Positions 1 to 64,000 of a DNA stretch of 64,000 nucleotides are shown here, in pieces. The notes beneath the pieces were generated by a model, which ran no database searches, was not told the origin of the DNA, and worked only from the letters and a program-made list of their open reading frames with translations. The stretch's first letter is position 1. The number at the start of each line of letters is the position of its first letter. The position numbers were made by a program, and so were the translations under genes. The stretch lies in IMG/VR virus record IMGVR_UViG_3300026473_000783, one strand, 5' to 3'. The stretch comes from a virus. Taxonomy: Duplodnaviria > Heunggongvirae > Uroviricota > Caudoviricetes.

Positions 1-581
1 TTATAAGTTCTATTGTTAGGAACAATACGGCAACATTTATATAAATTACCTTTTTGATAATTTACTAAATGTTTAATCCACTCTTTTGCGGTCATATCAA
101 AAAGATTATTATGACAATAAAAATTTCCCTGTACTTCACGAGGCGAGCCTTCTAAAGACTTAAGTTGATTTTGTGAACAATAAAAATTACCATTAAGTTC
201 TTGAGGACAACCCTCTAATGATTTAAGCTGATTTTGGGAACAATCAACATTAACAACTTTTAAAGGACAACCTTCCAATGATTCAAGCAAATTAGATGAA
301 CAATAAAAATCTCCACTGACTTCGTGAGGTCCACCTTTTAAAGATTTAAGATAATTACCTGAACAATTAAAACTTCCATCAACTGATTCAGGAGCGCCTT
401 TCAATGATTTAAGTTGATTGCGTCCACAATCGAAATATCCATCCACAATACCAAATTGAAAAGGAATTTTTTCCAAATTTCTATCGATAAGATCAACCCC
501 TTGAAAGCAATCCAAAATCCCAGTTTTTTTAAATTTTTCTTTATCGTAATTTGTTATTCCAAAGTCTTCAGGCTTTTTCAT
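1..581 (-). CDS. family-A LRR-like repeat protein, N-terminal part (ORF runs off window start)
   Basis: ATG at 579-581 (minus) gives MKKPEDFGITNYDKEKF...; ~22-aa CSxNxLKSLxGxPxEVxGxFxC repeats; paralog of 842..1288, 37937..38512, 41395..42159; absent from ORF track because no in-window stop. Confidence 0.55.
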   Translation of the reverse strand, partial: MKKPEDFGITNYDKEKFKKTGILDCFQGVDLIDRNLEKIPFQFGIVDGYFDCGRNQLKSLKGAPESVDGSFNCSGNYLKSLKGGPHEVSGDFYCSSNLLESLEGCPLKVVNVDCSQNQLKSLEGCPQELNGNFYCSQNQLKSLEGSPREVQGNFYCHNNLFDMTAKEWIKHLVNYQKGNLYKCCRIVPNNRTY

Positions 582-586
582 ATATT

Positions 587-793
587 TTAGTCTTTATAAG
601 CAAAAAGAGTTCCACGATTTGTCGCTTTAACATAAACTTCGATTTCTCCGCCAACAGGTAAATTGAGAAGTTTTAAAGAATTTTTTGGCAAATAGTAAGA
701 GTTTAAAAAAACAATAGAGCCATCATGAATCTGGCCTTCTCCGATTCCTTTAAGAGGGTCAAACCATAATAATTTTACTTTTAATTTTTCCAT
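587..793 (-). CDS. cold-shock-domain-like small protein (68 aa)
   Basis: W-F-D-x-x-KGIG...DGS-x-VFLN pattern parallels CspA KWFN..KGFGFI..DGS.DVFVH; paralog at 20701..20907; sigma-28-like promoter 812-838. Confidence 0.5.
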   Translation of the reverse strand: MEKLKVKLLWFDPLKGIGEGQIHDGSIVFLNSYYLPKNSLKLLNLPVGGEIEVYVKATNRGTLFAYKD

Positions 794-811
794 AAATACC
801 TCTTTTTAATT

Positions 812-838
812 TTTTCGGCATTTTTCTTAAAAACTTTA
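812..838 (-). promoter_or_regulatory. sigma-28 (FliA)-type promoter candidate
   Basis: Minus strand TAAAGTTT-N11-GCCGAAAA (consensus TAAAGTTT-N11-GCCGATAA); about 20 nt upstream of CSD gene start. Confidence 0.5.
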
Positions 839-841
839 ATT

Positions 842-1288
842 TTATTTTAAAGCTTTTAAAATTTTTCGCTTTTCTTTTAAACCTTTTAAAGTGGATTCAT
901 AAGATGAATTATCAGGAACAATGCGGCAAGATTTATATAAATCACCGTTTTGATACTTTTCTAAATTTTTGATCCACTCCTGAACTGTCATATCTAAAGG
1001 ATTGCCATGACAATGAAGTATTCGGGCAGTTGTTTTTGGAGCACCTTTTAATGATTTGAGTTGATTATGTGAACAATTAAAACTACCAACTTTAAAGGGA
1101 CAACCTTCTAATGATCCAAGTTGATTATTGGCACAATCAAAATATCCATTAACTATACCAAATTGAAAAGGAATTGTTTCCAATTTTCTATCACGAAGAT
1201 TAACACTTTGAAAACAATCTAAAATCCCAGTTTTTTCAAACTTTTCTTTATTATATTTAGTGATTCCAAAATCTTCAGGTTTTTTCAT
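842..1288 (-). CDS. family-A LRR-like protein with conserved C-terminal tail
   Basis: Track ORF 842..1306 begins GTG; internal MKKPEDFGI Met at 1288 has RBS AGAGGGG; ends ...CRIVPDNSSYESTLKGLKEKRKILKALK. Confidence 0.55.
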   Translation of the reverse strand: MKKPEDFGITKYNKEKFEKTGILDCFQSVNLRDRKLETIPFQFGIVNGYFDCANNQLGSLEGCPFKVGSFNCSHNQLKSLKGAPKTTARILHCHGNPLDMTVQEWIKNLEKYQNGDLYKSCRIVPDNSSYESTLKGLKEKRKILKALK

Positions 1289-1372
1289 AAAACCCCTCTT
1301 TTTCACATCTTCTATCGAAGATTTCGTGTTAAAAATTTAGTATTTCTTAAAAAAAATGTTCGCATTATCTAT

Positions 1373-1401
1373 TTATTCGGAACACTTACTTTAAAACTTT
1401 A
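1373..1401 (-). promoter_or_regulatory. sigma-28-type promoter candidate (weaker)
   Basis: TAAAGTTT-N12-TCCGAATAA; -35 lies within last codons of 1386..1668. Confidence 0.3.
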
Positions 1402-1668
1402 GCTTTTTTTGAAGCTTTTTCTAATTCAAGAGATTTTTTACTTTTTATCTCATCTATCATCATTTTGTAGTATTCATCCTGAATCTTTAAAGATTCAATC
1501 ATTTTACGATCTTTATCAATGCTTGCTTTTGATACACAAGCGAGTCCATTAGATCCATTAGAACAAACAAGATCAGCTGTCTCAAACTGACCAGATAACT
1601 TATCATTATTCGTTTCCCAAGCTTGACAAACATTTGAAAAAATTAAAATAGCTAAAATTAAACTTTTC
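1386..1668 (-). CDS. small secreted protein (signal peptide)
   Basis: Track ORF 1386..1715 starts TTG and contains the sigma-54 -24/-12; likely start GTG 1666-1668 after RBS AGAGG; N-term VKSLILAILIFSNVCQA. Confidence 0.45.
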
Positions 1669-1695
1669 ACAAAGACCTCTATTTTTATTCTTTTA

Positions 1696-1832
1696 TATAG
1701 CAAGTTAAAAGCCAAGTTTAAATTGGTTATATTCGATTTGAGAGTGTGATTGTCAAAAGATTAGATAGTTATTTGAGCTAAGTATTTGATTTTATTAGGT
1801 GTCAAACTTTTAGTGAGTGGTTAAAGCTTAAA
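1696..1832 (-). promoter_or_regulatory. sigma-54 promoter cassette (-24/-12 + palindromic UAS)
   Basis: Minus-strand TTGGCTTTTAACTTGCT (GG and GC 12 nt apart); UAS ttgattttattaggtgtcaaacttttag... at 1785-1832. Confidence 0.6.
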
Positions 1833-1890
1833 CGATTACCGTATTGCGACAGAGATTTGTCTCAATTCTATTTATAAAGTGGTTTTAAGA

Positions 1891-2115
1891 TTATTGAATC
1901 ACTTTATGTAAAGAACTGTTTTGAAGTGAATACGATAGGGCTTCCTCTAATAGATAAGAATATGCTTCATGATAGGTTTTGAAGGTTTTTGAATAAATCT
2001 CGTTTTTTGAATAGGTAGAAATTACTTTGTAATTTTCACTTTTCCAAATAACTAAAGATAAACGAATTGTTTCATTTTCTTTTAGCTGTAGAGAGTAGAT
2101 GTTTTCTTCATTCAT
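1891..2115 (-). CDS. hypothetical protein (74 aa)
   Basis: ORF only. Confidence 0.3.
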   Translation of the reverse strand: MNEENIYSLQLKENETIRLSLVIWKSENYKVISTYSKNEIYSKTFKTYHEAYSYLLEEALSYSLQNSSLHKVIQ

Positions 2116-2210
2116 AATGATGACTTAGTCCTTTTTTTATAAAATTTTTGTAGATTTTTAAAAAACTACAATCAATACCTTAATCTTCTTCGACTGATTC
2201 TTCTACCGTA

Positions 2211-2435
2211 TTAGAAATCCCATGTTTTTCCTGGTGGTTTTGAATCATCAAAATCAACTTCTTTGACTTCAACTTTTTCTTCTGTATCTAAAGAGTGTTC
2301 GAGTTGGAGCAAGGTACTTATTAAAGTCGCAAAAGCTTGAGAGTGTTCATGACCATGAGAATTTTTTAAATCTTTAATTCTTGCTTTAAGTTGGTTCACT
2401 AATTGTTCTGTTTCTTTTTTTGTTAATGTTTGCAT
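2211..2435 (-). CDS. hypothetical protein (74 aa)
   Basis: ATG with AGGAG RBS; sigma-28-like promoter 2456-2483 upstream. Confidence 0.45.
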   Translation of the reverse strand: MQTLTKKETEQLVNQLKARIKDLKNSHGHEHSQAFATLISTLLQLEHSLDTEEKVEVKEVDFDDSKPPGKTWDF

Positions 2436-2455
2436 ATTTTCTCCTATTATAGAGA

Positions 2456-2483
2456 TTATCGGTTGTTTGTATAAAAAACTTTA
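2456..2483 (-). promoter_or_regulatory. sigma-28-type promoter candidate
   Basis: TAAAGTTT-N12-ACCGATAA, 21 nt from ATG of 2211..2435. Confidence 0.45.
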
Positions 2484-2556
2484 ATTTGATAAGTGTTTGA
2501 TTTTAATACGGTTTAATTAAATAATGTTTGAATACGACAATTTAAAGTCTTATTTT

Positions 2557-2721
2557 AAAGCTTTTAAAATAGACATCTTCTTTTTTAAATTCTTTAAAGT
2601 TGTTTCATAGTCTGGGTTTGGAACTATTCTAATTGATTGATATACATTTTTAAATACAAAATCTCTTTCTAATGCGAAAACACACATCTCAACTGAAGCT
2701 TTTATAAGTTTTCCTTTTTAT
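2557..2721 (-). pseudogene. 3' fragment of a family-B (DUF4116-like) gene
   Basis: Minus-strand translation GKLIKASVEMCVFALERDFVFKNVYQSIRIVPNPDYETTLKNLKKKMSILKALK* with in-frame stops just upstream; no start. Confidence 0.5.
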
Positions 2722-3074
2722 AATTATCGTCAACTTTTTTTAAAAACTTAAACCTTTTTTAATTTTCTCATTTTAAAAAATTTATAATTTTCAATTCCGC
2801 AGAATTGTCCTATCTGTTCAGCGCCTGTTGTTGGATGGAGAGAGAAAGTTTTTGGTAAATCTTATGCGAAAAATAAAGAAAAAATAGAAAACCAAATTCT
2901 TCAATTAAGCTTAGATATTCAGCAAATAGAGGCTAAAATGGTTAAAGTTGATATGAGTGATTTATCTAGAAAAGATCTAGAATCGATCCATACCCTTATT
3001 TTAGCCGATGTTCATCACTAATCTTTAGAGATTAAGAACAATCCCTCTCTATTTAATAAATAAAGGGGGATTTT

Positions 3075-3302
3075 ATGGCTTTACTAGGGTCAGCGATTTT
3101 TTCAATCATATTAGGTCTTTTTATTCTTTGGATTTATTTTCTACCAACCTTTATAGCGAGTAAAAGAAATAATCACTTCTCTTCAGTTCTTTTAATCAAT
3201 TTATTTTTTGGTTGGTCTTTAGTTGGTTGGATTATTGCTTTAGCGATTGCTCTTTCTTCTCCAAAAATTATAGTTGTTGAAAAAAACGAGGATAGATCTT
3301 AA
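3075..3302 (+). CDS. superinfection-immunity (Imm)-like small membrane protein
   Basis: YFLPTFIASKRNNHFSSVLLINLFFGWSLVGWIIALAIAL resembles the phage Imm family motif (FLPsiiA..R...NlllGW..GW); two TM segments. Confidence 0.5.
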   Translation: MALLGSAIFSIILGLFILWIYFLPTFIASKRNNHFSSVLLINLFFGWSLVGWIIALAIALSSPKIIVVEKNEDRS

Positions 3303-4057
3303 TTTTTAACAAATCTATCTTGTATCGATTTATTGATGATATACGCTAAAAATGTAGGCGCAGAAGAACTGGTTCCATTGAATAGGATAGAATCTCCGTC
3401 TTTTGTTTCAAGTAAAACATTTCCCTTAAATGGAGCATAGGCGTTAACTAATTTACCATAATTGGAACGTTCCGATAAAGAATAGGGAAATTCATCGCTA
3501 ATTCCACCTACACAGTAGATGTTTGGAGAATTAAACATACATAACGCTTGAACCTCTTCAACTCTATAAGCATCGTTTCCTGCACTAACCGTTATTTTAA
3601 CTTTATCTGATAAAAACAATAAAGCGATTATTTCTTCTTCATCAATCAAATCTGGCCCAACTCTAACCGATATATTGAGTAGTGATAAGTTTGGAATTTG
3701 GCTCATTTTATTTAAACAATCAGTTAAAATCATCGACTCTTCAATTTGGCAATAAGCTATCTCAATTTTTTCATAAGCGTTAGGGTTTTGTGATTCTACT
3801 GTAGCAATGATCTGATCAATAACGGCTTGACCATGTTTGTCAAAATGAGAAGTTGGGTTTGTTTCGAATTGATAAGCACTTTTATAAAGAGAGCGATTCG
3901 AATTCCAGTTGATTGGATTGATGTCAATAACTCCGATTATAATTTTAGATTGAGTCGAAACTGTTGGGATTTGATTAAAATCGATTAGATCAATTCTATT
4001 CTCTTTTGAAAAATTGATTGAAGCTAAAAGTATTATAGTTGTAATGATTTGTTTCAT
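3299..4057 (-). CDS. secreted subtilisin-like (S8) protein, short/degenerate
   Basis: Signal peptide; IGVIDIN (Asp motif), HGQAVID (His motif), GTSSSAPTFLA (Ser motif); paralogs 53183..53923, 34984..35994. Confidence 0.5.
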   Translation of the reverse strand: MKQIITTIILLASINFSKENRIDLIDFNQIPTVSTQSKIIIGVIDINPINWNSNRSLYKSAYQFETNPTSHFDKHGQAVIDQIIATVESQNPNAYEKIEIAYCQIEESMILTDCLNKMSQIPNLSLLNISVRVGPDLIDEEEIIALLFLSDKVKITVSAGNDAYRVEEVQALCMFNSPNIYCVGGISDEFPYSLSERSNYGKLVNAYAPFKGNVLLETKDGDSILFNGTSSSAPTFLAYIINKSIQDRFVKN

Positions 4058-4067
4058 ATCTTTTATT

Positions 4068-4208
4068 GTTGCAAATAAAATGCCTACTTATAAAGAATTG
4101 TAGTGGATTTGATAAGAGTGAAGTGTTAAAAGCTTAGATGTTTTAGGTCTAAGCTCTTGATTTTATTAGGTGTAAAACTTTTATCTGCTGTTTAAAGATT
4201 AAACAACT
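4068..4208 (-). promoter_or_regulatory. sigma-54 promoter cassette
   Basis: AGGCATTTTATTTGCA; UAS 4156-4208; drives 3299..4057. Confidence 0.55.
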
Positions 4209-4390
4209 AATACTAAAAAACTAACCACGGCAACAGCCACAGCAACGTATCGAAGCTTTGTATCTAATTTTGCTAATTTAGCTTGATCATTGTTTTGTTT
4301 TGATAAGACAAAATCCCAAACTAAAGCTCCTAATACAGCCCAAAAACAGGCACTCACGATTTGCGCTAAAAAACTTGTCGATTCTAACAT
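4199..4390 (-). CDS. small membrane protein (63 aa)
   Basis: Hydrophobic ORF; sigma-28-like promoter 4422-4448. Confidence 0.4.
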   Translation of the reverse strand: MLESTSFLAQIVSACFWAVLGALVWDFVLSKQNNDQAKLAKLDTKLRYVAVAVAVVSFLVLVV

Positions 4391-4421
4391 AATTTCTCCT
4401 TTTGTTTATTGATCTTATCTC

Positions 4422-4448
4422 TTATCGGACATTTATTTTAAAACTTTA
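4422..4448 (-). promoter_or_regulatory. sigma-28-type promoter candidate
   Basis: TAAAGTTT-N11-TCCGATAA; -35 overlaps last codons (LKF*) of 4438..4824. Confidence 0.5.
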
Positions 4449-4824
4449 ATGTATTTATGACTCTTTGAATATGTTCTCTGTCTACTAGTTCTTTTGCTGA
4501 TTTTTTTGTTGCTAAATCGCTATAAGCTAAATTTCTAATCAATTCTTTAAGGTGAGCTGAATTGTTTTCTTTTAAAGTTTGAACTCCTGTAATTGTATCT
4601 CCAACGACAAGAAGGATTTGTTCTGACAGGGTAGTGTCGATTAGGAAAATTTCATTATTGATTTTAAATTGGATCTGATACGAAATCTTAGATTCTCCTT
4701 CATATATGTAGTTTTCTAATCTATTAAAAGTGTATTGATTTGCGTCAACTAATTGTCGAATAGCTTGATAAGTTTTTGATTGGGCTTGAGTCATTCCAAA
4801 TATTTTTTCGATTAGTTTTTGCAT
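4438..4824 (-). CDS. hypothetical protein, 128-aa family
   Basis: MQKLIEKIFGMTQAQ...NSAHLKELIRNLAYS; paralog of 13077..13463; sigma-54 cassette upstream. Confidence 0.5.
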   Translation of the reverse strand: MQKLIEKIFGMTQAQSKTYQAIRQLVDANQYTFNRLENYIYEGESKISYQIQFKINNEIFLIDTTLSEQILLVVGDTITGVQTLKENNSAHLKELIRNLAYSDLATKKSAKELVDREHIQRVINTLKF

Positions 4825-4846
4825 TGTAATCTCCTAATAGCATTTG

Positions 4847-4999
4847 GTAGCAATTTATAGGCCAAGTTCTTGTGTTATTATATTTGATTTGAAAATATGG
4901 GTGTTAAAAGTTTGGTTAAAAGTTTGGATAGGGATTTGGGGTAAGTTGTTGATTTTATTAAGTGTCAAACTTTTAATCAATGATAAGTGATTTGACAAC
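4847..4999 (-). promoter_or_regulatory. sigma-54 promoter cassette
   Basis: TTGGCCTATAAATTGCT; UAS 4948-4999 (TGTCAAAC...TTGACA). Confidence 0.6.
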
Positions 5000-5157
5000 T
5001 TTTCTTTTAAAATCTAATCTATAAAATTTGTTTTTTCAATTTGTTTAGTGAACGCTTCCGCAAAGCTTTTAGAAACATAGGTTTTAAATGATCTAATTTT
5101 AATTTATAGCTATATTTTGATAAATTAAAAACATAACAAATCCTCTCTTTATTTAAC

Positions 5158-5185
5158 TTATCGGAACATTTAAGAATAACTTTAG
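5158..5185 (-). promoter_or_regulatory. sigma-28-type motif with no adjacent downstream ORF
   Basis: TAAAGTTA-N12-TCCGATAA; 330 nt of non-coding DNA before 4438..4824. Confidence 0.3.
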
Positions 5186-5191
5186 CTTTTT

Positions 5192-5398
5192 CTAATACCT
5201 TGATATATGTATTGCATTTGGATTAGTTTTTGAAACTTCTTCATGAGGGCCAAAGAAATCACTTTTGTTTGTGTTGAAAGCGACTCGAATCGGTTCAATT
5301 GAAGCGATTTCGTCTAAACCACCCTCATAACCATCTAACAAAATTGGGAAATCTTCAGGAAATGTGGATAATTTTTTTATCAATTCTTTTACGGTCAT
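5192..5398 (-). CDS. hypothetical small protein (paralog of 31264..31476)
   Basis: MTVKELIKKLSTFPEDFPILLDGYEGGLDE... shared with 31264..31476; track start probably over-extended. Confidence 0.4.
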   Translation of the reverse strand: MTVKELIKKLSTFPEDFPILLDGYEGGLDEIASIEPIRVAFNTNKSDFFGPHEEVSKTNPNAIHISRY

Positions 5399-5437
5399 GG
5401 TAGATCCTTTGTTGTAAACGCGCAAAGCCTAAATCTC

Positions 5438-6007
5438 TTATGCTGTATGCTGATATGTTTTGACTCCGTTATATTCCATATACTCTTTATCTAAATAATC
5501 AAGAGCTGCTTTATTTGTTTTGCTGACTTTTGCTAAAAAATCTTGAGTTGGATTTTTCACATATTGGATCAAAAATGGAGAAAATTCAATCCCAAGAAGT
5601 TGGACTTCTTCTGATTCTTGATTAAAAAGTTCAACCAAGTTCTTTTTATAAACATTAGGATTGTCTTCTTTTTTCATGTGTGTTGGTAAAAAGTTTAAAC
5701 GCTCATAAGAATAGGGATTTTTGTTAAAAGCGATAAGAGCCATTGCTGAGTTTTGATTTTTAACCAAACTGATCAAATAGGGGGCGGATTTGATTAGACT
5801 CATTTCTTGTCTTGGAGAAAGATCCATCATTGTGATAAGACTTGGAAAATTTTCAATCATTGCCATTTTTTTTGGCCATGTTTGATCATTAAGGATTGAG
5901 GAAATAAATTGGCCCTCTTCTGGGGATAAGTTAAGGTCATTAATTGAAATTTCTTCTATTTTTTTTAAGAAGCCTTTTAAGATGATATCTTTCATTTGGT
6001 TTGTCAT
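5438..6007 (-). CDS. hypothetical protein (189 aa)
   Basis: ORF with sigma-54 cassette 6038-6177 upstream. Confidence 0.45.
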   Translation of the reverse strand: MTNQMKDIILKGFLKKIEEISINDLNLSPEEGQFISSILNDQTWPKKMAMIENFPSLITMMDLSPRQEMSLIKSAPYLISLVKNQNSAMALIAFNKNPYSYERLNFLPTHMKKEDNPNVYKKNLVELFNQESEEVQLLGIEFSPFLIQYVKNPTQDFLAKVSKTNKAALDYLDKEYMEYNGVKTYQHTA

Positions 6008-6037
6008 GATTTTCTCCTCTATTGTTTAATTATAATT

Positions 6038-6177
6038 GTAGCAAACAAAAGGCCAACTTCTAAATGTCTTATATTGGATTTGGCCCTCTTAAATGTCAAA
6101 AGGTTAGTCATTTATTTTCTAACCTATTGATTTTATTAGGTGTCAAACTTTTAAGCGATGAATCAAGGATTGACACT
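6038..6177 (-). promoter_or_regulatory. sigma-54 promoter cassette
   Basis: TTGGCCTTTTGTTTGCT; UAS 6126-6177. Confidence 0.6.
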
Positions 6178-6532
6178 AATAAACTTTGAATAAAAACTCC
6201 GAATCTAACGAAAAAACACTATCAACTAAACTAATGTCAAGATCTGTTCGTTGATTTTTGATTTCTTCAATTTGAGCTTGAATCTCTAATTTATAAGCTT
6301 CAAGTTCGTTTGTGAATTTTTCTTTTTGTTCTTTTTGAAAAGTTTCAAAAGCTTCTAATGATTTTGCTTCAAAAGAAAGCTCAGTTTTAAGGAGGTTGTT
6401 TAAGTTTTCCATAAATAAAGAAGCGCTTCGTTCCGAGCCAAATCCAGCAGAAACCACTAAGCCATTTTGTTGAATGATTCGATATAGGGTGTTGTGTTTT
6501 GAAGTGTAGGGTTCAATTCTAAAATTCATCAC
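6176..6532 (-). CDS. hypothetical coiled-coil protein (118 aa)
   Basis: ORF with sigma-54 cassette (TTGGCACTTAACTTGCT) upstream. Confidence 0.45.
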   Translation of the reverse strand: MMNFRIEPYTSKHNTLYRIIQQNGLVVSAGFGSERSASLFMENLNNLLKTELSFEAKSLEAFETFQKEQKEKFTNELEAYKLEIQAQIEEIKNQRTDLDISLVDSVFSLDSEFLFKVY

Positions 6533-6551
6533 AGAGCCTCCACAGCTCTAT

Positions 6552-6690
6552 GTAGCAAGTTAAGTGCCAACTTTATGTCCGTTATAGAAGATTTAAGTCA
6601 AGTCAGTGTTTGGGAAATGATCAATGAAGGGTTTAAGTGCTTGATTTTATTAGGTGTCAAACTTTTAGGCGATGAATTAAAGATTTACAC
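6552..6690 (-). promoter_or_regulatory. sigma-54 promoter cassette
   Basis: TTGGCACTTAACTTGCT (consensus TGGCAC-N5-TTGC); UAS 6641-6690. Confidence 0.65.
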
Positions 6691-6715
6691 GAGGGGCTTT
6701 TAACCCCCCATACAA

Positions 6716-7258
6716 TTATTTAGAAAATGTAGATTCAGCTTTTTGAACTAATTCTAATGTGAACTCTATTAGATCTTTTCTTGAAAGCCTCAAATCAGTG
6801 TAGGCAGTTATATGTCGAGATTTTTCCTTAATTACGCTTCCGCCATTTGTAGTCAGGTTTTCTTCTATGATGATTTTAATTTTCGAATTAAAAAAACTAA
6901 CTCTTTCAATCCTGACTTCATAGGGTTTATCCATAAGTAAGTAGAGAAGTTTTTTTAAATAATTTTTTTGAAGATAAGCTTCTAAAATTGAACAAGGTAA
7001 AAACGAAAAAACAAATACTGAAATCACAACCTGAACTGCTACTGCCTGAACTACTGGCAGACCTTTTGATTCTGGTAAAGGAAACAAAATCAAAAGTGAT
7101 AAAACCACTGTCAACAAACTTGATACCCCTACTACAGCAAAAAAACTATAGCTTAGATTACCTAAAAGATAACTGATTTCTTCATCTTTTTGTTTAGGGG
7201 TTTTTGTTTGGTTTGTGTATCTACTTATACACTCGTTGATTTTTTCGCTTTGATACAT
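6716..7258 (-). CDS. membrane protein; C-terminal domain shared with 27466..27864
   Basis: Shared ...LLMDKPYEVRIERV...KIIIEENLT.NGGSVIKEKSRHITAYT.LRLSRKDL..FTLELVQKAESTFSK; upstream 230 bp also duplicated at 27900-28130. Confidence 0.5.
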   Translation of the reverse strand: MYQSEKINECISRYTNQTKTPKQKDEEISYLLGNLSYSFFAVVGVSSLLTVVLSLLILFPLPESKGLPVVQAVAVQVVISVFVFSFLPCSILEAYLQKNYLKKLLYLLMDKPYEVRIERVSFFNSKIKIIIEENLTTNGGSVIKEKSRHITAYTDLRLSRKDLIEFTLELVQKAESTFSK

Positions 7259-7500
7259 AGGATCTCCTTTGGGGCTTTGCCCGTTTAAAGTTTTATGATC
7301 TTATTTCTTTAAAGGGATTATTTCCGTTTTTAAAGTTTGATAAACAAGACCAATTCTAAAATACCGATTTTTTATAAGGTTTTAGAAATGATCCAAAGTC
7401 CCAAACCCGCCCAATCCACCCTTTCAATTTAACATGGTTTTAAGGGAAAAGTCAATAAAAATCGAGAAATTCTTAAAATAAGACAGTTCTCTTAAAAAGT

Positions 7501-7528
7501 TTGACATTGTGGTTGAATCCCTTATGAT
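7501..7528 (+). promoter_or_regulatory. sigma-70-like promoter
   Basis: TTGACA-N16-TATGAT, then GGAGGAG and ATG 7545. Confidence 0.45.
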
Positions 7529-7544
7529 GGATGGAGGAGATCTT

Positions 7545-7862
7545 ATGAAAATTTTTATTTTAATTTCCATCACGTCAATGTTGTTTTTTGGGTGTTCTAA
7601 AGAAACAGAAGAAACAACTTATCATTACTCCTTACCTGAAGAATTAAAAGATTGTAAAATTTTTCGATTGCGAGGAGACAACACCTCTACACTAAGAGTG
7701 GTGAAATGTCCAAATTCAAACACAACAACCTCTTACAGTGAAGGAAAAACTAAAATGGACATAACAGTGGTTGAAGAAAACTTGAAACAACTCAAACTTA
7801 AAGAATCCGCACTAAATAAACTTACAGACGAGGAAAGAAAAGCATTGGGTCTTTTTAAATAG
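7545..7862 (+). CDS. lipoprotein
   Basis: Internal Met with RBS GGAGGAG; MKIFILISITSMLFFGC lipobox; track start 7509 over-extended. Confidence 0.5.
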   Translation: MKIFILISITSMLFFGCSKETEETTYHYSLPEELKDCKIFRLRGDNTSTLRVVKCPNSNTTTSYSEGKTKMDITVVEENLKQLKLKESALNKLTDEERKALGLFK

Positions 7863-7863
7863 C

Positions 7864-8343
7864 ATGAAAGAAACACTTCTTCTCCTATTTATGATTTTAG
7901 TTCCTATCGTAGCTATTGGATTGATCATGGCTTTTATGTCGGGAGCTTTTCCAAGAAAAGTGAAATGTTTAAAAAAACACTTCGCACTCATTCCTCAAAA
8001 AATTGAAGGATCTTGGATTTGGGGAAAAACTTATTTTTCTTATCACACCTATGGACACGGCATGGTTTTAGGTGGCACTGTTAAAGCTCATTATTCGAAA
8101 GACGGGAAGAAAGTCTCTTATTCTTCGAGAGGTGCGTCATTTTTTCCTCGTTATAAAAGAGAGTGGGAAGGTCTTCATTTGGTTTCATTAAGAACTCATC
8201 TAAGATCAGATCGGTTCTATAAAAGCAAATATCGAGAGAGATTAGATAAGATCAAAAATTTAGAAGGAATCAATGATTTCCTATATGAAGGAAAAAACAA
8301 GAAGATCTTAAAGGATATTGAGAAGCTTAAAGGTCAAAAGTGA
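7864..8343 (+). CDS. membrane protein (159 aa)
   Basis: N-terminal TM; co-operonic with 7545..7862. Confidence 0.45.
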   Translation: MKETLLLLFMILVPIVAIGLIMAFMSGAFPRKVKCLKKHFALIPQKIEGSWIWGKTYFSYHTYGHGMVLGGTVKAHYSKDGKKVSYSSRGASFFPRYKREWEGLHLVSLRTHLRSDRFYKSKYRERLDKIKNLEGINDFLYEGKNKKILKDIEKLKGQK

Positions 8344-8480
8344 TAGATTTTTTTTAAAAGATTCTCCTCACAGTGAGTGAAAAATTCAAAAACATTAGGG
8401 TGGATCTACAAAATTGTCAGTGCTTCGTGGAATGCCCCAAAATTAGCTTCCAAGAGCCTCTGGTTTGACTTATAGGAGTT

Positions 8481-8506
8481 GATTCTCATATGAGAGTCCT
8501 CTTTTA
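8481..8506 (+). terminator. intrinsic terminator candidate
   Basis: GATTCTCATATGAGAGTC hairpin followed by CTCTTTT, downstream of + strand operon 7545..8343. Confidence 0.4.
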
Positions 8507-8672
8507 GGGAAAACTCAACCTTGAGCCTTTTAAAGAGGTTTTATAAAAGTATTTAATTTTCTATAAAATCTTATTTTTGATGCTAAGTGTTTAATTTTAA
8601 TAAGGAAATCGACATCACTATGTGGGATCTTGCTTTATTTAAATATTTTTTAAAAATCAGGTATTAACATTT

Positions 8673-9461
8673 ATGAATAATCTAAAAATAAATCAAGAAG
8701 CTATATTTGAAAAAATCTACAAAATAGAGAGAAATGGTGAACTTCAAATCGTTATGTTAGATAAAGATTTAGCTGATTTTTACCAAACAGATACTCGTAA
8801 GATAAATCAATCAGTCAAAAGAAATCCTTTAAAATTTGCTGATCAAACATTTAAACTCACAAAAGAAGAGTGGCTCTCTATTTTAAAAGCAAGAAATGAA
8901 AATGAGGAAGATCCAATTGAATTTAAAGGTGGACATTTACCTTCAGTTTTTACAGAAGAAGGCGCTTTAGCGTTATCGACAGTGTTGGAATCTCCAGTTG
9001 CTATTCAAGTTTTTAAAGTGTTGCTAAAATCATTTTTTGCGATGAGAACTCTTCTAAAGGAAAGACCAGATCTCCAACTTCATCAAGAGGTTTGGGAATT
9101 AAAGAATAGAGTTATTGAAGTTGAGAAAAAAATTGGTGAAAACTCAAATCAAAACGTGGTTATTCATCAATTGACAAATAATGGAACTTTTCAACTTGGA
9201 TCAAACAACTCAATGGTTGTTAAAATCAATGACTTTGAAGATGTTGTTCAATTTATGACAGAACTTAGACGTCATCCTGGTATAAAGGATAATCTTGAAT
9301 CTAAAGAAGCGATTGATAAATCGATTCAATTAGCTCTAAAAGCGGATAAAAAAGGATTGTTGGAACAAATGAGTTCAGTCATATCAATCACCAATAACAT
9401 TGCTGATTTAGCAGTTAAAGCTTCTCCTGTGATTTTATCCATTTTATCTTGGCTTAAATAA
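8673..9461 (+). CDS. ORF6N-domain-like protein (phage antirepressor-associated N-domain)
   Basis: VMLDKDLADFYQTDTRKINQSVKRNPLKFADQTFKLTKEE resembles the ORF6N core. Confidence 0.45.
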   Translation: MNNLKINQEAIFEKIYKIERNGELQIVMLDKDLADFYQTDTRKINQSVKRNPLKFADQTFKLTKEEWLSILKARNENEEDPIEFKGGHLPSVFTEEGALALSTVLESPVAIQVFKVLLKSFFAMRTLLKERPDLQLHQEVWELKNRVIEVEKKIGENSNQNVVIHQLTNNGTFQLGSNNSMVVKINDFEDVVQFMTELRRHPGIKDNLESKEAIDKSIQLALKADKKGLLEQMSSVISITNNIADLAVKASPVILSILSWLK

Positions 9462-10806
9462 AACCTTGCTGTTTTAGAGCTTTTTTTAATTTTTTTATAG
9501 ATAAACCATACTTTCCTAAAGGAGAAGTTATATAAGTTTTGAAATATTTGTTCCCATAAACTTTTTTAGCTTCTTTTTCATATTTAAAAATCTGCTTCTT
9601 ATTACGATCACAATTCTGCTTCTTTTTGTCTGATTTTGTTTCTACAATGATTTTCATTCCTTTTTTATTAGTGCAAACAAAGTCTGGCTTACATTCTTTT
9701 GATAGATTAGGTTCGTATTCAAATTTTAAATCTATTTCTTTAAATAATTTTTTATATTTTGGGTGAACCACCTTTTTTTCGTGAAGATCAAGTTCTGTGT
9801 TAAAAGGATTAGAGCCTTTTAATAAAGATTGAATTGAAATAGTTGTTGTTTTTTTTGTATAAAATTCTTCAATCAATACAATCCAATCCCTTGAATCCTT
9901 AGATTTTGAGACAATTCGTTTAAATCTAAATTTGGGTGAAGATTTTTTTCCAATTTGGTTTACCCTAATTTCATTTTCTTTTATAGAATAAGATTTTTTC
10001 CAAGGGTTATGGCCACGCAAAAGAGAAGCGTGAGGTTTGACTGCCGTTTTTTTCGTTTCAATGTTTTGAATTTTGACTTCGATTTTGTTTAAATTATTTT
10101 TACCTATATATTTTAAGAATTTATATTGAGGATTTGATTTTCGACCTTGTCTATTGGTTGTATTTTTAATTTGCTTTAATGAGTATTTGACTTTCCAAGG
10201 ATTTGTTCCTCTTAATAAAGAAGATAGTCTTGAAAGTTCTGTTTCTCCAGTTTCGTCAAGCTTAACTTCAATTAATCGGTCAGTCCCAGATTTGATTCCT
10301 GAATCTCTTACAAAAGAATAAGAAGGCTTTGCGCTCTTCCCTGCGGCGTTTATTTTTAATTTAATTTCTTCTAAAGTGTAAGCGTTTCCCCAAGGGTTAG
10401 ATCCGTTCATTAAATTTGATAATTGAGCTGTCGCTTTTTGTCCATATTGATTTTTAATTTCAATAATTCGAATGGATTTAGCAGTTCCAACTTTGATTCC
10501 AGTATCTCGAACAAATATATATTTTGGGGTAGATTTTGCCCCAACTGCGTTAACTTTTTGCCTTAGAATTTCTTCACTATAAGGAACGCCTCTTCCTGAA
10601 AAAGGGTTTACGCCTCCCATGATATGTCGAAACAAGCGAATTGCTGTTTTATTGGAATTAATCATTTGAATTTTTACTAACTTTTCATTTTTTGAATTAC
10701 GACCAGCAAGCGAGTGAAATTTAAATTTAGGTTCTCGGATCTTTCCTTTAAGATTGACAGCGTTTTTAAGTTCTTTGTCAGAATATCTAATTCTTTTTGT
10801 ATTCAT
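9454..10806 (-). CDS. repeat protein with C-terminal PD-(D/E)xK nuclease-like domain
   Basis: About 8 copies of ~45-aa module IxxxGKKSxPxYxF...IEVK...LSxLLxGxNPW; C-term KPDFVCTNKKGMKIIVETK (D...E.K); paralogs 17384..18715, 55753..56652. Confidence 0.5.
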   Translation of the reverse strand: MNTKRIRYSDKELKNAVNLKGKIREPKFKFHSLAGRNSKNEKLVKIQMINSNKTAIRLFRHIMGGVNPFSGRGVPYSEEILRQKVNAVGAKSTPKYIFVRDTGIKVGTAKSIRIIEIKNQYGQKATAQLSNLMNGSNPWGNAYTLEEIKLKINAAGKSAKPSYSFVRDSGIKSGTDRLIEVKLDETGETELSRLSSLLRGTNPWKVKYSLKQIKNTTNRQGRKSNPQYKFLKYIGKNNLNKIEVKIQNIETKKTAVKPHASLLRGHNPWKKSYSIKENEIRVNQIGKKSSPKFRFKRIVSKSKDSRDWIVLIEEFYTKKTTTISIQSLLKGSNPFNTELDLHEKKVVHPKYKKLFKEIDLKFEYEPNLSKECKPDFVCTNKKGMKIIVETKSDKKKQNCDRNKKQIFKYEKEAKKVYGNKYFKTYITSPLGKYGLSIKKLKKALKQQGFI

Positions 10807-10847
10807 TCATTGACCTTATTTACATATTTTCTCATCATATAGATATC

Positions 10848-10874
10848 TTATCGGTTGCTTTGTCTGAAACTTTA
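10848..10874 (-). promoter_or_regulatory. sigma-28-type promoter candidate
   Basis: TAAAGTTT-N11-ACCGATAA upstream of 9454..10806. Confidence 0.45.
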
Positions 10875-11096
10875 ATGATTAAGTGAATGAAGAAAAGCTC
10901 TTGATAGCATAGAAACTTGTCTTGCTTCTTTTTTAGAGCCGATCACTCTTAATAAGCCACTATCTTCAAAGGAAACATTTTCAAAGCCTTTGTGGGATAG
11001 AAAGTTCACTAATTCAATTCCAAAGGAGTTAAAGATTTCTGGGGATAATTGGATTTGGAACTCATCTTTGTGTTTGATTAGTTGAAACATAATCAC
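10872..11096 (-). CDS. hypothetical protein (74 aa)
   Basis: ORF with sigma-54 cassette upstream. Confidence 0.4.
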   Translation of the reverse strand: MIMFQLIKHKDEFQIQLSPEIFNSFGIELVNFLSHKGFENVSFEDSGLLRVIGSKKEARQVSMLSRAFLHSLNH

Positions 11097-11111
11097 CTCG
11101 TATTATCTTAT

Positions 11112-11250
11112 GTAGCAATCTAAAAGCCAACTCCTAAGTGCCTTATATTGGATTTGAATCGTTCAGTTTTCAATTGTTTGATCATTTCTTCTTTAAACCA
11201 TTGATTTTATTAAGTGTCAAACTTTTAGTGAGTGATTAGAAGATGTTCGG
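11112..11250 (-). promoter_or_regulatory. sigma-54 promoter cassette
   Basis: TTGGCTTTTAGATTGCT; UAS 11201-11250. Confidence 0.6.
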
Positions 11251-11625
11251 TTAAAGTTTTGTTATTTTTGAATAAATTTGAGGATAAAAAGCACAATCTT
11301 TTTCAGTTCCATCAAGATTATAGTAGGCTCCAGTTTCCTTTTCACCTTCACTCCCTTTTAAGTATATTGTGTTTTTTGAGATAGAGTGAATTGTTTTAGT
11401 GGAAGTTTCTTTAACTGCTCCACTGAAAATATATTGGATCTTGACTTTTTCGCCTTTTTTAAAAGATATAGGTTTTTTTAAATCTTTCATTTTCTTTAAT
11501 TTAACATAATTATAAGTTCCACATTTGGGACATTCCGCTTCTAAAGAAGTTTTATTAGGTTCAATGCTCTCGTCAGTGTATGTGAATTGGCAATCGGAAC
11601 ATTTTATTTGCTTTTTCATGATCAT
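11251..11625 (-). CDS. zinc-ribbon protein (124 aa)
   Basis: CSDC...CPKCG. Confidence 0.4.
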   Translation of the reverse strand: MIMKKQIKCSDCQFTYTDESIEPNKTSLEAECPKCGTYNYVKLKKMKDLKKPISFKKGEKVKIQYIFSGAVKETSTKTIHSISKNTIYLKGSEGEKETGAYYNLDGTEKDCAFYPQIYSKITKL

Positions 11626-11672
11626 TCCTTTTGTCTTAGGTCCATTTTATTGTTTTTAATCCCCTAATTCAA

Positions 11673-12521
11673 TTAAAAACCACTCAATGCCTGTTTTAGT
11701 GTTTTTGCTTTTTCGTCGTGTTTGATATTTCTATAATGATTTTTAGGGTCAATCCATAATTGTCCAGTCAAAATATCATAATCAAATGCGTTCACTTCTA
11801 ACTCAACAACTGTCTTTTTTAAGCCTGCGGATAAAATTGAAGTCAAACTTCCTGCGCCATTGTAGTTGCCCAATTTAATTCCCTTATAAGAGGAAAGGCC
11901 ACTACAGCCTGGGTGAAAATCCCAAAGATTTCCATGGCAAACTAAACTTGATCCATCAAAAATAATAGCGGATTCGTGCTCACTACAATCGACACGATAG
12001 ATAACGTCTTCTCTAATTTTAGATTTTAAAATGTTTTTGACAACGTATTGGTTAGTTTTTTCACAAGCTTCTTCAACAATTTTCTCAAGATTTGATTTTT
12101 TCAAAAGATTGAGGTGTTCCACAGAAGGCTCTATCATTTCAATTCTAACATTAAGAAAATCAGAATCTTTTTTTTGAAGATAAATAGATTTTAATTCTTC
12201 AGTGAAATCACCATAAGTTAAGGATCTCACCACAGAGAAAGGAACTTCGGCGTGGTCTTTTTCGTCAACAACAACTCTTACTAAGTCATTATCACAGAAA
12301 ATTTTAGGATTTGATCTCATTAAAAAACTTCCTACATTTTCTGAATTTAATTGAGTAAAAAGGCAAGGGTTGGAATCTGTGATTGAATTATTAAAAATGG
12401 AACCTGTCCAAACACAACTATCGAACTGTAATTTTTTATTCATTTCTTCTAATCTAAAATTCAAATTTTTTAGGACTTCTTTTGAAGAAAATTTCATTTC
12501 TAACCTCTTTGTTGTTTTCAT
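11673..12521 (-). CDS. hypothetical protein, 280-aa family
   Basis: Paralog of 36159..36983 (shared VIYR..SE.....FDG..LV..G). Confidence 0.45.
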   Translation of the reverse strand: MKTTKRLEMKFSSKEVLKNLNFRLEEMNKKLQFDSCVWTGSIFNNSITDSNPCLFTQLNSENVGSFLMRSNPKIFCDNDLVRVVVDEKDHAEVPFSVVRSLTYGDFTEELKSIYLQKKDSDFLNVRIEMIEPSVEHLNLLKKSNLEKIVEEACEKTNQYVVKNILKSKIREDVIYRVDCSEHESAIIFDGSSLVCHGNLWDFHPGCSGLSSYKGIKLGNYNGAGSLTSILSAGLKKTVVELEVNAFDYDILTGQLWIDPKNHYRNIKHDEKAKTLKQALSGF

Positions 12522-12596
12522 CCATTATAAAGGGTTTTGATTAATTAGTCTATTGTTTTATCAAAAAACTCTCAAAATGAGAACTTGTCACAATAA

Positions 12597-12660
12597 TGTT
12601 TTTATCCTAAAAACACACTTAAAGATTTATTGACTTCATTTCTATTTTTTCATTTAATTC
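12597..12660 (-). repeat. 65-bp repeat derived from the 3' end of the 128-aa family gene
   Basis: tgtttttatcctaaaaa.cacttaaag.ttt.ttgacttcatttctatttttt also at 13060-13125, where it encodes the C-terminus of 13077..13463. Confidence 0.45.
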
Positions 12661-13043
12661 TAATGATACAATTCTTTCTTTTTTTGAGTTAAAGAATTAA
12701 GAATTAAATTAGAATAATGTCGGATTCTTTTATAATCCAGCCCATGATCTTTTTTGATATTAGAAACTTTTTCAACTTCCTTTAGAAGGGATTCACAAGC
12801 TTCTGCTAAATTTATAACTCCCGCAAGATTAAACAGCACTGAGGCTTGAGATAGATTGTCTTTAATTAATTGAACTGCTATATAATGGTTTATGTTTTTG
12901 GTTTTGGCATTTTTTGGAGTTGCTGAGATAATTTCTTTTAGATTCAAGCTCGCGTTATAAATGGCTTCTATGTTAATGTTCATAAAATCTCCGCATTTGT
13001 GTGTTTTATCGGCAAGTTTTTTTAAAATTGAACATCTTATCAA
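12660..13043 (-). CDS. hypothetical protein (127 aa)
   Basis: 3' end overlaps a 65-bp repeat derived from the 3' end of the 13077..13463 family. Confidence 0.4.
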   Translation of the reverse strand: MIRCSILKKLADKTHKCGDFMNINIEAIYNASLNLKEIISATPKNAKTKNINHYIAVQLIKDNLSQASVLFNLAGVINLAEACESLLKEVEKVSNIKKDHGLDYKRIRHYSNLILNSLTQKKKELYH

Positions 13044-13076
13044 AAACTCTCCTGAGAACTTGCGTTAAGAATGTTT

Positions 13077-13463
13077 TTATCCTAAAAATCCACTTAAAGC
13101 TTTTTTGACTTCATTTCTATTTTTTAATTCTTGGCTTTTTTCAATTTCTTTTAATTTTGAATAAGCTAAGTTTCTAACAAATTCTTTAAGGTGAGCTGAG
13201 TTTCTTTCATTAATTGGAAATACAGCAGTTATCGCGTCATTAGCAACAATCATGAGTGATTCTCCCAAGATTGAGTCCATCATGATTTTTTGATCTTTAT
13301 TTGAGATTTCAAATTGATACGAGATAAAGACTTGCCCGTCATTATAGAATTTCTCTAATCGAGTGAACTTGTATTGGCCCAAATCGACCAACTCTTTAAC
13401 TTTTTGAAGCATTTCGGTTTGTTCAGGTGTCATTCCAAATAATTTTTCGATTAACTTGATCAT
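13077..13463 (-). CDS. hypothetical protein, 128-aa family
   Basis: Paralog of 4438..4824; sigma-54 cassette (TTGGCATCGAGATTGCT). Confidence 0.5.
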   Translation of the reverse strand: MIKLIEKLFGMTPEQTEMLQKVKELVDLGQYKFTRLEKFYNDGQVFISYQFEISNKDQKIMMDSILGESLMIVANDAITAVFPINERNSAHLKEFVRNLAYSKLKEIEKSQELKNRNEVKKALSGFLG

Positions 13464-13488
13464 ATGATCTCCTCGCTTATTGATTTAT

Positions 13489-13620
13489 GTAGCAATCTCG
13501 ATGCCAAATTCTTTTATTGTTATATTGGACTTGAGTCGTTCAGTTGTCAATTGTTTGGTCGTTTCTTTTCTAACCCCTTGATTTTATTCACTGTCAAACT
13601 TATCGGCGGTGTTTAAGAGT
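13489..13620 (-). promoter_or_regulatory. sigma-54 promoter cassette
   Basis: TTGGCATCGAGATTGCT; UAS 13578-13620. Confidence 0.65.
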
Positions 13621-13622
13621 TT

Positions 13623-14042
13623 TTATTTATTTCTATTTGATAAGTAAATAATGTTAGATATATTTTTTTGTTTAATTTCTAAAACTTCTCTAGATTTAGG
13701 AGAATTTGGAAAGACATTCTCTTTCTTTTGTGTTAGTTGAACCAAACCATTTAAAATTTTTGAAATTAAAGTTCCAAAAATAAAAACTGTTGTAAATAAA
13801 AGGACAAATCCCAAAACTGCAACTGACAGACCCAGCCCTAAAGGTCCAAAGATAAAAGACATTCCTGAAAGAATAGAAAGAGCTTCTACACTATCTCTTT
13901 CTCTTAAGTCTACTGTAAATAGTCCAATAGAAATCACGATTATTGATCCAACAATTCCAGATAAATACCATTGCCAAGATAGGAGTGGAGCGGCCTTGGC
14001 TTGATTTAGGATATTTGCGATTAAAGTTAATATGTTTGTCAT
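13623..14042 (-). CDS. polytopic membrane protein
   Basis: RBS AAGAGGAG; paralog of 29613..30029 (MTN.L.LIANILNQA...). Confidence 0.5.
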   Translation of the reverse strand: MTNILTLIANILNQAKAAPLLSWQWYLSGIVGSIIVISIGLFTVDLRERDSVEALSILSGMSFIFGPLGLGLSVAVLGFVLLFTTVFIFGTLISKILNGLVQLTQKKENVFPNSPKSREVLEIKQKNISNIIYLSNRNK

Positions 14043-14066
14043 GAAAACTCCTCTTTAGAATAGATC

Positions 14067-14220
14067 GTTGCAAAAATGACGCCAAGTTTTAAAGTGCTTA
14101 TAAAGAGCTTGAGTTTAGTTTTGTCAAAACTTTGGATAGATATTTTAGATAAACTATTGATTTTATTCACTGTCAAACTTATAGGCGGTGTTTAAAAGAT
14201 GTTAGATTGGTTTTTGATTT
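14067..14220 (-). promoter_or_regulatory. sigma-54 promoter cassette
   Basis: TTGGCGTCATTTTTGCA; UAS 14176-14220. Confidence 0.55.
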
Positions 14221-14230
14221 TGAAAATCGA

Positions 14231-14794
14231 TCAATCCTCAATTTTTGCTGTTTTATGAGAATCTCCATAAATTTTAATGATAGTTTGGATTTGCTCCAAG
14301 CTGTAAGTTTTTTCTTCCCCAATCATTAAAACTGGACTCATAAGGCTTGACTGATCTTCGACATGTTTAAAGCCCAATGCGTGAGATAGTTCGTGCCTAA
14401 ATAAAGATCGAAAGTCATATTCTTCAAAGTTAGGTGAAAAATAGATATTTGCTTCTAAAATCTCATCTCCACGCCAATGAAGGCTCGTTCTTGCTTGTTC
14501 CGAAGGATTTAGATCCTTATATTGGTTGTTGGTGTTCCAGTAGAGGACATTTTTAGTTGTGTCAATTTCTTTAACTTCTTCATTAGAGATTGAAACAAGA
14601 TCAATTCCAATTGTTCGATTAAGGGTTGAGATTTCTTCGCGGGCTATTGTTCTTTTTTTAGAGGGAAAATCTTTATGGAAATAAAACTTAACTTCTTTTT
14701 TCCATCTCAACGGTTCATTATAAGCGTTAGATAAGAAGATTTTGTTTGAATGACAAGAGCATAAAAAAATTATTAATAGATAAAAACTTTTCAT
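14231..14794 (-). CDS. metzincin-type zinc metalloprotease lipoprotein
   Basis: HELSHALGFKH = HExxHxxGxxH; LLIIFLCSC lipobox; paralog 55047..55601. Confidence 0.6.
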   Translation of the reverse strand: MKSFYLLIIFLCSCHSNKIFLSNAYNEPLRWKKEVKFYFHKDFPSKKRTIAREEISTLNRTIGIDLVSISNEEVKEIDTTKNVLYWNTNNQYKDLNPSEQARTSLHWRGDEILEANIYFSPNFEEYDFRSLFRHELSHALGFKHVEDQSSLMSPVLMIGEEKTYSLEQIQTIIKIYGDSHKTAKIED

Positions 14795-14800
14795 GCTTGA

Positions 14801-14828
14801 TTATCGGCTATATTTTGAAAAAACTTTA
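14801..14828 (-). promoter_or_regulatory. sigma-28-type promoter candidate
   Basis: TAAAGTTT-N12-GCCGATAA; identical 32-mer also at 15318-15350 and 16818-16850. Confidence 0.5.
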
Positions 14829-15102
14829 ATGTTTTAAAAGATTCTCATTCCAACACAAAACATTGATCCTACAAGACTATCCTTTATTATTCTAAATGAA
14901 TAGTAGATGTTTAGGATTGGGATTAAAGAAATGAGGAGTGTTTTGGCTATTTTTCGACCAAAATGATATCTAAACTTGTTTTTTAAAATAGGACAGTTCT
15001 CTGTTGATAGAAGATAGTGGAGTTCTCTTATCTCAAGGATAGATTTAATTCCTAAAAAGAGCATTGGGGTTAAATATAAAAACATCATGAAAATCTCCTG
15101 AT

Positions 15103-15303
15103 TTATTTGTTTTTTCTCTTAAAATCAACAAAAATGACATTACTGTTTGTGTTTTCTTCTTTATCGCTTTCTTTGATATTAGACACGTTCCACAAACCTT
15201 CGCATCCGTATTTTTCACAAATATCGATGTGTTGCTTTGAAACATTGCTTAGCACTTTTTCTAAATAATCTTTATCTTTTAAAAGTTCTCTTGATTCACT
15301 CAT
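15103..15303 (-). CDS. hypothetical protein (66 aa)
   Basis: ORF downstream of sigma-28-like motif 15321-15348. Confidence 0.35.
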   Translation of the reverse strand: MSESRELLKDKDYLEKVLSNVSKQHIDICEKYGCEGLWNVSNIKESDKEENTNSNVIFVDFKRKNK

Positions 15304-15320
15304 AAAATCTCCTGATTCTC

Positions 15321-15348
15321 CTATCGGCTATATTTTGAAAAAACTTTA
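15321..15348 (-). promoter_or_regulatory. sigma-28-type promoter candidate
   Basis: TAAAGTTT-N12-GCCGATAG. Confidence 0.45.
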
Positions 15349-15408
15349 ATTATTTAAAAAATCTCATTCCAACACAAAGCATTGATCCCATAAAGGTTCT
15401 AAGCTCTC

Positions 15409-16803
15409 TTATCTCCATCCATTTAAGTTTAGCTCTTTTAATAAGACCTTAGGGCAACACTTATCACTTTGATTTCGAGATTCTAACTCAGAAATAAAGA
15501 AGGGAACATTTTTGATTCTTCTTATTTCGACTTGGCCCATCTTGCTTTGATTCAGGACGTCAAATCCTAACTTATCACCAGGAAAGATTCTAAGCTTATA
15601 GTTGTTTTTGACAAAAGAGATAGTTCCAGCTTGCGATATTTCACTAATCTCATATTTAAGTGCCTTTATTTGCTCTATAACTCTAATAGCTGGGTGATCT
15701 GCGACTTTTAACTCCAGAGCTGAGCTGATAGTTGTTTCTTTTCTAATAAGGCTTTGGTGCGTTTTAATGAGGGGTTGAATTTGAGAAAGATCTGTTATGT
15801 TCTCCGTTATGCCAAAAGCGTCTACACAAACTCCGCGCTTGTTCATGTTCACTTCGATTCGGTGCTTCTCAAATAACAATAGAGCTTGCCTATCGCTCAT
15901 TTGGGAAAGTTTAAAGCCTGCTTCGACTAATGCTTCCAACACTTTAGGGAAGAGAGCTTTATTTTCTTCATGATTAATCTCAAAAGTTTCATCATTTTCA
16001 CATTCTGATCTAAATTGACTAATTGTGTTTTGAAGTGAACTTATTTGGCTATAAGGGATATGTTTATAGGATAAGATTCTACGATCTTTTCTAAACTCTA
16101 AGATTAGTTTGAGATCTTGAGAAGCTGATATTTGAATGACGATTCGAAGATTTGCCAAAGTTAGCATGTTTTTAGTGTTAGACGACTTAGCGTGGGTAAA
16201 GTTAAGGGCTTCTAAGCTTCTAATAATAAAATCTATTTTATTTTGAATAATAGGGTTTGACGCATTTTCTTTTAAAGCTTCTAAAGATGAGGTAGGAGAC
16301 GCGTGTTTTTTTCTTAATTTGAAATAAGTCGGGGTTTTGCTTTTAATCGAGATAAGGGTGTTTGTTTGTGGAGATACGACGACAAAACATTTAAAAATGG
16401 TGCTTTTATAGATTTTAACGTCTTCTTGCTCTTCACAGAATTGAAGAGAGTCAATAAGTTCATATACAAACTTATGAAATTTGATTGAGATATATTTTTT
16501 TTGAGCTGGAGTGAATGAATTAAGGGTTGAGAAGGTTCTTTGAAAATTAATGGTAAGTTGAAACATTCCTTTTGGATGAAGGAAGAATAAAGATCTATCT
16601 GGGTTTTGGAAGTTGTAGTTATGTGGCAGGTTTTGGATAAAGTGATGATCAGTTGAAGTGTCGGAAGGAAATGGAAAGGCCATTTCTTTAAGGATTCTTT
16701 CGTTGTTTTCAAGAACGAGGCAATTTTCTTCTAAGTCGACCACTTTTGAGATAGTTTCGGATTCATTTCTAATATAAAGGATTGTTTGATTTAAGAGCGA
16801 CAT
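15409..16803 (-). CDS. hypothetical protein (464 aa)
   Basis: Long ORF, RBS AGGAGG, sigma-28-like motif 16821-16848. Confidence 0.5.
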   Translation of the reverse strand: MSLLNQTILYIRNESETISKVVDLEENCLVLENNERILKEMAFPFPSDTSTDHHFIQNLPHNYNFQNPDRSLFFLHPKGMFQLTINFQRTFSTLNSFTPAQKKYISIKFHKFVYELIDSLQFCEEQEDVKIYKSTIFKCFVVVSPQTNTLISIKSKTPTYFKLRKKHASPTSSLEALKENASNPIIQNKIDFIIRSLEALNFTHAKSSNTKNMLTLANLRIVIQISASQDLKLILEFRKDRRILSYKHIPYSQISSLQNTISQFRSECENDETFEINHEENKALFPKVLEALVEAGFKLSQMSDRQALLLFEKHRIEVNMNKRGVCVDAFGITENITDLSQIQPLIKTHQSLIRKETTISSALELKVADHPAIRVIEQIKALKYEISEISQAGTISFVKNNYKLRIFPGDKLGFDVLNQSKMGQVEIRRIKNVPFFISELESRNQSDKCCPKVLLKELNLNGWR

Positions 16804-16820
16804 TGTGCCTCCTATCTGGA

Positions 16821-16848
16821 TTATCGGCTATATTTTGAAAAAACTTTA
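16821..16848 (-). promoter_or_regulatory. sigma-28-type promoter candidate
   Basis: TAAAGTTT-N12-GCCGATAA, 18 nt from ATG of 15409..16803. Confidence 0.5.
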
Positions 16849-16923
16849 AGGGATTTTAAGCATTTTTTTTGTGCGTTAAAATGTCCAAAAAGTCTAAGAA
16901 TTGTTCATTTTATTGATCAATGG

Positions 16924-17136
16924 TTATTTTTTTATTTCTTCTAATTTGTCATTTTTCCATAAAAAAGTGGAACCATCTTTTGTTTGGATGAACAAACCGA
17001 CACTATAATCAAGATTGTTTTCTTTTTTTATTTGATCTAAGATCTTATTGTGAGATAGGTTTAATTCTTTTTTAGAAGAAACTGTTTCAACGATCTCTTC
17101 TTGATTGTTTTGTCTTTTATAAAGAAAATATTTCAT
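16924..17136 (-). CDS. hypothetical protein (70 aa)
   Basis: Track ORF 16924..17199 contains the sigma-54 -24/-12; internal Met 17136 with RBS GAGGA. Confidence 0.4.
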   Translation of the reverse strand: MKYFLYKRQNNQEEIVETVSSKKELNLSHNKILDQIKKENNLDYSVGLFIQTKDGSTFLWKNDKLEEIKK

Positions 17137-17174
17137 TTGATCCTCGTTGAAAAATGTTTCATAGCATCTTACAT

Positions 17175-17310
17175 GTAGCAATTTAAATGCCAAATCCAAA
17201 GTTTATATATTGGATATAAAAGTGTTTGGATGTCAATAAAATGGTCAATTTAGCTTTAACCACTTGATTTTATTAGGTGTCAAACTTATAGGCGATGTTT
17301 AAAAGATTTT
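17175..17310 (-). promoter_or_regulatory. sigma-54 promoter cassette
   Basis: TTGGCATTTAAATTGCT; UAS 17263-17310. Confidence 0.6.
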
Positions 17311-17383
17311 CAATTCTAAAATGGTAAAGGTTTGTTTTTATGAATATAATTTGTGGGTTGTTTTATTCAAAAAATTGTTAAAA

Positions 17384-18715
17384 TTACTTGTTTTTAATTA
17401 TTTTTTTTAGTTGTTTTTCTAATTCTTTAATGGATATAAACCCATATTTTTGATGACGCCCTTCTGGGTCTGAAAAGTATATTTTTTCAATGTTATATTT
17501 TTTATTTTTAGATAATTCTATATATCTTTTTTTTTGTTTAATAGAATATTTGTGAAACTTATTAGATTGTTTAACTTCTATTACAATGTTTTTATTCATT
17601 TTTGGATGCTTAATCATGAAATCTATAATGTTTTTGTTATTAAATTTAAAAGGAATTTTTTGAAAACCTAATTTTGTAAATAATTTTTTATAAATTGGAT
17701 GGATTTTTTGAATTTCTTCTCTGTTTTGATTTGTATTGAATGGATTAAATTTAAATTTTGTCAAGTGCCTATATGTGGTTTCGTAAGTTTTTTGAGTTTT
17801 TTTATTTTTAACAATAACGTATCTTGTTCCATGTTGATTTTTTCTACTATTTGGATTTACACAAATAAATTGAGGATTTGCTTTTTTTCCGATTTTATTT
17901 ATTTCATTTCTAACCTGGTCGTCATTTTTCATGTGACTTATGTTTTTTGTTTTTAATAAAGAATAAAAATTAAATAGTTTATTGATTTTTCCATTTTTTG
18001 TTTTAACCTCTACTAATACAAACAATCGTCTATTTTCTCGAAAGTGTTTTTTATATTTGATTTTAGTGTTCTTACCTGTTTTGAGATCTTGGACTATTTT
18101 TTTAATTGTTTTTTTAGTATATTTAAATGGGTTTTTAAATTTATCATTAAGAATTGTCTCTTTTTTTGTTATCTTCTTTTCGTTAGAATAGGGGTCTTTT
18201 ATTAAAACATAATCATGTTCGTTTTTATAGTTTTTATATAAAGAGCAAAAAACTACATTGTTTTTTTGACAAAGAGATTTTAATTTTGTATTTTCTAATT
18301 CTTGTTCATATCTTGGAAAGCAAACCTTTTTGCTTTTGAGAAGGCGAGCGACAAATGCCGTTATTTCTTCATTGTTGATAGCATTTGTAATTCTTACTTT
18401 TAGATTTTTTCCTCTTATTATTGATTTTTTTTGATTAACGAAAAATGGGGGGTTGTGTTTTTTTCCAATTTTAGAAACTTCCAATATAATTTCACAATCA
18501 CTTTTTCTGTTGAAAGGATTTTTATTTTGAGACAAATTCGACAATTTTGACTCTTTTATTTCGCCTGTTTTAATCGATTTAACAACACAAACCCTTTGGT
18601 AAGATTTTTTTTTGTTTATTATTGGAAAAAAAGACTTAATATAATAGAATGAAGGATTGGAGTTCTTTCCAATTTTATTTACCATAGATTTTATTGTCTC
18701 TTCTTTATGCCGCAT
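17384..18715 (-). CDS. repeat protein with C-terminal PD-(D/E)xK nuclease-like domain
   Basis: Same module family as 9454..10806; IIDF...IVIEVK; start reassigned to Met 18715 because sigma-28-like motif 18723-18750 lies inside track ORF. Confidence 0.5.
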   Translation of the reverse strand: MRHKEETIKSMVNKIGKNSNPSFYYIKSFFPIINKKKSYQRVCVVKSIKTGEIKESKLSNLSQNKNPFNRKSDCEIILEVSKIGKKHNPPFFVNQKKSIIRGKNLKVRITNAINNEEITAFVARLLKSKKVCFPRYEQELENTKLKSLCQKNNVVFCSLYKNYKNEHDYVLIKDPYSNEKKITKKETILNDKFKNPFKYTKKTIKKIVQDLKTGKNTKIKYKKHFRENRRLFVLVEVKTKNGKINKLFNFYSLLKTKNISHMKNDDQVRNEINKIGKKANPQFICVNPNSRKNQHGTRYVIVKNKKTQKTYETTYRHLTKFKFNPFNTNQNREEIQKIHPIYKKLFTKLGFQKIPFKFNNKNIIDFMIKHPKMNKNIVIEVKQSNKFHKYSIKQKKRYIELSKNKKYNIEKIYFSDPEGRHQKYGFISIKELEKQLKKIIKNK

Positions 18716-18722
18716 AATTAAC

Positions 18723-18750
18723 TTATCGGTTGTTTTATCTAAAAACTTTA
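18723..18750 (-). promoter_or_regulatory. sigma-28-type promoter candidate
   Basis: TAAAGTTT-N11/12-ACCGATAA. Confidence 0.45.
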
Positions 18751-18752
18751 AT

Positions 18753-19166
18753 TTATCTTTTATCAAAATGATAAAGAGCTTCTTGAGCTGCTTGTTTTAC
18801 AATTTTGGGATTATAAGGCAGATTTTGAGTGTTTGTGTAGTGTTTGGCTAAAGAGTGCTTATCCCAATGGCCACTAACACTTTTCATAAATTCAGGTAAA
18901 GTTTTTGAAATTTCTTCTCTAATCTCAGAAATTGTCTCTTGAGAAAAGCTTACAAATACAAAAGTGTTTCCTCCAGATAAGATCTCGCCTGTTGATTCAC
19001 ATCTTTGATAAAATTCATATTTTTCTTTTAAAAGTGTATCAATTTTTTCATAATCTAATTTTGGATCTAACAATTTAACATTGATTGAAGATTTGGTTGT
19101 GATTCTAACATGTTTTGTGTCGATTCCATTTTCTTTAAGGTAAGATTTAATTTGATTCGCTTTCAT
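18753..19166 (-). CDS. hypothetical protein (137 aa)
   Basis: ORF with sigma-54 cassette (CTGGCCTCTTGATTGCA). Confidence 0.45.
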   Translation of the reverse strand: MKANQIKSYLKENGIDTKHVRITTKSSINVKLLDPKLDYEKIDTLLKEKYEFYQRCESTGEILSGGNTFVFVSFSQETISEIREEISKTLPEFMKSVSGHWDKHSLAKHYTNTQNLPYNPKIVKQAAQEALYHFDKR

Positions 19167-19189
19167 GTTATCCCCTTGTTAAGATAGAT

Positions 19190-19320
19190 GATGCAATCAA
19201 GAGGCCAGTTTTAAAACTGATCCTGTTTGATTTGAGCGAGCTTGTTGTCAATAAAATGGTCATTTGTTATCTAACTACTTGATTTCATTAGGTGTAAAAG
19301 TTTTAGGCAGTGATTAACCC
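19190..19320 (-). promoter_or_regulatory. sigma-54 promoter cassette
   Basis: CTGGCCTCTTGATTGCA; UAS 19278-19320 (variant TGTAAAAG). Confidence 0.55.
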
Positions 19321-19331
19321 TTGTTCACCAA

Positions 19332-19640
19332 TTATTTAGCTTTTTCAGCTTCTTGGATTATTTTTGTCGCAATTAAGCTTTCCTGCAGAGTGAGAACTGT
19401 TAAAATTTCAGCGGTTAGAATCGTTTCATTTTTAGAAACTTGAGATTTTATGATCTTAACCATAGCGACAATGTTCCAATTGTGATCTGCAATCATTATG
19501 GGGCTATCAATCACAAATGTTCTATGTCCACTTTTTGAAACTTCAACAATGCTTTTTGGAGTTAGGTTTTGATAGAGAGCTTCCGACTCTTTGGGAGTTG
19601 AACATTTTAGAATATAGTTGATTTCATTTAAATAACCCAT
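19332..19640 (-). CDS. hypothetical protein (102 aa)
   Basis: Downstream of HD gene, likely co-transcribed. Confidence 0.4.
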   Translation of the reverse strand: MGYLNEINYILKCSTPKESEALYQNLTPKSIVEVSKSGHRTFVIDSPIMIADHNWNIVAMVKIIKSQVSKNETILTAEILTVLTLQESLIATKIIQEAEKAK

Positions 19641-19660
19641 TCGTTCCCCTAATCTAAAAT

Positions 19661-20155
19661 TTAAGGTTTGATCTCTTTTGTGATTGTTTCGATAATTTTA
19701 AGCTGTGTTTTAGACATGTTTCGATTATCTTTTAACCAATCTAAAAGCTCAAGAGTGTCTGTTTTATAAGATTCTTTTGGAGAATCTGTAATGTTTGCTA
19801 ATCTGTCAACTAATTTTAGAGTTAAAGCATAACTTGACATGTTTTTCATTTTATTTTTTAAATAAGTGTTTTTTCCAAGTTTTTTAATCTCTTCTTCATC
19901 ACTTGTAAGTTCCCAAACTAAACTTGCGACAAGAGGAGTAAAGTTTTTAGCGATTTCTTCAAAAGAGGTATCAGTATCTTCAAGTGTATCATGAAGAAGC
20001 GCCGCACAGATAAGTTCTTCTATTTTTTTTGATTGTTTGAAGGATGCTAAAAGATAAGAGACTTTAATAGGATGCGACACATAGGGTTGTTTTGAAACTT
20101 TTCTTGTTTGACCCGCATGTTTCGTTTCGGCAAATTTTAAAGCTTTTAATATCAT
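19661..20155 (-). CDS. HD-domain (p)ppGpp hydrolase-like protein (MESH1/SpoT-hydrolase type)
   Basis: ALKFAETKHAGQTRK..PYVSHPI....AALLHDTLEDT...LVDRLANI; paralog 37398..37895. Confidence 0.6.
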   Translation of the reverse strand: MILKALKFAETKHAGQTRKVSKQPYVSHPIKVSYLLASFKQSKKIEELICAALLHDTLEDTDTSFEEIAKNFTPLVASLVWELTSDEEEIKKLGKNTYLKNKMKNMSSYALTLKLVDRLANITDSPKESYKTDTLELLDWLKDNRNMSKTQLKIIETITKEIKP

Positions 20156-20185
20156 AAAGCCTTCTTTCTTGGTTCTTCACTTATA

Positions 20186-20320
20186 GAAGCAAATTTGAAG
20201 CCAATCCCTTAAAGCGTTATGGTTGATTTGAATATGGTGCTGTCAAAAGTTTAGATAACGAAAATCGTTAACTACTTGATTTTATTAGGCGTAAAAGTTT
20301 TAGGCAGTGATTAACCCTCA
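20186..20320 (-). promoter_or_regulatory. sigma-54 promoter cassette
   Basis: TTGGCTTCAAATTTGCT; UAS 20275-20320; drives HD-hydrolase operon. Confidence 0.6.
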
Positions 20321-20457
20321 TACAGGAAGATTCGATCCATTTGCATAAATTTTTCAATAATCCATATCATCACTATCTTCGAGCCAGCCTAAATCAACTA
20401 TGTCGGCGATAATTTTAATAATTTGAAAAGCATCTTCGATATCGGGTTGATATAGTT

Positions 20458-20691
20458 TCATTCCATTTCCATTTTTGATATAGCAATTTTCCAAAAATCT
20501 TCAGCTTCTTGACCATTTGAAAACGACAATAATGTAGCTTCGCTGTCTTCCAGTTTTTTATAATATATGAAAATTCGAATTGAATCGCTGCCATGAACTG
20601 ATCGAACAACGTTTCTAACTTCAGAAAAATCTATAATCAGATCATTGCTAACATAGATTTTTGAAAAGTTATTTCTTTGATTTTGACTCAT
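20458..20691 (-). CDS. hypothetical protein (77 aa)
   Basis: ORF immediately downstream of CSD-like gene. Confidence 0.3.
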   Translation of the reverse strand: MSQNQRNNFSKIYVSNDLIIDFSEVRNVVRSVHGSDSIRIFIYYKKLEDSEATLLSFSNGQEAEDFWKIAISKMEME

Positions 20692-20700
20692 TTGGGATCT

Positions 20701-20907
20701 CTAATCTTTATAAGCAAATAATGAATTGCTTTTCGTTGATTTCACATAAGCTTCTATTTCGCCCCCGACAGGAAGTGAGAGAAGTTTTAAGGAATTATTT
20801 GGTAGATAATAAGAATTAAGAAAAACAACTGATCCATCATGTAGAGAAGCTTCTCCAATGCCTTTAAGCGCGTCAAACCATAATAGTTTTAATTTTTGTT
20901 TTTTCAT
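20701..20907 (-). CDS. cold-shock-domain-like small protein
   Basis: Paralog of 587..793; sigma-28-like promoter 20925-20951. Confidence 0.5.
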   Translation of the reverse strand: MKKQKLKLLWFDALKGIGEASLHDGSVVFLNSYYLPNNSLKLLSLPVGGEIEAYVKSTKSNSLFAYKD

Positions 20908-20924
20908 GTCAACCTCTTCAATTC

Positions 20925-20951
20925 TTATCGGTTAGTTGTTCTAAAACTTTA
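20925..20951 (-). promoter_or_regulatory. sigma-28-type promoter candidate
   Basis: TAAAGTTT-N11-ACCGATAA upstream of second CSD-like gene. Confidence 0.5.
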
Positions 20952-21029
20952 GCTTTTATTTTGACTCAAAATGATAAATTACACTCTTTTCATTATTGAG
21001 ATAAACCAAAAATCCAATTATCTAAATGA

Positions 21030-21422
21030 TTATTTTTGATTGAATTGTTTAAGAAGACCAATTCCAACGATCACAGACGAGATCCAGCCGTAGATGTCAG
21101 CTAAATTAGCGACACAATAATTCAAATTAATGAAATCAACCACTCCAGCAGAATCAAAGCGACCCACATAGTTCCCTAAGAAAGAGGCTAAAACGAGCGC
21201 ATAAGCCCACTGTTGAGATTTTTTAGATTCAAGCATAGAAACTGTGAAAAGAGAGAATCCAATCAAGGCAAGAGGCGCTCCAAACTTTATAAGGTCATTT
21301 GAAGCTAAATTAAAGACCATATCTTTATTGTAAACAACCAAGTTTGGGAAGAAAAGAGTTGCCATTTTTTTTGAAGCAAGGTCTAAAACTAAAAGAATGA
21401 TTGTTTTGATTGCTGTGTTCAT
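21030..21422 (-). CDS. signal peptidase II (LspA)-like membrane protein
   Basis: GVVDFINL....VANLADIYG...VIVGIGLL resembles LspA VVDF / FNxAD motifs; paralog 38588..38980. Confidence 0.5.
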   Translation of the reverse strand: MNTAIKTIILLVLDLASKKMATLFFPNLVVYNKDMVFNLASNDLIKFGAPLALIGFSLFTVSMLESKKSQQWAYALVLASFLGNYVGRFDSAGVVDFINLNYCVANLADIYGWISSVIVGIGLLKQFNQK

Positions 21423-21433
21423 GCTAAATCAAG

Positions 21434-21570
21434 GGTGCAATTCCAATACCAGCATTAAGTCGCTTATGTTTGATTTAATAGAGGCTCGTGTCAAAACAAA
21501 TGACAAACATCCACTAAGATATTGATTTTATTTGGTGTCAAACTTTTAGGCGATGATTAAAGGATTGACA
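21434..21570 (-). promoter_or_regulatory. sigma-54 promoter cassette
   Basis: CTGGTATTGGAATTGCA; UAS 21522-21570 with perfect TGTCAAAC-N20-TTGACA; ATG 15 nt from -12. Confidence 0.55.
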
Positions 21571-21964
21571 TTAGTTTTTGCTTTTTTTTGAGATTTGAGA
21601 GAGTTGTTTTAAAATCTGGATTTGGAACAATCTTAACCCCTCGATAGAAATCTTCATTAATTTCTAAGGCTTCTAAACAAAAATCAACAGATTGGGTTTT
21701 CATGAGGGAAAGAAGATCATTTCCTCTATCACCATAAAGCTCTTTAATAGCTTCTAAAACTACTATATAATTTGGATTATTCATAAATGCCAAAACAGAA
21801 TAATCACTATGTATGAAGCGAAATTGTTCATGAGGCTCTAAGCTATTTAGGACTTCTACATAAGAGTCAAATTCTTCTTGATTACAGCGACTATCCTTAA
21901 CCCAATTTTGAAACCATCCACTGTATTCGTTAAGAGCGTTCAATAGCTCAGTTTGTTCTTTCAT
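21557..21964 (-). CDS. family-B DUF4116-like repeat protein
   Basis: ...DFCLEALEINEDFYRGVKIVPNPDFKTTLSNLKKKQKLMSIL. Confidence 0.5.
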   Translation of the reverse strand: MKEQTELLNALNEYSGWFQNWVKDSRCNQEEFDSYVEVLNSLEPHEQFRFIHSDYSVLAFMNNPNYIVVLEAIKELYGDRGNDLLSLMKTQSVDFCLEALEINEDFYRGVKIVPNPDFKTTLSNLKKKQKLMSIL

Positions 21965-21970
21965 GACCTT

Positions 21971-22252
21971 TTATCCTACCTGAATATTATTTCTTTTAAG
22001 CAGGGCTTTGTATTGATTTGAAAAATTAACGACAACCACATTATCGACTCGGTCCAACACTTTTTGACCATTTGATTCTACATCAAATTGAGAATAATAA
22101 TCTTTATATTCTTTTTGAGATTGAGCCTCAACTTCTTTAATGATTGATTGGCTCATTTCAAGTCCAACAGAAGAAACTTCTTTTCTGATCGTTAAAAGTT
22201 TATCTAAAGTAAAGATTGAAACAACTGCGATAATTGATAAAATTAAAAACAT
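21971..22252 (-). CDS. small membrane protein (94 aa)
   Basis: Sigma-54 -24/-12 at 22278-22297 lies inside track ORF; internal Met 22252 with RBS GGGAG. Confidence 0.45.
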   Translation of the reverse strand: MFLILSIIAVVSIFTLDKLLTIRKEVSSVGLEMSQSIIKEVEAQSQKEYKDYYSQFDVESNGQKVLDRVDNVVVVNFSNQYKALLKRNNIQVG

Positions 22253-22277
22253 ATAGCTCCCTTGTTTTCTTCTTAGA

Positions 22278-22415
22278 GATGCAATCAAAATGCCAGCATC
22301 TAAAGCCTTTATATTGTGTTTAAAATCCTTCATTGTCAAAGAGTTGATCATTCTTTGTCTAACCCCTTAATTTTATTAGGTGTCAAACTTTTAGGCGATG
22401 AATAGAACTTTTACA
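22278..22415 (-). promoter_or_regulatory. sigma-54 promoter cassette
   Basis: CTGGCATTTTGATTGCA; UAS 22366-22415. Confidence 0.6.
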
Positions 22416-22565
22416 AGAGTGTTTTCTCATTTTATCTAAAAATCCAAAAATATCGTTTATATCCGTTTTCATGATTAAACAATTCTTATTCTTCTTTTAA
22501 ACAATTCTGATTAATTTCTTTATTGAAAACATTTGGCTCCACTCTTCTGTATCTTGCTAAAGAAA

Positions 22566-22916
22566 TTATCGTCGATTCTTTAGATTTTTATAATAATCAA
22601 AGTATCTTGGTGAGGCAGGGTGGTTATCAGGATCGTGATGAACAAACCCCACGAGCACCATAAGAAGAGGCACAATAAGCATAAGATTGCCAACTACATT
22701 TGGATTATCATACCAAGGAACATTTGCAACATCCGATTCTTGAACTATTGTTTGGGGAACAGATCCGATTTTTTGACAAGTGTATCCGTTTATTGTTTCA
22801 ACGCAAGAAACTTTTGATGTATCCACGAATGGATTCTTATTCCAAGGCACATTTGCGGTATCTGCTTGAGCCATTGCTGATCCGATAATTAGAGCTGCGA
22901 ACATGATTTTTTTCAT
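22566..22916 (-). CDS. secreted/membrane-anchored protein with ANVPW(N/Y)xNP repeats
   Basis: Signal peptide MKKIMFAALIIGSAMAQA after RBS AAGGAA; C-terminal TM. Confidence 0.45.
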   Translation of the reverse strand: MKKIMFAALIIGSAMAQADTANVPWNKNPFVDTSKVSCVETINGYTCQKIGSVPQTIVQESDVANVPWYDNPNVVGNLMLIVPLLMVLVGFVHHDPDNHPASPRYFDYYKNLKNRR

Positions 22917-22948
22917 AAAATTTCCTTTTTTGTTTTTCATTCCTTTAT

Positions 22949-23088
22949 GTAGCAAATGAAATGCCAGCCTCTAAAGCCTTTATGTTTGATCTAACAAGAG
23001 AGGGTTGTTTAAGAAATTGACAAATCTATTCTAAGTGGTTGATTTTATTAGGTGTCAAACTTATAAACGACGACTAAACTTTTAACAT
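22949..23088 (-). promoter_or_regulatory. sigma-54 promoter cassette
   Basis: CTGGCATTTCATTTGCT; UAS 23038-23088. Confidence 0.6.
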
Positions 23089-23435
23089 CAAAAATCATAA
23101 GAATAGAGGATCTTATCTTTTTTGAAAATAAGAGAATGATTCTTGTTTTTTATTTCAAATTTAGGATCACTCATCCAATAAGCGACAGCAAGAGGTTTTG
23201 ACATACCTGTTTTTTCAACCAACACTTGACCCCTATAGTTGATGTTTTTCTCAACTATCTTAAGATCTTCGCAAATTTGAACCTTAGAACTTTGACAAGC
23301 TTCCAAAACTGTCCGAATCGGATCTGAAAAAGCATAAATTGGAATTAATAGAATTAAAACGATTTTAAGCAACATATTGACCCGCCAAAAATTGAATCGG
23401 CATAACTGTGATAAGTTTGTTTTGTTGGAAAACAA
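23088..23435 (-). CDS. hypothetical secreted protein
   Basis: Internal signal-like segment LLKIVLILLIPIYAFS. Confidence 0.3.
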   Translation of the reverse strand: MFSNKTNLSQLCRFNFWRVNMLLKIVLILLIPIYAFSDPIRTVLEACQSSKVQICEDLKIVEKNINYRGQVLVEKTGMSKPLAVAYWMSDPKFEIKNKNHSLIFKKDKILYSYDF

Positions 23436-23634
23436 AGATCTTATCTGCTAATAAGAAAGCTTTTGATCCATTGTGCTTTTTTGATTTTTCGATATAAGAA
23501 TCTTTAAGGGGAGATTCCAAGATGTCAATTCCTTGGTTTATCGCTTTTTTAGCAAAAAACTTAAGAGCTGACGCGTCCATTTTGAATCTTTCAAAAGCTC
23601 TATCTATAGCATGTTGGCTTATTATTAAGTTCAT
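23365..23634 (-). CDS. hypothetical protein (~90 aa)
   Basis: Track start TTG; ATG at 23634 lies 14 nt from the sigma-54 -12. Confidence 0.4.
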   Translation of the reverse strand: MNLIISQHAIDRAFERFKMDASALKFFAKKAINQGIDILESPLKDSYIEKSKKHNGSKAFLLADKIFVFQQNKLITVMPIQFLAGQYVA

Positions 23635-23644
23635 AACAAACAAA

Positions 23645-23780
23645 GAAGCAAGAATAGAGCCAGCTTCAAATTAAACAGGTTAGACCTAATAGAACTGATT
23701 GTTTAGAGAATTGACATAAATCTTCTAACCACTTGATTTTATTGGGTGTCAAACTTATAGGCGATGGAGAATTGTTTTAC
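23645..23780 (-). promoter_or_regulatory. sigma-54 promoter cassette
   Basis: CTGGCTCTATTCTTGCT; UAS 23733-23780. Confidence 0.55.
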
Positions 23781-24382
23781 AATCCAAGAGCAAGAGCTTT
23801 TTCTGGAGTCATCTTGTAAGTGAATCGAATTCTTCTCGAAACTTTAAATGTTGATATTTGGTTTGAGTCAATAGTTCCCATCTTATAATTTGGTCCAAAA
23901 GTTTTTTCTAATCTTTCATTGCTCATGTTGAAAAGAGCAGTCATCGCGATTGGTAAAAATTTTCTTTTATCTTCACTGATCACATAGTGGATTTTCTTAG
24001 ATTTTGGAACTTTTGTTGTTTTCATCGAATGTTTCACATTGATTTTAGCGTTATGTGTTTGATTAAGTTCATTCATTTTAGCTAAAAATTGAGATCCATG
24101 AGAAGGTCTTTTTTTTAAGATTTGAATTTCCCAAATGTGGATAAGTTCATGAGCAATAACTGAGATCAATTCTTGTTCTGTCCAGTTAAAGTTTTTAGAA
24201 ATTTTCATTTCTCTCACAAGAACTATTTGCCCAAATAAAGTGTTAAAATGAACTTGTCCAGCTGCTTTTGACGTGTTAGATAGCTTGATTGGAAAATTGA
24301 TATTAAGCTCTCCATTGAACATTGAAGCATTTACATGGTGAGTTAGTTCTATGATTTGTTGAAGAAGTTGTTTGTTTTCCAT
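23777..24382 (-). CDS. SprT-like zinc metalloprotease-family protein
   Basis: VIAHELIHIWE...HGSQFLAKM (HExxH + HG..F); start reassigned to Met 24382, 15 nt from -12. Confidence 0.5.
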   Translation of the reverse strand: MENKQLLQQIIELTHHVNASMFNGELNINFPIKLSNTSKAAGQVHFNTLFGQIVLVREMKISKNFNWTEQELISVIAHELIHIWEIQILKKRPSHGSQFLAKMNELNQTHNAKINVKHSMKTTKVPKSKKIHYVISEDKRKFLPIAMTALFNMSNERLEKTFGPNYKMGTIDSNQISTFKVSRRIRFTYKMTPEKALALGL

Positions 24383-24393
24383 GATTTTAGATA

Positions 24394-24532
24394 GATGCAA
24401 TTTAATTGCCACCTTTAAATGGAATCTATTCGATCTAATAGAGGGGATTGTTTAGAGAGTTGACACAAATCTTCTAAGTGTTTGATTTTATTAAGTGTCG
24501 ATCTTTTAGTCGGTGTTTAATCGTTTGTCAAT
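24394..24532 (-). promoter_or_regulatory. sigma-54 promoter cassette
   Basis: GTGGCAATTAAATTGCA; UAS 24482-24532 (variant). Confidence 0.5.
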
Positions 24533-24680
24533 CTTCTCCAAATCCGACAGAATGATTATATGTTTTACAATTTAAACAAACACAGCGATCATAATGAGAA
24601 TCTGTAATTTTCCATTGATGTTTTCCAAAAAAAACATTTTATAAAACTTATGAAGCGGCTCATTTTATTCCTTTTTAAAA

Positions 24681-24929
24681 TTAATCTTCCAATTCCATAT
24701 CTTTTAAGAGTTCTGGAAAACATCCACAATCTTCAGTTTTAGATGTTTCTTCTGCTGTTGTCCATTTTTTTTCAATGACAAGCCCAGTTTTAGCGGACCA
24801 TTTGGAAATGAGTTGATTTGAAACTTCATGATGTTCATAAACTTTTTTGCCATCGACAAATAAACCTTCCCAATCGTTTCCAGTTGATACTAAAACTAAT
24901 GATTTGTATTTTTTTGCGCTTTTTTTCAT
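24681..24929 (-). CDS. hypothetical protein (82 aa)
   Basis: ORF only. Confidence 0.35.
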   Translation of the reverse strand: MKKSAKKYKSLVLVSTGNDWEGLFVDGKKVYEHHEVSNQLISKWSAKTGLVIEKKWTTAEETSKTEDCGCFPELLKDMELED

Positions 24930-25139
24930 AGATTTATCTTCTCTTCATTTGTGGTAATTGTCAATGTTTATTTAAATTCTTCGATTTTGTGATTGGAACG
25001 AATAAATTCTTCAATTTCTCCACTAAGATTCCAAAAGATAACAGCACCTTTTGGGGGAATAATTTTAATAGGGGTTAAAGTTTGTGGATTTGATAAGCTT
25101 AATTGTTAAAAGTTTAGACGGTTTATGGTCTAAGCTCTT

Positions 25140-25185
25140 GATTTAAGGAGGTGTCAAACTTTTATCTGATGTTTAAAATATAATC
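25140..25185 (-). promoter_or_regulatory. UAS-like palindromic site without a recognisable -24/-12 partner
   Basis: cttgatttaaggaggtgtcaaacttttatctgatg; no GG-N10-GC found between here and 24929. Confidence 0.3.
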
Positions 25186-25669
25186 AGCGATTAATTGCGT
25201 CTAAAATAGCTTTCTTTTCTTTTAGATTTCGAAGCGTTGTCTCAAAATCTGGATTTGAAACTATTTTTACATCTCTAAAACAAATCGGAAACTCTTCTAA
25301 AGCTAAAATACATAAATCAACGCTTTGATTTTGGATTTCTGTCATAACAAAAGGATTTAAACCCATAGCTAATTCACATAAATGTTTTTTTTGATCTTTA
25401 ACAAATTTAATAGACCACGGATCTCTGTTTATTGCTGATTTACAGATTGAATCGTTTTGATTTAAGATTACGGATAAAATTGTAGAATCTATTGATAAGT
25501 ATTTACAGACTTCCTCTTCACTAATTTGATTTAGCCAATTTTTAAAAAGATTCATTTCTTGATCAGAGCATATTTCAGTTCTTGACCAATTCATAAATGA
25601 ATAATGGTTATGCCCTTTATAAGATTCTAGTTTTGATTCAAATAATGTTTTTATGTCTTCATTTGTCAT
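25184..25669 (-). CDS. family-B DUF4116-like repeat protein
   Basis: MTNEDIKTLFE...VKIVSNPDFETTLRNLKEKKAILDAINR. Confidence 0.55.
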   Translation of the reverse strand: MTNEDIKTLFESKLESYKGHNHYSFMNWSRTEICSDQEMNLFKNWLNQISEEEVCKYLSIDSTILSVILNQNDSICKSAINRDPWSIKFVKDQKKHLCELAMGLNPFVMTEIQNQSVDLCILALEEFPICFRDVKIVSNPDFETTLRNLKEKKAILDAINR

Positions 25670-25678
25670 TCAATAACC

Positions 25679-25706
25679 TAATCGGATCTTTTAATTAAAA
25701 ACTTAA
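25679..25706 (-). promoter_or_regulatory. sigma-28-type promoter candidate (weaker)
   Basis: TTAAGTTT-N11-TCCGATTA. Confidence 0.3.
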
Positions 25707-25711
25707 ATGTT

Positions 25712-26545
25712 TTATTTTGATTCACTCATTTTCAACAAGTCTTGTCTAACCTTATTTAAATGATCCTCAGATTGAGGCACTCCAGAGACATTTAATTTTA
25801 AGAAGTATTCCATTTTATCTTTTAAAGTCCAACTCTCATCGCCACGTCCCAATGTTATATTATAATTTAAAAAATGATTTTTATCTTTTTGAGAGAGTTG
25901 AGAAAACGTTTTACCTCTATATGAGAATTGATCTTCATAGTATTGGATTAAAGTGGTTAGTCTTTGTTTTCCATCTAAAATTTCAAAGCCTGGGCTGTTT
26001 TCTTTATAGGGAAGCTCGACCATTACGAATTTTCCAATTTCTACCGCGTTAAAAATGCTTTCTATCAATTTTTCTTTATCTTTTAAATCCCAACAAAGCT
26101 CTCTTTGATAAGAGGGGTTGTAGTCAATTCCAAAAGAGTAATGATAGCTAAATAAAGAATCAATTGAAGCGTTGTGAAAGGAGATTTGTCTTTTTGAACT
26201 TAAATGATTAGAAAAATCTGAAGATTCTTCAAAATTTTCAGGTAAAGCTTCTAAGTGGTGAATGTAGCGGATTGTTTTTTCATTATTTTTTGAATAAATT
26301 TCACACTTTAAAATACGGCCTTCATCAATGACCTCTAAAACAATCATAAAGTCCCAATGAGCAGTCCTTGGTTTTATTTTATCTCCAACTTTAAATTGAA
26401 ATTGAGGAGTTGTCATTGGATATTGTTTTAATTTTAATAATTCAGAATTTAACAAAGATTCAAGTCTCTTCTCTTCTTGCAATGCTTTATTTTTTTCTCT
26501 TGATTGACTTCTTTTAAGCTTGGCTTCCTCTGTCATTTTTCTCAT
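25712..26545 (-). CDS. DUF262 (ParB-like nuclease domain) protein
   Basis: FEILDGKQRLTTL = DUF262 DGQQR motif; no DUF1524/HNH partner seen. Confidence 0.5.
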   Translation of the reverse strand: MRKMTEEAKLKRSQSREKNKALQEEKRLESLLNSELLKLKQYPMTTPQFQFKVGDKIKPRTAHWDFMIVLEVIDEGRILKCEIYSKNNEKTIRYIHHLEALPENFEESSDFSNHLSSKRQISFHNASIDSLFSYHYSFGIDYNPSYQRELCWDLKDKEKLIESIFNAVEIGKFVMVELPYKENSPGFEILDGKQRLTTLIQYYEDQFSYRGKTFSQLSQKDKNHFLNYNITLGRGDESWTLKDKMEYFLKLNVSGVPQSEDHLNKVRQDLLKMSESK

Positions 26546-26599
26546 AAAATTCCCTTCAAAAGATCCTTAAATTCGTCAAATCTTCACCTCTTAATAAAA

Positions 26600-26626
26600 T
26601 TATCGGAATAATTCATTTAAACTTTA
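26600..26626 (-). promoter_or_regulatory. sigma-28-type promoter candidate
   Basis: TAAAGTTT-N11-TCCGATAA upstream of DUF262 gene. Confidence 0.45.
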
Positions 26627-26629
26627 GCT

Positions 26630-27097
26630 TTATTTTAATAAATCTAAAATGGCTTTTTTTTCATATAAATTCTTTAAAGTGGTTTCATAGTCTGGATTTG
26701 GGACAATTCTAATGTGTTTATAATTTGGCATATATATTTCTAAAGATAAAAGACAAAGATCAACTGTTTGATTTTTTACAAACCTAATCATTGTTGCGTT
26801 TTTACTTATAGCAAGCTTACATAAATGATTTTTTTGATTCTTTATAAAACGAATCGATTCATAATCACAACAAATCGCAAATTCGCATATATGATCGGAC
26901 TGATTTTCAATTATTGATAAAATTGTATGATCTTTTTTAAGATAAAAACAAATTTGGTCTTCATTTAATTGATTGAACCATTTGTAAATAAACGATTGCT
27001 CTCCTTCTTTATAAAATCGATTATCAGACCAAACATTTCTCATTGTGTTTGTTTTTATTTTTTCTTCAAATAGTGTTTTTATTTCTTCGTTTGTCAT
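26630..27097 (-). CDS. family-B DUF4116-like repeat protein
   Basis: MTNEEIKTLFE...IRIVPNPDYETTLKNLYEKKAILDLLK. Confidence 0.55.
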   Translation of the reverse strand: MTNEEIKTLFEEKIKTNTMRNVWSDNRFYKEGEQSFIYKWFNQLNEDQICFYLKKDHTILSIIENQSDHICEFAICCDYESIRFIKNQKNHLCKLAISKNATMIRFVKNQTVDLCLLSLEIYMPNYKHIRIVPNPDYETTLKNLYEKKAILDLLK

Positions 27098-27152
27098 TTA
27101 AAACAGCCTTAAAGGGTTTTATTTAAAAGTCTTCTGAAAGTTTTATATAAAT

Positions 27153-27341
27153 CTAATCGCTTTCTTTTTGATATAATAGCGAATCGCCAACTCCACCAAT
27201 TAAAAAAGCGAAAATAGAAATTAAAAAAGCGAACATGATTTGTTCTCCTCCTAATAATGAAGGAGTGTTCCAAATAAACAAAATTGGAGCACCTATTATA
27301 AGAAGTGGTAATATAAAAACTCGATAAATGATGATTGACAT
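27153..27341 (-). CDS. small membrane protein (62 aa)
   Basis: Two TM segments; sigma-28-like motif 27361-27388. Confidence 0.4.
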   Translation of the reverse strand: MSIIIYRVFILPLLIIGAPILFIWNTPSLLGGEQIMFAFLISIFAFLIGGVGDSLLYQKESD

Positions 27342-27360
27342 ATTGGCCTCCTAAATAGAC

Positions 27361-27388
27361 TTATCGGAATAAATTAAAATAACTTTAG
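27361..27388 (-). promoter_or_regulatory. sigma-28-type promoter candidate
   Basis: TAAAGTTA-N12-TCCGATAA. Confidence 0.4.
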
Positions 27389-27465
27389 TTTTTTAAAAAA
27401 AAGATTTTTTGTATCATTATTGATCGATAATTGAAAAAGGGGGATTTAACCCCCTTTAGAGATAA

Positions 27466-27864
27466 TTATTTAGAAAATGTAGATTCTGCTTTTTGAACTA
27501 GTTCTAATGTGAATTGAGTTAAATCTTTTCGAGAAAGTCTTAAATTTGTATAGGCTGTGATATGACGAGATTTTTCTTTAATAACACTTCCTCCATTTGA
27601 GGTCAGATTTTCTTCTATAATAATTTTAACCTTAAATCCAAACCAATCAACTCTTTCAATTCTAACCTCGTAAGGTTTATCCATAAGTAGATAGATAAGT
27701 TCTTTTAAGTTATCAACTTTTCGATTAAAATTTGAACTATAAAAAGTTAATGTGAAAAGAATAAATAATCCACCAACACTATAAAATTTGTTTAGATTAA
27801 AAAAGAAAGCTAAAGGTAAATGTCCTAAAGTTGCTAGCGCAATTGATGAAAGAAACACATCCAT
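27466..27864 (-). CDS. membrane protein, paralog of 6716..7258
   Basis: Shared C-terminal ~75 aa and duplicated upstream DNA. Confidence 0.45.
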   Translation of the reverse strand: MDVFLSSIALATLGHLPLAFFFNLNKFYSVGGLFILFTLTFYSSNFNRKVDNLKELIYLLMDKPYEVRIERVDWFGFKVKIIIEENLTSNGGSVIKEKSRHITAYTNLRLSRKDLTQFTLELVQKAESTFSK

Positions 27865-28367
27865 AAGAGAAAAAGGGCTGTCTTTTAATAGAAAAACAAT
27901 TCTTTCATCTCTTTGCCCGTTTAAAGTTTTATGACCTTATTTCTTTGAAGGGATTTTTTCCGTTTTCAAAGTTTTTAAATAAGACCATATCTAAAATACC
28001 GTTTTTTATAAGATTTCTCAAAAAGACTCCAGCCCGCCCAATCCACCCTTTCATTCTACCATGTTTTAAGTGCAAAGTCAAGAAAAAAATGAAAATTCTT
28101 AAAATAAGACAACTCTTTTAGCTATTCATTATAAAGTGAACAGTGGAACCTATAGTGGAATAGAAATTCTCAGAAAAACAACAATTTTTCCTTAAAAAGA
28201 TTCTACAAATCTGATCAAATGCCCTAAATTTCGCATAAAACAGCCATTGGCTTGATTTAAAGACAAAAAGACTTCTTCCTTTTTAAAAAACTCAACCTTG
28301 AGCCTTTAAAGAGCTTTTACGAAATAATCTAAAAACCTTATTTTTAATGAATCTTCTAAGATTGAAC

Positions 28368-28601
28368 TTATTTTTTTAATAAATTAGAGAGAAGTTTAAT
28401 GGCTAGTTTTTGTCTTTTAACCATTAGTCTCCCATGTTCTGAGGGGTCTTTTTTGTATTGTTCTAAAGTTTTATAACAATAGTCAATTGTATTAACAATT
28501 GCTTCAATTCTTGTTTTTCCATTTTCAATGAGAGGGTCAGAAGTTTTTACCACTGTTAGTTTTAAAGTTTTCTGTTCAAATCCCTTAACATAATAACCCA
28601 T
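28368..28601 (-). CDS. hypothetical protein (77 aa)
   Basis: RBS GGAG. Confidence 0.35.
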   Translation of the reverse strand: MGYYVKGFEQKTLKLTVVKTSDPLIENGKTRIEAIVNTIDYCYKTLEQYKKDPSEHGRLMVKRQKLAIKLLSNLLKK

Positions 28602-28612
28602 AAATTTCTCCT

Positions 28613-28951
28613 TTAGGAATTTTTATTTTTCCAGCTCTCTCTAATTTTATTCATTTTTAGCATAGATTCAGCTTCTTGAGGTCTCCATTTTCCATTATCG
28701 TCGCCACGAGTGTTCCTGTATTCCCATCCAACTTCTAATAAACCGTTTTGACCTTTGAGTCGATAGTGAGTTCTTTCTAGTCCTCTCATAGCACTTTTAG
28801 TTAGAGAAAATCCTTTATGATCTGGGTGAATCACATATCTTGAGCCTGATTCATTCACAACGTCTTTAGCGTATTCTAATTCAAATCCATACTCATCTTT
28901 TAATAATTTGATTAGTTTTTGTTGAGCTTCTTTTTTTGTTAAAACTTTCAT
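28613..28951 (-). CDS. hypothetical protein (112 aa)
   Basis: Sigma-28-like motif 28992-29018. Confidence 0.4.
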   Translation of the reverse strand: MKVLTKKEAQQKLIKLLKDEYGFELEYAKDVVNESGSRYVIHPDHKGFSLTKSAMRGLERTHYRLKGQNGLLEVGWEYRNTRGDDNGKWRPQEAESMLKMNKIRESWKNKNS

Positions 28952-28991
28952 TTAATACCTCAAATTTTTAATTTAAAAATCTTTATTATTC

Positions 28992-29018
28992 TTTTCGGCT
29001 TACTTTTTTAAAACTTGA
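28992..29018 (-). promoter_or_regulatory. sigma-28-type promoter candidate
   Basis: TCAAGTTT-N11-GCCGAAAA. Confidence 0.4.
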
Positions 29019-29203
29019 CTATTTTCTCGTTTTTTTTGAAGTTTTTTAAAAATTTCTTCAATTCTTGCTTCATTTTGAGATTTAGGATAACTCACCCTTT
29101 CTAAACGATTCGCTCGTGTCTGTTCATACATTTCTCGATTTTTAAAAATTCAGCTTCTTTTCTATCAGAGATTTGATTTTATTTTTACGACTCAATAACC
29201 TTT

Positions 29204-29581
29204 TTAAGGGAGTAATCTGTGTTTAATTTGTTTATAAGTTCTCTCTGAGATCAAATAATACCCTGCTCCCCAACTTTTAGAGTGATAACTAAAACTATCA
29301 AGACATTCGCTTGAACAAAAACCGTGATGTCCCTCTTTAAAAATAAAGTCTTTTACTTTAGTAATATCTTGTTTAGATTTTAGGACTTTCTTTTTAATAA
29401 CTCGTACAAGAGTTGAGTCTAAAATTTCAGAGGTAAATTCTAAAACGTATACCGTCTCGCCTTGTTTAAAGTTATGTTTTTGACGGTGTAGCCAACCCTT
29501 TTTTAAAAGATGTTGAGTTCCATTTCTCTTTGGGGTAGACCAAGTTCCTGTTATATCGTTTCTTGTTATAGTTTTAGTCAT
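29204..29581 (-). CDS. hypothetical protein (125 aa)
   Basis: Internal Met with RBS AGAGG; track ORF 29204..29704 over-extended. Confidence 0.4.
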   Translation of the reverse strand: MTKTITRNDITGTWSTPKRNGTQHLLKKGWLHRQKHNFKQGETVYVLEFTSEILDSTLVRVIKKKVLKSKQDITKVKDFIFKEGHHGFCSSECLDSFSYHSKSWGAGYYLISERTYKQIKHRLLP

Positions 29582-29612
29582 TTTAAGACCTCTATTAGTA
29601 AAAGAGTTTTTA

Positions 29613-30029
29613 TTTATTTCTATTTGATAAGTAAATAATGTTAGATAGATTTGTTTGTTTAATTTCCAAAACTTCTCTAAATTTAGGAGGATTTGGAAAG
29701 ACATTCTCTTTTTTTTGTGTTAGTTGAACCAAGCTGTTTAAAATTTTTGAAATGAAAGTTCCAAAAACAACAACTGTAGTAAATAAAAGGATAAACACCA
29801 AAGCTAATGCTGATAGACTCAGTCCTAAAGGTCCAAAGATAAAAGACATTCCTGAAAGAAGTGAAAGAGCTTCTATGCTATCTTTTTCTTTTAAGTCTAC
29901 TGTAAATAAACCAATCGAAATCACGATCAGAGATCCAACAATTCCTGATAAATACCATTGCCAAGATATGAATGGATCGGCCATGGCTTGATTTAGGATA
30001 TTTGCGATTAAAGATAAAGTGTTTGTCAT
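29613..30029 (-). CDS. polytopic membrane protein, paralog of 13623..14042
   Basis: MTNTLSLIANILNQAMADP...; track ORF extends through the sigma-54 promoter and UAS. Confidence 0.5.
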
Positions 30030-30051
30030 AAAAACCTCTTTAGAGTAAATA

Positions 30052-30190
30052 ATAGCAAAAATTAAGCCAAGCTTTAAGTCGCATATAGATGATTTGAGAC
30101 AAGGGGTGTAAAAACTTTGGATAGATATTTTAGATAAGTGGTTGATTTTATTAGATGTCAAACTTTTAATCGATGAGTAAAAGCTTGACA
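30052..30190 (-). promoter_or_regulatory. sigma-54 promoter cassette
   Basis: TTGGCTTAATTTTTGCT; UAS 30141-30190. Confidence 0.6.
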
Positions 30191-30401
30191 CTTTCTAAAT
30201 TTTGATTTATTTCTACAAATTGTAAAAATTATCTTATATTTGTTTTGTTCAATTATATGGAACATATGTACATGATTTTAGAACAGTAAAAAACCCATAA
30301 TTTAAATGACGGATACCGCTCATTAGATAATAGGCTCAAGAATCACAATTTTGGCTGTTCAGAAATTATTAGAAGTTGTTAATGGGTTGTTTGTTTTAAG
30401 A

Positions 30402-30444
30402 AAACTCCGGATTTTGGATAATTCTATAAATCCGGAGTTTTTCT
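30402..30444. terminator. bidirectional intrinsic terminator candidate
   Basis: 12-bp stem AACTCCGGATTT/AAATCCGGAGTT with T-runs on both strands. Confidence 0.4.
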
Positions 30445-30743
30445 ATAAAATTTAAACTTTAGCTTTTTTATTTCCATTAAATGTTAATTTAAAGATACAA
30501 AATGTGCATGAAAGAGTTTTAGTTCCAAATGTTGGTGAGTATTTAGTTGAAGGAAAAATTGAGTCAGTTTTACCAGCAAGATTATATATTTACAAAGGTC
30601 TTGACGATAATAAAAAATTAGTTGGTCATTATAATTGTTTTTCTAAATCTAAAAACTTTAACTATTGCTTAGAATTGTTTAAAAAAGAAGTAAAAGATTT
30701 AAAAGTTCCAGAAAATGAGTTTGACAAATTGATTAACTAATAA

Positions 30744-31115
30744 TTATTTTAATATATCTAAAATAGCCTTTTTTTTCTCTAAATTATAAACGGTAGTTTC
30801 AAAGTCTGGATTTGGAACTATTCTTACTAAACGATAAGTGTCTGGGTGTTGGACTAATGCTAAAGAGCATAAATCAACGGTTTGTTCTTTTATGTGCTCT
30901 AATGTCCATGGATTTATCTTAATTGCTAGCTCACAAAGTTCTTTTTTTTGATCATTTATGTATTGAATTGATGAAGGGGTTGTTTTTATTGATCGTTTAC
31001 ATAAAGAATCAGAAGGATTCGTTAGCACTGATAGAATCGAAGAATCGATCTTAATATATCTAAAAATATCTTTATCATTTAGATCGAATGGACAGAATTG
31101 ATCCATCTTGTTCAA
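30744..31115 (-). CDS. family-B DUF4116-like repeat protein
   Basis: ...VRIVPNPDFETTVYNLEKKKAILDILK. Confidence 0.55.
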   Translation of the reverse strand: MNKMDQFCPFDLNDKDIFRYIKIDSSILSVLTNPSDSLCKRSIKTTPSSIQYINDQKKELCELAIKINPWTLEHIKEQTVDLCSLALVQHPDTYRLVRIVPNPDFETTVYNLEKKKAILDILK

Positions 31116-31263
31116 GATATGAGATTAGATCTTCTTCACTGATTTGCTTTAACCATTTTGTGAAAAACCCATCTCTTCTTTTGTACAAAAATCCATTTTA
31201 TACCAAGCCTGAAATCTGATATCTTTTCTTGCTAGATAGATTTCAAATTTTGATTTAATTTCA

Positions 31264-31476
31264 CTATTTTTCATATCTAGATATTTTAACAGCGTTAGGT
31301 CTTTTTTTAGAAACTTCTTCGTGTGGTCCAAGCCAATTTTTATCGTTAACATTAAATTCAACTTGAACTTTTTCGATATGTCCTACCTCATCTAGTCCAC
31401 CCTCATAGCCATCGACAAGAACGGGAAGGTCTTGAGGAAATGTAGATAAGTGTTTCATTAACTCTTTTACAGTCAT
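31264..31476 (-). CDS. hypothetical small protein (paralog of 5192..5398)
   Basis: MTVKELMKHLSTFPQDLPVLVDGYEGGLDE. Confidence 0.4.
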   Translation of the reverse strand: MTVKELMKHLSTFPQDLPVLVDGYEGGLDEVGHIEKVQVEFNVNDKNWLGPHEEVSKKRPNAVKISRYEK

Positions 31477-31490
31477 TGGGTTTTCTCCTT

Positions 31491-31925
31491 TTATATTTTG
31501 TTAATTTCAAAAAATAATTTGTTAGATTGTTTAGATGAACAAATCAGTTGAAGATTAGAATGTATTTTTTCTTTTCCACCGATACGAAAAAAATAACCAT
31601 TTTTTAAAAAGTTTAATAATTTTTCTTGTAAATCAGGTGCGAGTTGATTAGATTCGTATAGAAGTAAAATTCCACCATTTGCCACTTCGATTAGTCCAAT
31701 TTTTTTATGATAAGCATTTTTAAAAGAACCTTTCTCATGACCAAAGATTTCAGATTCTAACAAAATACCAGATAAAGCCGAACAATTGATCATAATAAGA
31801 GGTTTGTCTTTTCGATCACTTCTTTGATGAAAATCACGACAGAACTCTTCTGCTTCATTAAGTGATTCTTTTAAGATAAGTATTGGTTTTGGTATTTTCA
31901 TAGAGATAGTATCGGAATTTTTCAT
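31491..31925 (-). CDS. truncated, degenerate sigma-54 activator (bEBP AAA+) fragment
   Basis: INCSALSGILLESEIFGHEKGSFKNA....GLIEVANGGILLLYESNQLAPDLQEKLLNFLKNGYFFRIGGKEKIH aligns to bEBP NCAAIPE.LLESELFGHEKGAFTGA...GGTLFLDEI..L....Q.KLLRVL....F.R.GG; Walker A replaced (KESLNEAE), GAFTGA->GSFKNA, Walker B DE->YE; only 144 aa. Confidence 0.5.
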   Translation of the reverse strand: MKNSDTISMKIPKPILILKESLNEAEEFCRDFHQRSDRKDKPLIMINCSALSGILLESEIFGHEKGSFKNAYHKKIGLIEVANGGILLLYESNQLAPDLQEKLLNFLKNGYFFRIGGKEKIHSNLQLICSSKQSNKLFFEINKI

Positions 31926-32000
31926 ATAAACTTTAATTTATAAGTGTATGATTTTAATACGTTTTATTTAAAAAATGGTTGAATGCGACAAATTGAAGTC

Positions 32001-32468
32001 TTATTTCAAAGCTTCTAAAAGAGCTTTCTTCTCTTTTAAATTTTTAAGAGTTGTTTCATGGTCTGGATTTGAGACTATTCTTACATGTTGATATGTATAT
32101 GGATTTTTTTCTAAAGCTAAAAGACATAAATCAACGGTTTGTTCTTTAATGTAGTGAATTGATCTTGGAAAATTCTTAATAGATAACTCACATATTTCTT
32201 TTGTTTGATCTTTTATAAATTCTATTGAAAAAGGATCATTTTGAATTGCGATCTTGCACATATGAACTGTTTGATTTTTGATAGCTAATAGAATTGTTCC
32301 ATCTTTTTTAAGATAAGAACAGATTTCTTCTTCACTGAGTTGGTTTAACCATTTGTTGAATCTTTTAATTTCTTTTATAGTACAAACTTTCAATCCTAAC
32401 CAATTTTTAAAGTAGTTAGTTTTTTTCATATTTCTTTCAAAAACCTTCTTGATTTGATCATTTGTCAT
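32001..32468 (-). CDS. family-B DUF4116-like repeat protein
   Basis: Internal Met MTNDQIKKVFE matches family N-terminus; ...VRIVSNPDHETTLKNLKEKKALLEALK. Confidence 0.55.
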   Translation of the reverse strand: MTNDQIKKVFERNMKKTNYFKNWLGLKVCTIKEIKRFNKWLNQLSEEEICSYLKKDGTILLAIKNQTVHMCKIAIQNDPFSIEFIKDQTKEICELSIKNFPRSIHYIKEQTVDLCLLALEKNPYTYQHVRIVSNPDHETTLKNLKEKKALLEALK

Positions 32469-32469
32469 T

Positions 32470-32922
32470 TTACCAAGAATCACTTGAGCCACCTCCCGAA
32501 GAATCGCCGCCCCCTCCATCATAAGAAGAATCACTACTTGAGCTAGAAGAAGAATTATCTGAAGTCCAGTAAGAATCGTCTGAAGACATTATCGAGTTTG
32601 AAGGATTCGAAGAATTTTCTTCTTTTTTTTGAATAGATTGTTTTTTATATTTAATTTTCTTTTTTAAAGAGCTTAAATGTAGTTCTAATTTGTTTTTTTG
32701 GATTTTAAGTTTATTTATTTGATCCGTAGAATTAGAATTTTTCTCTTTTTTTATTAAAAGATTTTCAATTCTTTTCTCTAATGTTTCTGCTTGAGTCATT
32801 TCTGTTTTTATTTCTAAAATTTGTTTTAAACACTCTTCATAAATTTTTTTTGTCTTTTCTAATTTTGAGTTAATAATAAAATAAATCACTAAAGCTATAA
32901 TCGCAAATATAAATAAAAACAT
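32470..32922 (-). CDS. TM + coiled-coil protein with Gly/Ser-rich C-terminal tail
   Basis: ...SSSSSSSDSSYDGGGGDSSGGGSSDSW; abuts 32924..33724 with a 1-nt gap. Confidence 0.4.
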   Translation of the reverse strand: MFLFIFAIIALVIYFIINSKLEKTKKIYEECLKQILEIKTEMTQAETLEKRIENLLIKKEKNSNSTDQINKLKIQKNKLELHLSSLKKKIKYKKQSIQKKEENSSNPSNSIMSSDDSYWTSDNSSSSSSSDSSYDGGGGDSSGGGSSDSW

Positions 32923-32923
32923 A

Positions 32924-33724
32924 TTAAAAACTCTCTTTCTCTAAAGAGCTAATCTCTTCTTCTAATCGTTTTATATCGTTTTGTAAAGATTCAACATCGT
33001 CGATTTTTTCAGTACAGAGATTGAAACATTTTTCTCTTAATTCGTTATTTTTTTCTTTTAAATAAAGGTAAGCTTTTTCTGTGGATTCAATGTTTTCTTT
33101 AATTGGTTTATCAGATAATTTCAAGATTGAAACTTCCATTTTAGAAATATCATTTTTTTTAACTAATAAGTTGATCAATAGAATTAAAGAGATAAAAACA
33201 AATCCTATATTTAAAAAATCATCTAAATGAGAGTTTTCTTTAATCATCGAATCAGCTCTTTTCTGAACAGCACCTTTTTGAGATACAACTTTTAAAACCT
33301 CACTCGTTATTTGAACAGCTCCAGCATTAAAATTACCGCTTTTAAAAAAATCATGACCTGATTGTAAAATTCTTTTCGATAACAGATCGGTTAAAGAGCC
33401 TTCAAGACCTCTACCGACTTCGATTCGGCTTTTTCTATCATTTGGAGCTATAACGATTAAAACACCATCATCTCTTTTGCTATCTCCAATTTTAAGTGAA
33501 TGAAAGGTTTTATTTGAAAATTCTTCTATTGATTGACCATTTAGAGCTTTGATAGTGATTAAAACGACTTGTGGACCCATGCCTTCACTATAAACCGCTC
33601 TAATCTGCTTATTAAGCTCTTGGATCGTCGATTGCGATAAGACTTGAGCTTCGTCCATAATTGGGCGCATAGGCTCTGATTTGGCCGATAAAGCGATTAA
33701 AAGGGTTATTATAATGAATTTCAT
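32924..33724 (-). CDS. TPM-domain (YgcG/TLP18.3-like) membrane protein
   Basis: Signal peptide; DEAQVLS...QVVLITIKALNGQSIEEFSNKTFHSLKIGDSKRDDGVLIVIAPNDRKSRIEVGRGLEGSLTD matches the TPM fold signature; TM, then coiled coil. Confidence 0.5.
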   Translation of the reverse strand: MKFIIITLLIALSAKSEPMRPIMDEAQVLSQSTIQELNKQIRAVYSEGMGPQVVLITIKALNGQSIEEFSNKTFHSLKIGDSKRDDGVLIVIAPNDRKSRIEVGRGLEGSLTDLLSKRILQSGHDFFKSGNFNAGAVQITSEVLKVVSQKGAVQKRADSMIKENSHLDDFLNIGFVFISLILLINLLVKKNDISKMEVSILKLSDKPIKENIESTEKAYLYLKEKNNELREKCFNLCTEKIDDVESLQNDIKRLEEEISSLEKESF

Positions 33725-33780
33725 GCGCTCCTTTAAAAGTTTTCTATCAATAGGTAAAGTTTAAATGAGTTTATTTTTAA

Positions 33781-34065
33781 TTAAACTCTTATCCTATAGT
33801 TTCTCAAAATTGCTTCAGCTTCTTCTAAAATCTGGTTAATGGCCAATCCTAAGTTTTTATTTTTAACTTTGATACAGATCGCTGGATAAAGCTCTTTTTC
33901 ATAATTAGTAGATCCATTTTCTTCAGCGTAGACGGTTCTTAGCCAAAAACCTAAGTTAAATCCAGAAGAACTCATATCCAGTTTAAAAATAGAGCCATTC
34001 ATCTTATATCCGAGATTTTTCGCTTTATCTAAAAATTCAAAAACATCATTCATCTCTGTTTTCAT
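33781..34065 (-). CDS. hypothetical protein (94 aa)
   Basis: ORF only. Confidence 0.35.
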   Translation of the reverse strand: MKTEMNDVFEFLDKAKNLGYKMNGSIFKLDMSSSGFNLGFWLRTVYAEENGSTNYEKELYPAICIKVKNKNLGLAINQILEEAEAILRNYRIRV

Positions 34066-34067
34066 AA

Positions 34068-34682
34068 TTAAACGGCTCGTCTTCTTTTAAAATCTACAGA
34101 AATCACATTATCTTTCGAAGTTTCGATTTCGTTTGAATAATTATATTCTTCTTCTTTTAAATCGATCTGTTTGCTTTGTTCATAGAAATCATTTCTCATA
34201 TCAGATAAAGAGTCTAATTTTTCATTTAATTGTCTTAATTCTTTTTCCATTTTTTCTTTAGACTCTTTTTCTCTTTCAATATTTTTTTGTTTTAATCTTT
34301 TTTGTCTTTCTTCATTGCATTTTTCTCTTAAACAAACACTCATCATTATTAACATTTTTTCTTGAGGAGAATTTAGCTTTAATTTCATTAACTCTTTATT
34401 ATCTTTTTTTAAACTGATAATAACTGTGTCAAGGTCATTTCTGTTTTTTGAATAAAAACACATAACTCTAGAATTATCTTCTGAAACAAGTCTATAAAGC
34501 TCATCTCCTTTTTGAGAAAATTTGTTTTTTTCTAAAAAAAATTTATATTTTTCAAACTCTTCTTTGTATTCTTTTTTAAGAAAGTAGAGAACTAATTTAA
34601 ACCTCCAAGATTTTAAATTTATATTGAATTCCAAATTTAAAATAAAATTTTTAAAATAAGCAGTAATCGCTTTAATCATCAA
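34068..34682 (-). CDS. hypothetical coiled-coil protein (204 aa)
   Basis: ORF only. Confidence 0.4.
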   Translation of the reverse strand: MMIKAITAYFKNFILNLEFNINLKSWRFKLVLYFLKKEYKEEFEKYKFFLEKNKFSQKGDELYRLVSEDNSRVMCFYSKNRNDLDTVIISLKKDNKELMKLKLNSPQEKMLIMMSVCLREKCNEERQKRLKQKNIEREKESKEKMEKELRQLNEKLDSLSDMRNDFYEQSKQIDLKEEEYNYSNEIETSKDNVISVDFKRRRAV

Positions 34683-34716
34683 ATTCTCCTAACAATATGT
34701 TTTCGACTTGTTTCTT

Positions 34717-34820
34717 TTAAAACTTAATGAAAAAAACTAAAATCAATAAAACTAAAAAAATAAAGGTAAAATTAACTTGTCGAATAAATCTATCAGCATA
34801 ACCTTTTTGGATTTGTTTCA
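34717..34820 (-). CDS. small membrane peptide (34 aa)
   Basis: MKQIQKGYADRFIRQVNFTFIFLVLLILVFFIKF; strong RBS AGGAGATAAG; directly downstream of sigma-54 cassette 34842-34980; below ORF-track length cutoff. Confidence 0.35.
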
Positions 34821-34841
34821 TATCTTATCTCCTATAATCAT

Positions 34842-34980
34842 TTTAGCAAATAATAGGCCAACCCTAAATCGAATATATTCTCTTTAAAGGACTTAACTGT
34901 TAAAGATTTAAACAGATATCTTCTAAGCTATTGATTAGACAGCTGTTAAACTTTTAATCGATGAATAAAGAATTAACAGC
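34842..34980 (-). promoter_or_regulatory. sigma-54 promoter cassette
   Basis: TTGGCCTATTATTTGCT; UAS variant TGTTAAAC...TTAACAG at 34930-34980. Confidence 0.55.
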
Positions 34981-34983
34981 TCC

Positions 34984-35994
34984 CTATTTAGAAGCTAAGT
35001 TTCTTTCTATCGATTTTAAAGAAGGGGTTGATTGATTGTTTTTTTCTAAAATCTTTAATTTCTCAAAATCAATCACTAAACTTTGATTAGAACTGTTCGA
35101 TATTGATTTTAAAAATTTATGAACATCTCTAGTTGAATTTTTATCTTGAGTCGATAAATATAAAGAAATTAAGCCTGATACAACTCCAACAGCTTGACTA
35201 ACTCCAGACATTTTAACGCCAAATCCGATAAGTTTAGCTCCATGCGTTATGACAAGATTTGAGTCATTAGACCAGCTCGATTTTGGATCTAAACTATTTA
35301 ATTCTTTATCAAAATTTGAAACTATAATCATGTTTTTCGTTTTCAAAGAGGCAGGATAGATCGGGGATTTGTCAATGTTTATCCCATCATTTCCAGTTGA
35401 GGCGACAATGATAATTCCTGCTTTTTCCGCTTCTAAAATGGCTTCTTTTTCTTTTTTTGAAAAATCAGGCCCAGCTATTGATAAATTGATAATATCCACT
35501 TTTGATTTAATCGCTAATTTAATCGCTTCAACTTCGTTATTTAAAGAATTTCCTTTAAAAAGAGAGCTGTAGTATTTTATAGGTAAAATTTTAACTTCTT
35601 GATTGATCCCAAGAATGATTCCAGATATATTTGTTCCGTGAAGAAGTTGATCATTCATTCCTGTATTTGTCAGATCATATCCTGAAAAGTTTTTAATCTT
35701 TTCTGGATTGTAGATTTTACTTTTTAATTGATGGATAAGTTCTTTTCTAAGTCCAGTATCGATAATTGCTATTTTTATTTCTCTTCTCTGTTTTAATGAA
35801 AGGTTGGGTAAATTGTAATTTTGTTTAAAGAAATCGGTTTGTTCTTGAATAATGTCTTTTTTAATAAATTTGGAGAAAAACGATTCAGGATTTTCTTTAT
35901 GGATATAGGTGAATGTTTTAGGCAATTTCTTAGGAAATTTATTCTCTTGATTTGAGCAACTTACTAAAAATAATATGAAAATAAATTTCTTCAT
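34984..35994 (-). CDS. subtilisin-like (S8) lipoprotein, degenerate
   Basis: MKKFIFILFLVSC lipobox; IAIIDTGL (Asp), HGTNISG (His), SGVSQAVGVVSG (Ser-motif-like); ATG at the predicted sigma-54 TSS (leaderless). Confidence 0.5.
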   Translation of the reverse strand: MKKFIFILFLVSCSNQENKFPKKLPKTFTYIHKENPESFFSKFIKKDIIQEQTDFFKQNYNLPNLSLKQRREIKIAIIDTGLRKELIHQLKSKIYNPEKIKNFSGYDLTNTGMNDQLLHGTNISGIILGINQEVKILPIKYYSSLFKGNSLNNEVEAIKLAIKSKVDIINLSIAGPDFSKKEKEAILEAEKAGIIIVASTGNDGINIDKSPIYPASLKTKNMIIVSNFDKELNSLDPKSSWSNDSNLVITHGAKLIGFGVKMSGVSQAVGVVSGLISLYLSTQDKNSTRDVHKFLKSISNSSNQSLVIDFEKLKILEKNNQSTPSLKSIERNLASK

Positions 35995-36004
35995 ATGTTT
36001 CATT

Positions 36005-36146
36005 GAAGCAAGAATGAGGCCAGTGTAAGATTGGTTTATATTTGATTTAATAGATGTGATGTCAATTTTTTAGACTATGAATTGAGTTAAATACTTGATT
36101 TTATTAGGTGTCAAACTTTTAGTGAGTGTTTAAAGGTTTGACACGT
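36005..36146 (-). promoter_or_regulatory. sigma-54 promoter cassette
   Basis: CTGGCCTCATTCTTGCT; UAS 36094-36146. Confidence 0.6.
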
Positions 36147-36158
36147 TTTTTTTAATGA

Positions 36159-36983
36159 TTAAGCACATTTTTGACTATTTTTTCGTCTCCATAGTTCTTC
36201 TAGGAATGTTTTTGATTTTTTTTCTTTTTTTTCTTTAAAATTGTAAAGACCATTAACCATAAATTCAAAATCTTTTTTTGAAACTTCTAAGTTAACAATT
36301 TTCTTTTTAAATTTCATCGATAGTATTCTAGCCATGTCGCATGAGCAGATACAGTTGTATTTTTCTAAATTTATATTTTTATGTAGAGAAAGTCTATTCG
36401 AATCGGCACGTTGAAATTCTTCGTATTCTCCAGCCATAACTAAATTTGGTCCATCAAAAACTGCTGCGATAGCTTCTTCACTATTGAAAATTCTATAAAT
36501 AACATTTTCTTTAACTTTTTCTTTTAAAATTCTTTCCACCTCTTTGTTAGCTAATTGGCAGTATTCTTTGACTATGTTTTTTAATTGATTTTTAAATTTT
36601 TTAGAGTTTTCTTTTGTTTTTCTTTGAATTAAAAATTTAATGACTCGATTATTTTCTTTAACCAATTCTGAATGAGCTAGATCAAAAAAATCTTTATTTA
36701 GCATTTTTGATAGGTCTTCACCAGATACTTCTTTTTGATTATGGCTTAAAATGAATTTATCTTCTTTGTGGAAGAAATATGGATTTGTTTCGTCTATAAA
36801 TTGAAAAAGATTTTCAGGAGTTAAATCGAAATAGGCTTGTGGGTCACCTGGGTAATAGTCTTTGTCAGTCAGCGGCTTGTTTAAAATTGTAGTTTTACTA
36901 AGCCTTTTTTCAAAATCATATTTTAATGATTCGTTAAATTTTTTATTTAATTGCTTTAAAATTTTTGATTCGACATATTTCAT
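36159..36983 (-). CDS. hypothetical protein, 280-aa family
   Basis: Paralog of 11673..12521; track start is TTG, Met 36983 preferred. Confidence 0.45.
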   Translation of the reverse strand: MKYVESKILKQLNKKFNESLKYDFEKRLSKTTILNKPLTDKDYYPGDPQAYFDLTPENLFQFIDETNPYFFHKEDKFILSHNQKEVSGEDLSKMLNKDFFDLAHSELVKENNRVIKFLIQRKTKENSKKFKNQLKNIVKEYCQLANKEVERILKEKVKENVIYRIFNSEEAIAAVFDGPNLVMAGEYEEFQRADSNRLSLHKNINLEKYNCICSCDMARILSMKFKKKIVNLEVSKKDFEFMVNGLYNFKEKKEKKSKTFLEELWRRKNSQKCA

Positions 36984-37186
36984 TTCTTTATAATAAGATA
37001 AAAGACCAATAAAGTCAAACAAAATGTGAATTAAGCGATAATTGTAAATTTTTTCTTATATTTAATTTGTTTGAATTTTAATTACTCTTTACTTTATCAT
37101 AGAAGAAAAAGCAAAACTATCAACTTTTTAATATATATTATATGAAATCTGGAGATTAAATAATAGTAAAATCCTTTAAGTATTTG

Positions 37187-37235
37187 ATTTTATTAGATGT
37201 AAAACTTATAAACGCTGTTTAAAAGTTAGATATCG
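37187..37235 (-). promoter_or_regulatory. UAS-like site upstream of 36159..36983 without a recognisable -24/-12
   Basis: tttgattttattagatgtaaaacttataaacgctg. Confidence 0.3.
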
Positions 37236-37397
37236 ATCAAAATCAATCGTTTTATACATTATAATGTCTTTTTTAAGTTTTTTTCTTTAAAATGTATATT
37301 ATAATGTTCAATTCATATCAAAAAGTACATTATAATGTCCTTTTTTTGATAAATAATTGATTTTACTAAATTATTCCATATTCCGATTTGGAATATT

Positions 37398-37895
37398 TTA
37401 AACTTCTCTTAAAATAGATTCAATTATTTTAAGTTGAGTTTTATTTAGATTTCTATTTTCTTTAAGCCAAGTTAAAAGTTCTACAGTATCTTTTCGATAC
37501 GATTCTTTAGGGTTGTCTGTTATATTCGCTAATCTATCTACTAGCTTTAAAGTTAGCGCATAACTTGACATGTTTTTCATTTTATTTTTTAAATAATTGT
37601 TTTTTCCTATTTTTAAAATTTCAGCTTCATCACTTGTTAATTCAAAAACTAAAGAAGCGACAAGGGGTGAAAATTCTTTTTCAATTTCTTCAAAGGTTGT
37701 TTCGGTATCCTCTAACGTATCATGAAGAAGCGCTGCACAGATAAGTTCTTCTATTTTTTTTGATTGTTTAAAAGAAGTTAATAGATATGATACTTTAATT
37801 GGGTGAGAAATATAGGGTTCATTTGAAACTTTACGTTTTTGTCCTTCATGCTTGTTTTCGGCAAATTTTAAAGCTTTTAATATCATCATAAACAC
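37398..37895 (-). CDS. HD-domain (p)ppGpp hydrolase-like protein (MESH1 type)
   Basis: ALKFAENKHEGQKRK..PYISHPI....AALLHDTLEDT; paralog of 19661..20155. Confidence 0.6.
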   Translation of the reverse strand: MFMMILKALKFAENKHEGQKRKVSNEPYISHPIKVSYLLTSFKQSKKIEELICAALLHDTLEDTETTFEEIEKEFSPLVASLVFELTSDEAEILKIGKNNYLKNKMKNMSSYALTLKLVDRLANITDNPKESYRKDTVELLTWLKENRNLNKTQLKIIESILREV

Positions 37896-37936
37896 CTCTT
37901 GAGATACTTCTCGGATATTTAAAATAAAACTTTAAT

Positions 37937-38512
37937 TTATTTTAAAGCCTCTAAAATAGCGAGTTTATCTTTAAGACCTTTTAAAGTGGACTCATAGGTT
38001 GAATTATCAGAAACAATTCGGCAAGATCGATATAAACCATTTTTTTGATATTTTTCCAAATAATGGAGCCACTCTTGAACTGTCATATCGAATGAATTGC
38101 CATAACAATTTAAATACCCTTTAATTTTTTGAGAGATTCCTTTTAATGATTTTATTTTATTATGTGAACAATAAAAGTCTCCATCAACTTCTTTAGGACA
38201 AAACTCTAATGATTCAAGTTTATTAAACGAACAATGAAAAATTCCATGAACTTCTTGAGGACAACCCTCTAATGATTCAAGTAAATTATATGAACATTTA
38301 AAAAATCCACGAACTTCTAATGGACAACCATATAATGATTTGAGTTTATTATAGGCGCAATCAAAACATCCATCCACAATACCAAATTGAAAAGGAATTT
38401 TTTCCAAATTTCTATAACGAAGATCAACACTTTGAAAACAATCTAAAATGCCCGTTTTTTCAAACTTTTCTTTATCATATTTGGTGATTCCAAAATCTTC
38501 AGGCTTTTTCAT
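37937..38512 (-). CDS. family-A LRR-like protein
   Basis: MKKPEDFGITKYDKEKF..., CSYNxLxSLxGCPxEV repeats, tail CRIVSDNSTYESTLKGLKDKLAILEALK; sigma-28-like motif 38530-38556 lies inside track ORF. Confidence 0.6.
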   Translation of the reverse strand: MKKPEDFGITKYDKEKFEKTGILDCFQSVDLRYRNLEKIPFQFGIVDGCFDCAYNKLKSLYGCPLEVRGFFKCSYNLLESLEGCPQEVHGIFHCSFNKLESLEFCPKEVDGDFYCSHNKIKSLKGISQKIKGYLNCYGNSFDMTVQEWLHYLEKYQKNGLYRSCRIVSDNSTYESTLKGLKDKLAILEALK

Positions 38513-38529
38513 AATTATCCTTTTTAATT

Positions 38530-38556
38530 TTTTCGGCATTTTTCTTAAAAACTTTA
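38530..38556 (-). promoter_or_regulatory. sigma-28-type promoter candidate
   Basis: TAAAGTTT-N11-GCCGAAAA upstream of LRR gene. Confidence 0.5.
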
Positions 38557-38587
38557 ACTTATTATAAGAAGTGTTAAAATAAAATTT

Positions 38588-38980
38588 TTATTTTTTAATC
38601 AGCTGCTTAAAAAGGCTGAATCCTACAATTAAAGAAGAGATCCATCCGTAAATATCGGCTAAATTTGCTACACACCACCCTAAATTGATAAAATCTACAA
38701 CCCCGTTAGAATCGAATCTACCAATGTAATTGCCTAGAAATGAGGCTAAAACAAAGCTATAAGCCCATTGTTGCGTTTTTTTAGATTCAATCATAGAAAC
38801 TGTATAAATTGAAAAACAAATCAATCCTAGAGGTAATATGAACTTTACCGTATCATTTGCTAATAGGTTAAAAACCATATCTTTATTGTAGACGACTAAA
38901 TCACTAAAAAAAATAGTGGCTATTTTTTTTGAGATAAGGTCTAAACTAAGTAAAAAGATTGTTTTAACAGTTGTGTTCAT
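38588..38980 (-). CDS. signal peptidase II (LspA)-like membrane protein
   Basis: Paralog of 21030..21422; start reassigned to MNTTVK Met, 15 nt from the -12. Confidence 0.5.
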   Translation of the reverse strand: MNTTVKTIFLLSLDLISKKIATIFFSDLVVYNKDMVFNLLANDTVKFILPLGLICFSIYTVSMIESKKTQQWAYSFVLASFLGNYIGRFDSNGVVDFINLGWCVANLADIYGWISSLIVGFSLFKQLIKK

Positions 38981-38991
38981 AATCAACCATC

Positions 38992-39120
38992 GTAGCAATT
39001 GATAGGCCAATTTAAAACAAACCTATTCGATTTAATAGATAGGATTGTTTAAAGATTTGATAGAAATACTTTAAGTTATTGATTTTACTAGATGTAAAAC
39101 TTTTAATCGATGTCAAAAAA
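38992..39120 (-). promoter_or_regulatory. sigma-54 promoter cassette
   Basis: TTGGCCTATCAATTGCT; UAS 39077-39120. Confidence 0.6.
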
Positions 39121-39158
39121 ATAACTATCAATTCTATAAAATTTTTTAAAAAACATCT

Positions 39159-39311
39159 TCACTCATGTTTTTTACTTTTTTTCTCGTTTTCAATTTCCCA
39201 AGAGTTTTTAAATCGTTTATCTGTTTTACAATAAACCTGACTTTGACATCCACATCCTTTAAATAAAAACATTAAAACTATAGGTGTTAAAAAAAATAAA
39301 ATAGCTTCCAT
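39159..39311 (-). CDS. small membrane peptide (50 aa)
   Basis: MEAILFFLTPIVLMFLFKGCGCQSQVYCKTDKRF...; second gene of a small sigma-54 operon; below ORF-track cutoff. Confidence 0.3.
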   Translation of the reverse strand: MEAILFFLTPIVLMFLFKGCGCQSQVYCKTDKRFKNSWEIENEKKSKKHE

Positions 39312-39326
39312 TTTGGATAATCCTTT

Positions 39327-39434
39327 CTAGTCGAACGCCTCTGACTCTTCATTTAAGACTTTGATATATTCTGCTGATATTGAGCCTGATCTATCCTCTA
39401 CACAGCTCATTTTTGGCATTTTCTTTTTATTCAT
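39327..39434 (-). CDS. small protein (35 aa)
   Basis: MNKKKMPKMSCVEDRSGSISAEYIKVLNEESEAFD; RBS AGGAGATAAAT; directly downstream of sigma-54 cassette 39456-39592. Confidence 0.3.
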   Translation of the reverse strand: MNKKKMPKMSCVEDRSGSISAEYIKVLNEESEAFD

Positions 39435-39455
39435 ATTTATCTCCTATCAATTACT

Positions 39456-39592
39456 GTAGCAATCTTTAGGCCAATCTTTAAATGAATCTATTCGATTTAA
39501 TAGATAGGATTGTTTAAAGATTTGATAGAAACTTTTTAAGTTATTGATTTTATTAGGTGTCAAAGGTTTGTGCGGTGTTTAAAAGATGTTTA
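39456..39592 (-). promoter_or_regulatory. sigma-54 promoter cassette
   Basis: TTGGCCTAAAGATTGCT; UAS 39543-39592; drives two small-peptide genes. Confidence 0.6.
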
Positions 39593-40000
39593 CATAAAAT
39601 AGTCTAAAATAGCTTTTTTTTCTTTAAGATTTTCAAGAGTAATCTCATAGTTAGTATTTCGGACGATCCGAATATATGGATATATATGTTGATTTTTTTC
39701 TAAAGCGATAAGACACAAATCAACCGTTTGCTCTTTTATGTATTGAATGCAATATGATGATATTTCAACGCTTTTTTTACATAAATTATTTGATTGGGTT
39801 GAGATTAAAGAAAGCACTGAATTATCTATTTCTATGTACTTTAAAACTTTTTCTTCACTTAATGAATTAAAATAATTTTTAAAAAGATAAAATTCTTCTT
39901 TTGTACAAAAATTATATTCAGGCCATAAATCAATAGATTGCCAAAAATGGTTTTCTTGAACTTTTTTTAAGAATAATTCTTTAATTTTTTGATTTGTCAT
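39590..40000 (-). CDS. family-B DUF4116-like repeat protein
   Basis: MTNQKIKELF...IRIVRNTNYEITLENLKEKKAILDYFM. Confidence 0.5.
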   Translation of the reverse strand: MTNQKIKELFLKKVQENHFWQSIDLWPEYNFCTKEEFYLFKNYFNSLSEEKVLKYIEIDNSVLSLISTQSNNLCKKSVEISSYCIQYIKEQTVDLCLIALEKNQHIYPYIRIVRNTNYEITLENLKEKKAILDYFM

Positions 40001-40431
40001 TTAAAAGCCTCTAAAACAGCCTTTTTTTCTAATAAATTCTGTATAGTTTTTTCATGATCTGGATTTGGGACTATTCTAACGAAATTGTGGCAATAATTAT
40101 CAACTTCTAAAGATTTAAGACATAAATCAACTGTTTGAGATCTAATATGCACAAGATTGTAAGGGTTGCATTTTATAGCAAATTCACATAATTCTTTGGT
40201 TTGATCTGTTATAGCAGAAAAAATTGAGCTATCTTTTTCTATATATTTTAAAATCTCTTTTTCGCTTAGTTGATTAAGCCAAATAATAAAATCCTCCATT
40301 TCTTCTGGATCACAAATACCGTTAAAAACCCAATCTTCGAAGCAAATAAGGTCATGCGTTAAATTTTCTTTAAATTTTTCTTTAACTTCAATTCTGTTTA
40401 AAAATCTTTTGTAAGGTTTTAAATTTTTCAT
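39997..40431 (-). CDS. family-B DUF4116-like repeat protein
   Basis: ...VRIVPNPDHEKTIQNLLEKKAVLEAFK; 4-nt overlap with next gene. Confidence 0.5.
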   Translation of the reverse strand: MKNLKPYKRFLNRIEVKEKFKENLTHDLICFEDWVFNGICDPEEMEDFIIWLNQLSEKEILKYIEKDSSIFSAITDQTKELCEFAIKCNPYNLVHIRSQTVDLCLKSLEVDNYCHNFVRIVPNPDHEKTIQNLLEKKAVLEAFK

Positions 40432-40439
40432 TTTATCCT

Positions 40440-40859
40440 TTATTTTAAAGCGTTTAAAAGTTCTTTTTTCTTTTTTAGATTTAAAAGAGTTGTCTTAAAA
40501 TCAGGATTTGGGACAATTCTTACATGTTTGTGAATATGAACCTCGTATGAAAATTTATCTAAAGCCGTTAAGCAAATGTCAACAGATTGCTGGTTTTGAT
40601 TAATAAATTCTAAAAGTTCAGGATAAGAATCTAATATAAAAAGAATTGATTCTTCACTTAAGTCTTTTGCGATTATTTTAAAAGATTGTTGAAAGTCTTT
40701 ATCGTATCGAAGGTAAGTTTTTAAATTTTTTTGAGAAAAAATCAATATGTTTTCATTTTTTGTATTTATATAATCTTTTAAAAGCAAGATTTGTTTTTTT
40801 CTTGTAGTAAAAATTACAAACAAAATATATGTTAAAAATCCAAAAAAAACAAAATACAC
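40440..40859 (-). CDS. family-B-like protein with N-terminal TM
   Basis: ...VRIVPNPDFKTTLLNLKKKKELLNALK. Confidence 0.45.
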   Translation of the reverse strand: MYFVFFGFLTYILFVIFTTRKKQILLLKDYINTKNENILIFSQKNLKTYLRYDKDFQQSFKIIAKDLSEESILFILDSYPELLEFINQNQQSVDICLTALDKFSYEVHIHKHVRIVPNPDFKTTLLNLKKKKELLNALK

Positions 40860-40933
40860 GATGTAAATAAGAGATATGGAATCTCTTCATCGGTAAAAAA
40901 TGTTTTATAAGATTTTAAAAAATTCATTTTTTC

Positions 40934-41284
40934 CTATTTTAGGTTTTTATTTCCCTGATTTGGGAAAATTGTTTTTAAAGGATAGTCTCCTCTAATTGTG
41001 TAAAGTAAAAGTTTAGGAGTTCTATAAGCTTGAACGCTTGAATCTCCATGCCAAAGATCTATTGAGTTTTCTAGATCTTTTTTTGAAATCGAGTTAATTC
41101 CTAATTCTTTTAATTTGAATAAAACGGTTTCAACATTTATTGATTTTTTCTCAAGTAAGCATATTGATAAGTCTCTTAAAAAATAAGAGTTAATTATTTC
41201 TTTTTTAGATAAATATTTAATTGAGGTTATTGACTTTTCTGTAATTTCTTTTTCTTCTATTAAAGATTCTGGAACTTTTTTCAT
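40934..41284 (-). CDS. hypothetical protein (116 aa)
   Basis: ORF only. Confidence 0.35.
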   Translation of the reverse strand: MKKVPESLIEEKEITEKSITSIKYLSKKEIINSYFLRDLSICLLEKKSINVETVLFKLKELGINSISKKDLENSIDLWHGDSSVQAYRTPKLLLYTIRGDYPLKTIFPNQGNKNLK

Positions 41285-41394
41285 GTATTCTCCTTATAAG
41301 GATTGTCGGGATTTTTTTAAAAAGCTTTAGCTTTTTTTTAATTTTGATTAAAATCGAGACACTTTTTGATAATTTTATCAAAATAAGTCAAGTT

Positions 41395-42159
41395 CTATTT
41401 TAAAGCTTCTAAAATTGATAGTTTTTCTTTAAGTCCATTTAAGGTGGATTCATAGGTTGAATTATTTGGAACAATTCGGCAAGATAGATATAAATCACTT
41501 TTTTTATACATTTTTAAATATTTAATCCACTCTTTAGCGCTAATATCAAATGGATTGTTTTCACAACAAAGATATCCTTTAAAATTTTCTGGAAATCCTT
41601 TTAATGATTTAAGCTGATTATATACACAATAAAAATCTCCACCAATTTCTTTAGGGCAACCTTCTAATGATTCAAGCAAATTATATGAACAACTAAAACT
41701 TTCATGAACTTTTAATGGACAACCTTTTAATGATTTGAGTTGATTGCGTGAAAAATCAAAATCCCCTTCAACTTCTTTAGGACAGCCTTCTAATGATTTT
41801 AGTTGATTGCTGGAACAGACAAAATCTCCATTAGTTTTTTTAGGACAATCCTCTAATGATTCAAGTTGATTATTTGAACAATCAAAATTGCCATTGACTT
41901 TTTTAGGACAACCCTCTAATGATTTAAGTTGATTATGTGAACAATCAAAAAATCCATTAACTTCTTTAGGGCAACCTTCTAATGATTTGAGTTGATTATT
42001 GGCACAATCAAAAAATCCATCCACAATGCCAAATTGAAAAGGAATTTTTTCCAAATTTCTATCGATAAGATTAACCCCTTGAAAGCAATCTAAAATTCCC
42101 GTTTTTTCAAACTTTTCTTTATTATATTTAGTGATTCCAAAATCTTCAGGTTTTTTCAT
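41395..42159 (-). CDS. family-A LRR-like protein (254 aa, ~8 repeats)
   Basis: CSHNQLKSLEGCPKEVNGFFD-type repeats; RBS AAGAGGAG; sigma-28-like motif 42177-42203. Confidence 0.6.
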   Translation of the reverse strand: MKKPEDFGITKYNKEKFEKTGILDCFQGVNLIDRNLEKIPFQFGIVDGFFDCANNQLKSLEGCPKEVNGFFDCSHNQLKSLEGCPKKVNGNFDCSNNQLESLEDCPKKTNGDFVCSSNQLKSLEGCPKEVEGDFDFSRNQLKSLKGCPLKVHESFSCSYNLLESLEGCPKEIGGDFYCVYNQLKSLKGFPENFKGYLCCENNPFDISAKEWIKYLKMYKKSDLYLSCRIVPNNSTYESTLNGLKEKLSILEALK

Positions 42160-42176
42160 TTATTCTCCTCTTTAAT

Positions 42177-42203
42177 CTTTTCGGAACTATTCTTAAAAAC
42201 TTT
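42177..42203 (-). promoter_or_regulatory. sigma-28-type promoter candidate
   Basis: TAAAGTTT-N11-TCCGAAAA upstream of LRR gene. Confidence 0.5.
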
Positions 42204-42207
42204 AATT

Positions 42208-42759
42208 TTATTTTAAAGCCTCTAAAATGGCTTTTTTCTCTAATAAATTTTTTAAAGTAGTTTCATAATTTGGATTTGGAACAATTCTAATATAATTACA
42301 AGCATTTCTTCTTTTTTGTAAAGCTAAAATACACAAATCAATTGTTTGTTCTTTAATCAGCGCTATGTTATACGGATCTTTTTCAATAGCTAAACGACAT
42401 AAGTAATCGGTTTGATTTCGAACATATTCAAAAGTCCAAGGCGATTTATTTATTGCTAACTCGCATAAAAATTCTGTTTGGTTATTTAAAAATCTAATAC
42501 AGGTTGGAGCTTTTTCAATAGCAGTTTGACAGATCGATTCTGTTTGATTTTTTATAACTTTTAAAATTGAAGGATCTTTCTGTATATATTTTAATAACTG
42601 TTTTTCACTTAATTGATTTAACCAATTTGAAAAATTATTAAATTCTTCTAAAGAACAAACATTGTCTCTAACCCAGAATCTAAATCCTAAGCTTTCTTTT
42701 TTTAATTTTTTTTCAAATAATTGTTTAATCAAATTTAAAATATCCTTTTGTTGGGTCAA
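42208..42759 (-). CDS. family-B DUF4116-like repeat protein (183 aa)
   Basis: ...IRIVPNPNYETTLKNLLEKKAILEALK. Confidence 0.55.
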   Translation of the reverse strand: MTQQKDILNLIKQLFEKKLKKESLGFRFWVRDNVCSLEEFNNFSNWLNQLSEKQLLKYIQKDPSILKVIKNQTESICQTAIEKAPTCIRFLNNQTEFLCELAINKSPWTFEYVRNQTDYLCRLAIEKDPYNIALIKEQTIDLCILALQKRRNACNYIRIVPNPNYETTLKNLLEKKAILEALK

Positions 42760-43087
42760 AATTAAATTTAAGCTTTGATTTTTTTAATAAATAAACCTCT
42801 AAAGTTGATTTTCTCCATTTCGTTAAAACTTCATACGAACCACTTATTCCTAACATTTCTAAAATTACAAAACAATCCTTATTATTTTTGTCTGTATAAG
42901 AGATGTCGAGCAGCAACGTTTTAGAGTCTTTATCAAAATCTGCCATATCGACAGTATAGTTTTTAGTCTTATTATCAACAAGCATTAAAAACCCTAAATC
43001 TCCCATTTTTAAAACGCGACAAGATTTTATAAATTTTTTCTTTACTTTTTGAGCTTTTTTATTATAGGCTTGAACTTTTATTTTCAT
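42725..43087 (-). CDS. hypothetical protein (120 aa)
   Basis: ORF overlapping start of 42208..42759. Confidence 0.35.
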   Translation of the reverse strand: MKIKVQAYNKKAQKVKKKFIKSCRVLKMGDLGFLMLVDNKTKNYTVDMADFDKDSKTLLLDISYTDKNNKDCFVILEMLGISGSYEVLTKWRKSTLEVYLLKKSKLKFNFDPTKGYFKFD

Positions 43088-43161
43088 AAATTTCCTTCAT
43101 ATAAAATTTTAACATAAATTCTATATAAATGATTATTTTTTTATAAATATCTCAAATCGAA

Positions 43162-43419
43162 TCAATCCTTAAATGAGTCAATAATTGTTTTCTTTTCTAA
43201 TAAATTTTTAAGAGTTGTCTCATAGTCGGGATTTGAAACTATTCTAACATGTTTATAATTAGCTTTATTTTGTCTTAAAGCTAAAAGACAGGTATTAACA
43301 GATTGATCCGGAACGATTTCTAAAGAACCGGAAAGTTGTTCAATAAATGTTTGACCCATTTTGATTGTTTTAAAGTGATCTTCTATAAAATAAAAAGCGA
43401 CTGATTTAGTTTCAGTCAT
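43162..43419 (-). CDS. family-B-like short protein
   Basis: ...VRIVSNPDYETTLKNLLEKKTIIDSFKD; track start 43452 lies inside repeat copy B, Met 43419 preferred. Confidence 0.45.
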   Translation of the reverse strand: MTETKSVAFYFIEDHFKTIKMGQTFIEQLSGSLEIVPDQSVNTCLLALRQNKANYKHVRIVSNPDYETTLKNLLEKKTIIDSFKD

Positions 43420-43430
43420 AACTTTTTCAA

Positions 43431-43648
43431 CTTTTTGGCCGCAATATATCATTGAACCAATCGGAGATTATCTCCGAAATCCTCCGTTAGAAGGTTCTTC
43501 TCTCATCAAAACCAATATATGGTCTCTCCAGAAGCTTAAACTCTAATTTTTTAGAGTTTTCCCCATTAAAGTGGGGTCATGAACTTATTTAACCACTTCT
43601 TCCCTATTTTGTCAAGAAAAAAATAACTCAATAAAATCAATTACTTAG
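43431..43648 (-). repeat. structured ~220-bp repeat, copy B (solo)
   Basis: About 95% identical to 47988-48168 and to the reverse complement of 49865-50085; contains hairpins CCCCA-N6-TGGGG, CGGAGATTATCTCCG, AACTCTA-N7-TAGAGTT; begins with partial UAS and TTGACA-N17-TTAAAT; ends at start of 43162..43419. Confidence 0.6.
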
Positions 43649-43860
43649 TATAGGGGTGTATGATTTTATTGTTGTTTTATGACAAAAACATTAGTAAAAA
43701 CAACTTGAATGAAGTTGAGGGTTTTATGTTTTGTAAATTATTGTTTTTACTTGATAAAATATATTTTAGCAACACTCAAGTATCACTCCCCTGCTTTAAC
43801 TATTTGAATTGATTAGATGTTAAAATTATAGTCAGTGCTTAGAAAATATACAGGTCATTT

Positions 43861-44328
43861 TTATTTTAAAGCTTCTATAATTTCTTTTTTCTCTTTAAGG
43901 TTTTTAAGAGTTGTTTCAAAATCTGGATTTGAAACAATTCTAACATATCTATAAACAAAGCGTTCTTGTTTTAAAGCTAAAAGACATAAATCGACACTTT
44001 GTATTTTTATGCTTTTTAAACAAAGCGGATTACGACTAATCGCAAGTTTAGAAAAATGATAGGCTTGTTCTGAAACAATCCCAATAACCCAAGAATTGGC
44101 CTCAATTGATTTTAAGATAAATTGTTCAGTTTTATTTTCTATTGCTGAAAAAATAGTGTGGTCTTTTTTAAAAAGATCAAACAACTCCTCGTCGTTGAGT
44201 TGATTTGGCCATTTTTTGAAAAGAATCATTTCATTTTCTGTACAGATATTTTCTTTTACCCAATTAACAAATAAATAGTTTTTGTTTTTTTTCTTTTCAA
44301 ATAAATTTTTAATTTCTTGATTTGTCAT
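43861..44328 (-). CDS. family-B DUF4116-like repeat protein
   Basis: MTNQEIKNLFE...VRIVSNPDFETTLKNLKEKKEIIEALK. Confidence 0.55.
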   Translation of the reverse strand: MTNQEIKNLFEKKKNKNYLFVNWVKENICTENEMILFKKWPNQLNDEELFDLFKKDHTIFSAIENKTEQFILKSIEANSWVIGIVSEQAYHFSKLAISRNPLCLKSIKIQSVDLCLLALKQERFVYRYVRIVSNPDFETTLKNLKEKKEIIEALK

Positions 44329-44330
44329 TT

Positions 44331-44531
44331 CTACTCTTTTAAAACTTTAATGGAATCTTCTGGTAAAACAACAGCTAAAGTTCTGCCATCATCCCATTTA
44401 ATCCAAATTTGCGTTTGTTTAAAGTATAAAAGCTCTCTAATCTCTTCAATAATACCTCTTTGACCAACATTGATTGGATCTGGATCAACTCCCATGTGAA
44501 CTAATTCCACTTTATCGCCAACTTTAAACAT
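44331..44531 (-). CDS. DUF4314-like small protein
   Basis: FKVGDKVELV...GQRGIIEEI......IWIKWDDGRTLAVV resembles DUF4314. Confidence 0.4.
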   Translation of the reverse strand: MFKVGDKVELVHMGVDPDPINVGQRGIIEEIRELLYFKQTQIWIKWDDGRTLAVVLPEDSIKVLKE

Positions 44532-44675
44532 TTCAGCTCCTATTTGTTATAGCTTATCATTAAATATATAATTTAAAAACTTTTTTTAATATAAGTATTT
44601 TTTTGAGAAATTATTATTTTTAAATTTAAAAATGTCTTTTTTTATATTTTTTTCATTTAAAATGAGGGGGTAGAT

Positions 44676-44858
44676 ATGAGTTCAAATTATGAAGTTGTTG
44701 TTATTCGAAGTAAAGATGATATTCGAGTTTTAAAAAGTGGATTAACTAAAAAAGAAGCAGAAGCGATAGCGAAAGACTGGGAAGAGACAATTTTTAATAG
44801 AGATGTTTTTTTTGATCCAGTTCCTAAAGTTAAAGTTCGTGTATCAAAGGAAGAGTAA
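44676..44858 (+). CDS. hypothetical protein (60 aa)
   Basis: RBS GAGGGGG. Confidence 0.4.
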   Translation: MSSNYEVVVIRSKDDIRVLKSGLTKKEAEAIAKDWEETIFNRDVFFDPVPKVKVRVSKEE

Positions 44859-44901
44859 TCTCTTCCTTTTTTTATATTTGATATTTTTCAAGTTTTTCCA
44901 A

Positions 44902-45114
44902 TTATTCTTTTTCTAATTTTTCTAAATTTTTAAGTAAAGAAGCATAAGCTGAATTGGCTTCTTCCGATGAATCAAATAAAATCTCCAACTCTGCAGAGTC
45001 CCCTAGTGTCCACACATCAAAAGCCCAATAATCTCCATTCTTATAAACACCTGCAGTTTTACAAACTTTTGAAAGTGATATAAAATAAAATGATCGACTT
45101 GTTTTAATAATCAT
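44902..45114 (-). CDS. hypothetical protein (70 aa)
   Basis: ORF only. Confidence 0.35.
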   Translation of the reverse strand: MIIKTSRSFYFISLSKVCKTAGVYKNGDYWAFDVWTLGDSAELEILFDSSEEANSAYASLLKNLEKLEKE

Positions 45115-45177
45115 AAAACCACCTATTCTTCCATTTCTTCTATTTTTTGACTAAGCTGTAAAAAAGCTTTTTCCGTA

Positions 45178-45498
45178 TCAATAATCATCACGGTCAACAA
45201 GTTTCCACTTGGGAGAAGTGTCTTCCTTGTTAATTTCCTCGAAAGGTCCAATTTCTTTTAAAGTATTAGAAAGTTCTTTGAATGTGGTTCTATGAAAGAT
45301 TTGTCGCATAGTCCAGGTAGTTACCGTAACCGAACCATCTTTATTTTTTTTCATGCGAGTAATGTTGTTAAATTCGGCGGCATCTTCTACCCCTAGTTTA
45401 AGCCAGAACTTGTTGTATTTTGCTGTAAAAGATTGTTTTTCTTGTTTTGTCATCTCTACCTCTTTCTTTATTATATTCCTATCTGTTTTAATTATCAT
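45178..45498 (-). CDS. hypothetical protein (~106 aa)
   Basis: Internal Met with RBS GGAGG, 18 nt from sigma-28-like -10 (45516-45542); track ORF over-extended. Confidence 0.45.
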   Translation of the reverse strand: MIIKTDRNIIKKEVEMTKQEKQSFTAKYNKFWLKLGVEDAAEFNNITRMKKNKDGSVTVTTWTMRQIFHRTTFKELSNTLKEIGPFEEINKEDTSPKWKLVDRDDY

Positions 45499-45515
45499 CT
45501 CGACCTCCAAATCAC

Positions 45516-45542
45516 TTATCGGTACATTTTTTTTAAACTTTA
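45516..45542 (-). promoter_or_regulatory. sigma-28-type promoter candidate
   Basis: TAAAGTTT-N11-ACCGATAA. Confidence 0.5.
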
Positions 45543-45544
45543 AT

Positions 45545-45865
45545 TTAGCAATCAAAAAACTTATCACATCGCGTTAAAACTTTCCCTCTTTTTCGCCAAA
45601 ACTCAACAATTTCAAGGGAGGATTGAGCTGTTTGGTCAAAATACTCAAAAGGGGTTAGTTTTTGATTTAAAGCTTCTTCAACCTTATCGTAAAGATAGGT
45701 CGCAACGCCTTTTCTTCTGTATTTTGGATCAACAAAGCAATTAAAAGCGATAAGTTTGTTTTCTTTTTTTAAAACAGTTAAAAATCCAACCCTAAAATCG
45801 TCATCCCAAACTTCGAATTGTAAATTTTCACTATTTTTTATTGTTTTTGTTATTTTTAAATCCAT
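45545..45865 (-). CDS. GNAT-family N-acetyltransferase
   Basis: VDPKYRRKGVATYLYDKVEE; sigma-54 cassette TTGGCACCTTTATTGCT with ATG 14 nt from -12. Confidence 0.5.
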   Translation of the reverse strand: MDLKITKTIKNSENLQFEVWDDDFRVGFLTVLKKENKLIAFNCFVDPKYRRKGVATYLYDKVEEALNQKLTPFEYFDQTAQSSLEIVEFWRKRGKVLTRCDKFFDC

Positions 45866-45875
45866 AACTTGATGA

Positions 45876-46022
45876 TAAGCAATAAAGGTGCCAAGTCATG
45901 TCGTTTTTATTTCATTTAAAAACGCTTCTAAACGAGCACTGTTTAACTTTTTTACAAATCTTAGCTAAGAGGTTGATTTTGTTAGGTGTCGAGCTTATAG
46001 GCGATGTTAAGAGGTTTTACAC
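45876..46022 (-). promoter_or_regulatory. sigma-54 promoter cassette
   Basis: TTGGCACCTTTATTGCT; UAS 45971-46022. Confidence 0.65.
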
Positions 46023-46142
46023 ATTTTTTAATCTAAATAATTGAAATTTAATCGTTTTAATTTAAAAGTTTAAGATTGCGACTTTTTTGAGTCCATATTT
46101 TTATTATATAAACAAAATAGGGGGTTTTAACCCCCTTTAAAA

Positions 46143-46928
46143 TCATTGACCTTGCTTTAAATTCTTTAAATCAAGAAGAGGTGTTCCGCCACTTCCAATA
46201 ACTGTTGGCAGGACTCCATTCCATTTTTCAATAGCCATTTTTTGTAAAAGCATAGGAGTGATAGAGGATCTAAGCAAAGCTTGAGCCTCAGCTTGTCCCT
46301 TTGCTGTATTCACTAGAGCTTGCGATTCATTTTTTGCTTTTTCAGCTAAATACAAAGCTCTTTTTGCTTCTTGCTCAGCCACCATTTTTTGTTCAACTGA
46401 TTGCGTATATTCTCGGCTAAAAGTTAAGTTCACAATTGATACATCTCGAACCTTAATATTGTATTTAGCTAATCGTTCAATTAAATCATTATCAATCTCA
46501 TCTTTAAGCTCTTGACGCTTCGATAAAACTTCATCAAGGGTTCTTTTTGAAGTTGATTTTTTCAAAACCTCATGAACAGCAGGGTAAAGAACTCGTTCAA
46601 CCGCAGTATCTTCGTCTCCAAATTCAGAAACAATTTTTACAACATTTTCTGGATCAACCTGATAGTTTACAGCTATATGAACTTCAACTTGTTGATTTCC
46701 TAATGCAACTGCTTCACTTTTTTCAATATCAGCTTTTTGTGTTTGAACCGAGATTTTTCTAACAGAAGAAACCAATGGAAACACGAAATAAACATCCGGT
46801 TCCAAAGGCTTTTCATTAACTTTTCCAAAAGTTACACGAACACCTCGTTCACCAGGGCCAACGACTGTACAAGAGCTGATTATCCCGAGCACTGAGAGTA
46901 GCGTTAATAGTTTTGTTATTTTTTTCAT
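46143..46928 (-). CDS. SPFH/band-7 domain lipoprotein
   Basis: Lipobox LGIISSC; prohibitin/HflC-like core followed by coiled coil. Confidence 0.65.
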   Translation of the reverse strand: MKKITKLLTLLSVLGIISSCTVVGPGERGVRVTFGKVNEKPLEPDVYFVFPLVSSVRKISVQTQKADIEKSEAVALGNQQVEVHIAVNYQVDPENVVKIVSEFGDEDTAVERVLYPAVHEVLKKSTSKRTLDEVLSKRQELKDEIDNDLIERLAKYNIKVRDVSIVNLTFSREYTQSVEQKMVAEQEAKRALYLAEKAKNESQALVNTAKGQAEAQALLRSSITPMLLQKMAIEKWNGVLPTVIGSGGTPLLDLKNLKQGQ

Positions 46929-46942
46929 ATTTTCTCCTTTTT

Positions 46943-47320
46943 TTATTTGAAAAGATTTACATTTTCGTAAACTTTTTTATTTTCAAAATAACCTTCAACT
47001 AAATTATCAATACTCTCAATTAAAGAATCAACATCTATATCATGAAGAGTTTGAGAGTTTTTTCTTTTAATAAATGATCCATTTGATAGAGTTCCAATTT
47101 GAATATCGTAATAATCCTTATAGTTTAAAGTAATTAAAACATGTTTTTTATGTTTCAACCCATTAACTTTAAAAATTAAACCACCTAAATGATTTTTATT
47201 ATCTTCATTTAAGAATTGATTTTCTTTAAAGCTTTTAAAAGAAGAAGCTCCCCAAGCGTAAAGAGAGTTTAGGTCTAGGCTTTTTAATTGATTAAAAATA
47301 ATATTTCCAACATTTTCCAT
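46943..47320 (-). CDS. hypothetical protein (125 aa)
   Basis: Sigma-28-like motif 47341-47367. Confidence 0.45.
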   Translation of the reverse strand: MENVGNIIFNQLKSLDLNSLYAWGASSFKSFKENQFLNEDNKNHLGGLIFKVNGLKHKKHVLITLNYKDYYDIQIGTLSNGSFIKRKNSQTLHDIDVDSLIESIDNLVEGYFENKKVYENVNLFK

Positions 47321-47340
47321 AAAATCTCCATTCTATCAAT

Positions 47341-47367
47341 TTATCGGAAAGTTTTTTAAAAACTTTA
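47341..47367 (-). promoter_or_regulatory. sigma-28-type promoter candidate
   Basis: TAAAGTTT-N11-TCCGATAA. Confidence 0.5.
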
Positions 47368-47370
47368 GCT

Positions 47371-47844
47371 TTATTTTAAAGAATCTAAAATAGCTTTTTT
47401 TTCATATAAATTCTTAAGAGTTGTCTCATAATCTGGATTTGGGACGATTCGAACAAAACGATAACTAGAAAAACTTTCTTTTACTAAAGCTAAAATACAC
47501 AAGTCAACGCTTTGTTCTTTTACATAACCAATGGTCAAAGAGTTTCCTCTTACAGCTAATTCACACATTTCTTTTGTTTGATCTTTGATAAATCTAATGG
47601 AAAATGAGTTGACTTCAATCGACATTTCACAGAGAGTTTTTGTTTGATTTTTAATTACAGCTAAAATCGAACAATCACGCTCAATGTAATTTAAAAGTTC
47701 TGATTCTTCAATTGAATTAAAATAATTCGATAAAAGATCAAATTCTTTTTTTGTACAAACCGACTTATCAATCCATTCAAAGAAAAAATCATCGGTTTTT
47801 TGAAATTTTTCTTCAAATATTTTTTGAATATCTCTACTCTTCAT
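47371..47844 (-). CDS. family-B DUF4116-like repeat protein
   Basis: ...VRIVPNPDYETTLKNLYEKKAILDSLK; preceded by repeat copy A and 65-bp leader shared with nuclease gene 50138. Confidence 0.55.
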   Translation of the reverse strand: MKSRDIQKIFEEKFQKTDDFFFEWIDKSVCTKKEFDLLSNYFNSIEESELLNYIERDCSILAVIKNQTKTLCEMSIEVNSFSIRFIKDQTKEMCELAVRGNSLTIGYVKEQSVDLCILALVKESFSSYRFVRIVPNPDYETTLKNLYEKKAILDSLK

Positions 47845-48168
47845 TTATTTATCCAATAGCCTTTTTTTTCATATCTTTATTTTACATTTTTTTATTTAAA
47901 AAAACAACTATTTTAAATACTTGTCTCCTTTTTGGTCGCAATATATCATTGAACATTTATTCAGTGGGTTTCGATGAGAACGTGTATCTTTTTGGTCGCA
48001 ATATATCATTGAACCAATCGGAGATTATCTCCGAAATCCTTCGTTAGAAGGTTCTTCTCTCATCAAAACCAATATATGGTCTCTCCAGAAGCTTAAACTC
48101 TCCGAGGAGTTTTCCCCATTAAAGTGGGGTCATGAACTTATTTAACCACTTCTTCCCTATTTTGTCAA
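47845..48168 (-). repeat. structured repeat copy A plus shared 65-bp leader, immediately 3' of tnpB
   Basis: Element 47988-48168 abuts tnpB stop (48178); 27-nt terminal segment duplicated (47928-47954 and 47988-48014) around a unique 33 nt; 47845-47927 is the inverted copy of 50086-50147. Confidence 0.6.
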
Positions 48169-50085
48169 ATAAAAGATTCAAAGAATTTTATTGTTTTTCT
48201 TTGTATTTGAAATTTTAATAAGACCTCTTCCAACTTTATAAATAACAAGTGCGGCATTATGATCTGCGTCCATTCTGTAATTACAACTGGTACAGATAAA
48301 TTTTTTGTCTTTTCGACTATCTTGATCCGTCTTCCCACAACAGCTACAAGTTTGAGAAGTGAACTTAGGGTCAACTTTTTTAACATTTTTTGAGTACTCA
48401 TTTAATTTTTGAGCAAAATAACCCCAGTTTTTAGAAAGAATAGATCTGTTTAAACCAGTTTTTTGAGAAACTTTCTTTCCAGGATTGTCAACATTGCCTT
48501 TAGCTGTTTTTGTCATATTTGATATTTTTAAATCTTCAATATAGATATCTTCACTTTTTTTCGCAATTAAAGTGGCTTCTTTTTTTAGAAAATTTTCTTT
48601 TTGTCTTTTAAGTTTTAATTGAAGCTTTGAGATTTTTCTAATTTCTTTTTTAAAATTTTTAGAGTCTCTATCTTTTTTTCTTCTATACAACATAGATTTC
48701 TTTTTTGGAATTATTTTTTCTAAATTTAAAATATATTCTGGAAAATCAATGCTTTTATATTTGACCTGATTTGGGTTTTTATTTGACACAATCGCAATAG
48801 CGGTTTTTGTTGAAATACCTCGGTCAATTCCAACTGAGCTTTTTTTGACAACTTCTTTTTTTACAGTTTTTTCTTGAATAGAAAAAATTACAAACCACTC
48901 ACTTCCCTCTTTTTTAAACTGAACAGTTCTTACATTTTCAACTAGAAAAGGTTTAAAGCATTTAAATTTCAAATATCCAAGGTCAAATTTTTCTTTTATA
49001 TCTTCATAATTTTTAGAAATACAAAAATAAGCATATGAAGAATTTGAATTTTCTTCAAAAGTCGTGTTCCATAAATTTTTAAACGCATTTTTAAAACCAA
49101 TAAATCCACTGTCTCTCTCACTTTTATAGCGAGGAATTCCAGCTTTTTTCGGGTCTTTTTTTAAATTTCTAAAAAATTGTTTATAAGAATCCTCACTTTT
49201 ATCAAATACATTATTAAAAAAGCTTGAACAAAACGGAAGAATTTTGTTTTTACGATTCTTTTTCATTTGAGTAAATTCTTTTTGTAGAACAGCTTTTGAA
49301 AAATTTTCATTTTTAAATGAACTTTGGAAATGATAAGGAATCTTGATTGAAAATACTTTTTTGTCTTTTTTCGATAAGTTCAGCTCTTTTCCAATGTTTG
49401 AATTAAGCCTGTTTTCAAAATTAAAGAAAACAACTGTTAAAAAACTTCTTAATTTATTCCGTTCCTTTAACTCTTCTTCTTTTTCGCTATCTTTTAGTTT
49501 TTTAAATTTATCAAAACTTGCTGAAATCAACTCATTTAATTCTTTAATTCTACGATCCGAAATTTTGATCGATTGTCTTTCCGCGATTTTTATTATTTGT
49601 TTCGCATCGAAAATATCTATTTTGTCTTTTTTCTCAATTTTATTAAAATTATAAAAATCTTGAGATTCTATTTGTTTTTCAACAATCGCATTCCATAAAT
49701 CTTTAGAAGCATTTTCCATTTTTTCTAAAATTGATCTCTGTTTTTCATTTAAATATAGTTTATATTTATAGTTTTTTATAGTCGTTTCCATATATTCATT
49801 TAAACACATTTTTCAATAAAAATAAAGAATTAAGACTTTGAACCTAAAAAAATATGTATTTTTCTAAGTAATTGATTTTATTGAGTTATTTTTTTTCTTG
49901 ACAAAATAGGGAAGAAGTGGTTAAATAAGTTCATGACCCCACTTTAATGGGGAAAACTCTAAAAAATTAGAGTTTAAGCTTCTGGAGAGACCATATATTG
50001 GTTTTGATGAGAGAAGAACCTTTTAACGAAGGATTTCGGAGATAATCTCTGATTGGTTCAATGATATATTGCGACCAAAAAGGAG
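47988..50085 (-). mobile_element. candidate TnpB-only IS200/IS605-like (IS1341-type) element, or tnpB inserted between inverted promoter-leader repeats
   Basis: tnpB bracketed by inverted ~200-bp repeats; no tnpA; the right-end/omega-RNA-like structured sequence sits directly after the tnpB stop. Confidence 0.45.
48178..49809 (-). CDS. tnpB: TnpB-family RNA-guided endonuclease homolog (IS200/IS605 OrfB / Cas12-like), 543 aa, catalytic motifs intact
   Basis: N-term NYKYKLYLNEKQRSILEKM...LWNAIVEK (TnpB HTH pattern); RuvC-I VGIDRGI; RuvC-II IYIEDLKISNM; zinc finger CSCCG...CTSCNYRM; RuvC-III DADHNAALVI; ~140 aa longer than typical TnpB. Confidence 0.75.
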   Translation of the reverse strand: MCLNEYMETTIKNYKYKLYLNEKQRSILEKMENASKDLWNAIVEKQIESQDFYNFNKIEKKDKIDIFDAKQIIKIAERQSIKISDRRIKELNELISASFDKFKKLKDSEKEEELKERNKLRSFLTVVFFNFENRLNSNIGKELNLSKKDKKVFSIKIPYHFQSSFKNENFSKAVLQKEFTQMKKNRKNKILPFCSSFFNNVFDKSEDSYKQFFRNLKKDPKKAGIPRYKSERDSGFIGFKNAFKNLWNTTFEENSNSSYAYFCISKNYEDIKEKFDLGYLKFKCFKPFLVENVRTVQFKKEGSEWFVIFSIQEKTVKKEVVKKSSVGIDRGISTKTAIAIVSNKNPNQVKYKSIDFPEYILNLEKIIPKKKSMLYRRKKDRDSKNFKKEIRKISKLQLKLKRQKENFLKKEATLIAKKSEDIYIEDLKISNMTKTAKGNVDNPGKKVSQKTGLNRSILSKNWGYFAQKLNEYSKNVKKVDPKFTSQTCSCCGKTDQDSRKDKKFICTSCNYRMDADHNAALVIYKVGRGLIKISNTKKNNKIL

Positions 50086-50147
50086 ACAAGTATTTAAAAT
50101 AGTTGTTTTTTTAAATAAAAAAATGTAAAATAAAGATATGAAAAAAA
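49865..50147 (+). repeat. structured repeat copy C (inverted relative to A) plus 65-bp leader running into nuclease gene
   Basis: Begins with truncated UAS (taagtaattgattttattgag), then TTGACA 49898-49903 -N17- TTAAAT 49921-49926, then structured region, then leader identical to the one upstream of 47371..47844. Confidence 0.6.
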
Positions 50148-50998
50148 TTATTTATTTAATCGTACTTATCGCCCCTCTTTGTTATGGATATTCATTTAAA
50201 AAATTATTTAAAGAAGTTGAAAAATCTTTTCACCAAGATCATAAAACAACTTCCCATAAAGTCAACAAAGGTCAAATTCAAATTCCAAACGAACCATTCA
50301 CCAAGGCTGAAGCTCCCCAATCTGTTAGTTATGGAGAATCTTTTGGTCGATGTGACGTTTTTTTTCCTAAAAAAAGAGCCCCTGCTATTGATTCAAGACT
50401 AACCTCTAAATCAAGATCAATCTGCTCAACTAAATTTGCGGTCCTTTATTCAACTGATTACAAATCTCCTATTTATACGATTGAAAAACTTTCTTATTTA
50501 AATTTTGTATCTAAAAAAGTGGAAAGATCAAACAAGTTTAAAGAAGATTATAGATTGAAAGATTCTGAAAAATCAACACTTGATGACTATAAAGAAGTCT
50601 CTTTTCAATTCGATAGAGGCCACAATGTGCCTTCTGGAGATTTTGTTGGAGGGTCTGAATTTGAAAATGAAGAAACCTTCTACCTTTCCAATATGTCAGC
50701 CCAAGACGCAACTCTGAATAGAGGTATTTGGGCCAAATCTGTAGAAAAAGCGGTTAGAAGCTATGTTCAAAGATCTTCTGGTGATATTTATGTATTTACA
50801 GGTGGCTATTATGGAAAAAATCCGGTTAGATTTGGCAAAAGTAAAGTGGCTATACCAAATTATTTCTGGAAATTGGTTTATGACGATTATACTAAAAAGT
50901 CATGGGTTTATTGGATTGAAAATAATTCAACAGATAAGCTTAAAGTTTTGTCTTATCAAGAATTTGTCGATAAAACTCAACTTAAGCTTTTAGATTAA
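50138..50998 (+). CDS. secreted DNA/RNA non-specific endonuclease (Serratia-nuclease/NucA family)
   Basis: Signal peptide; DRGHNVPSGDF and FYLSNMSAQDATLNRGIWAKSVE match the DRGH...N...N.G.W..E active-site signature. Confidence 0.65.
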   Translation: MKKIIYLIVLIAPLCYGYSFKKLFKEVEKSFHQDHKTTSHKVNKGQIQIPNEPFTKAEAPQSVSYGESFGRCDVFFPKKRAPAIDSRLTSKSRSICSTKFAVLYSTDYKSPIYTIEKLSYLNFVSKKVERSNKFKEDYRLKDSEKSTLDDYKEVSFQFDRGHNVPSGDFVGGSEFENEETFYLSNMSAQDATLNRGIWAKSVEKAVRSYVQRSSGDIYVFTGGYYGKNPVRFGKSKVAIPNYFWKLVYDDYTKKSWVYWIENNSTDKLKVLSYQEFVDKTQLKLLD

Positions 50999-51381
50999 AA
51001 AACTAATACAGCATTTGCCGTAGCAAAGAACTTGTCATCCCTTTTAACAATATGTGTTAAAGATAAATTTAATTCTTTTGGGCAGATATCCCCTTTAATA
51101 GATAAATCTGAAGAGTCAACTATGGCTTCGTTTATTTCTATTTCAAAATCAACATCAACCGTTTCACCCTCTTCATTTGATATTTCAAAAGATGCAGCAA
51201 TTGATTCATTTAATAAATTAAACTTTAAGCCTGAAATGCCCCATCTTTGGATAGAAACTGATATCTCATATTCGATTTCAGCTTCAGAAGTTTTACTTTC
51301 AAAAACAAATCTTTCCGGTAAATCAACAGAGTTTTCTATATTAACTGAAATTTTTGTTTGAAATTTATTTGATAAATCCAT
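50995..51381 (-). CDS. acidic hypothetical protein (128 aa), convergent with nuclease gene
   Basis: D/E-rich; 4-nt overlap with 3' end of 50138..50998. Confidence 0.4.
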   Translation of the reverse strand: MDLSNKFQTKISVNIENSVDLPERFVFESKTSEAEIEYEISVSIQRWGISGLKFNLLNESIAASFEISNEEGETVDVDFEIEINEAIVDSSDLSIKGDICPKELNLSLTHIVKRDDKFFATANAVLVF

Positions 51382-51546
51382 ATGTTCTCCGATCTTGTCT
51401 ATTAAATAGAATTTTTATTAAAAAAGCTTATTTTAAAATTTCACAACCCATATTAAATTCTTTAAAAAAGTCTTTTTTTGATACAAATCAATTAAATTAA
51501 ATACTTTATTTATTTTTTTTGATAAACTAATTAAAAGAGGTGATTT

Positions 51547-51726
51547 ATGAATTTAAAAGAATCTTTACAATCTTTTTTTGAAAAAAAATACTCAAAATCA
51601 GTCGCTTTAGATTATTTAAAAAGAGGAAAAACATCAAATCACCAATCAGGTGTTGATCTTATTTTAGAAAACAAGACTTATCATTTCGATCACAACTTAA
51701 ACCTTAAAGGTACAACAATTTGGTAA
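51547..51726 (+). CDS. small protein (59 aa)
   Basis: MNLKESLQSFFEKKYSKSVALDYLKRGK...; strong RBS AAAGAGGTG; just below ORF-track cutoff; first gene of + strand operon. Confidence 0.4.
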   Translation: MNLKESLQSFFEKKYSKSVALDYLKRGKTSNHQSGVDLILENKTYHFDHNLNLKGTTIW

Positions 51727-51729
51727 TTT

Positions 51730-52128
51730 ATGGCAAATAACCCCACAAACTATAAACAAGTCATTTTAATTCGTGAAGATCTCAATTTAAGTGCTGGAAA
51801 ACTTGCCGCTCAAGTTGCTCATGCTTCGCTAGGAGCTATTTTATCTATTTCGAAAATTGAAGATAAAAAATTAACAATTGAGCTGGATGATCCTACTTTT
51901 CTTTGGATTAGTGAGCGATTTACAAAAATTTGCTTAAAAGTAAAAAATGAAGAAGAGCTTCTGTTCTACTACAATAAAGTTAAGGAATCAAACTTAAAAC
52001 ATGCGATTATAAAAGATGCTGGCTTTACTGAGCTTGAATCTCCAACATTGACTTGTCTAGGGATTGGTCCTGATTTCAATGATAGGATTGACGCAATTAC
52101 AAAAAAATTAAGGCTATACAACAAGTGA
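51730..52128 (+). CDS. peptidyl-tRNA hydrolase PTH2 family
   Basis: KQVILIREDLNLSAGKLAAQVAHAS....DAGFTELESPTLTCLGIGP....KKLRLY matches PTH2 signature. Confidence 0.65.
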   Translation: MANNPTNYKQVILIREDLNLSAGKLAAQVAHASLGAILSISKIEDKKLTIELDDPTFLWISERFTKICLKVKNEEELLFYYNKVKESNLKHAIIKDAGFTELESPTLTCLGIGPDFNDRIDAITKKLRLYNK

Positions 52129-52634
52129 AAAAACCTGAAGATTTTGGAATCACTAAATATGATAAGAAAAAGTTTAAAAAAACTGGAATTTTAGATTGCT
52201 TCCAGAATGTCAATTTAAGTAATCTAAAATTAACAAAAATTCCCTTTAACTTTGGAACCATTGAAGGTTTTTTTTCTTGCTCAAACAATAATTTAAACTC
52301 ATTAAAAGGATCTCCAAGAATTGTTTCAGGTAGCTTTTATTGTTTTAACAATAAATTAAAATCATTAAAAAATTCTCCAGAAAAAGTTTTTTGTGACTTT
52401 TATTGTGATAATAATAAATTAAAATCTTTAAAAAATATATCAGAATGCCATCGAGACGTTTATTGCGAAGAAAATCCGATAGATATGACAGTAAAAGACT
52501 GGATTGAGGTTTTAGAAAAATGTCCAAATAGCGATTTATTCAAATACTGTCAAATAACTTCTGACAATTCAACTTATGAGAATGTCTTAAATTGTCTTAA
52601 AGAGAAATTAGCTATTTTAGAAGCTTTAGATTAA
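52125..52634 (+). CDS. family-A LRR-like protein
   Basis: GTG start overlapping PTH2 stop (GTGA); VKKPEDFGITKYDKKKF...; tail YCQITSDNSTYENVLNCLKEKLAILEALD. Confidence 0.55.
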   Translation: MKKPEDFGITKYDKKKFKKTGILDCFQNVNLSNLKLTKIPFNFGTIEGFFSCSNNNLNSLKGSPRIVSGSFYCFNNKLKSLKNSPEKVFCDFYCDNNKLKSLKNISECHRDVYCEENPIDMTVKDWIEVLEKCPNSDLFKYCQITSDNSTYENVLNCLKEKLAILEALD

Positions 52635-52640
52635 AAATAA

Positions 52641-53108
52641 TTATTCCGATTTTATTTCTTCACCTTTTAAATTAAAAGCTTTATGATAATAATCAAAAAC
52701 CGCATTTATTAAAATTTCTTTTTCACGATATTCAAATTTTAGAGTTCTATTTGGAACGACAACTGATTCAATGATTTTTTCTTTTTTTTCTGGAACATAG
52801 GGTAGACCTTCTTGCTTAACTTCAGGTGTTGTTTTATAAACAGTTTTTTCCGATAGAATATCACTTACTTCAATAACAACATTTCTGTTTTCAGTTTTAA
52901 ATTTATAATTTAAAGATTTAATCTCAAAACCTTCACCACTTTCTCTAAGCTCGTTTTCTAAACGAAATTTTATAGAGTCGAGAAACATTTTGGTTTTTGA
53001 CAAACATTCCAAAAGATTTTCTGTTGACTCATAAAATCCATTAAAAGAATCATAGGAACTACCCGTGTAATGATTAAATTCTATAAGTTTTATTTTTTTT
53101 GTTTCCAT
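52641..53108 (-). CDS. hypothetical protein (155 aa)
   Basis: ORF only. Confidence 0.4.
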   Translation of the reverse strand: METKKIKLIEFNHYTGSSYDSFNGFYESTENLLECLSKTKMFLDSIKFRLENELRESGEGFEIKSLNYKFKTENRNVVIEVSDILSEKTVYKTTPEVKQEGLPYVPEKKEKIIESVVVPNRTLKFEYREKEILINAVFDYYHKAFNLKGEEIKSE

Positions 53109-53182
53109 ATTTTTATCCTTTTAATATATTTAGTTTAAATCGAATTTATCTAAAAAGCAAATAAATCTTATTATGATAAAAA

Positions 53183-53923
53183 TTATTGAAGAGAGCGAAC
53201 AATCGATGAAGCTAAAAAACGAGGTGCACTTGCAGAAGTTCCAACAAATTGTCTTTTATCGTATCTAAAATAGTCATAAATATCAATAGAACCTCTATAA
53301 TAATCGACAGCGTCTATAGAACTACCATAATTGCTACCTTTATCAAAAGATTTGCGATCTAGACTAATTCCACCTACACATATTTTATTTTTTAATCGAT
53401 AAGAACAAAGCTCGTTTTGAGAAGCGTCAGCGCTATCATTTCCTGCAGAGACTATTATTTTTGTTTTTTCAGAAACCTCCAATAAAAGATCTTTTTCTGA
53501 TTGTTTCAAATTTGGAATAATCATTGAGATATTTATAGCGGTTAAATTAAGTGATTTAAATTGAGATAAGCAATTTTCGATAGATAGAGTTTCATCCATT
53601 TGACAGTAGATAATTTCTACATTTGATACTTTGTATTTTTCAAAAATAGAAACCATTTCGCTTATAACCGCTTCCCCATGAAGGTCATTAGCTTGCTCAA
53701 TAAAAACAACTTTAGGTTTTGATATTTGAATTGAAGATTTGTATTTTAAAGAAGATTCTGTCCATTTGACAGGATACACGTCAATAACCCCAATTTTGAT
53801 TTTTTCATTTTTTGAAATATCAAATTTAAAAGAAATACTTCTCTGAACAAGCTCTTTGACCCGTTCTGATGGGTGCTGGACTACGCTTGATAATAATAGG
53901 CACATTACTAATTTTTTAAACAT
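53183..53923 (-). CDS. secreted subtilisin-like (S8) protein, short/degenerate
   Basis: IGVIDVYP, HGEAVISEM, FVGTSASAPRFLA; ATG 13 nt from sigma-54 -12. Confidence 0.5.
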   Translation of the reverse strand: MFKKLVMCLLLSSVVQHPSERVKELVQRSISFKFDISKNEKIKIGVIDVYPVKWTESSLKYKSSIQISKPKVVFIEQANDLHGEAVISEMVSIFEKYKVSNVEIIYCQMDETLSIENCLSQFKSLNLTAINISMIIPNLKQSEKDLLLEVSEKTKIIVSAGNDSADASQNELCSYRLKNKICVGGISLDRKSFDKGSNYGSSIDAVDYYRGSIDIYDYFRYDKRQFVGTSASAPRFLASSIVRSLQ

Positions 53924-53932
53924 ACATAAAAT

Positions 53933-54070
53933 GTAGCAAGAAAAAGGCCAAATCTATATATTTTATATTGGATTTGGGGTATGGAAATGTTTAAAGATTT
54001 TACAGAGAATGATCTAAGTCGTTGATTTTATGAGGTGTTAATCTTTTAGTCGGTGGTTAAAAGATTGACA
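53933..54070 (-). promoter_or_regulatory. sigma-54 promoter cassette
   Basis: TTGGCCTTTTTCTTGCT; UAS 54021-54070. Confidence 0.6.
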
Positions 54071-54459
54071 TAGGGAGTTTATTTAATCACCAACTCTCAT
54101 AGGGTAGATTCAATGGGTGCTTGTTGTATAATAAAAGAAAGTGTTTATTTTAAACGATATATTTTTATTTAAGTATTGTTTTAAAAAACAAGAAAAAAGG
54201 CGACTAGGTAAGGGGGGCTAGCCGCCATGGGGGGTACTCATGTAAGGATAAGATACTTTTTAAAAATTATCAACTCTTTATATTAAAATACCAAATAAAA
54301 TTTTATAAACTATTGATTTCATTTCTTTTTTTTTGAAAAATTTTAAATAGGCTAATTGACTTTCAATGCAGAAAATAGATTTTTAATTTCTCCAAAAAAT
54401 CTAGAATGACCATTAAATAGAGTTTTTAATAGTAAATTCTTATTTTTTAAATTATTGAA

Positions 54460-55038
54460 TTAGTCAAAAAGAGCTAATATAGCTTGTTTTTCTTTTAAAC
54501 CTTTTAAAGTCGACTCATAAGTGGAATTATCTGAAACAATTAAACAAAGTTTAAAAAAGTTTCTGCTCGAATGTTGAGTTTTTGTTAAAAATTCTATCCA
54601 CTCTTGGACAGTCATGTCTAAAGGATTTCCAAAAAAAACCATTGAACCTTTTACTTCAGGAAGATTGTTTATTTTTTTCAATTTATTGTATTGACAATAA
54701 AAACCGCCAATAGCTTTTAATGGACTTCCTTCTAATGAAGTGAGTTGATTATAGGAACAATCGCAAATCTGATTGACTTCTTTAGGAAAATACTGTGATG
54801 ATTTAAGTTGATTATGAGAACAATCAAAATCTCCCAAAACTTTTTTAGGAGAACCTTTTAGTGATTTAAGATTATTTACTGATAAAATAAAATCTCCATG
54901 AGCGATTCCAAAATTAAAAGGGATTTCTGATAAATTTCGATTGCTCAAGTCGACATTCTGAAAACAATCCAAAACTCCCGTTTTTTCAAACTTTTCTTTA
55001 TCATATTTGGTAATTCCAAAATCTTCCGGTCTTTTCAT
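54460..55038 (-). CDS. family-A LRR-like protein
   Basis: MKRPEDFGITKYDKEKF...; co-operonic with metzincin gene. Confidence 0.55.
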   Translation of the reverse strand: MKRPEDFGITKYDKEKFEKTGVLDCFQNVDLSNRNLSEIPFNFGIAHGDFILSVNNLKSLKGSPKKVLGDFDCSHNQLKSSQYFPKEVNQICDCSYNQLTSLEGSPLKAIGGFYCQYNKLKKINNLPEVKGSMVFFGNPLDMTVQEWIEFLTKTQHSSRNFFKLCLIVSDNSTYESTLKGLKEKQAILALFD

Positions 55039-55046
55039 AAATCCTC

Positions 55047-55601
55047 TTAATTTTTAACTAAACTATCAACTATCCCTAATTGTTTCTTCCAATCTTTAAC
55101 TAAATCAAGATCCCAACTTCTCGATACAAAATCCCCCAAATAAGGATACATCAATTTTTTGTCATGAGTATGTTGAAGCCCTAAAGAATGCATTAACTCG
55201 TGCCTTGCTAATGTTCTAAAATCAACATACGGATAAGCGTCATTAAACAAAATATCTCTTTTAAAGATTGAAATGCCAAAATAAAGCGTTAAAGTTCTGG
55301 CTTGTTCTCCAATTTTAAAAGAATCTCTACTTTTCCAGTAAAGTCCATTTTTAAAAGTTAAATATCTATTTTGAGAATCAATATCTTCACCTACACTAAA
55401 AACCTCAAATCCAGCGACTTGATTAAAGCTTTTCATTTCTTCAATCATTTCTTTCTTTTTATTTGAAGGAAACTCTTTATGAAAAGAGAATTGAATCGGA
55501 AATTTTCTGGATAAAACCGGACTATCCCCTACAAATAAATATAAACGATTCTGATTTAGGGTTAAAAGTGGAAATAATAGAGTTAAGATAAATGTTTTCA
55601 T
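55047..55601 (-). CDS. metzincin-type zinc metalloprotease
   Basis: ARHELMHSLGLQH; track start TTG, Met 55601 is 15 nt from -12. Confidence 0.55.
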   Translation of the reverse strand: MKTFILTLLFPLLTLNQNRLYLFVGDSPVLSRKFPIQFSFHKEFPSNKKKEMIEEMKSFNQVAGFEVFSVGEDIDSQNRYLTFKNGLYWKSRDSFKIGEQARTLTLYFGISIFKRDILFNDAYPYVDFRTLARHELMHSLGLQHTHDKKLMYPYLGDFVSRSWDLDLVKDWKKQLGIVDSLVKN

Positions 55602-55612
55602 ATAGTTCAATT

Positions 55613-55750
55613 AAAGCAAAATATGTGCCTGGCCTATAAGCTTTATATTAGATTTGGTGGAAAGAATTGTTTAAAGATTTGATAGTTTTCTGCTAAGTTG
55701 TTGATTTTATGAGGTGTCAATCTTTTAGTCGATGATTAAAAGAATGACAT
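55613..55750 (-). promoter_or_regulatory. sigma-54 promoter cassette
   Basis: CAGGCACATATTTTGCT; UAS 55700-55750. Confidence 0.55.
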
Positions 55751-55752
55751 AT

Positions 55753-56652
55753 CTATTTTAAGATTTTATCTTCTAATTCTTTAATAGATAGAGATCCCTT
55801 GTGAATTCCTCTGGGGTCTGATAAAATTATTTTTGATAACCTGTATTGGTTAAGTTTTGATATTTTTCTATATGTAGAGATTTGATTGTTTCTCATATAA
55901 AGCTTTTCTGATTGCTTCACTTCAATTCCAATTTTTTTCGTATTTGGAAAAATAACAAAATCTATTCTTTTTCGGCCAAGTTTGAATTCTTTAATGTATG
56001 GAATTTTTAGTTTTTTAAATAGATTTTCATAAATAGGATGTATTTTGTTAAGTTCAATTCTATTTTGAATTTTGGAAAATGGATTTTGACCTTTCATTAA
56101 ATGATCAAATCGACTAAATTTAACCGATCCGTTTTCACAACAAATCTTAACAAATCTTCTATTTTTAATAAATTGAGTACTTATAAATTTAAATTTTGGA
56201 TTAGCTAGTTTTCCTAATTTATTTATTTTTTCTATAACTTCTTTTTTTGATAGTTTATTTTGAATAAAAGGATTTTTTCTATTTTTTATGTTATCAAAAA
56301 AGGCTTCAATTGTTTTTCCAGTTGTGGCATTTTTAATCTTTATTAAGATTTTAGATTTTTCATTTCGTCTCATTGATACGTAAGAAAATTGAGGAATTGA
56401 TTGTTTTCCAATTTCTTCAACTATTTTTTTAGCTTTAAAATCTTGAATTCTTGAGAAAAGATTTTTATTTTTTGAGATCTTTGAAAAATTTATAGAAATA
56501 ATTTGTTCTGTTTTTAAATTTTGGATTTTAACCAAAATTTGGCCATATTTTCCTCTTTTTGAAGATATGAAAATAAACCTATCTAAAGCTTTTGCTCCAA
56601 TTTGGTTGGTTTTTTTCTTAATTTCCTCATTGCTTAATTTTCTCAAAAACAA
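55753..56652 (-). CDS. repeat protein with C-terminal PD-(D/E)xK nuclease-like domain (299 aa)
   Basis: RIDFVIFPNTKKIGIEVK; same module family as 9454..10806. Confidence 0.5.
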   Translation of the reverse strand: MFLRKLSNEEIKKKTNQIGAKALDRFIFISSKRGKYGQILVKIQNLKTEQIISINFSKISKNKNLFSRIQDFKAKKIVEEIGKQSIPQFSYVSMRRNEKSKILIKIKNATTGKTIEAFFDNIKNRKNPFIQNKLSKKEVIEKINKLGKLANPKFKFISTQFIKNRRFVKICCENGSVKFSRFDHLMKGQNPFSKIQNRIELNKIHPIYENLFKKLKIPYIKEFKLGRKRIDFVIFPNTKKIGIEVKQSEKLYMRNNQISTYRKISKLNQYRLSKIILSDPRGIHKGSLSIKELEDKILK

Positions 56653-56775
56653 ACTCCTCCTTCCAATTATAATCTAAAAATAATTATTTTAAAATTGTTT
56701 TTAAAGAATTGTCTCAAAAATAAGCATCTTAAATGAAATCTTCTTATTTAAAATAAAGCCTAAAAAGGAGCTTAA

Positions 56776-58308
56776 ATGAAAAAATCACAAATCTTGCCAA
56801 CTCTACTTGCCCTTACATTTTCTCTTGTCGCATGTAAAGAAATTGAAGTGGTTAAAACTAAAAAAGGAACAACATCTTCAAGTGCTGCGCCAATGGTTGA
56901 CTATGGAATTGCGCTTTATACAGCTCAAGAAGAATTGCTTGGAACTTCTAAATTGTTCAGTATTGACACAAAAGGTGTTATAAACAAAATACAAAGCGAA
57001 GAAGGCCAAGATCTTGAAAACTTATATATTAACACGGTTATACCTGTTAAAAGCGGCTTGATTTTTTCAGTTTATAATGGAAATTTAAATCAAAGCGAGA
57101 ATTATTTTACAAATGGTAAAACGGCTCAAAAATTAAGCTATACAGGTCAATTTTCAAGCTCAAAAGGTGAAAGTATCGATTATTCAAGATCAGCAAAAAC
57201 ACGCTTTTCTTTTTTCTGTAGCCAAGGAACGGCAATGGCTTGGGATGATAATTTAAAAACAATAACTGCAATTTCTCAGACAAGTGGGAGTTGTCAAGTC
57301 GCTTATTCTCAAAATAAACTTGTCGTGGTTAATTCAGATTACCAAATGTTTTTCATGGGGCCTTCAACGATTTCAACTAAAATCACAAAATTTTCATTTA
57401 ATGAAGATTCTATTGGTGAGCCTGAAGTTATGAGTGATTCATCAAGTTTGATCAACTACGTTGATTCTTTAGATGTTGTTGATAATAAAGTAATTATGAT
57501 TAGAACTATTGGTGCAGATTATTCTAATGTTGTTAGAAGCATTGTTTCAATAAATCTTGACAATAATTCTTCAGAAAATCTTCTTTCAGTTTCTGGAAAT
57601 GATTCATATATTTATAAACTAACTAATAAAAAACTAGATAATGGAAAATTATTTTTTGTTGAACAACGCTATTTTCAAGGTGATAGTTACGATGTTTTAT
57701 ATGAAGACACTCAAAACGTTTACTACTCTTCAACGGGTTATCAAAATCGTAAACTTATCTCTTACAGCAGTCAAGAGGGCTTATCTGTTTTAATCGATAA
57801 AACTTATCAATCAGAAAATTTAGGTTATGAGTTTATTGTTGGAGAAGATACGGCGTTCGTGATTAAAGATCAATACTATCCTTCTCAAGAGGGAGATTCT
57901 TATAGAACTTACAATCTTTATAATTTAAATGATTTAGAAAATCCTATATTAGCTTCATATTACGATAGCAGAGTACCAAGTCAACAAGTCTTCCACTTTT
58001 TAGATCTTAAAACTGGTCTTATTATAGTCTCAAAAGATATGGTTCAGCCAGATCAGCCAACTCAAAAAGAAATAACTGCATACGTTTTACCTTCGGCGAC
58101 TAGAGAATTAGGTGTTGATAAAAGAATTGTGTTGGGGAATTTTAACTATGTTAACTTTATAAACTTTTACGGACAAGTTTTATATAACTATTCAAGTTAT
58201 ATTTCAGAAACGGATTCTTATGAGATGAAAGCCGGATTTGTAAGTGTTCTCAAAGATTCGGCACAAATGATTGAACAGCTAAACCCAATGTTTTTAAACA
58301 ACAACTAG
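56776..58308 (+). CDS. lipoprotein (510 aa)
   Basis: LLALTFSLVAC lipobox; RBS AAAGGAG. Confidence 0.55.
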   Translation: MKKSQILPTLLALTFSLVACKEIEVVKTKKGTTSSSAAPMVDYGIALYTAQEELLGTSKLFSIDTKGVINKIQSEEGQDLENLYINTVIPVKSGLIFSVYNGNLNQSENYFTNGKTAQKLSYTGQFSSSKGESIDYSRSAKTRFSFFCSQGTAMAWDDNLKTITAISQTSGSCQVAYSQNKLVVVNSDYQMFFMGPSTISTKITKFSFNEDSIGEPEVMSDSSSLINYVDSLDVVDNKVIMIRTIGADYSNVVRSIVSINLDNNSSENLLSVSGNDSYIYKLTNKKLDNGKLFFVEQRYFQGDSYDVLYEDTQNVYYSSTGYQNRKLISYSSQEGLSVLIDKTYQSENLGYEFIVGEDTAFVIKDQYYPSQEGDSYRTYNLYNLNDLENPILASYYDSRVPSQQVFHFLDLKTGLIIVSKDMVQPDQPTQKEITAYVLPSATRELGVDKRIVLGNFNYVNFINFYGQVLYNYSSYISETDSYEMKAGFVSVLKDSAQMIEQLNPMFLNNN

Positions 58309-58323
58309 AGATAAGAGGATTAT

Positions 58324-59112
58324 ATGAAAAAAACAATTATTACCGCAGTTCTAGCCTTTTCTCAAATCACGACAGCTAGTCAAATGAAATGGGAAGAGAT
58401 TAAAGTTCAAAAAGGCTATATCTTATCGATTGATTTAAAGAAAAATAAAGAATGCAAAAACATTTGGACTGAGCAAATTAAAGCTTTTAAAGCGATGAAT
58501 CCTCAAATTAAAAATGTAAATTTGATTAGAGTCAATAAAAAGATTAAAGTTCAAAACTGTAAAATAGAGATTGAACCTGTAAAAGAGCAAGTTCAATCTC
58601 CTATTGAAAAATTAACCATTGCTGAAAAGAAGGTCGTGGATCAGCTTTTTTTAGAAGTTTTCAGCGGTGTTAGCTTTTTAGGTGAAAAGTCAAAAGAAGA
58701 CAGCTCTAAACAAGGTGTTAGTTTAGGCGCTAAAGTTGGAAGAATTGTCGCAAAAGAGGGTAAAAAAGTATCTATGTCTGCAGGTTTATTGGTTAATAGA
58801 AGTGAGACTCGTGATAATAACGACGAATTAGGCGTTTATAAGCTCAATACAGCGATTTTAACCCTTGATTGGTCATATCTAGTGGATTTATCGGAAAAAT
58901 TAAGCGTAGGGCCTAAGTTGAGCCTTGGATTATCGGATGATTTGTCTTTTGCTGACGTTAAGAAAGAAGATAAGGCTGGCTTATATTTAGGTTTAGAAAG
59001 TCTTATTGATTTAAAAGAGAATAATTCTTTAGCGATTTCTGTAAATCAAAGAGCTGATGATTTATCTAGAACGAACATTTTACTTAATTTTGGTTTAAGA
59101 TTTGGTTTTTAA
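58324..59112 (+). CDS. outer-membrane beta-barrel protein candidate
   Basis: Signal peptide, alternating amphipathic C-terminal strands ending ...LNFGLRFGF (terminal Phe). Confidence 0.5.
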   Translation: MKKTIITAVLAFSQITTASQMKWEEIKVQKGYILSIDLKKNKECKNIWTEQIKAFKAMNPQIKNVNLIRVNKKIKVQNCKIEIEPVKEQVQSPIEKLTIAEKKVVDQLFLEVFSGVSFLGEKSKEDSSKQGVSLGAKVGRIVAKEGKKVSMSAGLLVNRSETRDNNDELGVYKLNTAILTLDWSYLVDLSEKLSVGPKLSLGLSDDLSFADVKKEDKAGLYLGLESLIDLKENNSLAISVNQRADDLSRTNILLNFGLRFGF

Positions 59113-59163
59113 TTAAATTTGTTTTTTCAAAGAAAAGAGGAAGCTTAAAAGGTTTTCTCTTTT

Positions 59164-59691
59164 TTAATTTTTAATTGATTCTTTTATCAAGTCTAAACAA
59201 TCTTCTTTTGAAAAGTTGCTACTCATACATTCTTTAATGAGTTGATTTGATTTAAGGGAGATTTCTTTTTTTAAATCGTTGCTTACAGATTTTTGAAAAG
59301 TTCTTAATAAATAAGCATTTCTAATTTTTTCTTTGTCGCAACTATATAAAAAATAATATCCATTCTTAAAACACTCCTCTTTAATGATTGAATAAGATAT
59401 GTTTCCTTGTTTGTTCTTAAAATCTTGAAATTTAATAGTTCTAAAAGCCAATGAATAAAAAGAGAATAATAGTGTTAATAGGAAAAATAAAAAATTACGA
59501 TATTTATGAGGGTGGTCTGAAAATATATTAAATAAAGAAATAACATTCATTACGGAGATTGCCCCAAAAGAAAGAATTGCAACAGCTTTAAATTCTTCGG
59601 CTAAAACTGAATTTTCGTAAGTTGAGTTTGTTATTGAAAAAAACAGACCTGTTGCTAAAAAAATGTAAATAGAAAATTTTATTGTTTTCAC
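59164..59691 (-). CDS. membrane protein (175 aa)
   Basis: Three N-terminal TM segments. Confidence 0.45.
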   Translation of the reverse strand: MKTIKFSIYIFLATGLFFSITNSTYENSVLAEEFKAVAILSFGAISVMNVISLFNIFSDHPHKYRNFLFFLLTLLFSFYSLAFRTIKFQDFKNKQGNISYSIIKEECFKNGYYFLYSCDKEKIRNAYLLRTFQKSVSNDLKKEISLKSNQLIKECMSSNFSKEDCLDLIKESIKN

Positions 59692-59740
59692 ACATCTATT
59701 GTTTCGAAATTATTAAATAAAGTCAATAATTTCATAAAGA

Positions 59741-60088
59741 TTGTATCATTTCGATTCATTTTATCGTTTTTTTAAGTGTTTTTTCTATTTAACAAATGGG
59801 GGATATATGAAAAAAGGTTTTTTAATTTTAGTTCTTGAGAGCAGCAAAGAGAATATATATGATGAAAGTGAGGTTTTTGAAGTTGATCAAAATTGGAAAG
59901 ATAATTCAGATCTTATCGAAAAAATAAAAGAGTTTTCACAAAAATCTTTGAAGCTAAATGAAAAATCTACAGACGAAACGTTTTTTGTATCTATTGACGT
60001 AGTGGAATGTCCAGAAGGTCTTTTATCTGTTTTTGAAGAAATTGAAAACTATACGGAAAAATTTTGCGACGATTTAAGCAATTCTTAA
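59741..60088 (+). CDS. hypothetical acidic protein
   Basis: ORF only. Confidence 0.35.
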   Translation: MYHFDSFYRFFKCFFYLTNGGYMKKGFLILVLESSKENIYDESEVFEVDQNWKDNSDLIEKIKEFSQKSLKLNEKSTDETFFVSIDVVECPEGLLSVFEEIENYTEKFCDDLSNS

Positions 60089-60142
60089 TTTTTTAAGATC
60101 TTTTATAATAACAAAGACAATTCTGAAAAGATTTGTCTTTTT

Positions 60143-60613
60143 TTATTTAAAAGCTTCTAATATCTCTTTTTTGTTTAATAGATTCTTAATGGTCGTTTTA
60201 TAGTTTGGATTTGGCACTATTCTAACATATTTATAACAACCTTTATCTAGTTTTAAAGCTAAAAGACATATTTCAACGGTTTGTTCTTCTACAAACTGAA
60301 TAGATCCACTCCACTTTTCAATTGCTAGTTTACACAATTCTTTCGTTTGATTTTTTACAAACATTAAACACCAAGGTTCTTGTTTAATAGAGAATTCACA
60401 AATTTTATTTATCTGATTGTTTATTACAGATAAAATTGTTGGATCTAATTTTAAATAATCACAAATTTCTTCTTCATTTAATTGATTTAGCCAATTAACA
60501 AAAGTTTTATGCTCTTTTTTTGAGCAAATTTGTAGATTTGACCAGTCTTTAAAATGCCAAGCTTGATTTCTTAAATTTTCTTCAAATAAAGATTTAATTT
60601 CTTTATTTGTCAT
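60143..60613 (-). CDS. family-B DUF4116-like repeat protein
   Basis: ...VRIVPNPNYKTTIKNLLNKKEILEAFK. Confidence 0.55.
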   Translation of the reverse strand: MTNKEIKSLFEENLRNQAWHFKDWSNLQICSKKEHKTFVNWLNQLNEEEICDYLKLDPTILSVINNQINKICEFSIKQEPWCLMFVKNQTKELCKLAIEKWSGSIQFVEEQTVEICLLALKLDKGCYKYVRIVPNPNYKTTIKNLLNKKEILEAFK

Positions 60614-61077
60614 TTTAAAGCCTCTAAAATAGCTTTTTTCTCTAATAGATTTTTAAGGGTCATTTCATAATTAGTATTTGGGACAATTCTAATATGCGAA
60701 TAAACTTCACTATCTGATTTTAAAGCTAAAAGGCACAAATCCACAGTTTGTTCTTTAACATTTTTTATAATGAATGGATTGAATTGAATCGCTATTGAAA
60801 ACAATCTTTCACTTGGATCTTTAATTGATAAAACAAGATGAGGAATTCGACTAATTGCGATAATAGCCAAATATTCGTCAAGATTTGTCAAAACTGAAAT
60901 AATGGTTGGACTCTTCTGAACATAGCTAATCAATTCTTTTGTGTTTAATTGATTAAGCCATGTTATGAAAATAGACATTTCATATTCAGAACAAACCTTT
61001 AATACTTTCCAATTCCAGAATAGAACGCCACTTTCTACATTTTTATCAAATAATCTTTTAATTTCGCTATTTTTCAT
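60610..61077 (-). CDS. family-B DUF4116-like repeat protein
   Basis: ...IRIVPNTNYEMTLKNLLEKKAILEALK; 4-nt overlaps on both sides. Confidence 0.55.
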   Translation of the reverse strand: MKNSEIKRLFDKNVESGVLFWNWKVLKVCSEYEMSIFITWLNQLNTKELISYVQKSPTIISVLTNLDEYLAIIAISRIPHLVLSIKDPSERLFSIAIQFNPFIIKNVKEQTVDLCLLALKSDSEVYSHIRIVPNTNYEMTLKNLLEKKAILEALK

Positions 61078-61675
61078 TTTTTATTTTTTCAAAAACAGCA
61101 CAAACTCGTTTTATCTGATTTTTACAATCATCAATAGCATTATGCTTTTCACCTTTAAATTCAATTTCTTTTTTCGAATTAAAATTAAAAGCCCTCATTC
61201 CAATATCGTCATAGGTCCGAACATCTGCATCATCCCAGTACTTCCAAGGAGCTTCAATGCTACAAGCGTTATAAGCGGATCTAACCCAGACACAATCAGC
61301 AACAGGCCCGTTTCCCCAAACCTTAACTTTTGAACAGTTATTTTTTTTCATCTCTTCCTTTAACCAATCGGTAAAAGCAAAAAGAACTTCTCTTAACTCC
61401 TCACCTTCTGTAAAAGCTTTTAAAATAACCTTATTGAAAACAGATTCTTCCTGTTTAAGCCAAAAATCCATTGTCGGAACGCTTCCATAAGGACTCTCAC
61501 AAGACAAACCTACTTTAGCACAAGATTGAGGCTTAATGAATCGATTAAACTCACTTAGAGGTTTTCCTGACTCGATTTGAAATGAAACTGCAGATAACTG
61601 AGTGATAACTGGTTTAAGACCGTTTCCTAACGTTTCAACATCAAGCATTATATCTAATGTATTTGACTTAATCAT
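61067..61675 (-). CDS. DEDDh-type 3'-5' exonuclease
   Basis: MLDVETLGN (Exo I D.E), VWGNG (Exo II), HNAIDD (Exo III). Confidence 0.55.
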   Translation of the reverse strand: MIKSNTLDIMLDVETLGNGLKPVITQLSAVSFQIESGKPLSEFNRFIKPQSCAKVGLSCESPYGSVPTMDFWLKQEESVFNKVILKAFTEGEELREVLFAFTDWLKEEMKKNNCSKVKVWGNGPVADCVWVRSAYNACSIEAPWKYWDDADVRTYDDIGMRAFNFNSKKEIEFKGEKHNAIDDCKNQIKRVCAVFEKIKNEK

Positions 61676-61935
61676 AACGATTCTCTTAAATTACCAGATT
61701 CTTCAGTTCCGTTTTGTTCAATCTCCTGGCCCATTTTGATTTTATCTTCTCTTGAATTATCTCGAATCGAAGAACCAAAATAATCTTCAGCTAATTGAAT
61801 TAAATAACGCTCCTTAGCTTCTTTAATTGTTCTAAACGGACCCAAAGGGGATCTATCGAAATAATTTGGGTATTTAACAAAAAATCCACTATCCTTTTTT
61901 ACTACTGACGCATCGCACATTTCTAAAACTTTCAC
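61672..61935 (-). CDS. hypothetical protein (87 aa)
   Basis: GTG start after RBS AGGAG; overlaps exonuclease start. Confidence 0.4.
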   Translation of the reverse strand: MKVLEMCDASVVKKDSGFFVKYPNYFDRSPLGPFRTIKEAKERYLIQLAEDYFGSSIRDNSREDKIKMGQEIEQNGTEESGNLRESL

Positions 61936-61965
61936 ATTTTCTCCTTTTTTTTGTTGTTAATATAA

Positions 61966-61992
61966 TTATCGTCGTTTTTTTTAAAAACTTAA
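61966..61992 (-). promoter_or_regulatory. sigma-28-type promoter candidate (weaker)
   Basis: TTAAGTTT-N11-GACGATAA upstream of exonuclease operon. Confidence 0.35.
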
Positions 61993-62009
61993 CACTTTTT
62001 TTAATTTTC

Positions 62010-62435
62010 TCATTTTAAGGCATCTAAGATAGCTTTTTTCTCTTTAAGATTTTTTAGAGTCGTCTCATGATCTGGATTTGGGACGATTTTTATATTTTTA
62101 TAACAATTATAAACACCATTTGGGATCATAATTGTTTCTTTGATTAAAGCTAAAATACACAAGTCGACTGTTTGATCTCGAATGAAAGCAATTGAATAAG
62201 GATCTCTTTCAATAACCATTTTGCATACTTTATAGGATTGATTTGTGATTACAGATAAAATAGTTTGATCTTTATCAAGATAATCACAAATCTTTTGTTC
62301 AGGTAATTGATTTAACAATTTTATAATTAGATTCATTTCTTTTTTATTAAAAACACCAAAATTTTCCCAAAAAATAAAAGGGTGTGGGGACGTCAGTTTT
62401 TCTTCAAATAATTTTTGAATTTTACCACTTTTCAT
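62010..62435 (-). CDS. family-B DUF4116-like repeat protein
   Basis: ...IKIVPNPDHETTLKNLKEKKAILDALK. Confidence 0.55.
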   Translation of the reverse strand: MKSGKIQKLFEEKLTSPHPFIFWENFGVFNKKEMNLIIKLLNQLPEQKICDYLDKDQTILSVITNQSYKVCKMVIERDPYSIAFIRDQTVDLCILALIKETIMIPNGVYNCYKNIKIVPNPDHETTLKNLKEKKAILDALK

Positions 62436-62908
62436 TTAAGAGCCTCTAAAATATCTTTTTTATTTTTAAGATTTAATAGGGTCGTCTCAACATCTGGATT
62501 AGGAACAATTCTAACATCTTTATATGAATAATATAAAGAATTATTCTCTAGTGCGAAAAGACATAAATCAACAGTTTGCTCTTTAATTAAGAAAAGAACG
62601 TTTGTATCCAATTGTAAAGCAAACAGGCAAATACTTTCTGTTTGATTTTTAATATGTTTTAAAGAGTATGGATTTATTGAAATAGCCCTTTCACAAATTT
62701 TTATGGATTGATCTTCTCTTGCTGAAAGAATAGACCAATCAGTCTTCAAAAAATCACAAAACTCATCTTCGCTTAATTGGTTTATCCATTTTTTAAAAAA
62801 CTTCATTTCATGTTTGTCACAAATTTTTCTATCAAGCCAATCCTCAAACAAATATTTATGTTTTTTATGACGTTCCTTAAATAAAGCTTCAATTTGATCA
62901 TTTCTCAT
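62432..62908 (-). CDS. family-B DUF4116-like repeat protein
   Basis: ...VRIVPNPDVETTLLNLKNKKDILEALK. Confidence 0.55.
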   Translation of the reverse strand: MRNDQIEALFKERHKKHKYLFEDWLDRKICDKHEMKFFKKWINQLSEDEFCDFLKTDWSILSAREDQSIKICERAISINPYSLKHIKNQTESICLFALQLDTNVLFLIKEQTVDLCLFALENNSLYYSYKDVRIVPNPDVETTLLNLKNKKDILEALK

Positions 62909-62918
62909 TAAAATCCTC

Positions 62919-63401
62919 TTAAAAAGAATCTAAAATAGATTTTTTAGCATATAAATTTTTAAGTGTTGTCTCATGATCTGGATTTTGGACAATTTTAACC
63001 ATTGTAAAGTTTAAAAGATTCAAGTTTTTAGTTTTTTTCTTTTCTTCTTCTAATGCTAAAATACAAGTTTCAACGTCTTGATCAAATCTAATCAATCCAA
63101 AACTTACATAGGAATCTTTAATACAAATAATTGCTTCTTTTTTAGAAAGTTTATCTTTTTTATAAATTCCATAAGAATAACTATAAGACAAGAGTTCTAA
63201 CCAATAGTCTTCACTTTTATTTTCTAAATATCTCGCAATAAAAGGGTAGTTTTGTGTATGTTCATAAATTTCTTTAGGAGATAAACTATTAAGCAGAGAT
63301 ATGATCTCTTGTTGAGAACTTTCCGTTAAAAATCCTGTGTTTTTTAAAACATCAAGGCTCATTCCCTTTTTTAATAAGTTCTTTAATTTTACTATATCCA
63401 T
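62919..63401 (-). CDS. family-B-like protein, divergent N-terminus
   Basis: ...VKIVQNPDHETTLKNLYAKKSILDSF. Confidence 0.45.
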   Translation of the reverse strand: MDIVKLKNLLKKGMSLDVLKNTGFLTESSQQEIISLLNSLSPKEIYEHTQNYPFIARYLENKSEDYWLELLSYSYSYGIYKKDKLSKKEAIICIKDSYVSFGLIRFDQDVETCILALEEEKKKTKNLNLLNFTMVKIVQNPDHETTLKNLYAKKSILDSF

Positions 63402-63483
63402 TTAATCATTATAAAGGAAAGTTTTAAGTTTTTAAAGAAATAAGTTAAAATGTATCGATTCGAATCATTTTATTTTAAAATTG

Positions 63484-63512
63484 TTTACAAAATAATATTT
63501 TTTTAATAGAAT
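63484..63512 (+). promoter_or_regulatory. sigma-70-like promoter
   Basis: TTTACA-N17-TAGAAT upstream of 63534..63728. Confidence 0.4.
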
Positions 63513-63533
63513 CATAGGATAGAGGAGAATTTT

Positions 63534-63728
63534 ATGGAAAAAAAATGTTGTGGTGGAAATTGTCATAAACCTAATAAAAAAGAAGACCTTTATTTACATG
63601 AATACGATAATGGAGAAATTGAAGTGGTTTCTGGAAAAGATAGATCTGACGCAAAGATCCAAAATTCTTCTGGTCATTTAAGAATTAAACGATATAAACT
63701 TGTTGAAGTGGCTGAAAAAGGCTGTTAG
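63534..63728 (+). CDS. hypothetical Cys-rich small protein (64 aa)
   Basis: RBS AGGAGAAT; sigma-70-like promoter 63484-63512. Confidence 0.4.
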   Translation: MEKKCCGGNCHKPNKKEDLYLHEYDNGEIEVVSGKDRSDAKIQNSSGHLRIKRYKLVEVAEKGC

Positions 63729-63731
63729 AGA

Positions 63732-64000
63732 TGAAAAAACCTGAAGATTTTGGAATCACCAAATATGATAAAGAAAAATTTGAAAAAACTGGGATTTTGG
63801 ATTGTTTCCAAAGTGTTTATCTTCGTGATAGAAATTTGAAAAAAATTCCTTTTCAATTTGGTATTGTGGATGGATATTTTGATTGTTCCCATAATCAATT
63901 AAAGTCATTAGAAGGCTGTCCTCAAGAAGTTAAAGGAGATTTTTATTGTTATGAAAATCAACTTAAATCATTAGAAGGTTGCCCGAAAGAAGTTAATGGA
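63732..64000 (+). CDS. family-A LRR-like protein, N-terminal part (runs off window end)
   Basis: MKKPEDFGITKYDKEKFEKTGILDCFQ...CSHNQLKSLEGCPQEV. Confidence 0.55.

Follow-up and report, generated by a model that had tools for sequence, protein, structure and literature searches.

A CRISPR-like repeat-spacer-repeat beside a TnpB-type nuclease gene is most likely a local rearrangement scar

Introduction

CRISPR arrays beside TnpB-type nucleases are currently proposed to have originated by serial duplication of omega-RNA segments (PMC10691335), with splitting of the RNA as the subsequent step (Jin et al. 2025, as cited in PMC13565253). The raw material that this proposal requires is a hairpin duplicated around a unique insert, and one such arrangement, duplicated once, adjoins a TnpB/Cas12-like gene in the stretch of DNA analyzed here (64,000 nt; hereafter, the window). 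Its first-pass annotation described a mini-array at the end of a structured element and offered two explanations, an incipient two-guide arrangement or a simple slippage or duplication scar. Which of these does the locus represent? The analysis below weakens the two-guide proposal, rejects simple slippage, and retains the scar in a different form: the repeat-spacer-repeat is real and is most likely the product of a local rearrangement rather than a working mini-CRISPR array.

A doubled 27-nt repeat that is not an assembly artefact

The plus-strand 27-mer CTTTTTGGTCGCAATATATCATTGAAC is present in exact copies at 47928-47954 and 47988-48014, 60 nt from start to start with a 33-nt segment between them, as had been annotated. 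When up to 3 mismatches are allowed, the 64-kb window contains four copies, the remaining two being a minus-strand match at 50056-50082 and a copy with 1 mismatch at 43431-43457; 100 dinucleotide-preserving shuffles of the window yielded 0 matches, and a window search at up to 9 mismatches returned no credible extra copy above background. We refer to this repeat as R. The element is read on the minus strand, and in this RNA sense the order at the locus is the scaffold including R1 (47988-48014, GTTCAATGATATATTGCGACCAAAAAG), the unique segment X33 (47955-47987, ATACACGTTCTCATCGAAACCCACTGAATAAAT), the second exact 27-mer R2 (47928-47954), and then GAGACAAGTATTT..., all on the minus strand. X33 occupies the expected guide position of the element that we call copy A, and R2 is 60 nt removed from the scaffold end that bears R1.

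Three contigs from three samples (ENA ERZ27251563, ENA ERZ27251577, and JGI 3300024350) span R2-X33-R1 at 100% identity, so the doubled repeat is real sequence and not an artefact. The region is repetitive, and the JGI and Logan short-read contigs of the locus break at its edges, and reads from copies A and C could in principle have been mis-joined into a doubled repeat; however, the two ENA assemblies were built at k=141, with k-mers longer than the 87-nt feature, and we regard mis-joining as extremely unlikely. The sole difference among assemblies is an A>G change at position 47932 in R2 (converting CCAAAAAG to CCAGAAAG) in JGI contig Ga0255167_1000060, which otherwise matches the window, with one difference in 11.8 kb (L003 position 34). 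A second contig from the same sample reads A at this position, and the change, which lies at a contig end, may reflect population variation or an end error. We found no variation among the three spanning assemblies.

Three copies of an omega-RNA-like element place the repeat at the scaffold-guide boundary

We aligned the three element copies in the window. Copy A (47988-48174, minus strand), an omega-RNA-like element of ~190 nt delimited by the three-copy alignment, begins 4 nt after the stop codon of the TnpB/Cas12-like gene and ends with R1. It opens with a promoter-like site, TTGACA (48168-48163) and TTAAAT (48145-48140) separated by 17 nt, followed by six predicted hairpins (fold z-score, -3.9). 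The same TTGACA-N17-TTAAAT is found at the 3' end of the ORF encoding P0002, a homologue of the nuclease, on contig L002. Copy B (43431-43648, minus strand) is gene-less, carries a single R with 1 mismatch, and lies 14 nt upstream of the ATG (43416) of a DUF4116-like gene whose protein starts with MTETKSV. Copy C (49864-50082, plus strand) is also gene-less, is inverted relative to A, has a single R (50056-50082), and is located 54 nt upstream of the tnpB-like start. Copies B and C are 97.7% identical over 219 nt and share 28 nt upstream of TTGACA, starting with CTAAG, whereas both are ~93% identical to A, from which they differ at one hairpin tip and in the upstream sequence, which for A is the gene 3' end. 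The copies differ by 4 point substitutions, each located in a stem of the predicted consensus fold, where it converts a Watson-Crick to a G-U pair; on this predicted fold, such pairing-compatible differences are the expectation for a structured RNA. Rfam contains no family matching the element.

The three copies diverge exactly after ...CCAAAAAG; the 3' end of R is therefore the element boundary, at which a guide would begin. The alignment and the fold bear out the earlier view that the repeat is the terminal part of the structured element adjoining tnpB, at the scaffold-guide boundary. R1 comprises all but the first 3 nt of the last hairpin, followed by an AAAG tail, and marks the element end. 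R contains both arms of this terminal hairpin, no segment elsewhere in the scaffold is complementary to it as an anti-repeat partner would be, and its 5' edge lies 3 nt inside the hairpin stem, where there is no structural boundary. R1 itself is continuous with the scaffold of copy A. Thus, in the claimed order of scaffold, unique 33 nt, repeat, and next unique sequence, the unique segment and the repeat after it stand, but the first repeat belongs to the scaffold and the last part, as shown below, is a copy. The annotation had also looked to other element copies for the same 60-nt duplication; there is none in the window.

The flanks of B and C differ from each other, and neither scaffold has an effector gene of its own. 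Both copies therefore have the features of standalone omega-RNAs, that is, a gene-less scaffold with a distinct flank, and each flank would serve as a candidate guide. Copy A, in turn, has the layout of a structured RNA at a gene 3' end that terminates at the element boundary, so that its flank would be the guide. The presence of three copies within 7 kb, two of them with a common 28-nt 5' segment, suggests past mobility; neither an empty site nor a TAM for the element was established in the window. A 22/24-nt look-alike of the reconstructed copy C empty site (TATTTTTGAGACAA...TTTAAAA) occurs at 56699-56722 (minus strand), in the intergenic promoter region of the divergent genes 55753-56652 and 56776-58308. 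Its match to the would-be guide of C stops after 7 nt, so it is not a likely target and is probably a shared promoter-like motif.

Searches of genome, metagenome, and viral contigs with the 27-mer, with a degenerate promoter/5' scaffold pattern, and by protein alignment revealed no related locus, although the metagenome collection evidently lacked the JGI sample that carries this one; spurious ORFs across the scaffold, used as a probe for other copies, also gave no match. The P0002 contig ends 17 nt past the stop codon, before the RNA 3' end, and the Logan contig of the present locus stops 30 nt into shared sequence. The break in the P0002 contig was probably caused by a multi-copy scaffold there too.

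At the 5' end of copy C, a promoter-like TTGTCA-N18-TAAAAT (49904-49875, minus strand; 10/12 matches) faces tnpB. The RNA gene has its TTGACA on the other strand, overlapping the -35 box of this site, and the arrangement looks like a compact divergent promoter. All three copies are directly upstream of, and co-oriented with, a protein-coding gene, the distance from the R end to the ATG being 14 nt in B (the MTETKSV gene) and 55 nt in C (a nuclease), while A precedes a 157-aa gene. The outward element promoters may also drive these downstream genes, in which case the "guides" would overlap 5' UTRs. The tnpB-like gene is also bracketed by inverted arms (47863-48174 and 49892-50147), comprising 191 bp at 93% identity and, outermost, 92 bp that match perfectly. 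Were these arms to undergo homologous recombination, the orientation of the nuclease gene would be reversed relative to both flanks; the assemblies showed no sign of such an inversion.

The second repeat forms one edge of a 92-bp block identical to the end and flank of copy C

The sequence that follows R2, annotated as unique, is not: together with R2, these 65 nt form a 92-nt block (47863-47954) that, when inverted, matches 50056-50147, the end of copy C (its R) and its flank, at 100% identity. This perfect identity contrasts with the 93% identity of the A and C scaffolds. On the C side, the 65 nt (50083-50147, plus strand) are the native flank of copy C and include the ATG (50138) of an Endonuclease_NS gene; this ATG continues in frame as MKKIIYLIVLIAPL... 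and yields a secreted protein of 286 aa. On the A side, the same 65 nt (47863-47927, minus strand) end with ATGAAAAAAA, and their ATG starts an ORF of just 7 codons, shortly before the 157-aa gene (47371-47844). The C side would therefore be the source of the block, since only there does the ATG belong to the Endonuclease_NS frame. The identity stops in the A-run directly after the ATG, so that the copied flank contains the Endonuclease_NS start codon; beyond the patch, the A side continues with a sequence starting AGGCTATTGG. Both junctions of the patch are without microhomology.

Two consequences follow. Because R2 and the sequence after it duplicate the junction of copy C, the R2 unit carries no new guide. 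Moreover, X33 bears no relation to Y, the sequence after R2, which rules out plain tandem duplication or slippage.

The 33-nt segment has no significant match in the collections searched and is partly complementary to the scaffold

X33 has no other occurrence in the window, and its annotation as unique is correct. The protospacer-type match that the earlier proposal called for did not appear: against 50,697 phage and 72,556 plasmid records, the best hits were at chance level (E=3-4), and the 20-nt core of X33 had no exact match in IMG/VR. We considered several local origins and rejected them. A degenerate remnant of the element is rejected by the absence of sense similarity, which 855 of 1000 shuffles equaled. 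An origin as native upstream sequence of the DUF4116-like family fails since its paralogues have no common upstream motif. The segment is also unlike the 5' end of B and C, which excludes both a 60-nt X33+R mini-transposon and a second element after R1.

In the antisense orientation, X33 matches the element at 12 of 13 nt (p ~0.02 per orientation), i.e., it is complementary to GGTTTTGATGAGA in the scaffold (48058-48070; also 43501-43513 and 50000-50012), a sequence present in all three copies. Counting G-U pairs, X33 could form a 14-bp helix with GGUUUUGAUGAGAG, plus ~7 bp with the 5' leader, which adds -13 kcal/mol to the predicted fold of copy A. A single shuffle out of 500 attained this value, as did 11 of 491 random 33-mers from the window and 7 of 300 GC-matched 33-mers. 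The significance of the complementarity is borderline, with p values of 0.002 against shuffles and ~0.02 against random window 33-mers.

The adjoining gene encodes an enlarged TnpB-type nuclease

The nuclease gene (48178-49809, minus strand) encodes 543 aa, although the true start is likely the ATG at 49791 (537 aa), and has matches in Pfam, PADLOC, and the PDB. The Pfam matches are Cas12f1-like_TNB (PF07282, 5e-18) and OrfB_IS605 (PF01385, 7e-8), with HTH_OrfB_IS605 at 18.8 bits, below its curated cut-off of 21; in PADLOC, Cas12f (2.5e-41) and Cas12u4 (2.8e-39) score about equally. The PDB matches are to TnpB and Cas12f/n, the best solved relative being RdCas12n (PDB 9J09; PMC12216341), which aligns over aa 286-522 (E=3.4e-23) and leaves the N-terminal half unaligned; ISDra2 TnpB matches at 1e-12. 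In a seven-sequence alignment, D323, E419, D510, and the four zinc-ribbon Cys residues are invariant, and dN/dS relative to P0002 is ~0.26. The sequence thus has the RuvC-like D/E/D, the zinc-ribbon TNB, and the OrfB_IS605 core that are expected of a TnpB-type protein. This enlarged and rare TnpB is thus under purifying selection and probably active.

An exhaustive HMMER search of 1.84 billion representatives returned 7579 TnpB-family relatives, the nearest outside its own cluster being a 430-aa protein at 40% identity. Only two sequences in the databases searched exceed 50% identity, and the one other close sequence is P0002, at 61%. The AlphaFold model (pLDDT 63; Foldseek TM <0.3) is too poor for subtype assignment; judged by sequence, Cas12n is the nearest solved relative, and membership in a type V subtype is not established. 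Neither a Y1 TnpA (Y1_Tnp) nor a resolvase/serine recombinase was among the families listed for the 91 ORFs of the window. Two of the three predicted guide-RNA genes flank the nuclease gene as inverted repeats, and the combination of a rare 543-aa TnpB with three such promoter-bearing genes may interest those who mine for compact RNA-guided nucleases.

Origin of the repeat-spacer-repeat

We propose, with modest confidence, that the layout is a rearrangement scar in which the 33 nt are copy A's own flank and guide. The locus would be an OMEGA-type system, in which a ~190-nt guide-RNA gene with its own sigma-70-like promoter comes after the gene of an enlarged, apparently active nuclease, and in which the last RNA hairpin and its AAAG tail, together the 27-nt R, abut the guide. 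X33 would fill the guide position of copy A, in keeping with the divergence of the three copies immediately before it. The 92-bp patch, consisting of R and 65 nt of flank with the Endonuclease_NS ATG, would have been copied in inverted orientation from the C junction at a distance of 2 kb and placed so that 33 bp separate it from the end of copy A; R2 would then be the inner edge of the patch and not an independently generated repeat. The repeat-spacer-repeat appearance would therefore be a by-product of R2 being the edge of a copied patch. Non-reciprocal recombination or repair involving copies A and C, which are inverted relative to each other, is the probable mechanism. Once loaded with the scaffold, the effector would take about the first 16-20 nt of X33 as guide; the part from R2 onward would be trailing 3' sequence or the 5' UTR of the downstream gene and add no new target. 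Several observations argue against this proposal. With junctions that lack microhomology, the patch does not point clearly to any standard repair pathway; landing 33 bp from the end of A needs a homology link between A and C, which could not be reconstructed stepwise; X33 is more complementary to the scaffold than ~98% of random 33-mers, which would not be expected of a neutral flank; and the order of events has no support from a related locus or from an allele without the 92-bp patch, none having been found.

The same layout would also result from insertion of 33 nt with exact duplication of the 27-nt repeat, provided that A had earlier gained the flank of C, and this is the basis for reading the locus as a nascent CRISPR-like array. 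Here, gene conversion between the inverted copies would first have homogenized the flank of A with that of C, giving scaffold-R-Y, and a foreign or genomic 33-nt segment would then have been inserted at the scaffold-proximal repeat, duplicating R. The transcript would then contain X33 and Y as hairpin-guide units that the effector could use, which would be the initial step in the model of array evolution by serial duplication of omega-RNA segments. The dimensions (27 + 33 nt) are CRISPR-like, the duplicated unit ends exactly at the scaffold-guide boundary, and the unrelated sequences of X33 and Y are not those of a tandem duplication. The position downstream of the effector gene is that of nearly all Cas12 loci, and many type V variants lack adaptation genes (PMC10691335); the effector, at 543 aa versus ~400, is enlarged, and its best solved relative, Cas12n, is regarded as an early intermediate between TnpB and Cas12 (PMC12216341, PMC11641405). 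On the other hand, this scenario needs two events, one of them through an unknown integrase, with no cas1, cas2, or cas4 among the families listed for the window; its second "guide" is that of copy C, so that no targeting capacity is gained; and X33 has no protospacer match. R is, moreover, a self-contained hairpin, so the R2-guide unit has no anti-repeat tether to a scaffold that ends 60 nt away, and the 5' edge of R lies inside the stem, away from any structural boundary. The single R in B and C and the invariance of the three spanning assemblies also deny it comparative support. We consider this scenario unlikely. Alternatively, X33 and R2 could be an integral part of a full-length RNA, a 3' extension that pairs onto hairpin 3 and the 5' leader and, for example, holds the RNA inactive or stabilizes it, B and C being derivatives from which R-R recombination deleted the extension. 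The predicted 14-bp helix and leader pairing fit such a role, and direct repeats around 33 nt are prone to deletion to a single-R form. However, the pairing stands out only at the ~2% level against genomic 33-mers (and, as a DNA match of 12/13, at the p value given above), it would destroy a scaffold hairpin that is kept in all three copies, it leaves the 65-nt identity to the flank of C beyond R2 unexplained, and a second full-length copy in which to check conservation is absent; we judge this extension quite unlikely. The probability that remains falls to events beyond these readings.

With regard to array origins, the simplest account of this locus is that neighboring element copies recombined and left the arrangement as a by-product, with no new guide; the most it shows is that such proto-arrays can form by chance. 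There is a small chance that it is a natural snapshot of array birth, with the guide-adjacent hairpin doubled around a 33-nt insert in an unsplit omega-RNA beside a Cas12n-like TnpB. If this were true, and both units were processed and used, a functional multi-guide RNA could arise by recombination between element copies, ahead of the tracrRNA/crRNA split and without Cas1-Cas2.

Comparison with OMEGA, Cas12n, TranC, and irregular omega-RNA arrays

Formally, the locus has the parts of an array, namely an exact 27-nt repeat present twice and a single 33-nt spacer, on the downstream side of an effector gene; R2 and the 65 nt after it are a copy of another locus. Tandem Repeats Finder detected no CRISPR array in the window, only 63-nt coding repeats. 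There is no split crRNA/tracrRNA with an anti-repeat, nor a self-sufficient crRNA handle, because R1 follows the scaffold without a break, both hairpin arms lie within R, and the scaffold has no segment complementary to R. Neither a foreign source of the spacer, in the phage, plasmid, and IMG/VR records, nor strain variation in it, among the three spanning assemblies, was found. An adaptation module, which is optional in many type V subtypes, is missing from the 64-kb window: no Cas1, Cas2, or Cas4 was found among its 91 ORFs (non-overlapping, ≥75 aa), judged by 25 of the 31 PADLOC families and all 22 Pfam families. The locus is not demonstrably a type V CRISPR system and, by its sequence features, appears to work like an OMEGA/TnpB system with standalone omega-RNAs.

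With OMEGA systems (IS200/IS605 TnpB, e.g., ISDra2 TnpB, PDB 8EXA/8H1J) it shares the TnpB fold, the RuvC D/E/D, and the zinc ribbon. In both, a structured RNA gene sits at the nuclease gene's 3' end and terminates exactly at the element boundary, so that the flank would serve as guide. Extra effector-less RNA copies in the same genome, a described feature of OMEGA loci (PMC10691335), are likewise present. In contrast to these systems, the protein here is ~140 aa longer than typical TnpBs, with nearest neighbors ~40% identical; the RNA gene lies wholly past the stop codon and has its own TTGACA-N17-TTAAAT rather than overlapping the ORF; no TnpA was found in the 64 kb; and one copy has a doubled terminal hairpin. 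The locus is of the known OMEGA/TnpB kind, and what is specific to it is a one-off structural variant with this doubled hairpin.

Type V-N is close in effector size (540 aa in RdCas12n versus 543 aa here), and the 170-nt tracrRNA and 40-nt crRNA of RdCas12n, with a repeat:anti-repeat stem beside the guide (PMC12216341), are comparable to the fused scaffold and hairpin. Cas12n, however, combines a true CRISPR array with a separate, ORF-overlapping tracrRNA, whereas the RNA here is unsplit and has one 33-nt insert. The crRNA:tracrRNA tether of Cas12n and TranC (PMC12216341, PMC13565253) also has no counterpart in the R2 unit. TranC, a group of transposon-CRISPR intermediates (Jin et al. 2025, Cell, as cited in PMC13565253 and bioRxiv 10.64898/2026.03.27.714800), is described as a TnpB-like effector between transposon and CRISPR. 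TranC repeats derive from the 3' part of the right-end RNA, as R does, and the RNA is functionally split into tracrRNA and crRNA with real arrays. Compared with that description, the present locus differs in that R1 is continuous with the scaffold, R carries both hairpin arms, and the second unit is the junction of a neighboring copy.

Irregular omega-RNA-like arrays (Altae-Tran et al. 2023, PMC10691335) resemble the locus in that omega-RNA sequence is repeated up to a sharp scaffold-guide boundary beside TnpB-family genes; their authors discuss them as a possible alternative route of guide capture (PMC10691335). Those arrays have long repeats (>60 bp) of scaffold sequence, present several times and recurring in a clade, whereas here the last 27 nt are repeated once at one locus.

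Genomic setting

The window has a GC content of 28.9%, with 80 of the 91 ORFs on the minus strand; neither tRNA genes nor Rfam matches were found in the 64 kb, and Pfam matches are few. Those in Pfam and PADLOC include two lipoprotein signal peptidases, a sigma-54 activator (RtcR-like in PADLOC), GmrSD_N, and ORF6N, with further matches to Imm_superinfect, SprT-like, and PTH2. These features suggest an uncultivated low-GC bacterium and possibly a variable genomic island. A giant-virus/Fanzor origin, considered in view of the low GC, DUF4116, and PTH2, was dropped given the lipoprotein signal peptidases, the lipobox proteins, and the sigma-54 activator. Two large paralogous families fill 37937-44328, 47371-47844, 52125-52634, 54460-55038, and other parts of the window. 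One comprises small DUF4116-like proteins ending in ...VRIVPNPDYETTLKNLxEKKAILEALK, and members of the other start with MKKPEDFGITKYDKEKFEKTGILDCFQ and contain 21-aa (63-nt) tandem repeats of the leucine-rich type.
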